Shown: positions 1 to 64,000 of the stretch, piece by piece
Position numbering within the stretch: position 1 is the first letter of the stretch
How the letters are laid out: every line of letters starts with the position of its first letter
Origin: Felis catus
Lineage: Eukaryota
DNA: 64,000 nt
NCBI RefSeq assembly: GCF_018350175.1
Contig: NC_058368.1
Location: forward strand, 19,284,001-19,348,000
Direction of reading: 5' to 3'
Position numbers and translations under genes: made by a program
The notes under the pieces: generated by a model
What the model was told of the DNA's origin: nothing
Database searches by the model: none
The model's input: the letters and a program-made list of their open reading frames with translations, nothing else

Positions 1-623
1 CAAGATAAAAAGATTTTGCACAGCAAAGGGAATAATCAACAAAACTAAAAGGCAACCAACAGAATGGGAAAAGATTTGTAAATGACATATTGGATAAAGT
101 GTTAGTATCCAAAATATAAAGAATTTACCAAACTGAACACCTGAAAAACAAATAATCCAGTGAAGAAATAGGCAGAAGGCATGATTAGACACTTTTCCAA
201 AGAAGACATCTAGATGGCCAACAGACACCTGAAAAGATGCTCAACATCATTCATCATCAGGGAAATACAAATTGAAACCACATTGAGATATCACCTGACA
301 CCAGTCAGAATGGCTAAAATGAACAACTCAGGAAACAACAGATGTTGGCAAGGATGTGGAAAAGGGGAACCCTCTTGCACTGTTGGTGGGAATGCAAACA
401 AGTGCAGCCACTCTGGAAAACAGTACGGAGGTTCCTCAAAAAATTAAAAATTGAACTACCTTATGACCCAGCAATTGCACTACTAGGAATTTATCCAAAG
501 GATATAGGAGTACTGAATCGTAGGGGCACATGTATCACAATGTTTATAGCAGTGTTATCGACAATATCCAGATTATGGAAAAAACCCAAATGCCCATCAA
601 CTGATGAATGGATAAAGAAGATA

Positions 624-663
<40 letters not shown>

Positions 664-1130
664 CTTGTATATACACACACACACACACAATAGCATACTG
701 CTCAGTGATGAAAAAGAATGAAATCTTAACATTTGCAACAACGTGGATGGAACTGGAGGGTATTATACTAAGTGAAATAAATCAGTCAGAAAAAAAGACA
801 GATACCATATGTTTTCATTCATATGCGGAATTTGAAAAACTTAACAGAATACCATAGGGAAAGGGAAGGAAAAATGTTATAAACAGAGAGGGAGGCAAAC
901 CATAAGAGACTCTTAAATACAGAGAACAAACTGAGGGTTGATGGAGGTGGGGGGATGGGAGGGCAGAGAAAATGGGTGATGGACATTGAGGAGGGTACTT
1001 GTTGGGATGAGCACTGGGTGTTGTATGTAAGTGATGAATCACGGGAATCCACTCCCAAACCAAGACTACGCTGTATACACTGTATGTTAGCTAAATTGAC
1101 AATCAATTATTTAAAAAAAGAAGAAAAGAA
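1..1130 (+). mobile_element. Carnivore/felid L1, 3' portion (ORF2 C-terminus, 3' UTR, A-rich tail), inserted into an older L1
   Basis: ORF2 remnants [33 protein letters not shown]; frameshifted. Confidence 0.92.
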
Positions 1131-1139
1131 ATACAAGAG

Positions 1140-4100
1140 GTCTTGTATTTCTTTTTCTTGCCTGAGTGCTGTGGCTAGGACTTTCAATATTATTTTGTAT
1201 AAATGTAGTCAGAGTAGACATCTTTGTTTTGTTCCTGATCTTAGAGGAAAACCTCTCATTTTTTCACCAGTAAGAAGTTAGTTGTGGATTTATCCACAAA
1301 TGGATCATATATGGCCATTATTATGTTGAGGTATGCTCTCTCTAAACCTACTTTGTTGAGAGTTTTTATCATGAATGAATGTTTTACTTTGTCTAATGTT
1401 TTTTCTGCATCTATTGAGATGGTCATATAGTTTTTATCCTTTCTCTTATTAAGGTGATATACAATATTGATGGATTTATGAATATTGAACTATCCTTGCA
1501 TCCGTGGAATAAATCCCACTTGATCATCGTTAGTGAATTTTTTAATGTATTATTGGATTTGATTTACAGATATTTTATTGAGGCTTTTTGCATCTGAGTT
1601 TATCAGAGTTGTTGGCTATAGTTCTCTTTTCTGCAGTGTCTTTATCTAGTTTTGGTATCAGGGTAATGGTGGTCTTGTAGAATGAATTTGGATGTTTCCT
1701 TTTTTCTATTTTTTTTTTTTTTTTGGAATAGATTGAGAAGAATAGGGATTAACTCTTCTTTAAATGTTTGGGAGAATTCACCTGTGAATCCTTCGGGTCC
1801 TAGACTTCTGTATTTTTGGAATTTTTTTGATTACTGATTGAATTTTGCTGCTAGTAATCAATCTGTTCGAATTTCCTATTTTTTCCTAATTCGGTTTTAG
1901 GAGGTTGTTTCCAGGTGTTTATCCATTTTTCTAGGTTGTCCAACTTGTTGGCATATAATTTTTCATAATATTCTTCAAAAACCTTTGTATTTCTGTGGTA
2001 TCTGTTATTTCTCCTCCTTCATTTCTAATTTTATTTATTTCTCACTCTTCTTTTTTTGATGTGTTTGCCTAAAGGTTTATGAATTCTGTTGATCTTTTCC
2101 AAGAAGCAGCTGCTGGTCTCATTGATCTGTTCTATTGTTTTTGTTTGTTCATTTTTGTTTTCTTTTGTTTTGGTTGTTAGTCTCTATTTCATTTATTTTT
2201 GCTCTTTGTTATTTCCTTCCTTCTTCTGGCTTTGGCCTTTGTTTTTCTTTTCTAGTGCCTTTAGATATGAGGTTAGGTTGTTTATTTGCAATTTTTCTTG
2301 CATCTTGAAGTAGGCCCTTGTTGGTATAATCTTTCCTCTTACAACAGTTTTGCTGCATCCCAAAGATGTTGGACCCTTGTGTTCACATTTTCATTTGTCT
2401 CCATTTTTAAAAATTTCCTCTTTGATTTCTTGGATGATCCATTCATTTTCTAGTAGCATGTTATTTAACCTCCATGTATTTGTGTGTTTCCAGATCTTTT
2501 CTTGTGATTGATAACTAGTTTCAAACCATTGTGGTCAGAAAAGACACATGATATGATTCAATTTTTTTTAATTTATTGAGTCTTGTTTTGTGGCCTAACA
2601 TATGAACTATTCTGGAGAATTTTTCATGTGCCCTTGAGAAGATTATGTATTCTGCTGTTTTTTGATGGAATGTTCTGAAGATATCTCTTAGGTCCATCTG
2701 GTCTAATGTGTTATTCAAAGCCACTATTTTGTTGTTGATTCTCTATCCAGATGATCTATCTATTGATGTAAGTGGGTGCTAAAGTCCCCTACTATTATTG
2801 TATTGGTGTCAGTTTCTTCCCTTATATCTGTTAATAGCTGCTTTATGTATTTAGGTTGTTTCCAGGTTGGGTTCATAAATATTTACAATTGTTATATCTT
2901 CTTGTTGGATTGTTCTCTTTATCACTATGTAGCGTCCATTGCCTTATTATAGTCTTTTTTAAAAAAGTCTATTTTCTCCAATATGAGTATTGCTACCCTT
3001 GTTACCTTTTCACTTCCATTTGCATGGTAAATGTTTTTTTCTCTCTTCACTTTTGGTGTGTATTTAGGCCTGGCAGTAGTCTCTTGTAGGCAGCATAGAG
3101 ATTGGTCTTGCTTTTTTTCCATTCCATCATTCTATATATTTTGAATCAAGTGTTTAATTCATTTACATCCAAAGTGATTAATGATAGGGATGTACTTACT
3201 GCCATTTTGTTATTGGATTCATGGTTGTTTTTATAGTTTTTCTCTGTTCATTTCTTCTCTTTCTCTTTTCCCCTGTGGTTTGGTGGCTTATTTAATGGTA
3301 TGCTTAGATTCTTTTTTCCTTATTTTTTGCATATCTATTACAGGTTTTTGATTTGTGGTTACCAGTATGCTCATGTATAACATTTTACGTATACAGCAGT
3401 CTATATATTAAGTTGATGGTCACTTAAATTTGAACCCTTTCTAGAAACACTACTCTTTTTTCAACTCCCACCATTTTATGTATATGATGTCATACTTTAT
3501 ATCCTTTTATTTTGTGAAATCCTTGACTAATTTTTATAGATTTAATTGACTTTACTGCTTTTGTGCTTTAACCTCTGTACTGGCTTTATAAGTGTCAATC
3601 TACTACTTTTATTATGTTTGTATTTGCCTGTGGAATTTTTTTCCTTTCATAATTCTCTTATTCTTGATAATGGCCTTTTATTTTCGCTTAAAGAACTCTC
3701 TTAATGTTTCTTGTAAGTCTGGTTCACTTTTGTTTGTCTGGGAGACTCTTGATGTCTCCTTTTCTGAATGACAGCCTTGGTGGGTAGAATATTCTCGATT
3801 GCAGGCTTAGTAATTTCAGCACTTAGAATATATCATTCTACTCCCTTCTGCCTGAAGAGTTTCTTCTGAAAAATCAGCTGATAGCCTTATGGGGTTTCCC
3901 TTGTACATAACTGTTTTCTTTTGCTGCTTTTAAATTTTTGTCTTTATGACTACATTTTGTAATTTTAGTTACTATGTGTCTTGGTATGGACCTTCTTGGG
4001 TTGATTTTGTTGGGGCCTTTTGTGCTTTCTGGATCTGGATGTCTGTTTCCATCTCCAGTTTCAGGAAGTTTTCAGCTATTATTTTTTCAAGTAAGTTTTC

Positions 4101-6150
4101 TGCCCCCTTTTCTCTCTCTTGTCCTTCTGGGATTCCTGTAATGCAAATGTTATTTTGCATGATGATGTCACAGAATTCCCATAACCTATTCTTTTTTTAT
4201 TCTTCTTTTTACCTCTTGCTGTTCAGTTTGGTTGTTTTCTATTACTCTTTCAGCTCACTGATCCATTCTTCTGCCTTCTCTAATCTGCTATTGATTCCCT
4301 TTAGTGTATTTTTCATGTCAGTTATTCATTTCTTCATCTCTGGTTGGTTGTTTTTAATATTTTATATCTCTTTCTTGAAGGTCCCCCTGAGGTCCTCCAC
4401 TCTTTTCTCAAGTCCAGTAAGTATATTTATGACCATTATTTTGAATTCTGTATCAGGAATATTGCTTGTCTTTCATTTAGCTCTTTTGTTGTGGTTTTGT
4501 CCTATTCTTTCATTTGGGACACAGTTCTCAGTCTCATTTTGTCTAACTCATTGTGTCTATGTATCAGAAAAGTCAGCTATGTCTCTTTATCTTCAAAGTA
4601 GTAACCTTATGAAAGAGAAGTCCTGTGGTGCCCTGTAGTGCAATGTCCCATTTACCAGAACCAGGCACTCTGGTTTCCTGTATGGGTTGTGTGCACCTTA
4701 TTGTCATGGCTGAGCCTGGGTTGCCCTCAGTCTAGTCATCTGCAATGGCCCATTTTGTTGTAGGCAGGGTTTGGACCCTGTACTGTTAAGGAGCCAGTTT
4801 GGAGTTGCTATGGGCTTCTAGTTAGGCGGTGTCAGTAGCCAGACCAGATGCCTGCCCTCAGCCCATTTGCTGTCACTGCTGTCACTCCAAACTGCAGGGC
4901 ATTCTCCCCACCTTGTCCCCTGAGAAGCTTTCATTGGTGATGGGGCCTGCAGTCAAACCGGATGCCTGTCCACCGTCTGTCTTTTGGGGTTACGGTAGCG
5001 CCAACCTGTGGGGTGTTCTGTCTCTTCCCCAAGAGGATTTTGTTGGTGGATGGGGCCAGCAGTTAGACCAGATGCCTGTCCCCAATCTACCAGGGCTGCA
5101 GCCTCCCAAACTGCAGGGCTTTCCCTGTGTACTGCACCTTGAGAGGTTTTTGCTGGTGGGTGGGGCCAGCAGTCAGATCAGACGCCTGTCCCCAGTCCAC
5201 CTGCTGGGGCTACAGACACACTGATTGGCAGGGCACTCTCTCTGCACTGCCAGTTATAGGGTTTGGTTGCTGGCACTGCAAGTGTAGTGGTGTGTGTGTT
5301 TCTCTTTCCCTCTCCCCAAGGCAGGAGCCACTTTAGAGTGGCACCAATTCCTGCCAGAGCTGCTTGCAGGATGAGAGGAGGCAGGAGGAACTTTGGAGGA
5401 ACCTCTGCTGAGTGGGGCAGGTTAGAGGGATCCTCAGGAGAAGGTGGGGATGGGGCACGTGGTGTTAGCAAGGTAGGTGGAGTGTCCATGCTGGTATCCG
5501 CAGGTGTCCAGGTGTCTATGCTGGGAGGGCAGGGGAGAGAAATGGTTCTCTACTAGATATTTGTTCTTGGAGAAGTTGCCTAAAGATCCCTGCTCTCCAG
5601 CACACACTCTGAGATTAGTAAATAAATCTCCTTCAGAAAAATCCCAGACACTTTTGAACTGCTGCTTCTGTGCTTCTCTTGGTGGGATTGTCATTCTGTT
5701 TCTTCAAGGGTAGGGACTCAGTTTCAGATTGTCCTCTTGCTCTCAAAGAGCTAAGCCTGCTGGTCCTTGAAGAACTTGGAATTAAGCTCCACAGTTTAAA
5801 AGGTCAGTAAGGTAAGCCCAGCTGGTTTTCAAAGCCAAATGTTATGGGGATTCATCTTCCCAGTGCAGGTCTGCTGTGCCTGTGGTGCCTGTTGTGGGGG
5901 CTGCTCCTCTCTCTTCTTCCTCCCATTAGTGGTAAGTCTCACTGGGAGTGTGGTTCTTGACCACATCTCCACCTCTCCCACTCTTTTCAGTGTGGTCTCC
6001 TCCCTATGATTAACTGTGGAAAGTCTGTTCTGCCAGACTTTGGGTTGTTTTCTGGGTTAGTTGCACTGATGGGGCTGTTACCTAGGTGTGCCTGTGGGAT
6101 GAGGTAAACTCAGAATCCTCATACTCCTCCTTCTACACCATCTGCCCGGA
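1140..6150 (-). mobile_element. Older degenerate L1, 5' half (5' UTR, ORF1, inter-ORF spacer, ORF2 endonuclease to RT)
   Basis: Remnants CCLQET, LDQMDLRDIFRTFH…FSRIVHMLGHK (endonuclease) and NICITGIPEGQERE…IIAENF (ORF1); many stops. Confidence 0.9.
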
Positions 6151-8404
6151 AGTCTGGTTGGTATTTTCTTACGTTTTCTATCTACTTAAGTTCTCACTGT
6201 GCTCATCCATTTTTGTTCCATTTTCAGTCAGCACCTTTATGACTATTACTTTGAACTCTTTATCACGTACCTACTTATACCCATTTCATTAAGGTCTTTT
6301 TCTGAGGTTTTATCTTATTCTTTCATTTGGAACATATTCTTCTATAGGAGATTATTTCTGATGAAGTTTATCACTTACCCGCCAAAGACAACTATCTACT
6401 TTTCTCTTTCTCTGAGACAAGGGCCAAATTAGCTTAACTTTGAATGGTAAAGTTGGCTTTTGATTAGAGCCACAGAAAACTGTGCTAGGTAGATGGTGAA
6501 CAGGTTACACACTGATATTATTTCACTGTTACATTAATTTAGATGCATGATATATTGGGAAAGAACATCACTGGAACGCAAATCTTTCTGTTCATAGTGT
6601 TTTTCTCTAATTTTCACCTTCTTTTTGTCTGTTTCGGTTTTAGTCTGACACTGTAGGGAAATTCACTGTGAAGTAAGGAACAAGTGAGCATGTGCCCTCT
6701 GTCCTCAAAAGTTGGCATGCAAGCCTGTGAACCTGGAAAGAGAACAAAGCTTTCTAATATGGTAAACCAAGAAAATGTAGATTAAGAAGCCTGGTTTCCT
6801 CTTCTTTGCATCAGCACATAACAGCTGTCAGATACCACTGAATAATCTACTCCTCCTGTTCCTGAAAGGTAGATGTCATTATGAAAGCATTTCCAAAAGG
6901 AAATATGTTTTAATTTGGGACAATGGCACAAATGAAGTGGTAATGCAACAATAAAAGAGACACTTTAAAAAGTACAGTATTTGCATTTGTGATTTTTTTT
7001 TTTTTTTTGTCCCACCTCATTCCATTCTCTCTGGTGGTCCTTGAACCTTCACCAGCAGGCTGATATCCTGATAAACTCTACAAGGAAGAAGTAAAACAAT
7101 GTAAAAGGCAAGGTGGGTGTGGCCGCGAAAGAGGTCATGGTGAACCAGAAGTGCAGCTACTCAAATGTATGCAGATAAGGCATTAGGTTCTAGGGCTGAA
7201 AGGAAGTACACCAGATTGAGGACTGCCCACATGATACCTGATGACAGACTTCCAGGGAAAGAGCCCAACCTTTAGGTTTTTCTGCTTAGCCCTCGCTTCC
7301 AAACAAAGCGAGCTGCAAGACCAGTCGTAACATCAAGCAGTAGAAAGTTTTCCTTCCTTTGGGAAAAGCTAGTAAAAGCATCTCTCTATGCCCTCTTCTT
7401 GCCGAAAGGGCCAGCTTTCTCCTGAGGTCCCTGCTGTCAGAGAAGAGTTGCAAAGGCTGTGATGGCATCGTGCATAATGGCCATTAGAATAAAAATAGGA
7501 GTCTCTGTCCATCTAATTCTGCAAGAGTTAATTCCCTTCCCTGAGCCTCCCATTCTTCACCTGAAAAAGGGTGGTAGGCAGATTGAACCAGAAAACAAAA
7601 GATTTATTTCTAAAAGACTTATTTTTTTCTACTTCCTTTACTTCGTTCTTCCAATTAAAAAACTTAAGCACTAAAAACAGTCTAGTCTACCTGCTTTCCA
7701 TATACCTGAGATTAATTCACATACTTTCTGAGTAACATGATAAAGTCATCTTTAGAAACATATACACACTGGTTTCAGAAGGACACCCTCTGGGGTCTTG
7801 GCTGCCAGTCTGGTCCAGGCACACACGGTCAGAACCTTAATGCCAGTCAGCGTCCTTATCAGCATTCACTACCCATGTTCTAGATGATACTCTCTCAGGA
7901 GACAATACTTTCCTTTCTAAAATGTATACTCTTTGCTCCAAACAATGAGTATATGAATAGGTCTTCATTTGACTACCTGAACAATCAGCTTCTTATATTA
8001 TTTATCCAAAGCAGAATCAACTCACCTAATTTGTGTCAAGTCACCAGGACTCTTTGTTGCATAAAAAACATTAAGATATCACCCAACTCTAGCATGAAAG
8101 GTTCTTCTGAAATCTCTTGTGGCATCAGCATTTTCTAGGTAGTCTAGTACATACCAGTCAAAATTGACTTGATCTGCCAAACATGAAACTCATTCAGTAC
8201 TGCCCCTGTAGGAGTCAAATTCTTATTTACAACTTAATAAACAAAGTTAGCTTTGTTCCAGCCCTTATTATAGTTGAGACTTCCAAATTTACTTCATGTC
8301 CGACACTGCCAACCAAGTGTTCAAAGCACTTAATACGTACAAGTCACATCTTGTCCTTTCACATCCACATGAGAGACCAAGCCCTATTTCACTCTTGTTT
8401 AAAT

Positions 8405-8410
8405 TTTATT
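8405..8410 (-). terminator. Likely THSD1 polyadenylation signal AATAAA (3' UTR about 260 nt)
   Basis: tttatt on + strand; first AATAAA seen after the stop codon, with GT-rich sequence downstream. Confidence 0.65.
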
Positions 8411-8643
8411 ATTGTGGTTATTAGTAATAAACCAATAGAACTAGGATAACAAAGGGAAACGTTCAAGATAAGTAACTTCTTCCTTATGAATTAAAACACA
8501 TGCACACACTTGAGTTACTCCCTCCCCACCCAATCCTGATGTACAGACAGCTATACAAAACAGTCCGTAGAGCTCTGTGAGCAGCTGATACCAGGAGCTG
8601 GGCAAAGGACCCCAGCTGTATGAAGTCTCAGGCTGACGTGGGT

Positions 8644-10013
8644 CTAGATGACTAACTTCTCCACACTGAGAGTACTCGTGGTTTCATCCTCTTCATTTGA
8701 CCCAAAATAGCCCGGGAGGTCCAGCATCCTCTGCTCAGCCTCAGTGAGGCCAAATGACGTATTATCATAGAAGGCAAACTCAGGGTGGGCTGGGAAACTC
8801 TGACACTTGTCTTTTCTACCCTGAGAAGGGCTCAGGGGGCTGACCCTCTGGTAGCTGTCTTTGGGGGCAGTGGGGGAAGGCTGCTTCCTTGAGACACTCC
8901 TGTGACTGGGGGACGGTCCCCTCCGAGATCTGTGAGGCTCTGTTCTCTCGCCTCCTACCACGAAGCTTGCCTGGCTGTCCCCCAGGTCTGGTTTCCTCAC
9001 GGGCTGCCCCAGGGTGTAGGACTTAGGGGCAGGGCTCAACGGACCTCTGGTTGCACCCGCCCCTTCCGGTTTCTCGGGAAACGGGGCGGCGCCTCGACTG
9101 TGAGGCCGAAATCTGTCTTCCGCCTGGTCCCAGGTCCGCGTCCTAGAACTGTAGGCCGGGGCCTGGCGTGGAGTCAGCGTGGACATGCTCCTCTCCCGGA
9201 ACGGCCGGGCCTGCTTGGCTTCGTGAAAACTAGCGGTCCTCCTGAAGTGGGAGCCCCTGGGGTGGCTCCTCTCCGGCAGCGCCCCTCTGCCGCCCACGTG
9301 CCTCGTGGCTGACTTGCGGATCACCGTCTGGCTGGGGCTGACGGCGCAACCGGCCTGACACGCCGGGTGGTCGGGCCTGGAGGGGGGCCTGGCCGCGGCC
9401 CCGCCCGCCGGCTGCTCCAGAAACGGGGATTTGATCCGGAACTTGTTTGCCGCGGCTTCGTCTGGGCTTTCCACGTCTAAGGGGGGCACGGCGGCGGCGT
9501 CGATGGCCGTGTCTGTCAGGGGACTCTGAGACACGTGGTACACCTTGGTGGTTTCCGTCAGGCCCTTCTTCTTCATCTCCTTCAGCTGCTGCTGGGCCAG
9601 GCGGTAGCTGAACAGCGGGGGGATGATCTTCTGGGCGTTGGACTGCACGCTCTCGCTGCCAGAGGCGTCGTCCTCGGGAGCCGCGGGCACACTGCGCCTG
9701 TAGGTCAGGGGGATGCCCGCGTCCCCCGGGCCCCCCGCGGGCCCGTCGCCCCCGTCCGAGAAGCTGCCGCGCTGCTCGCTCAGCTCGCAGATGTTCTCCT
9801 CGTCCGAGTTCTTCCGGAAGCTGGGGGAGTGGATGGAGTTGTGTCGAGCCGGCGTGCGGCACTTCGGGGTGCGGCCGAACTTCCGCCACAGCGTGATGAG
9901 GACGGTGGCGAGGATGATGAACAAGCACAGGGAAATCCCCGTGACGGTCACGATGTTGTTGGACTTCACCGGACCCTGGGGCTGAAGAGGGGATGCACTG
10001 GATGGCTGGAAAG
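8644..10013 (-). CDS. THSD1: THSD1 last coding exon (exon 5): juxtamembrane linker, transmembrane helix IVTVTGISLCLFIILATVLITLW, long cytoplasmic tail, TAG stop
   Basis: Translation matches recalled THSD1 C-terminus (…PEFAFYDNTSFGLTEAEQRMLDLPGYFGSNEEDETTSTLSVEKLVI*). Acceptor cttgtag|CTTTCC at 10014/10013, phase 1, 1370 nt. Confidence 0.97.
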
Positions 10014-10553
10014 CTACAAGACAAGGGAGAGCAAATGTATTCTCTGGTATTGATTCTCTGCGTGGTTTTAAGGTTCTGATGATCTAGCAGTTCTAGAAAA
10101 AAACGTAAAATAAACAAGGACTGGGATTTCGGGGCTTAACACACGTGTCTCTGCTGGCAGCTTAAACCAAACCAAACAAACAAACAAACAAACCCCAAAC
10201 AAAAAACAAAAACAATAACGACAACAACAACAACAAAACAAACAAAAAACACCAAGGCACACGGAAATGAGGTGAGCAGATAAACCACAATCAGGGGTGA
10301 CTTCGGGGCTCACTGGCTCCTGCTAACACGTGTCTCAAATGTTCCACATAGAAAGCAGCAGCATAAGGAAAGTGTCAGGGTAAGATCAAGATACGGTGAA
10401 CGCGGGATATCTATAGTTAAATGTACCTTTGAGATGCACATCAGAAAATTCCTATCAAGTATTAAAACCTGACATGCAAAATGATTCAGGCAGGTTGTAT
10501 CTCAGTTCGCATATCTGAAGAAATTAATAGGTGAAAATAAGTCTTTTGGCAAT

Positions 10554-10649
10554 AGCGAACGCTCCACGAATGTGTGTCATCCTTGCACAGGGGCCATGCT
10601 AATCTCTGTATGGTTCCAATTTTAGTACATGTGCTGCGGAGACAAGCAC
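10554..10649 (-). pseudogene. U6 snRNA retropseudogene in THSD1 intron 4
   Basis: Reverse complement gtgcttgtctccgcagcacatgtactaaaattggaaccatacagagattagcatggcccctgtgcaaggatgacac… matches U6 with substitutions and small deletions; flanking direct repeats. Confidence 0.92.
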
Positions 10650-11349
10650 GAGTCTTTAGGTAATGTAACGCAACTCCAGTTTCCCTTCTAATGTCAAAGA
10701 ACTTGCTTTCCTGGTTGAAGCCTCTTCTGCTCACTCTTCTCTTTCCAGCTGTCCTCTCCTCTTGCCTCCTTCCGTGGGGTGTTGATTTGTCTTTTTCTTC
10801 CCTGCTGTCTCCAACTGCTTTGTCCCATGGTCATCAAATGTTTCACCAAGCTTCAGACACCAGCTGGGGCCTCAGCCTGTACTGCCACTGAAATACCCAG
10901 GAAACTGAGACCACCTAATGCCACCAGGCCTCCCCTCTCTTACCTCTTTGTCACTGACCACCCTTCAGGGGCTTCCAGTCACCTGTCCTGTCCCATTGCC
11001 CCCCTAAGTCTTACCGCTACCAGCTCTGTGTGTCATGTCCATGAACCACTTTCCCACTGCTTCCCTGTCTTTTCTGCTCTCCCCCCCCACCCCCCCCCAC
11101 CAATGGGATAACCAAACTCCTCGGCATCCAGAACCTTTCCCTTTGCCTCCTTCCTTGCCTTACCTGAGGGGACTGGATCTCCTGAGGGGCACGGCTTCCC
11201 CTGCCCACCCTCTTGTGTGGAAGCTGTGATGCACACTTGTTTATAAGCAAACAAGACCAGCAGCACGGAGTGTTCCTCACTCTTCTCATTCCTGATTGCC
11301 ATTTTCAACTGTTTCACCTCCGGATCAAAATTCTACTTAAAAAAAAAAA

Positions 11350-12305
11350 AATTCTCTATGCTGTACTTTTCACTTCCATGACTTATTTATTTTATAACTG
11401 TAAAGTCTGTACCTCTTAATCTTCTTTATTTTGCCCATCTGCCCCACTCACCTCCTTTAGGCAACAAGCAGTCTGTTCTCTGTTTAAGAATTAATTTTTT
11501 TGTTTTGTTTTTTAGATTCTACAAATAAATGATACCAGGTGGTATTTGTCTCACTTATCTTAATACCTCTCCTTTATCCATTCCATCTACTGATGAGCAC
11601 TTGGGTTGCTTCCATATTTTGGCTATCGTAAATGCTGCTGCAATAAACATAGGGTGCATGTATCTTTTAGAATTAGTGTTCATTTTCTTTGGGTAAATAC
11701 TCAGCAGTGGAACTACTAGATCATATCATATTTCTATTTTTTTAATTTTTGAAGATCCTTCCTAGTATTTCTGCAGTAGCCGCATCAATTTACATTCCTA
11801 CCAACAGTGCACAAGATGCTCTCTTTTCTCCATATCCTCACCAACACTTACTATTTCTTGTCTTTTTCGTACTAGCCATTCTGTCTGCTGTGAGGTGATA
11901 TCTCATTGTGGTTTTTATTTGTATTTCCCTGATGATGAGTGATCTTGACCATCTCCTCATGGGTCTGTTGGCCATCTGTACGTCTTCTTTGTAAAACTGT
12001 CTATTCATGTCCTCTGCCCGTTTTGAATTGGATTCTTTGTTGTTGTTTTTTGTTTTTGTCTTTTCTTTTTTTTTTTTTTTTTGGTGTTGAGTTTTGTCAG
12101 TTCTTTATATTTTTTGGATATTCACCCCTTAGGAGATATATGCAAATATCTTCTATTCAGTAGGTTGCCCTTTGGTGTTGTTGATGGTTTCCTCTGTTGT
12201 GCAGCAAAAGCTTTTTATTTGTAGTCCCAATTGTTTATTTTTGCTTTTGTTTCCCTTGTCTGAGGATAAATATCCATAAATATGTTACTAAGAGTGATAT
12301 CCAAG
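11350..12305 (-). mobile_element. L1 3' fragment
   Basis: Typical antisense L1 text (gtgaggtgatatctcattgtggtttt, acattcctaccaacagtgcac). Confidence 0.85.
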
Positions 12306-12309
12306 GTGT

Positions 12310-14740
12310 CTTCTACTCTTCTGATGCCCATGCCATCTACCCAGACCATCCGCCTAATGCCCCCTCAACATTGCCATCCTCCAACCTTGTGGCAGCCATC
12401 AGTCACTAGCACCTGGGTCTCAGTCTTCCTTACCATCCTACAGGTAGGCCCAACTGGGCAATGTCAGTGCCCATCCAACATATAAAGCCTTACCATTGTT
12501 TGCAGCTGCTCCTCTTCTGAAATACTCAATTTCATAGCCTATTTTCAAGCTATTTTATGAATATTCAATTTCATTGCCTAGTTTCTTCTCCTCTCACTCG
12601 GCCAATATTATTACACTGGTTTCTCAACCTCACTGCAATTTCTGATTCCCCAACTCATCCATTTATTTTCTCCCCATATGCCAGCCAACTCCTGGCCTCA
12701 CTTCTCTCCCTACACTTATGATCCATTACATAAACCATTCTCTTACCAATAACCTCTCTCTGACCTTTAGTACTGAGCCATACTCCTTTCCCCGAGCTAC
12801 AGCAAAAGTCCATCCCTAGGTAAACCAAAACGTGAATTACCAGCTGCTGCACCAAGGTGCGGAGCACTGGTGGAGAAAATAATGCACCTGTGTGGGTCAG
12901 TGCCTCTGCATACCGACAGCCCCCAACCTCAGCTGCCCACAGCATGGGCAGCATGGGCTCCTAAGCAACTCAATTCTTTCATTCCCTACAAGTTTCACCA
13001 CTTTTCTCAAGTCCCCTACCAACCCTCCTCCTCAGAATGCCACTGATTCACACAAAAATAGAAGCTATCTGGAAAGTACGCCCCCAGCTCCTTTTGCCAT
13101 TTTCTTCTCCCACACAGACTTGGGAGCAGCCACACTTCTATTTACTTCTTTCTCTATGGAGTGGAAGAAGTATCTTCCTAGAAAGGTGGGTCCACCAAGT
13201 GCGCTCGGTCACCCTTCTCCAGGGGGATGAACCCTCTGTACCAGTTCTCTCCAGCTTCTCCCCTATGTAGCTCCGTGCAAACATGCTTAAGCTCTCACTT
13301 TAAAAAGACCCTTCTAGAACCCTCTCACTACTGCCACAACCATCTTATTCCTTGTCCTCCCAGCAACGCTTAAATAAAGAAGACTCTATATTTGCTGACT
13401 TACTCCTTCCACATCATCACCTCTGAGTCCTGCAACCTGCCTCCAGAATTAGTTTCAGTGAAATAGTTTCTGCTGAGGTCATTTATGATCTAGTAGCTAA
13501 ATTCAAAAAAATTTAGTCCTGATATTCCTTGACTGCAGTATTGGCTACTTCCCAACACTTCCTGAAACTTTTTCTCTTCTTGGCTTCAACGATAGTACTC
13601 ACTTAATTTGGAGCAAAGAACATCGACTTTGGAGCAAGGAGATCTAGATCCTATCCTGGCTCCATTAGCTCTACTCTCTCCACCAACGTCCCATCAACAT
13701 CTTCACTTTCACATGCCCAAGACTCATCCTCTTTCCCCCAGAACCTGGGTCTCATCCAATATATCCAATCTCAAGGAAATGGCTGTCCATGAAGTTGCCA
13801 GTACTAGAATCCTGGTTTTAATCCTTGATACTTCCCTCTCCATCACTCTCCACATCCAGAGTCTTTGACCCCTTCCCTCCTCTGCCTCTCCACTGTCATC
13901 ATTTCATTTTTCACCTGAGTTTTCACCTGAAAAACACTTAACAGGCCTTGCTGCTGCCATTCCTACCCCTTCCAATGTATTCTCCATAGTATAGCTAAGA
14001 GATCCCTCTGAAATACAGGCCAAACCTTGAAAGTCCCTTCGAATCTGGCTCCTACCTACCTGTCTGGGTTCATTTTTACCACTCCTTCTGGTACACTATG
14101 CTCTAGATACATTAAACTATTTTCAGTTCTTTGGCTCTCTTAATGTGCCATCTTCTTTCATGTTTTCATCCATTGTTCCCCTTGCTAAATTCCCTTTCTC
14201 ACTTGGTTCACCCCAGTGACACCTACTCAACTCTCAAACTTTAGCTCAGATATCACCACCTCCAACAAAGGAGTTATTCCCAGCATGGATTTTCACCCCG
14301 GAAAGCTTCCATAGTAAGCCGTGGATACTTTTTTCATTGTAGGCTCTACACTGTGCTGTATATTATTCCTGTGTGTCTGCTGAGCTACTATATCCTAAGT
14401 GCCTTCCAGATAGGAACAATGCCTTATCTTCATACAGTAAAACCTTCGTTTGCGAGTATAAGTCATTCCAGAAACATGCTGGTAATCCAAGGCACTTGTA
14501 TATCAAAGCAAATTTCAAGAACCATTGGCTCAATTGTGATCACGTGGCATTTGGCATCATGTACTACTCGTACTGCAAGACACTGCTTGTTTATCAAGTT
14601 AAAATTTATTAGAAATGTTTGCTCGTCTTGTGGAACACTCATAGACGAGTTACTCGCAATCTAAGATTTTACTATATTCCCAACCCCAGTCATAGTAACT
14701 TACACATAGCTGGTATCCAATAAATGTTAGATTAATTCAT
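12310..14740 (+). mobile_element. Highly diverged L2, interrupted by a MITE
   Basis: C/T-rich L2-like text and an L2-type 3' end (cacatagctggtatccaataaatgtt). Confidence 0.55.
14435..14674. mobile_element. Tc1/mariner (Tigger-like) MITE, 240 bp
   Basis: Imperfect TIRs cagtaaaaccttcgtttgcgagta … tactcgcaatctaagattttacta, flanked by TA on both sides. Confidence 0.8.
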
Positions 14741-17012
14741 TATTAAAAAGGTAATAGCAAAATGATCAATATCCCACCTGACAGAATGTGGACATATGGC
14801 AGTGGATCCTCCCATTCTCAAGTTTGAACGAGATGGTCAAATTAACATAGAACTTGACAAAAAAAACATCCTTCAAAGCCAAATAAAACTAAACTCTTAA
14901 CCAAGTGAACCTGGCTGAATGATGAAAGACTTGTTTCCTGACATCACTTCATTCAAGTACCGTGGCTGCTTACCTCCATGGGGAGAAGCAATTCAATTGC
15001 ACATCATGGTCGCTTTATTTAGCGGTTATCTTTGACTGTGCTGGCTCCCTTCAAAACCATGGCTGGAGAAAAGCCCAAGAGCTGCTGACCTCACCCCTCT
15101 CTGCCTCATCTACTTCCCTCTTTCACTTGAAGTGAAGATTTCCAGATGCTAAGCAGCCTACGAACAGATCTTTACATTTCCAAGGAGTGTGAAATAGATT
15201 GAATACGAAGATGAACACTTGGAAGAAATTATCATCTTTATCCACATAAGCATGTATCTGAGGACCTTTTTGCTAATTTATAATTTCTAGTTCCCAAATT
15301 TTCCAAAAATCTAGTACAAATTTCTAGTTCCCACCCAATATTAAAGAGTTAAGACAAAAGAACATGAAATAATTCCATATATCCTCAAAATTAATTGCTA
15401 ATTCCAGGTTGTTGATGCTTCCAGAAAGCTAGACTGGCCCGTGCAGAAAGGCAAGGTATTCAAGATAGGTAGCTTAGAAGGGTCAGATCTAATCCTCTGC
15501 TTTCTAGCTTTATGGTCTTGGGTAGGTCAGTTATCCTCTCTATGCTACAGAGTCCCAATTAAGTGTGATAATGTATTTAAAGTGCTGGCACATAGCAAAT
15601 GGTCAACAAACCATTTATGTCTTGTCACTTCTAAGGTACAGAAGCCAGTGACAATTGATTTTAAATTCAATTGAGTTCATCCATTCATTCACTCATTTAT
15701 TCCTTCATTATGGAACTCTAGATAGAATATCTTAACACAACATGCCATCCCAGAATTGAGAAGAACAGATATATTTGAAGGTACTTATACCCAAGAAAGG
15801 AGCTGTGAAAGTGAAGGGGACTTATAAAGAAAGAGTAGACAGAGAATAGAGCCTAGAAAATAATACAAAATATAACTGGAGATAGAACAGATTCAGAGTG
15901 GGGTCAAGGCCTTATGAAAGAAGAGGGGCAGGCTAAGGGCTAGCAGAAGAGCTTAAGTCTGAGGAAAATCAGAAGAAAGAACATCCTCAGGATGCTGGAA
16001 TAAAGGGAACAAGTCTGGCTGGAAAAATGAGACAGCAAAAATGAATTTGTAAGATCACATGTGGGGGACACTGGCCAAGGTGTTGCCACGTGCCTGTGGT
16101 TTTTGCTTAAAGATGCTCTGAGATCCAAACACAGAAAAAAATCTAACTCCCCCAGATCTTAAGGGACAAAGAACTAGGGATGGTTTTCTAACCTGGAATT
16201 GGAGAGTGGAAGAAGTCAGGACTTGACAGAAGGACTTTATCTAAGGGTCAGGACCAAAGCAAAGGCTGTCAAATTAAATGGGGGGCTGTTTGTAGATCAG
16301 TAGGTGAGACGGTGTGTGGAAAGAACAAGGATTAGTATTACTGTAACCTGTAGCAAATGAATGGAATTCAACTCCATAAGCTGAAGCACACCTAACCGAG
16401 CTTGTCAGCATTACATCTATAAACCATTCATATCAAAACTCACTAAACACCCACGAGTGCCTTCAAGATGCTGAGAGGATGACAGAAAGGCCAGTCTCCA
16501 GATGATGACAAGAAGAAATCTCCCCACCTTCTCCTCCTGAATAGGGGTAATAAAGAGGAAACGTAAGGCCATTCAGGGATAAGACAGGGTGACTTGACCC
16601 ATTTTGACAAATAACCGTCTATATGGTCCCCTCGAGCTTCTCTGAGATGATGAGAAAAAGCATTTTTTACATGTTCTTCCACAATTTTAGCAGGAAGAAG
16701 TAAAGGATAGATAAGAAAACAAAAGCACAACCAAGAATACCTCAGGAAGAAAAGATCATCCCTCCTATTTTTGTATTTTTAAAAATGATTTCCTTGTCAT
16801 TTCCCTGTCTTCCATAGTGTGAAATCCCCCACCATCTCACTGGCCAGCTACTCCCAGTCATAGAAAAACTACTGAGTATAGTCTTAGTAAAGCCAGCAGC
16901 AATAACAGAGTGTCAATGAGTCCACCTCTGAACTCAGGTTGGTGATTTTCAGGCAGGTCTAGGTTCAACAGTCCCTCTGTGGAGAGATTCCAGAAGAAAG
17001 AAGAATACCTAC

Positions 17013-17171
17013 CAGCACACTCCTCCAGGGAACACAGGGAGGTCTCCGAGGACATTCCAGGGCAGCCAGGTCTGGAGGGGAAGGAAGTCAGGCACACGCG
17101 GCGTCGCTCTCTGACACCATCCCCACACGTGGCACTACACTGGCTCCACGGCTGCCACAGTCCCCAAGTTT
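17013..17171 (-). CDS. THSD1: THSD1 exon 4: thrombospondin type-1 repeat (WGLWQPWSQCSATCGDGVRERRRVC…C…C…C)
   Basis: TSP1 signature WxxWxxWSxCSxTCGxG..R.R.C; acceptor ttgcag|AA, donor G|gtaggt; 159 nt, phase 1-1. Confidence 0.97.
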
Positions 17172-18780
17172 CTGCAAGGACATTAGCCATGCTTTTAATG
17201 CTAGTTCATTTGAGAATCAGAATTTAACTGTACCCAAATGAAGCAGCAAACTCAAATCTCAGGCCTTGAAAAGTCAGTAAATAAAAATATCCCCAAAGAT
17301 GCGGAAAGCTGGAAAGAGTGTGTAGCCACCCTTAAAACAAAGGAAAGCTGTATAATTTACAAAATATTAACCTTTTTGGAACTCATCAGAGAGAAAAGGT
17401 CACAGGACAACCAAATGGCCTGAAGGAAACACAGCCTCCTCTAAGGCAAGACAGGATGCAAACCTTGCTTCCTGAGATAGATACCAGGCCTCATAAAAGC
17501 TAGTGGAAAGAAGTCATCTGAAAACATATGAACTGCTAGAAGTCTAGTGTGGGCTAGCATGAGAATACAGAATCCCTGGGAGCCACATATCCAATGGGAA
17601 TTTGTACCCACTTGCAGGTTCTTCATGGATCTCATCAAATGCTCACAAGAAGGACTGAGGGTACGTGCAAGGCCAGAGAGGGCCTTCCTTTTAGTTCAGG
17701 CCTGAGGATAGAAGGAGTGGCACTGTGGGAAAGACAAACCTCATGTGGATTCTCCTCCCCATCTGCTCTACCAACAAAAGCCTCAACCACTGGGGGGAAA
17801 GCAGCAGCCCTGTCACTTTAAGGGCACCAGTTGAGACACAATACTGCTAAGGAATGCAAAAAGAAGGAAATCCTTCACCCCTGAAGAGGAGCAGAAAATA
17901 TACTGAGTCCAGACTATTAGAAAGCTTCCACCACTGAAGAGAGGCAAGATCAAGAAGGCCCCATCCCTGAGACTCAGGGGCACAGCATTTATCTAAGACT
18001 AAGGATGAAATGGAACAAGAAAAAGCTCTCCAGCTCCCATCACCCAAACCCTACCCTGCACCATGCTAGCAATTTCCAAGTATCACTAATGACAACCCAC
18101 TGCTAGAGCAGGGGCAAGAGCGACAGATGACAACCTCTCTTGTGTGCAGGCTCAAGCCTAAAGCTGAGGGTGGAGAAGCCTGGCAAGACAACTCCTACCC
18201 TAACTGCAAAGTAACATTAGAAAATTCTGAACTCTATCATGTACTGAGGATGGCCATAGCAACAGCACAAACCCAAACACAGCTTAATTCCTTAGTGCAC
18301 TGACCCAATCCCCACACTAATGGCCTAGCAAAAATAGGAAAAATAGGGTATGCCCATTTCCCCACATAAGTACTATTTATTGTTGTCTACAGTTCTAAAT
18401 AAGATGTGCAACTTTCAACCAAAAATTATGAGACACACAAGCAGCAAGAAAAAAACTACCAATAAATAAAGTAATCAAGAGAACCAGACCCAAATGTGAT
18501 CCAGGTATTAGAACTATCAGAGAGAGAAGTTAAAATACTATGATTAACATGAAAGACTTTAGTGGAAAGGTAAACAAGATGAATAGATACAAATTTTCAT
18601 TAGAGAGTTATAAACTAAGAAGAGGTGAATGGAATGCTAGAAATGAAAAACACAGAACAAAGATGAAGAATGCCGTCTAGAATGCTCATAAGTAGACTTA
18701 CTGAGGAAAGAAACAGTAAATTTAATATAGGTCAATAGAAATCACTCAAACTGAGACACAAAGATTGAAAAGAGAGAGTG

Positions 18781-19010
18781 GGGGTGCCCAGGTGGCTCAG
18801 TTGCTTGAGTGTCTGACCTTGGCTCAGGTCATAATCTCATGGTTCGTGGGTTTGAGCCCCATGTCAGGCTGTGTGCAGACATGCTCAGCCTGCTTCAGAT
18901 TCTGTGTCTCCCTCTGTCTCTGCCCTCCCCTGCTTGCGCTCTGTCTCTGTCTCTATTGAAAATAAAACATTTTAAAAAAATAAAAAAATTAAATTAAAAA
19001 AATAAAAAAT
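18781..19010 (+). mobile_element. SINEC (tRNA-derived)
   Basis: tRNA head, CT-rich body, A tail; TSD aaaagagagagtg. Confidence 0.92.
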
Positions 19011-19849
19011 AAAAAGAGAGAGTGAATAAAACAGAATGGAATATCCAAGATCTGGGGGACAATATCAAATAATCTCTTGCTCATGTTATTAGAATCCCAG
19101 AAGAGAAAAAGAGAATCAAAAAATGAGGAAGAATTTTCCAAAATTAATGAAATATACTAAGCTCTATCCAAGATGCTCAGAAAACATCAGGCAGAATAAA
19201 TACAAAAAAGCAAATAAACAAAAAGAAGTTAAACACACTATATTTAAACTGGTAAAAACAAACAAACAAACAAACAAAACTTCTAAGGCTGTGGGAGGAG
19301 GAGGGAAGGTGGAAGGAGCAAACACATTGTATATGGAAGAATAAAGATGAGAAATTGAACAGACTTCTTGCCGTGTAATCCAAGGATAGTGGAGTAGTAT
19401 CTCTAAAGTAATGAAAGAAAAAAAAAAAGACCAATCCAAAATTCTTCCAAAAATTAAGGAGAAATAAAGATTTAGACAAACAAAAATCAATAAAATTAAT
19501 TACCAGCAGACCCTCACTACAAGAAATGTTAATAGAAAATCCTTCAGGCAGAAGGAATATGATACCAGAAAAAAAAATTGTCTGTACAAAGAACTGAAAA
19601 GTGCTGGAAATGGCATTTATAAAGGTAAAAATAAAACTCATTTTTTCTTATTTTTAAATGCTCTAAACTATAACTGCTAAAGAATAATAGTACTATGTAT
19701 TCAGAGCATATATAAAGTAAAATGTATGACAATAATCACACAAAGAACGGGAGTAATGAATTGGGAGTGTACTATTAATAAGGTCCTTATGCTACATGTG
19801 AAGCAAAACATTATTACTCAAAGGTAGATCAAGAATAATTAAAGATATA

Positions 19850-20075
19850 GGGGCGCCTGGGTGGCGCAGTCGGTTAAGCGTCCGACTTCAGCCAGGTCAC
19901 GATCTCGCGGTCTGGGAGTTTGAGCCCCGCGTCAGGCTCTGGGCTGACGGCTCAGAGCCTGGAGCCTGTTTCTGATTCTGTGTCTCCCTCTCTCTCTGCC
20001 CCTCCCCCGTTCATGCTCTGTCTCTCTCTGTCCCAAAAATAAATAAACGTTGAAAAAAAAATTAAAAAAAAAAAA
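19850..20075 (+). mobile_element. Young felid SINEC
   Basis: CpG-rich; TSD aagaataattaaagatata. Confidence 0.95.
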
Positions 20076-20533
20076 AGAATAATTAAAGATATATATTGTA
20101 AACTCCAGGATAACCACAAAAAACATTTTAAGGTATAAACAATAAACCAACAGTGTGGTTAAACTAACTCATAAAAAATATTCAATTAACACAAAAGAAG
20201 GCAGAAATGAGGAAAAAGAAACAAAGAACAGAAGAAACAGAAAACTACCAAGATGACAGATCTTAATCTAACCAAATAATGTTTACACTAAATATAAATA
20301 ATCTAAACACACCTCTTAAAAGATAGAGATTGTGAGATTGGGTAAAAAAGCATGACCTAACTATATGTTACTTAAAAGAAACTCACTTAAAACACTAATT
20401 CAAAAACATATATGCATTCCAATGTTTACTGCAGCATTATTTACAATGTCCAAGATATGGAAGTAACCAAAGTGTCCATTGATAGATGAATGGATAAAAA
20501 AGATGTAAGGTAGGTACACACACACACACACAC

Positions 20534-20569
<36 letters not shown>

Positions 20570-22204
20570 GAATAATACTCACCCACAAAAAAGGATGAGA
20601 TCTATAGGGCAAAAAAGGATGGACCTATAGGGAATTATGCTAAGTGAAATAAGTCAGACTGGGAAAAATAAACACTGTATGATTTCACTCATATGTGGAA
20701 TCTAAAAAACAAATGAATAAACAAACAAAAAGCAGAACTAGATGTATAAATACAGAAACAACCTGATGGTTGCCAGAAGGAAGGGGGTGATGAGATGGGA
20801 AAAATGGATGAAGGGAAGAGAGAAATACAGGCTTCCAGTGAAGAAATGAGTAAGTCATAGGAATAAAAGGCACAACACAGAGAAAATAGTCAAAGACATT
20901 GTAATAGCATCATATGGTGACAAATGGTAGTCACACTTGTGTTGAGCTAAGCATAACACATAGAGAAGTTGAATCACTATGTTGTACACCTGAAACTAAG
21001 TAACATTGTGTGTCAACTATACTCAGTTAAAAATTTTTTCACTAAAAAACTTACTTTAAATACTAAATACATAAATAGGTTAAATATTAACAGTTGGGAG
21101 AAGTTAAACCCATGAACATTCATTAACAGAAAACTGGAGTAACGATATTAGCATCAGACAAGGTAGACTGCAGAACAAGGGATACTACCAGGAATAAGAG
21201 GGACATTATTACATAATGATAAAAGGGTTAATCTAGAAAGGAGTCTTAACAATCTTAAATGGGGGTGCACCTACCACCAGAGCTTCAAATTCATACCAAA
21301 TATTCCCACAACAATTTAATGACTGACACATGCAAGCATCTCTTCCAAGCATCTATGTAATCACTGCCAGATAGAATAATTAAGTAGTCTCCCACAAAAA
21401 ATTGTTCTAAGACCCTTCTCTATCAGTACCCATCCAACCTCAAGACCCAGGTCATACCAACCCTGGGCACCAAAACACCCTCTGCATAAAAGTCTTTCTT
21501 CATCATTTATGGACAAAAGTTCAATACATTCACAGGTATATAAAGCACTAGGAAAACATAAGAACACATAGGGCAGATACATTCTCAGGTAATCCAAGTG
21601 GTGCAATCTTTGAAATGAGTCATGGAGTATGAGCTCTTTAAAGCAATTAAAAGTCTCTGGGATTTTCACAAGAGTGGGAGCATTACAAACCACAACCCTG
21701 GACCAACATCAACTGAGGTGTGGTAATTATGTTCCATCCAGAGGTCCAACTGAACACAATATTGGTTCTGTGTCTCCAGATTACACTGCAGCTCCTCAAA
21801 TGGAAGAACAATAAGCCAGCTTTGTCCTTAAGCTACAGAGCTATTCAGACACTAAGCCCCTCGTGCCTGCAAAGCTTTGGGACTCTCATATTAAAATCTC
21901 TTTGAATTAAAGCATGGTGATTTATTTTTGAAAAATCAACTGGGAATTCCACTACTGAGAAATCTAAACTGAAAATTAAGTCAGTGCATAGTTTATCCTT
22001 CTCTTATGCTCATATTTAAGAGCACAAAAGGTAGAATTACAAATGCTAATAATCTTTTTGTAAACTCTCATTTACTTTACATGAATATAATTTATTTAAT
22101 ATATAAAGTTATTTGTCAAACTAAAAACAAAAATTCCACTAGTAGTGGCCAGGAAAAAAAAAATCAAAGTTTTAATAAAAGCATGAATATTATTGTCAAA
22201 AATT

Positions 22205-22680
22205 TCATGTTTATAGAAGCACTTTCAACAATAGCCAAATTATGGAAAGAGCCTAAATGTCTGTCCATCAATTGACAAATGGATAAAGAACATGTGGTTT
22301 ATATATACAATGGAATACTACTTGGCAATGAGAAAGAATGAAATCTGGCCATTTGCAGCAACACGGATGGAACTGGAGGGTATTATGTTAAGTGAAATAA
22401 GCCAGACAGAGAAAGACAAATACCATATGTTTTCACTTCACTCATCTGTGGATCTTGAGAAACTTAACGGAAGGCCATGGGGGAGGGGAAGAGGGAAAAA
22501 AAAAAGGCAAATCACAAGACAGGGAGGGAGGCAAACCACAAGAGACTCTTGGATACTGAGAACTGAGGGATGATGGGGGTGGGGGAGAGGGGAAAGTGGG
22601 TGATGGGCATTGAGGAAGGCACTTGTTGGGATGAGCACTGGGTGTTGTATGGAAACCAATTTCACAATAAATTATATAAA
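22205..22680 (+). mobile_element. Short 5'-truncated felid L1
   Basis: MFIEALSTIAKLWKEPKC…MEYYLAMRKNEIWPFAAT; 3' UTR similar to the copy at 1-1130. Confidence 0.9.
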
Positions 22681-23293
22681 AACAATTTTCATTTTGAAAT
22701 GTTGTGTCTTTTTCCCTTGGAAGTAAAATCATGGTTTGTAGGACAATCAACAAAAAGTAAACATTTAGGCTACATCTTATCTCCTTTAATTTTAAGCCAC
22801 ATTAATCAAACAGGAACATAGGAAATCAATCAAAGCAATTAACAAATTTAGTCAGGCAAAAATTTTTAATGCTTTAAGTAATTCTGTCTGTTCCCTGAAG
22901 ATTTCTACCAATAACTTTGAGGGAAATACTAGGCTAAATGAAAAGTCATTAGATAAATGTAGTTCGTGTTTTAGAAATAAAGAGCAAGATGATCAATATT
23001 TCAAATACTTTTCATGAATGAAAGCTGTTTTGTTTTGTCCTGGTTAGATGTCCATACATGCACTCACACTACATAACAAACCTGTTTGGCCAGCATAAAT
23101 ACCTTTCAGGCTACTATAGAGGATATTAATTCTGAATGAGCAAAATTTGTCTGGAATAGGAAAAGGGAAATTTGTTTCCACCCCTCAAGACTATCTGAAA
23201 GAATACAGCCCATGAAATATTCACAACTGGAAGACATTTTGCTCAAGAAACTAAAGCAACTAAACAAAACACGCTTATAAAAAAAGTTCTTTA

Positions 23294-23532
23294 GGGGCGC
23301 CTGGGTGGCTCAGTCAGTTGAGCGTCTGACTCTTGGTTTCAGCTCAGGTCATGATCTCACAGTTTGTGGGCTCAAGCCCCACAATGGGCTCACATCAGGC
23401 TCTGCGATGACAGTGCAAAGCCTTCTTGGGATTTTCTTTCTCCCTCTTTCTCTGCCCCTCTCCCACTTGTGCTCTATCTCTCTCTTTAATAAATTTAAAA
23501 AATAAACATTAAAAAAAAAGACATTAGCTTAA

Positions 23533-23584
<52 letters not shown>

Positions 23585-23590
23585 AAAGAA
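23294..23590 (+). mobile_element. SINEC with (GAAA)n tail
   Basis: Head ggggcgcctgggtggctcag; TSD aaagttct. Confidence 0.9.
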
Positions 23591-23849
23591 AGTTCTCTAG
23601 ACAAGAGTAACTAAAAGCAACAGATGGAGCAAAGGCACCTGGATAAGCAGTTCAGACTTTCTGTGCACAGAACAAGGCTCATTTATATTGGCCAAATCAT
23701 GCTTGTGGGTTCCAAAGTGGGTTATGTGTGTTTCAAGAGGGGTGGACAGCACAAGACAAACCAGTGAGATGAGAAAATAGTATAATTTTTTTCAATTTAA
23801 ACATTTTACATTATTTAATACATGAATTGACAGTTGATTATATGGGAGG

Positions 23850-24080
23850 CAGTGAAGAATAATGGTAAAAGCCAGTCAACCATCAGTAGTGGTTAAGACA
23901 CTTAACCACCCATTGAGCTCAGGCAAGTTACTTATTTTGTGCTTCTATTTCTTCACCTATAAAATTGACAAAATTATAAGCCTAACTAATAGGGTTGTTA
24001 TGAAGATTAAACAGGTTAATATTTATAAATCACTCAGAACAGTGCCTGGTTACAAAGTAATCACTATATAAACATTAGCT
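23850..24080 (+). mobile_element. MIR
   Basis: MIR core ggcaagttactta…ttcacctataaaat…agggttgttatgaagattaaa…acagtgcctgg. Confidence 0.8.
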
Positions 24081-24531
24081 TTATTATGTCAGATGATCGC
24101 ACACAGGATGTCAGATATCCTACAGGATATTCCTAAGGAATCCCAAAAGAAGAGTTTATTCTTGGAAGGATTTACATATTCATTCACTTTCAAAGAATAT
24201 GGAGTAGTGCAGCATCTAGGGGTCTACTTACATGAATTTTTACAACTGTATTTTCTAGCTTTAGGTAAACTAACTCCCTAAGTGGACAAGTAGCTTAAAA
24301 AAGATTCTGGCGGAGAATTAAAGATAATGCACAACGTGCAAACAGGAAGGAACTGACAGGGTTGATAGTTCTGTCCTTGGTAAAAAGCTCTTGTTCAGTC
24401 ATTATGAAAGAAAAACCATACCATTTAATCACAGAAACAAGAAGATGGCCTAAAAATTAAATTATCAAGGAAACTATAAATATATACACTTTTTATTTAC
24501 CAAAAAAAAAAAACTAAGTTAAAAAAAGTTA

Positions 24532-24760
24532 GGGGCGCCTGGGTGGCGCAGTCGGTTAAGCGTCCGACTTCAGCCAGGTCACGATCTCGCGCTCCGTGAG
24601 TTTGAGCCCCGCGTCAGGCTCTGGGCTGATGGCTCGGAGCCTGGAGCCTGTTTCCGATTCTGTGTCTCCCTCTCTCTCTGCCCCTCCCCCGTTCATGCTC
24701 TGTCTCTCTCTGTCCCAAAAATAAAAATAAAACGTTGAAAAAAAAAATTAAAAAAAAAAA
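24532..24760 (+). mobile_element. Young felid SINEC
   Basis: Near-identical to the copy at 44.7-44.9 kb; TSD aaaaaaagtta. Confidence 0.95.
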
Positions 24761-25714
24761 AAAGTTATGTGACTATGACTTCATATCCTCTATCATTCAT
24801 TATCAACTTTTACCCTAAATTTATATACTCCCATCTGAAACGGGATGTTGGGCAGATGTGCTCAGAATTTAGGATTTCTCAACTTATTTTTGTAAGTTAT
24901 TACAGTGCTATGCCAAGATTACTAACACTCCCCTACCAGGATCTCAGGCAGCATCCCATAGCCAAACACATTAACATTTCTGCAGAGAAAAATATGAACA
25001 TTCACACCAAGTAGGATTAATGAAGACCATGAATAATTTTTGGTTAAATGCAGCACATCTATTTTGCATTTCCTGTAAACTGTTATTTACTTACTATCTT
25101 CAGGTCTGAAGATATATTTGGAAAAAGAGACAGACATGTCAAACACATTACTCCATTGTCCAAAGGAACTAGTAAGAAATTCAGTGGAGGCAGCAGCTCA
25201 CACAAGTCATGGTGGGTTCAGTGGGGTCCCTAAATGATACCATTTACCAAAAAAAAAAAAAAAAAAGTCAGCTGCCAATTTAAGTGGAAAATGAAAAGAA
25301 GAGAACTCGATTCGGTCATACATTTTTTATACTAAAACCAGGGAAGGCACTGAGGTCCCCATTACTAGCATAAATGTCAGTGATTAGCCGGAGTCTCCTT
25401 CCTTCTGCCCCTCTCCAGTGTCTTCTCCCTGCTGCTGTGGGGAAAACTCAGTCTTTAAACGAGGCAGAAGAATCAGAGGGAACCCCAACAGCTGGGAGAA
25501 CCACAAGGTAGACCTCCTGCTCCCAGTGTTTTTAATCAAATGGCTCAAATGTCTTTATATCCCTTGGTTTGTTTCCACCACATTCAATTAGACTTTTTTT
25601 CTCTTAACTTCTTTTGAAAAGGCAAGTGTAGCTTGAATGATTAAATTAGCTTAATATAATTTTTCTATGCTAATATCTGGACCGGCCACATTTGCATTCA
25701 ATTTTCACTTGAAT

Positions 25715-27300
25715 AAAACATGTATTGAACAGCTATTAAAGTGCCAGGCCTACTAAGTGGGCCAAATAAATATCATAAATAGCTTCATGGCAGCGCAAGT
25801 TGGCTTTTCCCACCAAATGAGCTTCCCCCATGAGAGTGAGGGTGGGCATAAGGCTGAGGGCGGGGGGAGAAAGACACTGAACAAACCACGACAGAAATGA
25901 CCAATGCCATGAAAGAGGAATGAAGGATGCCGTGCCAGCTTACGGCAAGGGAATTTAGCGAGTTTGGGGTCAAGGAAGAGTGACCCAAGTGAGGACTTGG
26001 GAGACAGGTTAACGTCAACCAGGTGACGGCGGGAGGAGGCTCCCGCCCAGAGATGGTGACTGTGGGTTGGGCAGCCCGGCCACAGAGGGCCCTGCGGATT
26101 CTCATCCTCATATCCAGTGAGGTGACTGACAGTTTGATTTTAAGCGGGGGAACAACCTCAGCAGACCTGAGTTTTACATAATCTCTCTGGCTGCAGTGAG
26201 AGAACGAAGTGGACAGCGGAGGGAGCTGGAATCGATTAGGAATCTGTTGCAATAGGTTAGCTAAGGGATGACAGAGGTTTAAACCAAGTGGTATCCGCAA
26301 AATTGGGGAGACGTGGAGAGATTCAGACACCGAGGAGACAAAGCTCATAGGACTTGGTGATTTATTACTTATAGGAGGTGAAGGAGAAGAGGAAGACTCC
26401 TGGGCTTCCAGTCTGAACAATGAAAGGGGTGGCGGAGGCCTTACCGAGGAGCAGGTTTAGGGAGTAAGATGATGAGTCGAATTCTAGGTATGTGGCTTTT
26501 GAGAGAGATGGGAGACCCGTGAGGGGTGACAGCTGTGCAGCAGCACTTAGATGCAGGGCAGGGATGCCAGTCTGGAGTCACTGACATTAGGATGGTAATC
26601 ACCTAGTGGGTGTGTAAATAGTATAAGGCGCAGAAGCCCAGGGGCGCCTGGGTGGCTCAGTCGGTTAAGTGTCCGACTTTGGCTCGGGTCATGATCTCAC
26701 GGTTTGTGAGTTCGAGCCCCCCATCGGATTCTCTCCTGACAGCTCAGAGTGGAGCCTCCTTCGGATTCTGTGTGTGTCTCTCTCTGCCCCTCCCCCACTC
26801 ACGCTCTCTCAAAAATAAACATTTAAAAAAAAAAAAAAAGGCGAGGAAGTCCAACAGTTAATGGATGAGACCAGGTGGCAGAACTGGCAGGCGAAGGAGA
26901 CCATGAAGGAACAGCCAGGCAGGTGGGAAGTAAGCGAGGCAAGTGTGAAGTCATGGAATCAAGGTCAATGAAGACATAGGCTGCAAAGCGCCCCTGGGTT
27001 TTGGGACCTTGGAAGTCATCCACTGGCTGCTTTAGTGAGAGCACTTTCAGGGGAGGAGTGTGGCTTAGACGTGGGCTGAAAAGTGCACGTGAGGTGAGGA
27101 AATACACCGCAGTGTATAGGTGACTTTTTCAAGAACCTGGGCTATAAAAGGAAGGAGAGAGAAAGACGGTATTATGTGGGGGAGAACCAGGGGATGAGGG
27201 GTGGTGGTGGCTGTATTTTTAGATAAGAGAATTAAGCATATTTCAAAGCTGTTGGGGAGAAGCCCATCAAGGGACAGTTAGAGACAGAAAAGGGAGAGGG
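25715..27300 (-). mobile_element. Diverged L2 fragments with a nested SINEC
   Basis: L2 3' end antisense (tgtattgaacagctattaaagtgccaggc) and purine-rich L2-like text. Confidence 0.55.
26641..26838 (+). mobile_element. SINEC
   Basis: Imperfect TSD aaggcgcagaagccca / aaggcgaggaagtcca. Confidence 0.9.
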
Positions 27301-28319
27301 GATCAGGATTAACAGAGGATTCCTGATATGAGCAAAGACACTGGGGTCCACAGCAGAGGGCAAGGTTGACCTCGCACTGGAGGAGTGACACTTCTTCCAT
27401 GGTGGTGACAAAGGAGGACCGATGGCTGCAGGCGCACAGATATTTTAGTGGGAGGGTGAGGTGGCTCGTACCAGATGGCTGCCAGCTGCCCTGTGTGGCA
27501 GGAGACAAACTCAGCTCTGAGAGTCAGCCATGGGGCAGGGGTTGAGGTCTGAGGGGGCGGTGTTCTACAGAACGGGAGCAGCGCTGGCCAGGGTAGCATG
27601 GTGGGCCCGGCTGAGGAGGGAGGTGCAACCCACTCACAGTGCCCCTGTCTCCCGGGCGTGACCTTCTCGTCCAGCCTCCATGCAGTGGGCAGGCAGCTGG
27701 ATTCGTGCATCAGAAGGATAACAGGGCACAGGAGTTGAGGGTATTGGTAGGAGAGAGATGAAACGGGCCATAGAATCTAGGCTGGACAGAGAGGTAAGTG
27801 CAAGCAGAGAAGTGACCACAGGGTGCAGAGAGAGTCAAAGGAAATGAGCTTCCAAGGAGAGAAAGTGGGTGAATTTGGAGCAAGAAACACTTGGGGTTCC
27901 AAAGACAGACGCTTGGGCCCTCAGGGTGCATGGAGCTTAGCGGGGATGAAGACGTAAGCAAACGGGACAATCCCTGCCGCATGGTTCTCTCGCCAAGACC
28001 AGGCCTGCACCCAGGAAAAGGAAAAGAAATGCAAAGAGGAGCATGGGGCATGGATGGAATGGTAATAACCCCACTTCTTTGTGATTAGGTAGGGCATTAT
28101 GCAAAGAATTTAGAATCTGAACTTTTGGGAAATCTTGCTTTGAAATCTCACTTCTAAAGAAACTCATTCCTGTAAATGAAAGACGTAACAGGAAAGAGAC
28201 ATGATCCGCTAGAGGAAGCCAGAAGTTAACTACCTACAATTTGACATTTAGCTTTGAATTCTGCTCTTACCTGCCACGGATTTGCCATATGATGTAATAA
28301 TAGAACTTTTTTAACTATA

Positions 28320-28490
28320 ATGCACAGCAGCTAAGGTTTATTGGAAGCACCTGGTCCCTATATGCCAGGCACAACGCGGACAACTGTGCACATGTATTTC
28401 ACTGAATTCTCACAACTCTGAGGCAGAAACCCTTATTATCCCTGTTTTACTAATGGGGAAACTGAGACCTAGAGAGGTAAGCAGGGAGCT
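28320..28490 (-). mobile_element. MIR
   Basis: ttattatccctgttttactaatggggaaactgagacctagagagg. Confidence 0.75.
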
Positions 28491-28667
28491 GGGTCTGCCT
28501 ATCATTACTCCTAGTTTTTCAGATAAGGATGGACGATGCCATTTGCGACATTATGAGAAGGGAACCATAACAACGATGGCACAGCTCACCTAAATTCAAA
28601 ATAATAATTTTGACCGCATGAATGCACCAGTTTGGTTAAAAATTTTTTGAAATCTCAATACCAACCC

Positions 28668-28783
28668 GGGGGCCTAGGCGGCCCTTTCGGTTAAGCAACG
28701 GACTTCAGCTCAGGTCATGATCTTGTGGTTTGTGAGTTCAAGCCCCACATCAGGCTCCGTGCTGACAGTGCAGAGCCTGCTTG

Positions 28784-28831
<48 letters not shown>

Positions 28832-28895
28832 CCTGCCCCTCCGCACCTTACGCACGCGTGCTCTCTCTCAAAATAAATAAAGAAACTTAAAAACA
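28668..28895 (+). mobile_element. SINEC abutting the THSD1 exon 3 donor
   Basis: 17-bp TSD aaatctcaatac(c/g)aacc; long (CT)n. Confidence 0.92.
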
Positions 28896-28911
28896 AAATC
28901 TCAATACGAAC

Positions 28912-29877
28912 CTATGTTTCTCTGGATTAGCACGCACTCTCTCTCCTTTGTGGAAAAATGGCTTCTGCTTGAAACGCCGAAGTCAAAGCAGTATTTATTC
29001 CTCCCCATGTCAAACAAAGTGCAGTTGAATACTGTTCTCCTCTCTCCCAAGGTCAGGCTGTTTTCAGCCAGCCGGATGGTCCCTTCCCCAGGGCGTCTGG
29101 GGGCCTCCTTGAAGACCCCGATCACTCCCTGGACGAAGACGCACGGGGGAGGCAGCACCATCACCTCCACTGCCGACTCACACGTGAGTTCCGGCACCGT
29201 CACCAGTTTGTATCCAAATTTCTGGGCCAGGTCAATGGGTCCCGTGGAGGTAATGACCGAGTCTTGGCCGAGCAGCTTCAGCACCACAGTGACGTAGGCT
29301 TCCGGCCCCACGGGTGCACAGCCAAACTCAACCCACTGACCTTGAGAGAGTTGTGTCCTCTTGCTGGTTCTTATCTCCAGCGGCTGTCCTGGACTCGTTC
29401 TTGCCTCGGGAAGACTGTTGGTAAAGATGACATCCACCAAGATGTCAGGTTGGTCCGCAGGGAATGAGCACAGTGGTTGACTGGTAAAAAGGCCCACCTG
29501 GAAGGTGCCTTCTGCTGCCCCGGATGTCCTATTCAGGTCAACATGAAAGACAGGCCATTCCACCTTGAGAAAGGCACTTTGCTCCCACAGGTGGACTGGA
29601 GTGCTGTTGTCTGCCGCTTCCGGAGTCATGGTGAACCAGTAGTCCCCTGCCTCCTTGAAGTAGAAGCATTCGAACTCCAGTGTTCCCCGGGACTGGTTGG
29701 TCAGGAGGTATTTGGTGGTAACAGTCTGATTGGTGTTGGCCTCCAACAACAGGATAGATACATTCCTCAGCGTCCCATTAGCCCCACTGACATACTGGAA
29801 ACCCACCGATACTGTATTGTTGCTTAGTGCTACATGGCCGGCCTTTCCCAAGAGGAGGTATTCAGCTTCTGCAAGAA
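28912..29877 (-). CDS. THSD1: THSD1 exon 3: large extracellular region
   Basis: Open frame (V)LAEAEYLLLGKAGHVALSNNTVSVGFQY…CVLIQRNI; acceptor tttcag|TT, donor ATAG|gttcgt; 966 nt, phase 1-1. Confidence 0.96.
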
Positions 29878-30235
29878 CTGAAATGAAATGGTGAGAATTG
29901 GTTTTACAAAGGGATCTTTGAGCAGCACTGTTGGAGACATCAAAGAAAGCAGCACTTTAAACATAAGAGAAGTGTGAAACTCAGCCAAAGGGTGCGTTGA
30001 GTGATGCTGAGTGCGGATTCTGCTAGTTGGGCACCTGCACTGTTTTCATTCTAAAGTGGCTCTGCACGTTCATCCTCTTTCATGGTTATGCTTAAAACAA
30101 GGAATTAGAGATAAATACCCTGAATTCACCGCATTCAGCAAAGCAACACATCTGCAATGAAAAGCTATAAAGCGAGAGTAACAATTGATCATTCTCAAGA
30201 TGTAAATCCAATACCTTACTTTTCTCATTTTAATC

Positions 30236-30662
30236 TGTTAAAAAGAAAAGGGGGGAAAAAGCCCTACATGGAGACATTTGTCCCCCAGGATGGCAAACCC
30301 AGACTTCATAGTTTCAACCTACCTGGGAATAAGATCTTTTCACAGTCAATCTGAAATTTCTTGCACTAGAGAGGTTATCTCCATGATAAAAAAATACCTG
30401 CTAAAGACACCCAACTCCACACCCCCCCCCCCCCCCCCCCCCCCGGCAAAAAAGACGTCTTGGCCTGAAAATAATCCCTTCCGTTCTTTTGCTAATAACT
30501 TCTTGCCCCACCCTCCTTCCCATAAAAACCTTCCATTTTGTGCAACTTTTAGGACCATCGCTACTTGCTAGATGGGATGCTGCCTGATTCAGGAATTGCT
30601 TCATAAAGCCAATTAGATCTTCAGATTCACTCAGTTGGGTTTTGTTGGGTTTTGTTTTGATA
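30236..30662 (+). mobile_element. Solo LTR, ERV1-like (MER34-type)
   Basis: Starts TGTTA; 4-bp TSD aatc at 30232-35 and 30663-66; TATA-like cataaaa; decayed poly(A) signal cataaagccaattagatc. Confidence 0.7.
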
Positions 30663-31464
30663 AATCATAGTCTGGTGTCTAGGTATTTGGGGGAAATGGA
30701 TAAACAGTAAAGTGAGAAAACTTGATTTACATGATGCAATACAGACGGCTGTAGATGACTTAAAATGGACGACATAAATATGCTTCCAAGTTATTTTCTG
30801 ATATTCAAGCCAAGTACTTAAGCATTTCCACCAGTAAAGGAACCGGTGCCCTTGGTTCGTATGAAGCAGAAATTTTTAGATGAATAAGAATTGCTGACAC
30901 TTTCTTCTGCACAGGTCATCCAAGGGATAGAGTGAATGTTTATAAAATAGCCAGGCTTCTCGGCAATTTTAGTGACATCACAGTAACCATTGCTAGCCTC
31001 GATGTGATAGATGACTGTTAGCCCACAACTATCACCCAGTTAAGATCAATCATATCTTTTTAAAAAAGAAACCCATCAGAGCAGCTCAAGTAAAGAGTGG
31101 AAAAAACACAGACACACAGGAATCCTTGTTTCTATTTTGAATCCTATCCAGATACATATCAAAGGAGACAGCATTTGGCAGGGCAACAATCGGCGGGCCC
31201 ATGGCTAGGGTAAGAAACAATTCTAGATTTAAGGCACTCCAGGGTTCTTTTGGCTTGAAAAATAACATGTGTGAGCATGAATTTATTATTCTTATTGTGA
31301 TTATCTTATACATACATAATATACACATATCATGGCATACATATCATATATGTCCAAAGGCCATCAAAGCGTTATCTGGGCTGGTGGTCTTTAAATATAC
31401 CTTTACGTGTATTCGGTTAATGATCATTAGAATCAGTACGTGAATATATCGGCACATAGAGGTT

Positions 31465-31713
31465 TTTTTGTTTTTTGTGGGTTTTTTTTGAACGTTTATT
31501 TATTTATTTTTGTGAAAGAGAGAGACAGAGACAGAGCATGAGCAGGGTACTGGCACAGAGAGAGGGAGACACAGAATCTAAGCAGGCTCCAGGCTCTGAG
31601 CTGTCAGCACAGAGACTGGATGCGAGTCTCAAACTGCATCTCACGAACATGAGCCGTGAGATCGGGACCTGAATCAACGTCGGACGCTTAACGACTGAGC
31701 CCCCCACATGCCC
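31465..31713 (-). mobile_element. SINEC
   Basis: Antisense SINEC text with T-rich tail. Confidence 0.88.
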
Positions 31714-32859
31714 GTTTTTCCTTTTTAAACAGCTCAGTGCTTTACACATTTCTTATTCGAGATGAGATGAAATCAAATATATAAAACCTGGATAGACTGG
31801 AATGCTTGATCAACACTTGCTTGAAAACCATAATAGAACGAAGGTTTTTTTTTTTTTTTTTCTTTTTTTTTTCTTTTTCCTTCAGTTAAAATGGAAGTTG
31901 AGAGATACTCTCTTTTGGAGGGAGAGAAGTCAAAGTTGAGGAAGGGTGCTGATTCTGACACAGCTGTGCCTGGTTCAGAGGCCACCCAGCACCTATTTGT
32001 AAACAGGTGCCTAAAGAGGAGTTAAGACGGAGGAAGGAGTTAAGACTGAGAACAAAGATCAGATTGGCTTGAATCTCATGGGGCAGGACAGTTTTTAATG
32101 CATTTTAAGATTGAGACCACACACAACTTAGGATAACTAACAAACATGATAGAGATTGTCAACCAGGCAAATAAGACTCTGATTTGATGGGCATCCAATA
32201 AATTGAAAAGACACACAGGCCCAGTCAGTAATGGAGAAAAAAGATACAGTTGATGGGTTCCAGCAGCCCAGAGAGCAGGTGTACTGAGGAGTACTGAGGA
32301 GAGAACTTGCTTTACTATAGAACTCTTATTTTCATAGACAAGAATACATGCTCATTTAGAAAACTACAATTGAATTGTACCACATTCTGGCTACCACAGT
32401 GTAGTTTTCTCCATTCTTTTAGTTCGCCTCTCCCCATTTCTTTATTATATTTAAAGTAATTGGTGTCTCAATATAAGCATGTTGCATTAAAAACAACAAC
32501 TGTTAATGGTATATTTTGATCAATATCAAATGGAGAGGGAAAAAACCCAGGTCTAGGAAAATACTTCCTTTTCCATCAGCAGCATGTGCACTCAACTTCT
32601 ATGTTATTTTATGCTCATTGAACTTTTATTCTCATATTCCAGTAAGATATTTACTCTCAACGACAAACATCCTTGCACACTGTGTACAAATGGAAAATTC
32701 TGATGTCTTTATCATTACGAAACCAAGGACACTTTTGTAATTTTTTGTATGAGGCTGTTGTTACACATGGAGTGATAGGGATTTTAAGTAGGGATGAATA
32801 ACATGAAGATAATTGAATCCCAGGCTCATTTTCAACAAATCAAGCATCTTCTTGTTTAT

Positions 32860-33083
32860 TTTATTTTTTTTAAATTTTTTTTAACGTTTATTTATTTTTG
32901 AGATAGAGAGAGACAGAGCATGAATGGGGGAGGGTCAGAGAGAGGGAGACACAGAATCCGAAACAGGCTCCAGGCTCTGAGCTGTCAGCACAGAGCCCGA
33001 CGCGGGGCTCGAACTCATGGACTGCGAGATCATGACCTGAGCCGAAGTCGGCCGCCCAACCGACTGAGCCACCCAGGCGCCCC
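32860..33083 (-). mobile_element. SINEC
   Basis: TSD aagcatcttcttgttta. Confidence 0.94.
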
Positions 33084-33732
33084 AAGCATCTTCTTGTTTA
33101 AATAAAGTTCTTCAAACGAAAAGGCTGAGGAAGGCGATTCAATGGACAAAATGAACAGTCCACACTCTGGTCCAGTTATGTGGATGTGTCACTGATATCA
33201 CACAAGCCATGATCCCTTGGATCATGTTTCTTCAATTTGAAAACAATTTCCACTCTTATACCATGAACTGCTTAGATGTCTATGAAATATTTGGAAATCA
33301 TCAAAAGAAAAGTAGTATATTGTTGAATCGGTTAAGGTTCAGTAGTTGCATAAAACTCTCTGGGTAACGAACTCAATTTTCAGTTGAAACAAAGTGAATA
33401 AAGAAAAGTAACAGTAATCACCTACTCTAGGCTCAGACAAGGTGTTTTCCCTTTCCTATTTTATCATCACAACAGCGCTGTGATGTCAACAAGAAACTTG
33501 TCCAAGGCAAACAACTGGCAAGGACAGAAATTTGGACTGGTTCCAAAGATATTTTAACAGCAAAACTCTCCTGTAAAGTGAAATCAAACGGAGAATCCCA
33601 ATTAAAAACAAACAAACAAACAACCACATATTCATGTGTGTCTGAGAGTTTCAATGTATAATACCGAATTACTAGGACATCAAAGAAAATTCAACATAAC
33701 ATGCTTGTCTCCAGTTTGCTTAAATGAAAATG

Positions 33733-33940
33733 AGGGGCACTTGGGTGGCTCAGGTTATGATCTCATGGTTCATGGGTTCAAGCCTCACATCAGGCTCTGT
33801 GCTAACAGCTCATAGCCTGGAGCCTGCTTCGGATTCTGTGTCTCTCTCTTTCTCTGCCTGTATCCCCATGCATGCTCTGTCTGTCTATCTGTCTGTCTCT
33901 CTCAAAAATAAATAAACATTAAAATTTTTCAAAAAAATTA
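33733..33940 (+). mobile_element. SINEC with internal deletion
   Basis: TSD taaatgaaa. Confidence 0.88.
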
Positions 33941-34190
33941 ATAAATGAAATGCCTTTTTTTAAATTCTCTTTTTAAAGGCTTAAAAATATATTTAAAGGG
34001 AATTTTGCATCAATATATATAGAACCTTAAGAGAACCCTGGGTTGCAGGGATTCCAGTTTAAAAGGTACTGCACTATAGACGTGCCCTCCCTCCTTCATG
34101 CAGGGTCATCAACATCCATGCATTTATAAACCCCACGTTTATGTTTCTTCATTGACATTGACAGCATGATGTATACTTAATAATACTCAC

Positions 34191-34248
34191 CATAGTCACA
34201 AAGTACCACCAAGAGTAGATTTGAAAAGTCTTTCAACATTTGTTTCAT
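34191..34248 (-). CDS. THSD1: THSD1 exon 2 coding part: start codon and signal peptide MKQMLKDFSNLLLVVLCDY; whole exon probably 34191-34342
   Basis: Read directly from the reverse complement; donor TATG|gtgagt; acceptor tttcag|GTG at 34343/34342; 58 coding nt give phase 1, matching exon 3. Confidence 0.95.
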
Positions 34249-36829
34249 TCTGATCAGCAAAATCCCAGGTCTTTGGTCTCCTCATGTCCTTTCTCACATC
34301 CAAACTGTGTTTTTTTGTGTTGTTTTTTTTTTTCAAAAACACCTGAAATTAGAATCTCAAAAAATGATGCCTCTGTTCAATGTGATTCACAAAATAGTAA
34401 TCATGAAATGGCAAAACCATTCTGAGAAGTCAAACTTCATGGGTGCCACTGAAAATAGGGAGGACATTAACTTTCCCCGGGGAAATGATTTGTGCTTGTA
34501 CGTCCCTTTGGTTCCATTACAGCTCACCTGTTAAGCACATTCAGGTGTGTGCAACACCAAGCTTATTTTTGCAAAATACCAAGTCTCTCATCTTTGTAAC
34601 ACGTGCTTAATTGGAGAGTTTATGTGCTGAATTTCATCAAAGTTAAGAGCCAGTCTGGATAATACACTTTCACCTATTTATCTGTTTGGCATTTCACGCC
34701 AATCAATTTGCTAAAATTTTGCCAAATTTTCATTTTGCACTGTGCTGCATGGACCGGGCTCACTTCTACAAATGGACTTAGAACCACTGTCTTTCCTGCA
34801 TGTTATCTGGATTGCTTCATAATGCCTAGGAGCTATATCAAAACTATCAAGCCTTTTAAAAAGATACTCAGAGTGTTGCATTTAAATGTGAACTCCCTGT
34901 GACACTGACTTCCATTGTTTAGGGTACTCTCAAGAGAAAACAGATAAATAACAATTATCATCTTCTGTCAGTTTCCCAATACTTGTTGCTGTCAGTAATG
35001 CATCAGGAGGCAGATGATTTCATGCAGCAGTCTTGCCAGACCACCTAGGAGGGTAGGAAATACCTTGCTGGCCTGTGCTTCAGAACAATTTGTGGGAGGG
35101 GGCACTTACTTTGTCTATAAATAGACTAGTCTATAAATAGACTAGACTGTAGAATAAGATTCAGGGCCCTTGTCAATTTTTTTCAATTGAAATCTACTAA
35201 ACTATGGGCTAGTAAGCATAATCAACCAGGTCTTTTCTTAATGTTTACATTTCCCCATTATCCACAGTTAGTCTATTTTAATAATATACTATATTCCAAA
35301 TATATATGTACATCTCTTCAGAAAAGACAGAAATTAATGGAATTAAAAGGCCTGTTGAAATAATAAAAAAAAAATCAACGGGGGGGGGGGGGAACTGATT
35401 TGTCTCTATTAGCTTTCTTTCAGTAGGAGTTGGTTGAACAAAGGAAACACTGTACTTCCTCAAAGGGAAGCAGAGATTTGAAGTGTAATTAGGCAGATGA
35501 TTAAGGGTCACTCCCCTCCCCAACATAAAAAGAAAATTCCACTTTGCTGGAATTAGGCATAGATTTGACCCAATCTTTTCCTTGAACCTGGACTGGGAAA
35601 CAAGGTCGAAGACAGCAGGTGAACATCACTGTATCCCCCAGGCAAGTTTGGGCACTTACGGCAATAAAACGCTTCCTTTTGAATTACTGATACTCAAGTA
35701 ACCAGAGTAAGGAGGGGCAAGGATCCCTGGCTCCCAAAAGTTGAATGGGCTCCTCCCAAATTGCTTGATTTTCCATGATAACCATTTTTTAAAGAAGCTC
35801 CTAATCGCAACTGATGTTGTGATTGTAACACATTTTCCTTCTTATAAAAATGATGAGGAAAACACAGAATAGTGTGATAATCTGTATTTAGAACTGAATG
35901 GAAATGGAAAAATAAGCCTACCTAAAAATCATAAGGATTTTTAAAATGTTCTTAAGCTTTTGAAAATAAATGCTTAAGTTTTACTAGCCCATTCACTAAT
36001 TTGAAGACCTTAAGAGAGCACCCCACAATGGAATGGAACGCTGGGTAAAAAGCACATTTTTTTTTAAAATAAGATTCCTTCCTTCCTCTCTCTCTTTTTA
36101 CTTTGTTTGCTTATTGTCTTCCAACATGTTGTTCCCAATACCATCTACTTTTACGATGTTTGGCTTGAGAATCATTTTGAGAAAATAAAAACTTACGTCT
36201 ATTTTACACACATTTAAAAACACTTCTATATAGCATTCAGACATAAACATTTACAGAAAACTTCCAAATGCATCAGCTAGAGGGTAGGGAGAAGTAGTGA
36301 ATATTTTCAGTGGCTAATGGCATCACGCCAAGCTCAGATCCCCTGTTTTTGCTGAAACCAGTTAAGATTGATTCCTACGGTGTCTTCATTGCTGCGGAAA
36401 AAGAAAGGGAATTAACCTAAACTCTCCTAGGACCAGTGATTTATCAAAGAATTAAAGGGAAAACAAAAAGAAGCAAAGTGACTCTATCCCTTCTGACAAA
36501 CAGGCACACGCTCGTGTGCATCCATCTAATAATATTTATTAACCGGAAATCCCTAGTTCCAAAGCAGCCTGTGTAAACAGGCATTATTTATATACCCTCA
36601 GTGCAGCGGGCTCTGCCCTGGTCCCACGGACTGGACGCAGCTTCCCTAGGAGGCTGTGCGCTCCCCACATCTACAGTTTCCCAAAGGCCCGCAAGTCAAG
36701 TTCATGCCTGGAAATCTAGCCCTGCCCAAGTTGTCAGCACAGAGCTCCATTAAAATGAGGACCGTTCTGAAATGCTGAAATCTCATACAGTGTGTACCCC
36801 AGAAAAGATTTCTTTCTGGAAATAGGCAA

Positions 36830-37560
36830 ACTTGTTCAGAAACGCGGAGCACCCCCAAGACGCTATCTCTCAAGGGTCCCAACCCATCGGACTCAACACC
36901 AGTCTGCAGCCAGCCTGGGTCTCTCGCCAACACCTGTGCCAAGAGAGCCGGGACTCCGCGACGCTCAGACGGACACTTTCTACAGAGTATCCCCTGGGGC
37001 GGAGGCTGAGCACCCAGCGGCGGAGGGAGCTGCCACGGCACCTCCACCTGGGCTCCGAGGGGGCGGGGAGGGCGGGGCGGGCAGGGTCCAAGGGGTACTG
37101 CCCGACCCCCCACCCCCACCCCCCGGAGCCGCCGGGGACTCCGGCAGCACAGCAGCGCCCACGGGGGCTGGGGGACAGCAGGGTCTTCCTACCTCTCGGG
37201 ACCGGCGGGCGCAGCGGCCAGAGCTGGGGCGAGCGAGGCGGGCGGCGGGCTGGTGGCCTCAGGGGCCGCGAGGAAACGCGCAGAGCATCCCGCGTCCCGG
37301 GACTGCCCGCCTGAGCCCGCTGGCGCTCGGCTCCGCTGCCCCGCCCAGGCCCGCCCCCGACGGACGGCGCAGGGAGGGCGGCACCGGAGGGCGGGGGGCC
37401 GGGCAGCGGGCGAAGTCAACCCCGCCCGCTCTGGGCTGCGCGTCCTCCCAAGCGCGCGCGGCCGGCGGAGCCTCGGGGAGCCGGGCAGAGCCCCGAGACG
37501 CCCTCGCCGCGAGCCGCGGTCTCCCCTCGTTCCGATTCAGTCACTTCTCCCCCGGTGTCA
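36830..37560. promoter_or_regulatory. CpG island / THSD1 promoter with GC boxes
   Basis: Very high GC and CpG density, several GGGCGG motifs (e.g. 37061-37080, ~37390), upstream of exon 2. Confidence 0.85.
37193..37520 (-). other. THSD1: THSD1 non-coding exon 1 (5' end approximate)
   Basis: Donor GAG|gtagga at 37193/37192 inside the CpG island; the TSS cannot be placed from sequence alone. Confidence 0.6.
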
Positions 37561-39359
37561 TTTTCTTCTGGGGGACCACAAAAGTAGGTCATCCAAGTGG
37601 CCTAACTGGTGGGCAGTAAACTTCGGCTTCCCAAATGTTCTTGGGGATTGTCAAAAGAGAATCAGGTCAAGTGCATCTCAGTTTCGATTTTTCTCTCTCA
37701 GGAGCCAGAGTTGGTTTAATTGAAAACATAAAAAGTGACATTTAATAAAACTCTTAATTCTCAAGTGTTAAAGTTGTCTTTTGAAAAGAATGCTAGAGGA
37801 TAGAGTTGCACCTTAACAGCTGTGCTTGGTTTTCAGTACACGGGAAAAAAATGTGAATAGTTTCCCATTTGCTTTTCTTTTACGCAAAAGATACCATTTT
37901 ACAGACAAAAGTAGTGTGTGGTAATAGAAATCAGAACATAGTGGTGGCCTCTAGGGAGCAGGTGACTGGAAGGAGGCACCAGGGAACTTTGGGGATGTCA
38001 GATATGTTCTGTTGGCTGGGGTGTGAGTTACATGATCTATTACACATTTGTTAAAATGCGTCCATCTTAAGATCTGTGCATTTCACTGAAATTTTACCTC
38101 AATTTTTAAGACAAAAATACAGCATTTGCAGGTGCTTGAATCCGTCACTTAATCTTTGAAAAGATAGCACAATTCCTTGATTATCAGAGTTATCAGAGGT
38201 TGTCCGAGGTACCAAATTTGCTAAGTACTTATCTTGTCCAATAATTAATCCTATCAGTACCAATTCAATCCATCCAAGCTTTCACTGACAGAATCATCTA
38301 GTCCAACATCCATTCATCAGCTCAAGTTGGGATTTCTTTTCAAATACATGCCACAGTCCTTGGCGTTTTTGAAAGTAAAAGCTCAACATGAAGAATGGGC
38401 TTCGGAGTTACAGAAAGCTTCGTTCCAGCCCTACCTCAGTAACCTTGGCAAACACTTAATCCCTCCTCTCCCCCAGCATAAAAGGCAGAGGTGTACTGAC
38501 GTAGTGTGGTGACGAAGTGGAATATATATATAGAAAGCAGCTTGCTCTGTATTAATCTTGCAGACACACACTCTCCCTACAAATCCACCCTTGGAATTTA
38601 GGAGGACCTAAATCCAGGTACAAGTGACTGGATCAGTGCACTTGGACACTTTTTAAGTAACAGCTGTATTGAGATGCTTGGTCATTTTTGTCTCAATCAG
38701 AATTCTTGCCAGACTGTATTTCTGTCTTTGTTGCACATGTAAGGGTGTAATTTTTGGTAAAGGAACGCGGCATAGGCATGTAGGGAAAAAAAGCTTCCAA
38801 AAGAACAGTGATATGGTCTTGCTGGGATTAATTAAAACAAGCTGCTGTCAAGGTACCTTTAATTCTCTTTCAGGGTCAGTGACTGGTCTAGTAATTTTGT
38901 GCAGATTGTGTAAAACGCATTCACAATCTCAACAGTGTCCTTTATACACATGGAGAGATCTTTTATTTCCTCAGATAATGCTCTGAGAGAAAAGCTTTAA
39001 CTGACTCATGATTATCAGGACTCAAGGAAGAACACAAATGACCCAATTTTCACACTGTAATAACAAGATCTTACACGTGTGTTAACCTGATTTCTGGCGT
39101 GCTTCCCACATCATGGATATGCCCCATGTCATGTAAGACACAGTATCTCAGACGGGCTGAGTCCTGACAAGTCTGGTTGAGAAACCTCTTGGGCATATGG
39201 TAAAGGACACAGACTTAGGTTTGCGAGTAAATTCATGACACATCATAATCCAAAAATCATTCAAGTATTCAGCTAATACTTAACTAGGAACCTACCATGT
39301 ACAATCACTGACCGAAACCAGAAAAGATTTAAAAGATTCAATTATATGAATCTTTGAGC

Positions 39360-39572
39360 TTTATTTTTTTTTAATGTTCTTATTTATTTTTGAAGGAGAG
39401 AGACAGCATGAGCGGGGGAAGAGCAGAGAGAGAGGGAGACACAGAATCCAAAGCAGGCTCCAGGCTCTGAGCTGTCAGCACAAAGCCCGATGCGGGGCTC
39501 AAACTCATGAACTGTGAGATATGACCTGAGCTGAAGTCGGATGTTTAACCGACTGAGCCACCGAGGCGCCCC
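39360..39572 (-). mobile_element. SINEC (between the two genes)
   Basis: TSD tgaatctttga. Confidence 0.92.
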
Positions 39573-40443
39573 TTGAATCTTTGAACTTTAAAGAAACCCA
39601 ATTCCTCTATTTTTTTATGGCTCCAAGACAAAATATAGTCATGTACACAGGACAGATAATAACTATTATGGAATTTAGAAATAGAGTCATATACTGAAAA
39701 CAGATTTTTCTAAAGCAGGTAGGAATGAGCACAGTATGATAATTGGGGTGGAGATGGAGAAGTGAATGGGGAAACAGTTAAGAAAGGGAAGCCTGCAGAG
39801 TCAAAGGAAGTATGCCCCAGGAATGGGAAGGGGCACACCTCATGCTGTTCCTCTAACCCAACAGCCTCCACTTACTGACGATCTCTTGGTCCTTGTGAGC
39901 CTAGTTTATGAGGCTCTTCCTCTCCCACAAGAACTCAAGGATCCTCCTTCTGTCTTGCACAGCATGTACCTGTGCCCCTTCCATGACACGTGCTTCATTC
40001 CATCTTCAGGTAAGGTTGTTTACATGTCTATTTCCCTAACTGCGCCACCCTTTTAAAGGCGGGGACTGTATCTTATTCATTTTGTTTCCACCCCCCACCG
40101 GTGGCCCACGTAATTCCTCACACAGTCAATATGGATTTTTAACAAAAAATTTTTTTATTGAATTGAATGGGAGATAAAGTAGGATAAATGGAGCCAGGTT
40201 ATAAATAGGTATATACATGAGAGTTCATTCATTCAGTTAATATTTATTGAATGCTTATTATGTGCCAGGTTCTGTTCTAGGCTCTGAGGATATCTCCACA
40301 AACACACCAGACAAAAAGCTCTCCCCTTACAGAGCTCACACTCTAGATCTGTCTTAATAAGGGATGGGATTAGCAAATAAATTCACAGAAATTCAACCAT
40401 AACTCTTGGCCAAAAAACAAAAACAAGACACACATTTAAATAG

Positions 40444-40449
40444 TTTAAT
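40444..40449 (-). terminator. Candidate distal VPS36 poly(A) signal ATTAAA (3' UTR about 3.2 kb)
   Basis: ATTAAA followed on the minus strand by the GT/T-rich tract tgtgtgtcttgtttttgtttttt. Confidence 0.55.
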
Positions 40450-41002
40450 TATTGGTGTTATAAATGTCTACTGTTGCTATGTAGTTTTTATTGTATATTG
40501 TACTTACTATATTCATAATATATTCATACCCATGTGTCACTCTATAGGGATTCTACCTGTAAGACAATATAAAGAACTTCACTGGCAATTTAAGAGTTTC
40601 AGGGATCATTTTAAGCATGCTTGATTTCATTCCAAGGCACAGTCTTTAAAAATCTAACCAGCTTATAGGTGTGACTCTACTGTACCAAAATGAAAACGCT
40701 GATATTGTTGGGCAGAACATGAGAATGACCACCTGATGAATCCACGTCTGGCCAGGCGAGTCTGGTTATAGGGAACCAATACTTGGAGAGACAGTACATT
40801 CACGAGAATGCACAAGGTTAGTCAACCATGAAATTGACATCAAGAATTAAAAAAAAAATTTTCATGAGCCATTTCCCATTCTTTTAGAACAACTAAAACA
40901 GTAAGATCTTGAGGTCAAAAATAAAGAAAAAATGTTTAACGTACTGGCTTATTCTGATTAAAAGTTTATCATTTTCGTATGTTTTTCAAAGAGTATTTTA
41001 AA

Positions 41003-41217
41003 TAATTTTTTTTTCAACGTTTATTTATTTTTGGGACAGAGAGAGACAGAGCATGAACGGGGGAGGGGCAGAGAGAGAGGGAGGCACAGAATCGGAAGCA
41101 GGCTCCAGGCTCTGAGCCATCAGCCCAGAGCCCGACGCGGGGCTCGAACTCACAGACCGCGAGATCGTGACCTGGCTGAAGTCGGACGCTTAACCGACTG
41201 CGCCACCCAGGCGCCCC
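41003..41217 (-). mobile_element. Young felid SINEC in the putative VPS36 3' UTR
   Basis: 16-bp TSD caaagagtattttaaa. Confidence 0.95.
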
Positions 41218-43657
41218 ACAAAGAGTATTTTAAAAAGAACACCAAGGTAAGAAAAATCATTTACAAGTTTTCCAGTAATTTTACTCTATATACATTAATT
41301 CCAATCATTTAATCCTGAAAACAACCTTCACTTGTACAGTGTAAAAAAATCTTTGATAGTGACTAGAAAAATTCCATTATCATAAAGCTACAAATTTATG
41401 CTCCTAAGAGCAAAGTTAGTAAAGCAAAAATAATAATTATACCAGTGATAAGCACCGAGATGAATTTTTTTTGCATTTAGGGCCTGATTGGTTGTATTTA
41501 AACATAACTTCTACCAATAGAAGACCAAGATAACATCTTATTTGGCAAAAAAAAAAAAAAAAAAAAAAAAAAGGAGGGGGAGGGTGGGTGGAATCAAAAA
41601 TATACATGTATAAGTCTAGAAACAGTGAAGAATGCCCACTTTAACAGTAAAATCAATCATACTTGTTTTCTAATTAAAGTGACATGTGCAAAATATAGTC
41701 ACGTCACTTTTCTTCCTCCTAGTTCACTTTATACAATTTAGACTGCTCCATTTCTGTTAATGTGTTGTCACACTAATGTAAATAAATATGTTGAACTGTG
41801 GGAGTTTGCTGTAATGAATCCAAATCATAAGAGCTAGATCCAGTAGCTCAAACAATCTCAATTGCAATTCATTCCAACTGCTGAAACAGATTATTATTTA
41901 CCTTTGTAATTTCTGAAAAACCTTAGCCAGATGAGACATCATGTGTGTAAGCGTGTGTGCAAGTGCATATGAACATGCATGTACAAGTCTGCCAGAGCAG
42001 TGTGAGTGTGACCCAGAAACAGGAGTGCCACACAAACAAATCTACACGATGGCCTGAAAGACACGGGGCCATTGTTTGGCTAGACACTGAATTCTCCCAA
42101 AACAAACCTGAGGCTGAACAATGAGGACATTAGGGGCTATCTGTCATCACAATACAGAATGAGCGACAAGTTTGGAAAATGAAGACATTCCCGTAACGCT
42201 GGAGGATGTGAAGCAGCAACAGCCACTTTTGCAGGCGGGGATCAGAGACTGACTCTGGCTGCAGTGGGAGGGATTCCCTGGGTCTACAGCTGAGGATCCC
42301 TGCAACTCCCCAAAGGGCATCTGCAGGGGGCCCTCCACCTCACTCAGTGACATCTTAGGGATCCCAGAGCTTAAGCCTGGGTATCCCCACCTGCTGGTCA
42401 CCATGGGTCTCTCAGTGCAGACACTATCCCTTCTGGAGGCTTGGCCGAAAACCATCCCTGCTTCCCACTTTCGACGCAGTCTTAGAAGGGGATCTCTTTG
42501 CGTCCCTGTGGGGTCCCTGAGTTTGAGGTAATGCCAACACACCGACATATGAAGTCAGGCGGTCCATTTTAGAACTCACACAATCGAAATTCAGGAGTAG
42601 CCAGTTTTTGTTATCTTGGTAATACTTGTTAGTGACATAGTTTCTCAACACAGCTTCTAATATATGGGGTAAAGAAAAAAAATATTGCTGGGATATGAAA
42701 TATTTTTTTAAAGTGCAGTGTTGAAACTCCTTAAGAGTAGGAAAAGGAGACCAATTACTTGTCCCCTTTCAATGTTCCTGTCCTTGGCTTTCCAGGTCAA
42801 AGAGCACCAAGGTTCCTGTTTAAGCGACCTAAAGGTTCTCCGGGCCCCTCCCCCACACAACCTTAGGGAATTCCTGAACCCTCTAAGTTCCAAATTTGTA
42901 ATCACATCTCTGGGCGTGTCTATACAGCTCATTAATTCAGTTTCAAAATCCACAGCATTTGTAAAACAAAATGACATAGTTGCATTCTTTAAATGCCAGC
43001 TATGAAATCATTACTTGGAAAAAAAAACTAGTCAGACTATACATACGTAAGTCAAATACAACTCTCTCCTTTTTTAAGGTGTCTGTTGAAGACATGCTTA
43101 TAACTGCTTCTAAAGAAAAGCCCTTACTTAGGAGAAGCCTCATGTGGCGTTCTGTGGTTTCACGTCCTGTTCAGTGTTGTCAGTTAAGCTACACTGTACG
43201 TATGACTTGCTTCATGAACCCTCTCCCATAATGGGCACATTAGATGCAGAGGAAAAACTTTGTTTATAATTCAGTGAATCTTAGTCACACCAGAAAAATG
43301 ATCTAACCTGTCCAAACACTCAACTTCTTCCCCATTAATAACTAAATTCCCTTCTTTAAAAAAACAGATTTGAGGATCAAGTTAAAATTCACCATATTTC
43401 AAGTTAAACCCTGAAGGCTCTATACAACTGTAGCATGATTTCCAACTCACTGTGGCATTCAGTTTTCTGTATTTTCCTATATTTATCCTAAGTAAACTTC
43501 CTGGACCGTAATATTTAGGGAGAAATTAAAAGGGTTTTATATTATAGTGTAAAGTTCCAGAAATTCTCAGTTCATCAAGGTTTACTCTGAGCTCAATGTC
43601 ATACAACCTCTACATGATACAAGTGTATGGACAAGAAGTATTTTAAATCCAAAACCC

Positions 43658-43751
43658 TTAGCTCTGTGTCATAAATAAATTTGGGTAAAACCGCAAGCCT
43701 TCCACTGAATCATCTCGGCAAAGGTGGCCCATCTTCTCTGCCAGAAGCAAC
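43658..43751 (-). CDS. VPS36: VPS36 exon 14 coding part ([30 protein letters not shown])
   Basis: cctag|G, TAA stop at 43658-43660; C-terminus recognised; follows an 83-nt intron. Confidence 0.96.
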
Positions 43752-43834
43752 CTAGGAGTCAAGGGGAAAACCACAATCATCTGTCCATTCAGAAACACAA
43801 ACACAGTTGTAATGAAGACCAAGGACTCGCTTAC

Positions 43835-43911
43835 CTTTCCTTAGCCAGGAGAACAGACATTCCCACCAGCTTAGCAAACTCTTCTGATGTCAAGGATCCC
43901 TTTTCTGAAAC
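43835..43911 (-). CDS. VPS36: VPS36 exon 13 ([25 protein letters not shown])
   Basis: gttag|GTT…GAAAG|gtaagc, 77 nt. Confidence 0.96.
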
Positions 43912-44696
43912 CTAACAGAAACACAGCAGGAAAAAAATATAATTTGGCCACCTAGGTACTAACCTAGGGAGAATGTCTACCATTATGCTCAGGAAATAAT
44001 ATATTGAATTTCCTAATAAAACTCAAGAATATTCAATATTGAACTAAATCTTCTTCATTAATGCTCAATTCTACAAATGCGGAAGGGCCCAGAATGAATA
44101 CAGCAGAGCCTAAAACATCACGAAGCCCTCTACAAAGTTACAAAGGCACTGTACTCAACCCCCAAAATAACCCTTGATATTCTGAAAAGGAACATATAAT
44201 AAATTCTAATGGAGTACATACTGCATGTCCCACATATAGGGTCCTTATATATAGGTTTAGCTTAAAATATACAGTAGAAATATCTATAGTCGTGAGGTTT
44301 TCCTCTAATTTAAAATAAATGTAATAAATATTTAAATTAGGCAGGCTCGCCACAGAGGCTATGAAGGCAGTAATGTTTCAAGTCTCCTAATGAGTAACAG
44401 CAGCAGTTTGGCTGGTAAAATCCATCTAAACTACAGTGCCTTTTCGTGTTTTTTTGAAGCAATTATTTCATAAAACAACTTGTGATGTTTTATAAGACTG
44501 TTTATGTAGGTGGTACTGAAAGAAAAAGTTCAGTCAAGGGTAACATTCTGATGAACAAAGTTAAAAACCTGTCCACAAGACTGAGTTTCAAACAAAAAGA
44601 TAACACCTCAGGAATTCTAATTCTCCTTGGCAAGTCTCAAAAAGCTTTAAAAGTATCATTTTGATTAGTATTCACTCATGTTAATAGGTGTTTTTA

Positions 44697-44922
44697 TTTT
44701 TTTTTTTAAAATTTTTTTTCAACGTTTATTTATTTTTGGGACAGAGAGAGACAGAGCATGAACGGGGGAGGGGCAGAGAGAGAGGGAGACACAGAATCGG
44801 AAACAGGCTCCAGGCTCCGAGCCATCAGCCCAGAGCCTGACGCGGGGCTCGAACTCACGGACCGCGAGATCGTGACCTGGCTGAAGTCGGACGCTTAACC
44901 GACTGCGCCACCCAGGCGCCCC
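44697..44922 (-). mobile_element. Very young felid SINEC in VPS36 intron 12
   Basis: Intact A and B boxes; TSD taataggtgttttta. Confidence 0.95.
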
Positions 44923-45055
44923 TAATAGGTGTTTTTAATTGGGTCTACAAACATTACTTTTTAGAAAAATTAAATTCAAAAGGAAAGCCTGTTTCTCAAG
45001 TTGCTATGGAGTCACGTCTTGGTGGGCCGACTAATGAGGAAACTGGTTCACTTAC

Positions 45056-45140
45056 GGTCTCCAAGGCTGAGGCCACCATTTCCTCTTCCTTGTGGGACTG
45101 AAGCTCAATTACCATGACGCCACTGTCAAAAACTCGGAGC
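45056..45140 (-). CDS. VPS36: VPS36 exon 12 ([28 protein letters not shown])
   Basis: ttcag|G…ACC|gtaagt, 85 nt. Confidence 0.96.
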
Positions 45141-45751
45141 CTGAAAACCGCAGATGGGAAAACCAAGCTGTGAGTATCTAGGATCTTCAACCACTAAGGA
45201 GGTACAAATATCCTGTACTTTCTTTTATGCTGGACATGAGGGCAGTATTAACACAAAACAGCATCTAAAACATAACAACCACAGGCAATTACAGCATAAC
45301 TAGGAACTCACGAATAAATACAGTTAATAACATTATGAACTATAATCCACAGGCTAAATAAAATATGTCTGGCGCTTTTTTTTTTTTTAATCTGAAGGGA
45401 GGAAAATACAATTCACAGCTGAACATCTGTAGTTTTAAATCTCCAGAAACAAGCACGAAACGTCTAGCAGAGGGGCTGGTTATTCTGACCCCATAGGAGA
45501 GCCCACATTCTTCTTTCATTGCCCCAAATCAACAAGAGTTGGCCCACTAGCCCCTCAGGCCATGTACAGCCCCGATAAGGAGGGAAGCTAGGAGAACAAG
45601 TGATTTCTGCTCACACGGTATAATTCCCAGAGGGGCGATGTGTTGGTTCACCACGCACAGACCTGTGTGGGCAGACCTGGCAGGGTTTTCCTGTCTACTG
45701 TGTGAGGAACAGTGGCTCAAGCTGGCACGCTTCCTGCAGAGGTTCTTTTAC

Positions 45752-45816
45752 CTGAGAGGTAACTGTAGTGCTTCCAGCATCTTGCATGCATTCACTAGAT
45801 CTTCTGGTGAGAGCAA
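45752..45816 (-). CDS. VPS36: VPS36 exon 11 (LLSPEDLVNACKMLEALQLPL)
   Basis: attag|TTG…CTCAG|gtaaaa, 65 nt. Confidence 0.95.
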
Positions 45817-46009
45817 CTAATAGGAAAGAAAATCCAGTTTATACTACAAATTAACAGAGTGATGCTCGTGTGTTCAAGGCCCATGGTGGGTGTGGAGTCT
45901 ATTTTTTTTTTTTTAATTTAAAATAAATAAATAAATAAATAATCATTTAGCAAGGCTTTCATGTTGCCTTAATCACCACAAGGAAAAAAGGATTAACAAA
46001 GAAGCGAAG

Positions 46010-46330
46010 CAGTGCTATCCGACAGAAAGCAATGCAAGCCGTATATGTAACTCTAAGTCTTCTAGTAGTCATATTAATAAAATAAAAAGAAACAGGTGAA
46101 ATTAATTTTAAAACATGTATTTTACTTAAGCCAATAAATCTAAAACATCAACATATAATCAATATAAAAATTATCAATGAGATATTTAACACTTCTTTCT
46201 TCTGTACCGAGTCTTTAAATCTGGTGTGTAATTTACACTTACAGCATATCTCAGTTTGGATTAGGTGTATTTCAAGTTCACAGTCGTCACATGTAGCCAG
46301 CTAGTGGCCACCCTTCCAGACCCATGCAAC
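46010..46330. mobile_element. hAT-Charlie relic (MER33/MER3-like)
   Basis: cagtgctatccgacaga…aaaaagaaacaggtgaaattaatttta…cacatgtagccagctagtggccac. Confidence 0.75.
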
Positions 46331-47208
46331 CTTAAAGAATCAGCCCCCTGTGGCGTTTGACAAATACAGCTTTGAGTCATAGGCCCAGCCTGGGTCCAAA
46401 TGCCTGTCAAACCTCTATTTCCAGGTGCAGCTTTGGTCAAATAATTTAATCTCTGGAAGACTCGAGTTCCTCATCCTCATATTATCCCCAAGACGGGGAC
46501 AGTAAAAGCAGCTGCCTCACTGAGGTACTGGGAGGCCTGGTCAGTAGGAGGTACTCACTGACAGCAGTCTTGAGGACTATTCAAATAAAAACAGAGCAGA
46601 GGCTTTGCTCGTGCACCTGGGGTGGGCGCTTGAAAGATGTAGGAGTTCTCTGCACAGAGGTGACTGCTGACACCGCAAAACTGTTTGACTGAAGGGCACA
46701 AAGAGTGCACGGACCATACACATGTGGGTGTGAAGGGGCAATGAGAGCTGAAGAGCAGCCACTGCTGATTCACGGCCAAAGGCAGAGGGCAGCTTTCCCT
46801 CTGTTTCTCTCCAGGCCATCTGTGTCCCCCCAGTTAGTCCAAACACTGAACTGTCACAGGGAAAAGGCCTCATACACAACCTTACTAATCACAATACCAA
46901 CACAGAATATTAAAGCCAGAAGGTATCAATCAGTCCAAATCCTTGTTTTAGACGTAGGACAACCGAGTCTCAGTGAAGTTAAGTAAGCTACTCAAGGTCA
47001 ATCAGCATGTCACTGGTAAAACCAGGAAGAGCGCTTACCTCCTAGATCCCCAGGGCAGGACAGCATTCTTGTCACTGCACCACACTGCTTCTCAGATGGT
47101 TTTGATATTCTCAACCCTTCCTCAAATTGTATTCACTGCAGGGGAACTTGTATTATGTTAAGAAAGTCTATATTTAGTTAAAAGAATATCTAAATGTTCT
47201 ATTCTTAC

Positions 47209-47274
47209 CTCCATTCCTCGAGCTCGGTTTACTAAACAGTATACCTCCGTAAGTGACATTATTCCCCCTCGTTC
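47209..47274 (-). CDS. VPS36: VPS36 exon 10 ([22 protein letters not shown])
   Basis: aacag|GAA…GAG|gtaaga, 66 nt. Confidence 0.95.
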
Positions 47275-47599
47275 CTGTTAAAATACGAAATTTAAAAAGT
47301 ATTATGTTATAGTTCACACAAGTTATCATTCCTTAACAGAAATCATAAGCAGAGTGAAATCAGGATTCATAAAATTTCCTAAGAAGCCTTTTAAAAACTA
47401 AATTTGCACACAGGAAAACCTAGCCAGATACGTGAAGCATTTCAAATTCAGTATTTGGACTTTAACATCATTATTACTGTTTCGACATTTACATAAATGA
47501 AAAGAGGGCCTCTACACCAAGTTTCAAAAAGTGTATTTAAATGTTTTGAGTTACTACAACTAATAAATGAAAAAATTATAGAATTAAATGGCAATATCA

Positions 47600-48490
47600 C
47601 CATCGTAATCTCTAATGAAGTAACAGATCTAGACATTGAGTGTTAGTAGCTGCTAACATCACACAAAAAAAGACAGACATTCTATACCTGCTGACGGAAA
47701 TGCACAGCACCCTCTATGAAATATCCAGCAGGAAAAAAAAGAAAAAAAGAACTTCTAGATATAACTACCAGTCTACAGGGAATACATAAGGCAGGGAAGT
47801 ATGTTAACATACAAGTCAGCAAAATCCAGACTCTGAGACACTCTATAAGAAAAACCACTAGTTTCTTCAATAAATAAATTTTATAGGAGAGAAAAAAAGA
47901 GGAGAGGGAAACCCATGGAATTTAAAAAAAAAAAAAAAAAACAAAACCACCTGGATGGCAAATCAACCAATTGCAAAGTATCCAGATTTGAACAAACTAA
48001 CTATAAGAAAAAATGTGAACACTAAGTAGATATTTGATTATATTGAAAATAATTTTTAATTTGTGAAATGGGATTATAATAACATTACAGGCATCTTTAT
48101 CATTGTAATTACATACTCAAAAATTTACAGATAAAGTAATGTGATATCTTGGATTTGCTTTAAAATAATATTTTTTAAATGTTTATTTATTCACTTTGAG
48201 AGAGTGCGTGAGTGTGGGCCTGCGAGTCGGGGAGGGGCAGAGAAGAAGAGAGACAATCCAAGCAGGCTCTGCACTGTCAGTGTATAGCCCTACACAGGGC
48301 TCAAACACGCCAACTGTGAGATCATCACCTGAACTGAAATCAAGAGTCAGGACACTTACCGACTAAACCACCTAGGTGCCCCTGCTTTAAAATAATTTCC
48401 AGTGGACAATGTTTACAGATAAACCTGGATGACGGACATGCAGGGATTCATTATATTTTTCTTATTTTGTCATGTTGGAAATACTTCTTA
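47600..48490 (+). mobile_element. Old L1M 3' remnant with nested SINEC
   Basis: L1M 3' UTR-like text (gcaaaatccagact…gatatcttggatttgctttaaaata…ggattcattatat). Confidence 0.55.
48170..48382 (-). mobile_element. SINEC (older)
   Basis: TSD tgctttaaaataat. Confidence 0.88.
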
Positions 48491-48891
48491 ATATGAGTGC
48501 TTTAATAAGTAAAGTTTTGATTGCCTGAGTCATGTTAGAAGATATATCTGTGTTATCAAATTATAACGGTACACTATATATTCAGACTAGAAAAATAGAA
48601 ATATATGTAAACATCTAGAGATCATATGTTTCCTTTTGAAAACAGGACAGAAGAAAAACTTTATATCAAATACATTTAGGAAGTTACAGATATCTGAAAT
48701 GGGAATTGAAAACAACTTAGATTTTGACAAAAAAAAAAAAAAACCCACTAATTTAATATTCCTGAACAAAAAATAACGTGTTGGTTGAATAGTAACCATA
48801 CTATGAAAGGAGTTAAACTCTTGTTAAGATTTCTGATGACACGGAGATAATTTAACACAACCGAAAGAGACCACTCAGGTTTTGTTTTTAC

Positions 48892-49026
48892 CTCCAGCGG
48901 CGCCTGCAGTATCCCAGCCAGCTGTTTGGCCAGCTGCATGTGGTACTGTGTGCCCGAGCCGCAGGTCTCTCTGGTAACTGGGTTAGCTATTCCCATGCTC
49001 AGCAAATAGGATTTAAACCTGATGGT
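48892..49026 (-). CDS. VPS36: VPS36 exon 9 ([45 protein letters not shown])
   Basis: tatag|ACC…GAG|gtaaaa, 135 nt. Confidence 0.96.
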
Positions 49027-49656
49027 CTATAATCAGAGAAAATGCACAAAAAGACTAAAAAGCAGAATTAGTCTTTCCACCCCAACATTGAAAATCTTTC
49101 TATCATAAATTCAATTCTACTCAATTACATCTGTATCTACCCATTTCTTCTACTGTGTTTTGACAGTGTGAATTCTAAGAAAGTGGATTTCCAGTAGTTC
49201 CCTGTGTGAAGCTAATTCTTCTTCTTTTTTCTATCTTGATATCTCATACTCCACTGAACTCATGAGTTTGGTGTGAGAAGCGGCTAGGGAGCAACTATGC
49301 TGTATTTAATGCCAACCAAATGATAGAGCCAAAAACTTAGAAAGGAAAATGGCTGTGACCAGATTGTACTGAAATTTACCGAAACAAGTATCAAATTTAT
49401 GGATATGTATAAAACAACCACTCCTTCCACATTTCAATATCTCTCGTTTCCACACTCTAAGAGAATGTACAGAAGTATCCTTTAATCCTACTAGAACCAG
49501 CAAAGTTTTTATGGTTGACTTTTTCGTCAGCACTTTCATATACTCGCAAGTCCTAAAAGAAAACACTCCATTAAGAAAGAAACTGCTAAACCACTGAAAC
49601 ATCACTGTCATTTGTGTAACCTGGTTTCTAATGCCTTAAAAAAGCAATCTATTTAC

Positions 49657-49734
49657 CTCATCTTCTGTGATGTCACCTTGCTTGTCTTTAATCTTATTAG
49701 CAATTGATTTTGATAACTCCACCATTTCCTTAGC
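49657..49734 (-). CDS. VPS36: VPS36 exon 8 ([26 protein letters not shown])
   Basis: cacag|GCT…GAG|gtaaat, 78 nt. Confidence 0.95.
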
Positions 49735-49855
49735 CTGTGAAGAGAACAGAAAAAGGCTGAAAAAAAAAAGTCCCCAAAGTGCCTTGCTAACAAAACACAA
49801 GTTCAAAACTTACATCATAATTGGTAAGAATTTAATAGGTATAAGTTACATATAC

Positions 49856-49888
49856 CTTGACCATTAGCTTGCTGAGGTCTTCAAAGGC
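49856..49888 (-). CDS. VPS36: VPS36 exon 7 (AFEDLSKLMVK)
   Basis: ttcag|GCC…AAG|gtatat, 33 nt. Confidence 0.94.
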
Positions 49889-52104
49889 CTGAAATGAGAA
49901 ATGAGTTTTTGTTGGAATCTAAAGATTGAAGATGTTTTTAAGTAATGAAGCACTCTATTTTCTTCCCTTTGACAAAAATTTATGAAAACTTCTTACAAAT
50001 ATCTATTTATATAAATATTTACATAAGTAATAAGCCTATCTTATTCTAAGGATTCAGTTTAGCTAAGAAACCATAAATTTTCCAAAACAAACTGCAAAAA
50101 ACAACTTTTCAAATTTTCAAAGAAAAAGGTTATGATTGATTAAACAAACAAAAGGTGACATAAGTAATAAATCGTTCAGAAAATATTGTTTACTGTTCTT
50201 TCACATAAGTAAGAGAATTTGTCACTGGTTCTTGCCAAAACCATTTCCTGATGGGAGGTCAAGAATCAAAGGCATTGTAAAGCTTTCCTGGTTGAAAATG
50301 GCAATGTGCAGCTGCCAGAATACTTCTTTGGGCACGACAATTTTGGCTTTAATAGCAGGTGTGACTTAACTGAAACTGTAAACCTCAGCCTCTAAATATT
50401 GAAGAGTTTATACTTGTAGCTTGGGATGTAGTGGATATCACAAAAGAAAAACATTCAAATACCACCAAAATATACCTAAATAAAACCCATTAATTGTTTG
50501 ATTTACTACAATGAGTATCCACTTCAAAGGCCTCTTCAAACTTTAATCAGACATATTTATAGTAAATTTATTTCATATCGCCAAAAACATACTTCCAATG
50601 AAGAACATCTGCCAAATGATGTGCACAAATGTTATTTTTTAAGCCAATTAAGCAACTTCGCATTAACTGAAGAATCTTTTGGTCGATACAGAATAATGAT
50701 CAGCAGATTCTGATAAGCCCACGCCCATCTTAATCACATACAGAAAAGTATCCCCCATCTGCAAAAGGATTTTGCTAAAAGAATAGAGTGTTGTGTAAGA
50801 TTCTTATGGCCAGACTTACTAAGGCTAATACTGAGAACAAAGGGAAATGTGCACACACCTAACAGGAATTTCCTCAGATAAACAAAAGGCTTAAACACTG
50901 GATTCTTATCAGCAACAGCCAGCAGATGCAGGAAACCTTTTGTGGGAAACTCGGGGCACCAGCTCTGAAACTAAGTCAACTCTAACATTTAAATGGAGGG
51001 CAAATCACACACCAACCTAGTTTTCAAAAATAAAAGACACAAACACTTTACACACTTAGATTTTTACTTTTAATATACAAAATATTTACAGATTTCTTTT
51101 ACCGGGGTAGGGAACACTAGTAAGAGAACACTTTAAAAATTTTATATGGTAAATCACTTTATTTACTAGGTTACATTTCCATAGAAAAAATATGCTAAAA
51201 GTAATAGTGAGTCCACACAGAATACATCAATTAGCCCTCTTGCTTACAGTCTGCAAAAGACAAATACAAATATTTTAGTGTCTTAGAAGAATTATCTATA
51301 TTTTAAGTAATCATAAAACACAAATGAAAGCTTCCTCACATCTATCCATATTATTATTCTAAAATAAGGAATTAGCCAATTATCCAAAAAAAGAGGTAGA
51401 GAAACTACCTACAATAAAAGCAACACATGTGCAAATGCAAAACAGATGCATTTGCCCATTCTGCTATTTTATCTGCCAGTTTATAGAACTTTCTAACCCT
51501 CTACCAAGTCCACAGTCAAATTTCTACTCCAATTAAAGAAAACAATGACATCTGCTTTAAAAGTACCCTCGTATGCTGATTTATAGCATTATTTCTTGTT
51601 TCCAGTCATTAATTTGGTTATCAGCTTTAGTAACTATTAATATATTCTTGAATATTCTGTTTTGGTTTTCTTGATTTTGTACCTTTACATATTCTGTTCC
51701 CTCTACCTGGATCCTCTTATCTCTACTAGTCTTCTGTTAGTGCCTGCTAAACTTTCAGGCCTTGACTTCCATTACTTTTGCTAACAAGACTTCCCTGAAC
51801 CCCAAGGAAGTCAGAGGCCATATAATGTGTTCCTGCTGCAGCCGCCATTTTCTCTAACGCAGCATTTCTCCTGCTGTAGAGAATGCCTGTTTGCTTGCCT
51901 GTCTGGTGCATCATCACAATATCTAAAACATCAACCTGATGCAGGGCTTGCACAAAGTGGAGAGCAAGGACCACCTGCTGAATAAATCATTGACCTGCAT
52001 GAACGAGCACGATGACTGTATTGAATCCTTTGAGCTATGCAACTCCACGGAAATTAGATTGAAACACAGCAGCATTTCATAAATTAAGAAAAACATTATT
52101 TTGG

Positions 52105-52306
52105 GTTTTTTTAATTTAAAAAAAAATTTAAGTTTATTTATTTAGAGAGAGACAGAATGAGTGGGGCAGGGACAGAGACAGAGAATCCCAAGCAGGCTCT
52201 GCACCATCCGCGCAGAGCCTGACATGGGGCTCGAACTTACAAAACCGTGAGATCATGACCTGAGCGGAAGTTCGATGCTTAGCCGACTAAGCCACCCAGG
52301 CGCCCC
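52105..52306 (-). mobile_element. SINEC
   Basis: TSD aagaaaaacattatttt. Confidence 0.9.
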
Positions 52307-52786
52307 AAGAAAAACATTATTTTGAACACCAAATTAGTATGGCACAATTCAGAAGAATACTAATTCAAAATTAGTTCACTGCTCCGTGCCATCTCCAAAA
52401 GTGTCACACAAAAGGATGACAGTAAATGTCACTGAAAGAGGGCAGTGATAGTACCTTCTGAACGATAAAGAGAGTAGCTATGATGCAGTCGACTACACTT
52501 GTCTGCAAATCAGAAGACTGAGTTCTCATAACCCTGGTTCTGAATCTAGTCACTAGCTCTGAGATGATTACTTCTCTAGATAGAAAAAACCCCTTTAATG
52601 CCAAAATGCTGGAATTTTATGAATTTAAAGATTCTGGAAAGATGGTGGCTATGGCAGCATAGTTTTTTAATCTCTCTAAATCTTAACATGAAACAAGACA
52701 GCGCAACTAGATCTCAAAACCAAAAACCCATAGGCAGCATATACTATAAAACTAAATGACAAAATAGCTATAATAACCTCAAGGTA

Positions 52787-53000
52787 GGGGTGCCTGGGTG
52801 GCTTAGTCGGTTAAGGGACTGACTCGATTTCAGCTCAGGTCATGGTCTCGCAGTGTGTGGGATGAAGCCCCAAGTGGGGCTCTGTGCTGTCAGCACAGAG
52901 CCTACTTAGGATTCTCTCTCTCCCTTTCTCTCTGCCCCACCCTTGCTCTTGCATGCTCTCTTTCTCAAAATAAATAAATAAACTTAAAAAAAAAAAAAGA
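52787..53000 (+). mobile_element. SINEC
   Basis: tRNA head, CT body, A tail. Confidence 0.9.
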
Positions 53001-53222
53001 GAGAGAGAGGAAGGGGGGAAAAAAGGTCCAGATAAAAAACAGAGGAAGGAAATAGGGCCAGGAAACCAGAAAGCAGGCCACCACCGTTTTTAATAATGCA
53101 TCAACACAGAAGAAAAGTGGGCTCTGTGGAAAAAGACCAGCTACCCGACACTAGGCCTTCCTCTGAAAGGGCAGCAAAACTAATTTAACGTAAAAAATAG
53201 TACTAATTTAACGTAAAAAATA

Positions 53223-53445
53223 GGCGCCTGGATGGCTCAGTCAGTTAAGCATCTGACTTCGGCTCAGGTCGTGATCTCATGGTTTCTGAATCAAGCCCTG
53301 CATCAGGCTCTGCGCTGACAGTGCGGAGCCTGCTTGGGATTCTCTCTCCCTCTCTCTCTGCCCCTTCCCTGCTCACACTCTCTCTAAATGAGTAATAAGC
53401 TTTACAAATAAAAAGAGCTGTTTCAAAAAAAAAAAAAAGAAAAGA
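53223..53445 (+). mobile_element. SINEC
   Basis: tRNA head, CT body, A tail. Confidence 0.88.
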
Positions 53446-54461
53446 AAAATAGCAACAGCCAAGCATCAAGGTCAAATGCCACACAAAGTTATTATGAGAA
53501 AAAAGAAAATAAGGAGAGTAACATTACAGACAATAAAAGCAAGCCAGACTGACATGCTCATAGATCGGATCAAATAACCTTTTATTTCAACATGAGCTAA
53601 AAGACGTTAATAAAATGACACAAGCCATGAGTAGACAAAATAAGTCGGAAATGAGGTGACAGGATTCACGAAAGAATTTTTAAAAAATCAATTCAGAAAT
53701 AATGACTATATTAGAACGCAAAAGTGAATAAACACAACAGATAGTATATTAAGAGAAACAAAAGTTTAAAAAGAGGGAAATCTTCTAAATGAAACAAATC
53801 AAAGAGATAAAAAGGGTCTGAAAGAAAAGTTGCGAGCAGTAAAGCTAGGCAGTAGAGCTCCAGCATACAGCTAACAGGAGTCACCGAAGAAAAATTAAAA
53901 GCAATTATTAAAAACTATAAAATTGAAAAAAAAAACTCCCTGAAATTAAAAGAAACAGTTTCTGGAACCGAATTCTGAAAGCGTCCCGTGTACCTGAAAA
54001 TAACAACCCAGAATGACTAACACATTGATACATTCTGCTAAAATTACTGGGCTTTCTAAAAAAAGGGGGGGAAAAAGCCTTTGGGCATCTAGGAAAAATA
54101 CTGACTTTTAAGGTGGTGAAGAATTAGATTAGCCTCCCTCTTCGACAGCAGCACTTCATGCCAGACACAAAACTGAAAGCAACCGATTAAAGGCACTCAA
54201 GGAAAGAACACGTGAGCCAAGGATTTTAAATCCACCAAATGACTTCATGTACAAGGGATACAAACATGCCAGAACTCAGGGAATACTGTTCCCGTGAGCA
54301 CTTCGGAAAAATCTACTGGAGGTCCACATCAGGACTGGTGGTGTCACACATAGTTACCTGTACAACTGGGACTCACTGAGAGCCAGAGCGGAGAGAGTGC
54401 ACCCAGTGGCTGAATCTTCAGATACTGCACATCTATGTTTAAAATTGGGAATAATGGGGAG

Positions 54462-54463
<2 letters not shown>

Positions 54464-54505
<42 letters not shown>
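54464..54505. repeat. (CA)n microsatellite
   Basis: Direct reading. Confidence 0.95.
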
Positions 54506-54508
<3 letters not shown>

Positions 54509-55895
54509 TTTTTAACTGTTTTAGTAATTATTTGGTAGTGGTATCCTGACTTTGAACAGGAAGTATCACTATGACCTTATGAGGCACTTGTACTCAAACA
54601 AATAAACAAACAAACACCTAGCTCTTTCCACTAAAAAGGACTAGAAATAAATAAAGATCAGCCCAGCAGAGATAGAGTCCTAGCAGGCAGATTGTGTTTT
54701 AAAATATAATTTACCACTAAACAAAACAAAACAAACAGATTCTTAGGTAATGATTGATTCCAGATCTGGGGCAGGAAACATACAAGATGGTTCTGGAACT
54801 TTTGTCACATCAAATAGTAAGGAAGCTATCAAAGTCCACCAGGTCACATCAAAAATACTAAGGGGCCAACCTGAAGAGGCTCCCACTGGCCAAAGATGGG
54901 ACAATGTGGGCTTTAAACAGGATAATAATTGTAATTGATTGAAACCAAATATGTTACAATTTATGAGTTCACAATAATATGTAAAAAACTCCAATGAGTT
55001 GCCCTTGGAGGATAAGGAACCAATTCATTATGCCGATGATAAAGAAAAAGTCATTTATCTTGCCCCGTATGAGTAGTCAAATAGATGAAGGGAAGCAGCT
55101 CTTCAAAAAGGATTTCAACTAATAAATAAAAAATAAATCCTAAAATATTGCCATTTGTAACCACCAAAGAACCAAAAGATCTATGCACCGAACATGAACA
55201 GCTGCTGACAACATCAACAAACACATGAATGGGCCTCCTGAGGAAAGAATACAGTATCACCACTAATCTTATCAAAGGGATCAAGGAGAAGTCGGATGAA
55301 GCCTCTGGATCCAGCTGCCAATTTGCAGGAAATACATAGAGTCGAGGAACACGTACAACTTTACCATAAATGTGAGATCAGCAAAACCTAGACCACGGGC
55401 ACTTACTAGGCCAAATGACCCTGGTTTCTCAATGATAATCTATATTTTCAATTTAGTGGGCCAAGAATTGGTACTATGATGGTTAATTTTACATGCCGAC
55501 TTGATCAGATGATGAGGTTCCCAGGTTTTGACGTTATTGATGTGTCTGTGAGGATGTTTCTAGATGAGGTCGGCATTTGAAATGGTAGACTTAAGCACAA
55601 CTGCCCTCCTCACTGTGGGCGGGCAGCACCCAATCCACTGAGAGTCTGAGGGAACAAAAGGTCGAAAGGAGAACTCACGTTTTCTTTCTCTGCCTGACTG
55701 CTTAAGCCAAGACAGCAGTCTTACCCTGCCCTTGGACTAGACCTAAACCGTCAGTGCTCCTGGTTCGCAGGCCTTTGGACTCAGATTAGAATTTATATCA
55801 CCAACTTTCCTGGGTCACCAGCTTGCAGTTGGCAGATTGTGGGATTTCTCAATCCCCACAATCAAACAAGCCAATTTCTTATATTAAATGTCTTT

Positions 55896-56078
55896 GGGGG
55901 CACCTGGGTAGCTCAGTCAGTTAAATGTCCAACTTCAGCTCAGGTCATGATCTCACAGTCCATGAGTTCCAGCTCTGTGCTGACAGCTCAGAGCCTGCAG
56001 CCTGCTTCCGATTCTATGTCACCTTCTCTCTCTGCCCCTACCCTCCCTCTCAAAAGTAAATAAACATTAAAAGAAAAT
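55896..56078 (+). mobile_element. SINEC nested in MLT2
   Basis: TSD ttaaa(t/c)gtct. Confidence 0.88.
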
Positions 56079-56188
56079 TTAAACGTCTGTGTGTGTGTCT
56101 GTGTATGGAAAGATAGATGTATATAAAGGTATATATTGATATCTACATCTATATATCTCCTATTGTTTCTTTCCCTCTGGAGAATCTT

Positions 56189-56541
56189 TTCTTTATTTTT
56201 TTTATTTTTTTAATTTACATCCAAGTTAGTTAGCGAATAGTGCAACAATGATTTCAGTAGATTCCTTAATGTCCCTTACCCATTTAGCCCATCCCCCCTC
56301 CCACAACCCTTCCCGTAACCCTCTGTTTGTTCTCTGTATTTAAGAGTCTCTTATGTTTTGTCCCCCTCCCTGTTTTTATATTATTTTTGCTTCCCTTCCC
56401 TTGTGTTCATCTGTTCTGTGTCTTGAAGTCCTCATATGAGTGAAGTCATATGATTCTTGTCTTTCTCTAATTTCGCTTAGTTCCATCCACATAGTTGCAA
56501 ATGGCAAGATTTCATTCTTTTTGATTGCTGACTAATACTCC

Positions 56542-56618
<77 letters not shown>

Positions 56619-56865
56619 TTTAGCCATTCATCCATCAATGGACATTTGGGCTCTTTCCATACTTTGGCTATTGTTGATAGTGCTGCTATAAACATGGGGG
56701 TGCATGTGCCCCTTCGAAACAGCATACCTGTATCCCTTGGATAAATACCTAGTAGTGCCGTTGCTGGTAGTTCTATTTTTAATTTTTTGAGGAACCTCCA
56801 TACTGTTTTCCAGAATGGCTGCACCAGTTTGCATTCCCACCAGCAGTGCAAAAGAGATCCTCTCT
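56189..56865 (-). mobile_element. 5'-truncated felid L1
   Basis: ORF2 end [29 protein letters not shown]-rich tail; TSD ctctggagaatctt on both sides. Confidence 0.92.
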
Positions 56866-57681
56866 CTCTGGAGAATCTTGATTAATACAGGTATTCAATA
56901 ACTATTTGCAGTTTAGACTTTATGTGACTGATACACATCCTTGAAATTCTATGAACAGCACTAGTCAATGGGATTTAACTTATAAACTATTATTAAAAAC
57001 TAAAGAATTACTTCATAGAGTAATTTCATAAAAATCCAAGACCATCTTTATATAAACACAGGAAAACAAATGGTATGTTCAGATGTATTAACTAACCACA
57101 GAGTCTAATATGCATAACTGGTTTCCTTAATTAGAATTCTTCCCCTTTCACTTGAACTTCCTCATATATGATGAAGGTTCAAAAACACTGTTATGCACAT
57201 GCTCAGCGTTGTTCTCCTAGTGGAAATAATGGACTGGTTTGAGCCATTCTTACTATCTCTGTGTCTGGTCCCCGAGTGGTCATCAGCATAAAGCTGTGTG
57301 GTATCTAACCAGGTTAACAGCCACAGAACAGCATTTTTCCCTCAACTAAGTTAACCAAACAGCCAAAATAATTATACAGAGGACCCTGAATTCATTAGCA
57401 GTATTATCCAATCAATTCCATCTACGCTTTAAAACTTACACAACAACACACCATGTTTTCTAACATCAGAGAAAACAAATTTGCACTGTTTTTATTTCTT
57501 TTTAAAACATGGTTTGGCTAAATTATGCCAACCAGAAGAAGACCTGGAATAAGAGACTGTGGCTTCAGGCAAACTAAATATATTCCAATATACAGAACGG
57601 AACTAGTCACCAGCTACATCTAAAAGAATAAACACAAATGGCTGAAAAAGACAGCTGACCGGAACTTATGTTAAGAGTTAC

Positions 57682-57768
57682 CTCAGAAATGTTTTTGTCA
57701 GTTTCTTTCCTTTTTTCTTCCAACTTCCTTTCAATGCCTACAATTCCCACAGCCCTTATTCTTCCTGG
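57682..57768 (-). CDS. VPS36: VPS36 exon 6 ([29 protein letters not shown])
   Basis: ctcag|CCA…GAG|gtaact, 87 nt. Confidence 0.96.
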
Positions 57769-58485
57769 CTGAGAAACAAAAGTAGAAAATAAAACATACA
57801 AAATAGGAAGGACACAATCTTTTGCAACCCACCACAATGTGTTTTCAATGGTGGAAAAGGACCCACAAAGAACCAAAGAAAAACAGCATACAATTACATC
57901 TAGTTTCCTTTCAAAATATGTGTCAGTTTCTTGTCATACATAGTGATCTTCAAATCAATATTAAAAAAAAAACTGTATATACAATAACTGGCATATTTTA
58001 CTCTGTATTTTAGATAGAAATTAAATTCATTTTTGTTCTTTGGTAAACTATTATATACGTATCATATTTAATAGGGTCTCAAACATGCAAGAAATTATGG
58101 TTGAAAATTCTGGTATTTGACAGTTATTACACAAAGTACTTTCACACATTTGAGTGTCTGTCCACAGTTGGTGGTTAATTTAGACTGGTCTGAAAAACAT
58201 CACCTAGAGGCACTGTCTGTTCTCTGATGCCAGACTGATTACGAAGAACAGAATGTAGTGAATGGAATCTGTGACCACCCCAAGAGTTACTCTGGTAAGT
58301 AGTCATTTGTTTTTGCTAAGTATCTACCGTGTGCAGAGCACTAAACTAGGTTCTCTGAAAATAAAGGTTTTATCAGAGTACCATTTTGTTTCTCACAAGT
58401 TCTATAATCATAGAAATCTTCTCCCTTAATGAAGATGCAAGTACAGAATTGAAAACATTGGGTTAAGAAATAGTTTCAACAATAC

Positions 58486-58575
58486 CTGGGGTCCTCTATT
58501 TGTCGGTAAAGCTTGGGAAACTGGCATATTCTCCCATCTTCTCTGTGTCATTTCCTCAGACAAACGCCTATAAAA
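58486..58575 (-). CDS. VPS36: VPS36 exon 5 ([30 protein letters not shown])
   Basis: aacag|TTT…CAG|gtattg, 90 nt. Confidence 0.95.
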
Positions 58576-59644
58576 CTGTTGCGCACATACATACACTTTA
58601 AATGAGTCAGTCAGGTTATAGTATCCTCATACAAATTATTACTTAACATTTCTTTAGTTGAAAGGTCTGTTCAGTCATTGCAAAAAGCCTAGAATTCTCA
58701 GAGACATCAAAAGAAACCAAAGGAAGTTCTCTTCTTGGATCAGCTTCAGAAAGCACAAAGGAAAAAAAAAAAAAAGAAAGAAAGAAACTGACCTTCTATT
58801 TAAGTGAGCTATTCTCAACAAAGAGATGAGTGACAATGAATAAATAGACTTACTTTAAACAATCCTGCATATGTGGATTGTTTTCAATCTATAGTGAAAC
58901 AGACAGAGTGCCAAGAAAAATATACAACCATTATCCATGAAGGAAGCAGAGAATAATTTGTCTAGTTAAAATGTGAAGCCAGAAATGAGAGCCAAAACAT
59001 CACTGCACTCACAGAAAATCAACTATATTTTTTACAGACAGTGAGCATGACTGTAATTAGTCACTTATATTTGCTTAGTGCCTACTGTGTGAGGAGCACT
59101 CGGTGAGGGGTTATAGAAAAAAAAACAAAACATAAATAATTTAGGATATCAATGGGGGAGATAAACATATCCTTGTAAATGTCTGAGGAATACTTATATA
59201 GTCACTTACTAATCAGAACCTGTAAACTATCATATCATGGAGTAAGTAGGTAAGTGATTAGATCTATATGGAGTCAGTAAAGAAAGACTGCCTGATTTAA
59301 GGCTGATGAGCTATCAGATACCAAGATAGTTTAACATTTCACTGCATTATACTCTGCCTCCTTAACCAAACCACTGAAAAGTTTACTAGTGGCCTAATAG
59401 CATGACTTAGCATATTGCCAGCTTCTGGGTTTTCCTTGTGACCACACCCTCCTGCTTCCTGTTCTCACTGGAACCTAAACTTCATTTTTCTACTGATAAG
59501 GCTTAATCTATTAGAAAAATTTAGTTGTAAAAATATGGTGAAACCTGGTATGTTGTACAATACGGATTTCCATCGTATTAACAAACAATAAAAATACACA
59601 CAAGTACACATTTCTAGTCCAATTTTATGCATAAAAAAGCTCAC

Positions 59645-59759
59645 CTCAATCTGGCCATGTTCCTTGAAGGAGAGTTTGATGTAGGAGTTCTTACTACTCT
59701 GGAAAGGACCAGGTTCCTTGTTAGGTGGAGCAGGGTGAAGATGAACCACTATTTTGGCA
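59645..59759 (-). CDS. VPS36: VPS36 exon 4 ([38 protein letters not shown])
   Basis: cgtag|T…GAG|gtgagc, 115 nt. Confidence 0.96.
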
Positions 59760-60667
59760 CTACGGAATAAATGTAATGAATTTAATCACCTTTAAGCATC
59801 ACTAATTCTATTTTCATAACCTTTAATATATTTCAGTTCACTTTTAAAATTCATGTAGAAACAAGGGACATCTTGAAAGGAATTCTTCTATATTTTTTAT
59901 TACATCAGTATTAATGAACCTTTCAAAAATACCTCTACTTATAATTTATAAGCTACGAACCAAGACGTTCAAGTTACTAGTTCTATAGATTAATTCAGAA
60001 GGTGGTTTCAAAAATAAGTTCAAAATAAGTTTGTAAAATTTGGGATAGTTCATTACGTTGGCTTATGATTAGGGTTTTCCATGGACAGAATCATCCCCAG
60101 AGGTTACCAGGGGGGGCCTCTAATTTCTGCCAAAGCATACTACCTTACTCATTTGAAAACAAAATGTGAAAACTTATCTGTATAAAACCGGCCAGCTGAC
60201 ATTTTGTTAAAACTCTGTCCAAAACTAACATTCTACAGTATAATTTTTGGAAAATGCCACTCAATCGACAGCATGATCTAGAAGATAATCCAAGAGCAAA
60301 AACAATTCTCAAAATGTTGCTGCTCTAGAAACACAAACTACCATAATCTTTATGACTACCATTATGTTCTATGCTAATAAAAATATCACTATATTTGTTC
60401 AATTTTATAAGCCTTTTTTCCTCTTTTTCCTCCAGCCTGCTCAATAAACAATCTTCTTCCGAAAATTAACAAAACCAAAGCACTCAGTCAAAGTATCTTG
60501 GATACCTACCTTAGAGCCTTTTGTCAAATGAAGGTTAAAAATCCCAAAGTCAGCATAAAATATTCAGGCCAGTTTTTAAGTATATTCATTTCACAGGTCA
60601 TTCAATTGCCATATTTCAAGTTTAAAAACCACCAAATCAAAGAAGCATCTTGGGTTATGAGATGTTT

Positions 60668-60886
60668 GGTGTTTTGGTGTGTTTTTTTTTTTTAAGAGAT
60701 AGCACCATGTGTGTGGGAGGGTCAGAGGGAGAGAGAAGAGAGAGAGACAGAGGAAGAATGAATCTTAAGCAGACTCTATGCTTAGCACGGAGCCTGACAC
60801 AAGGCTCAATCCCACTACCGTGGGATCATGACCTGAGCTGAAATCAAGAATCGGACGCTCAACCGACTGAGCCACCCACATGCCCC
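60668..60886 (-). mobile_element. SINEC
   Basis: TSD ggttatgagatgtt. Confidence 0.88.
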
Positions 60887-60918
60887 AGGTTATGAGATGT
60901 TAAAAGGTGAAACGATAA

Positions 60919-60923
<5 letters not shown>

Positions 60924-60962
<39 letters not shown>
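60924..60962. repeat. (TG)n microsatellite
   Basis: Direct reading. Confidence 0.95.
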
Positions 60963-60964
<2 letters not shown>

Positions 60965-61667
60965 CTTTGAATCAATGAAATATGGTAATTTCTTGGGAGG
61001 GAAGAGATGAGAACTAAAGAGAATGTTTGAGAAAAGTTAACCTGGCATATTATTAAATTCTTACCCACTGGACATGGTTAAAAATAAGACACTAATGGGA
61101 AAGTAAATATTTTAAATATTTTTGTTACAGTTTAGATTCCCTTGGAAGACAGCAGAGGAAAATTCAAATGATCTGGAACACCTTAAAGTTTTATTTTGTA
61201 GAACTTAAGAAAAGTAATACATACAAATATTGAATCATTATGTTGTACACCTAAAAGTCATACAATGCTATATGTAATTATACCTCCATTTGAAAAAAAA
61301 GAACTTAAAGAGATGGAGACAAATGACGAGGGGAAAAACAGAAATTAGAGAAATAGCCTACTCTAAAAATCTATGCCTTTATTAATCTTTTTGAAATGTT
61401 GGTCAATTTCTTTTATGTCAAATAAGCAATCTTTCATGCTAGCTACATTATAATTAAGGGACACATTGCATTTCTAGTGGAGTTCAACATCCATTTAACC
61501 TCTACTGAAGTTAACTATCCTAATGCTCAAGATGGGCCCACATGGACAAAAAAAGTTATCAGCAATATTTGTTCATAACTGCCCTCAATTACATGTACTG
61601 AAAAAATAAACCCAGAATTTTTTATGTACTTGATTAAACAGAAACATTTGAACGTGTGACTTTAAAC

Positions 61668-61798
61668 CAGGGTGATCACATGTCCTGGTTTGCCTAAAAC
61701 AGTCCCCATTTTATGCTTCCTTGGTCCAATTATAAACAGCACCCCCTATTACTTTTATAAATGTCTCATTTTTGACAATAACTATTATGATACTTCTA
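61668..61798. mobile_element. hAT-Tip100 relic (MER96-like)
   Basis: cagggtgatcacatgtcctggtttgcctaaaacagtccc terminus. Confidence 0.55.
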
Positions 61799-61891
61799 TT
61801 CTGTGATACTATTATGATACTTCCATGATACTTTCTATATGTGAAAAAGTCAAAGTGGAGAAACTTAATGATCAACTAGCAATGGGAGTCA

Positions 61892-62110
61892 GGGGCGCCT
61901 GGGTGGCTCAGTTGGTTAAGTGTCCAACTCTGGCCTAGGTCATGATCTCGCTGCTCCCGAGTTTGAACCCCGCATGGGGCTCTGTACTGACAGCTCAGAG
62001 CCTGGAGCCTGTTTTGGATTCTATGTCTCCCTCTCTTTCTCTCTCTGCCCCTCCCCCACTCTGGCTGTCTCTCTCAAAAATCAATAAACATTAAAAAAAA
62101 TTTTTTAAAA
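61892..62110 (+). mobile_element. SINEC
   Basis: tRNA head, CT body, A tail. Confidence 0.9.
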
Positions 62111-62506
62111 AGAAAGTGAAGTAAAGCCAGTCATTTTTCTCAGATGAGTCCTTTCTGATTTTAAGTACTACATACACAGAGGTGCAAAAGCAAATGTTTG
62201 TGGGAATACATGTAGTGACAGCTGGCTGACATTGATTTATTTTGATCCAAGGATATTATACAGCAAACCTTGGTACTTGATTTGTGCTTTAAGAATGACT
62301 TCCATTTACCCATGAGTTTAATGTAGGAAAACACCTTCTTAGGGGAGCTCCTGACCAATGACCACTATTTACAAAGCCCCAAACCACAATCATTAGGTTC
62401 ACTCCCACATACGAAGTCACGGCACAGCAATATATCTACCAGGCTAATAACAACAGCTTGACTGGAATGTTTTTTGTGAAAAAGACTGCAGTATATAATA
62501 CCTCAC

Positions 62507-62577
62507 CTTTTCCCAATTCCAGCTGCCTGTTCTTCAATGAACACAATCTGGGAAAGAGGAATGGCCATGCAGCACTC
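62507..62577 (-). CDS. VPS36: VPS36 exon 3 (ECCMAIPLSQIVFIEEQAAGIGK), GLUE domain
   Basis: cctag|GAG…AAAAG|gtgagg, 71 nt; matches recalled VPS36 sequence. Confidence 0.95.
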
Positions 62578-62622
62578 CTAGGAGGAAATCATCAGAAAAT
62601 ATGACTCTTCAGACTCATCAGA

Positions 62623-62840
62623 GGGAGTACCTGGATGGCTCAGTCGGTTAAGCGTCCAACTTTGGCTCAGGTCATGATCTCACGTTTGTGAGTTTGAGCA
62701 CCGGGTCAGGCTCTCTGCTGACAGTTCAGAGCCTAGAGCCTGCTTCGGATTCTGTGTCTCCCTCTCTCTCCCTGTCCCTCCTTCACTTGCACTCTCTCTC
62801 TCTCTCTCCCTCTCTCAAGAATAAACATTACAAAAAAAAA
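62623..62840 (+). mobile_element. SINEC 45 nt upstream of the VPS36 exon 3 acceptor
   Basis: TSD agactcatcaga at 62611-62622 and 62841-62852. Confidence 0.92.
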
Positions 62841-62921
62841 AGACTCATCAGAAATCCTTGTTTTATAGCATTTAATACAGCATCATACACCTTTAAGGTA
62901 CTTAATAATAAAAACAATTTT

Positions 62922-63145
62922 GGGGCGCCTGGGTGGCGCAGTCGGTTAAGCATCCGACTTCAGCCAGGTCACGATCTCGCGGTCCGTGAGTTTGAGCCCC
63001 GCGTCGGGCTCTGGGCTGATGGCTCAGAGCCTGGAGCCTGTTTCCGATTCTGTGTCTCCCTCTCTCTCTGCCCCTCCCCCGTTCATGCTCTGTCTCTCTC
63101 TGTCCCAAAAATAAATAAACGTTGAAAAAAAATTTTTTTTAAAAA
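62922..63145 (+). mobile_element. Young felid SINEC
   Basis: TSD aataataaaaacaatttt. Confidence 0.95.
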
Positions 63146-63277
63146 TAATAATAATAAAAACAATTTTAAAAATTACAATATGAATTTAGTCCTTAAGTAA
63201 ACTGAAGAAAAACTGAATGAAACAGTACTGTGGTGGCATTTTGCTGCATAAAAGAACACAAGAGGTTGAAGAGAAAC

Positions 63278-63590
63278 TGTTCTCCCTCTCTCTCTGCCCT
63301 TCCCCCACTCACGCTCTGTCTCTCTCTGTCTCAAAAATAAAAAAACATTAAAAAAAATTTTTTTTAAATGGGGCGCCTGGGTGGCTCAGTTGGTTATTAA
63401 GCATCCAACTTCGGCTCAGGTCATGATCTCACAGCTTGTGGGTTCGAGCCCCGCATCGGGCTCTGTGCTGAGGGCTCAGAGCCTGGAGCCTGCTTCAGAT
63501 CCTGTGTCTCCCTCTCTCTCTGCCCATCCCCTACTTACACTCTGTCTCTCTCTGTGTCAAAAATAAATAAACATTAAAAAGCTTTTTTTT
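63278..63590 (+). mobile_element. 5'-truncated SINEC with a full SINEC (from ~63370) inserted in its tail
   Basis: CT body and tail, then a new ggggcgcctgggtggctcag head. Confidence 0.88.
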
Positions 63591-63779
63591 AAAGAAACTA
63601 TATCTACCTTTGTTTTTACAGTAGGTACATCTTTTTAAAAGCACTACTTATATGAAAACTTTTTATATATATTCTTATAGGGAAGACAAAAAAAACCCAG
63701 AACAGGTAAATCAAAACCTGGAGTATTCTATATGGGTGATTCTGTGGTTCTATATGGGTGATTCTATATGGGTGAGACA

Positions 63780-63880
63780 CCTGTTCTGTGTCTCCCTCTC
63801 TCTCTGTCCCTCCTCACTCATGCTCTGTCTCTCTCTCAAAAATAAACATTAAAAAAATTTTTTTTAATAAATAAATAAAA
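63780..63880 (+). mobile_element. 5'-truncated SINEC
   Basis: CT body and A tail only. Confidence 0.8.
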
Positions 63881-64000
63881 AGTAAAAGAATTAGACAACA
63901 TTAACAGTTCTAGGGTGTGCCTTACCAACAAGGTCAATATCCGCATGAAAGGAGATTGATTCTTGGGGCTAAAAAGAGTCAGATTTTACAATAGTTAGTG

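Follow-up and report, generated by a model that had tools for sequence, protein, structure and literature searches.

A full-length CanSINE in intron 3 of domestic-cat THSD1 lies between two copies of the exon 3 splice donor. The copy in use, as judged from the listed felid proteins, is the weaker-pairing one, whereas the unused copy is the ancestral, better-pairing one, which reverses the naive expectation. The explanation we favor, with a probability of about 0.6, is that the insertion was tolerated, that the proximal donor is aided by the U-rich tail of the element and TIA proteins, that the +4 base of this donor drifted, and that the distal copy is a near-silent decoy. Within this explanation we infer the orthology of the hyena site (from one ORF), the help from TIA proteins, the relaxed selection and the near silence of the distal copy.

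The CanSINE and its target-site duplication

The window, by which we mean the whole stretch of 64,000 nucleotides that was analyzed, carries domestic-cat THSD1 on its minus strand, with the first coding exon ending at 34191 and the last exon starting at 10013. The translation of the large coding exon is identical with Felis catus XP_019681378.2 and XP_003980402.2 (320/320 residues), and it shows 98-99% identity with other felids and 93-94% with hyenas and the meerkat. Residues A11, G118 and V314 of this translation set Felis catus apart from all other listed felids. The features are listed below, with a slash at the exon-intron junction of each donor or donor-like site.

28912..29877, minus strand: large coding exon of THSD1 (exon 3 in the earlier numbering), 966 nt, phase 1 at both ends
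28896..28912, minus strand: copy 1 of the target-site duplication (TSD), the working proximal donor TAG/GTTCGTAT, +4 C derived
28901..28903, minus strand: in-frame stop (TGA), intron +9 to +11, predating the SINE
28867..28900, minus strand: U-rich tract (+12 to +45 from the proximal donor), candidate TIA1/TIAL1 site, largely antisense SINE A-tail
28668..28895, plus strand (antisense to THSD1): full-length CanSINE with tRNA-related head, (CT)n and A-rich tail
28650..28666, minus strand: TSD copy 2, the distal donor-like site CGG/GTTGGTAT, ancestral +4 G kept
28582..28592, minus strand: second strong donor-like site TAG/GTGAGC (28590), U1 duplex -9.5 kcal/mol, host intron DNA
17013..17171, minus strand: exon 4 (TSP1 domain), alternatively skipped

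The element, which we take to be a CanSINE by family name, is 228 bp long and sits antisense at position +17 of intron 3. Its (CT)n tract, (CT)21, occupies 28787-28829, and its A-rich tail lies at 28870-28895 on the plus strand. It shares 68-80% identity with other SINE copies within the window, and it is by comparison with these window copies that it shows the features of the family (tRNA-related head, (CT)n and AATAAA/A tail). The head diverges by 15.8% (11.5% outside CpG) from the consensus of seven other window copies of mixed age, a level that fits an old element as far as such a consensus can indicate.

A sequence-only reading of this stretch had described a SINE with a 17-bp TSD across the exon 3 junction, and the duplication is found there as described. 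The two 17-mers (28650-28666 and 28896-28912) are identical at 16 of 17 positions, and the match ends at both edges; a fixed position would show 16 or more matches by chance with a probability of 7e-9, and the window contains no further site within three mismatches of the 17-mer. The duplicated span runs from -1 to +16, namely one exonic base and intron positions +1 to +16. The two copies put the exon end at 28912 and 28666, respectively, and the same reading was right that they are spaced 246 nt apart and that the single mismatch (28662 C and 28908 G on the plus strand) falls at donor position +4. One additional C (28667) stands between the TSD and the SINE head, and the -3 and -2 bases of the distal copy derive from the SINE junction. 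The L1 endonuclease prefers a consensus like 5'-TTTT/AA, and the bottom strand at the insertion site, GATTT/CAAAA, fits it loosely. Of the hallmarks of L1-driven insertion (TPRT), these are present: a direct repeat in the range of about 7-20 bp, an A-rich 3' tail and, in outgroups, an empty site with one copy of the target. Elsewhere in the window, a perfect 23-bp tandem duplication (53179-53223) lies immediately before the head of another CanSINE.

Ancestral donor base, empty site and age of the insertion

Gene-caller ORFs on genomic contigs translate exon 3 through to the first intronic stop, so that the donor bases can be read from them. Among 269 gathered proteins, 44 read G-x-Y past the junction (40 GWY, 3 GLY and 1 GSY), a count from which five further proteins with non-standard endings (P0001, P0007, P0051, P0163 and P0221) were left out. 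The 40 GWY ORFs do not stand for 40 independent lineages, about 14 being ruminant-like and about 6 horseshoe-bat-like; two of them are closest to dog, two to bear, four to mustelids and one to hyena. The three GLY ORFs are bird-like, with about 52% identity. Because the tryptophan in GWY fixes positions +3 to +5 as TGG, the ancestral +4 base is G, as in the distal copy. The ancestral base had been left for orthologs to decide, and 40 of the 44 read-through ORFs thus give G. On these translations, the +4 C of the proximal donor is the derived state, and the distal copy keeps the ancestral base. The lone GSY ORF, P0148, is cat-like, and its 99.6% identity to cat speaks against an error of assembly in the window; among felids, the +4 base was read in cat alone.

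The empty site is seen in ruminant-like ORFs that lack the early stop, whose tails run from the donor into the flank that lies behind the distal copy in cat. The tail of P0192 aligns with this flank at a score of 64 (next best, 15 among 11690 intron positions), and five other ruminant-like ORFs give scores of 42-50 vs. 17. At the protein level, the ruminant-like site is therefore an empty site with one copy of the 17-mer; a species lacking the SINE and yet carrying both 17-mers would have spoken against a duplication by the SINE, and the ruminant-like site is not of this kind. The tails of P0008 and P0012, the latter truncated, mapped to neither flank and were excluded from the empty-site evidence.

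The hyena-like ORF P0195 ends in GWYQDIIFKFTYLF followed by a stop, with +4 still G. Over 12 residues, its tail agrees with cat at 8 when set against the proximal flank, SINE tail included (score 39, with 21 the next best), and at 3 when set against the distal flank; the sharing by hyena is thus read from one ORF and 12 codons of low-complexity tail. As a further caveat, repeated insertions at one site are documented for CanSINEs; published dates place the feliform CanSINE subfamily I at about 50 MYA and the node joining Felidae and Prionodontidae at about 35 MYA (PMC4084570). It is probable from these alignments that a single insertion predates the cat-hyena split and is feliform-ancestral, older than about 35 My. 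Because the hyena-like site is filled and has G at +4, the insertion would have come first, and the G>C change in the proximal donor later, on the cat branch.

The THSD1 element resembles the feliform subfamilies I and II in being a feliform CanSINE with a TSD, and sharing by hyena would group it with feliform-ancestral insertions of subfamily I age; however, neither of the published diagnostic motifs (PMC4084570), TCCTGAT for subfamily I and GGCTCGG for subfamily II, is seen in its alignment with the other copies. The last 95 codons of exon 3, used as a protein query for short feliform ORFs, returned no candidate, and an exact look-up of two read-through ORFs of the window in the protein collection matched 0 of 2.

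Three states can be compared: the site is empty in dog-, bear- and ruminant-like sequences, occupied by the SINE with the ancestral +4 base in the hyena-like one, and occupied with a weakened working donor in cat. The locus offers a dated natural experiment in splice-site choice, with two copies of one donor.

Donor strength and the choice of the proximal copy

Donor strength was taken as U1 duplex energy with pseudouridine treated as U, a measure that differs from MaxEntScan scoring. The proximal donor has an energy of -6.9 kcal/mol, which becomes -8.3 with G at +4; the distal copy has -9.2, and the donor of exon 4 has -10.7. Intron 3 contains 660 GT sites; 5 of them pair at least as well as the distal copy and 19 at least as well as the proximal donor. 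Both donors had been called weak from the sequence; this is half right, since on the same measure the distal copy is among the best 5 and the proximal donor among the best 19 of the 660. The proximal donor keeps 8 of 11 Watson-Crick matches to U1, those at +5 to +8 included.

The site TAG/GTGAGC lies 76 nt beyond the distal copy and pairs better with U1 than either TSD copy. The ruminant-like ORFs P0189 and P0192 end FEFR-stop in the register of this site. If that ending reflects the same bases, the site apparently predates the SINE and stood 76 nt from the donor before the insertion. A similarly strong decoy at 28590 that seems to be older than the SINE suggests that strong neighbors of the THSD1 exon 3 donor are tolerated. 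Cryptic donors inside the SINE at +60 and +65 were set aside for their poor U1 pairing (-5.1 and -5.7).

The sequence behind the proximal donor is U-rich. The fraction of U is 0.65 at +12 to +45 of this donor vs. 0.35 behind the distal copy, and a fraction of at least 0.65 occurs at 331 of 11661 intron 3 positions (top 2.8%). A weak donor with a U tract no more than about 20 nt away is the arrangement expected of a TIA-assisted 5' splice site. In work on Alu exons, a polypyrimidine tract acting through TIA1/TIAR enhances an upstream 5' splice site despite a stronger downstream one, from 18 nt away, and a downstream site that is strong enough wins despite the tract (PMC2766253). The two systems are alike in having a weak upstream 5' splice site, a U tract of retroelement origin less than about 20 nt away and a stronger downstream 5' splice site. 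They differ in that the tract described in that source is internal to Alu exons and was studied in minigenes, whereas in THSD1 it is a CanSINE tail behind a constitutive donor of the host, with putative TIA binding.

The favored course of events is as follows. In a feliform ancestor, a CanSINE mobilized by L1 would have landed in antisense orientation 16 nt inside intron 3 of THSD1, copying the donor core in its TSD. The insertion would have been tolerated as the proximal copy, which directly adjoins the exon, stayed the one chosen. The antisense A-tail would have placed a U-rich tract just behind this donor, in the layout that lets a weak 5' splice site prevail, through TIA proteins, over a stronger one further downstream. 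Aided by the tract and by ordinary exon definition, the proximal donor could then lose its +4 G to C by drift in the cat lineage. The distal copy would be a mostly silent decoy, and the rare transcripts that use it would carry a premature stop and be removed by NMD. Several points count against this course of events: the distal copy has the better U1 pairing (-9.2 vs. -6.9), a sufficiently strong downstream site can override such a tract (PMC2766253), a similar insertion in MLH1 abolished the original donor (PMC7767547), and +4 also differs in the bird-like ORFs (GLY).

The +4 G>C change may also be plain drift without help from the tail. The corresponding account, in which the proximal donor wins by exon definition alone and the U tract is inert, is a reasonable alternative, although we hold it rather unlikely. 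It is consistent with the U1 matches retained by the proximal donor, with the tolerance of another +4 base in the bird-like ORFs, and with hyena, which has the SINE tail and yet kept G at +4. Exon 3 is moreover already 966 nt long, and an exon of 1212 nt would presumably be harder to define. On the other side, +3 to +5 is TGG in all 40 non-cat mammal-like ORFs, and the sole change seen is in an insertion-bearing lineage; the +4 change is one event, however, and so counts weakly against drift alone. A further reading is that the SINE tail has been exapted as an intronic splicing enhancer, that it made a donor position conserved in mammals dispensable, and that the distal copy serves as an NMD switch when TIA runs low, as it might in stress. 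We think this doubtful; if it were true, cats would need both the insertion and active TIA to splice THSD1 correctly.

In annotated proteins the proximal donor is the one used: all 19 felid proteins listed, which come from 12 species, splice there (for the main felid cluster, 15 of 30 members are listed). When exon 3, ending at 28912, is spliced to the acceptor at 17171, the frame continues as QRNI-ETWG. After exon 3, 10 of the 19 go to ETWG (exon 4) and 9 to AFQP (exon 4 skipped). NMD isoforms are under-reported in protein catalogs, which makes these counts weak evidence on minor use of the distal copy. Word shares were 0.81-0.90 in the 14 top-ranked datasets that are RNA or guessed to be RNA vs. 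about 0.72 expected from the exon alone; they were not taken as evidence of donor use, since pre-mRNA or DNA carry-over explains them equally well.

The premature stop, and comparison with known insertions

The in-frame TGA had been predicted together with the ending QRNIGSY, and translation bears out both: reading through the proximal donor gives QRNIGSY and then TGA at 28903-28901. The read-through ORFs end right after Y in 24 of the 40 GWY cases. Dog-, bear- and mustelid-like ORFs are among these and stop at the same place, which indicates that the TGA predates the SINE. NMD generally acts on a stop more than 50-55 nt upstream of a junction. Here the TGA is 235 nt upstream of the distal junction, a position that agrees with what is expected of a poison exon or AS-NMD. 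All routes past the proximal donor run into this TGA. A frame-keeping mini-exon within the SINE was rejected, because all 31 of 31 cassettes from an AG inside the SINE to the distal donor contain a stop.

The sequence-only reading had proposed that use of the distal donor would exonize the SINE and yield an NMD substrate. The premature stop on distal use stands, whereas the 19 of 19 listed felid proteins take the proximal donor. Meaningful, regulated use of the distal donor, by which THSD1 dose would be tuned through NMD, seems improbable to us. In its favor, the distal copy retains the ancestral core, its U1 pairing is one of the 5 best among the 660 GT sites, and just one of the 17 TSD bases differs after a long time; with the SINE head some 12-16% away from the local consensus, however, a single mismatch is compatible with neutral decay. 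As regards conservation across species, the distal copy lies past the stops of the read-through ORFs. Among 24 matches of 177-566 aa and the listed cluster members, there is no named felid protein that ends in GSY. In human, chimeric ESTs are reported for 11.7% of SINEs less than 100 bp from an exon vs. 1.6% of those further away (PMC3088655), and truncation of THSD1 leads to vascular disease, including aneurysm and fetal hydrops (PMC12189160). Conditional use of the distal copy, if it occurs, would make it a determinant of THSD1 dose.

A secreted ectodomain had also been suggested, and this part finds no support. It would end in QRNIGSY and come from a distal-donor or read-through transcript that escapes NMD. 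A signal peptide and the ectodomain do lie upstream of the stop, and there is an AATAAA at 28342 in gene sense. However, the stop is far past the 50-55 nt limit, it is older than the SINE, and the hyena-like ORF ends differently; a TM-less isoform, X3, is already annotated by another route. We regard such a product as very improbable.

Duplication of a donor by a TSD is already known. An AluSx-like element is reported at MLH1 c.588+8_588+9 in intron 7, with a TSD from c.583 to c.588+8 (PMC7767547). As in THSD1, a SINE lies a few bases into the intron, and its TSD has placed a second donor on the other side of the element. In contrast, the MLH1 insertion is a germline disease allele of a patient in which the original donor is abolished and transcripts end in the Alu poly(A), and use of the copied donor is not demonstrated in that report; the THSD1 SINE is antisense and old, and its original donor still works. 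The donor core is inside the TSD in THSD1 as in the MLH1 type, whereas the loss of the original donor is not seen (19/19 listed felid proteins use it). The THSD1 insertion thus works like a tolerated MLH1-type insertion without the original-donor loss that defines the type. Because a similar insertion causes human MLH1 disease, the THSD1 case can show why some are harmless.

The Merle SINEC_Cf in dog PMEL is likewise an antisense CanSINE at an exon-intron boundary with a competing splice site, and its oligo(dT) is reported to matter (PMC6091007). As described there, it is at an acceptor, polymorphic and in frame, with a phenotype, whereas the THSD1 SINE is at a donor and old, with a stop in every SINE-including route tested. 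More generally, SINEs are depleted within 100 bp of exons (PMC3088655), and polymorphic Alus less than 100 bp from exons altered splicing at 5 of 23 loci (PMC6326789). Our literature search, which covered open-access papers without their supplements, found no published report of the THSD1 intron 3 insertion; one paper on THSD1 in a feline context only places the gene in a homozygosity island. As it stands, the insertion is a tidy example of known processes.

Several further observations concern the annotated THSD1 isoforms. RefSeq isoform X3 (681 aa), present in cat, leopard, Geoffroy's cat and jaguarundi, enters the last exon through an acceptor at 10092, 79 nt upstream of the main one at 10013, by which the frame is shifted and the transmembrane segment lost. 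As the frameshift is in the last exon, this isoform should escape NMD, and it is a likelier source of soluble THSD1. Skipping of the TSP1 exon is annotated across mammals, exon 3 being joined to the last exon in 105 of 269 proteins and to exon 4 in 94 of 269. Annotations of Mustela and Equus hold additional "THSD1-like" or truncated entries (P0001, P0163, P0225, P0212 and P0221), some of them going from exon 3 into different downstream sequence. These additional entries may be lineage-specific duplicates.
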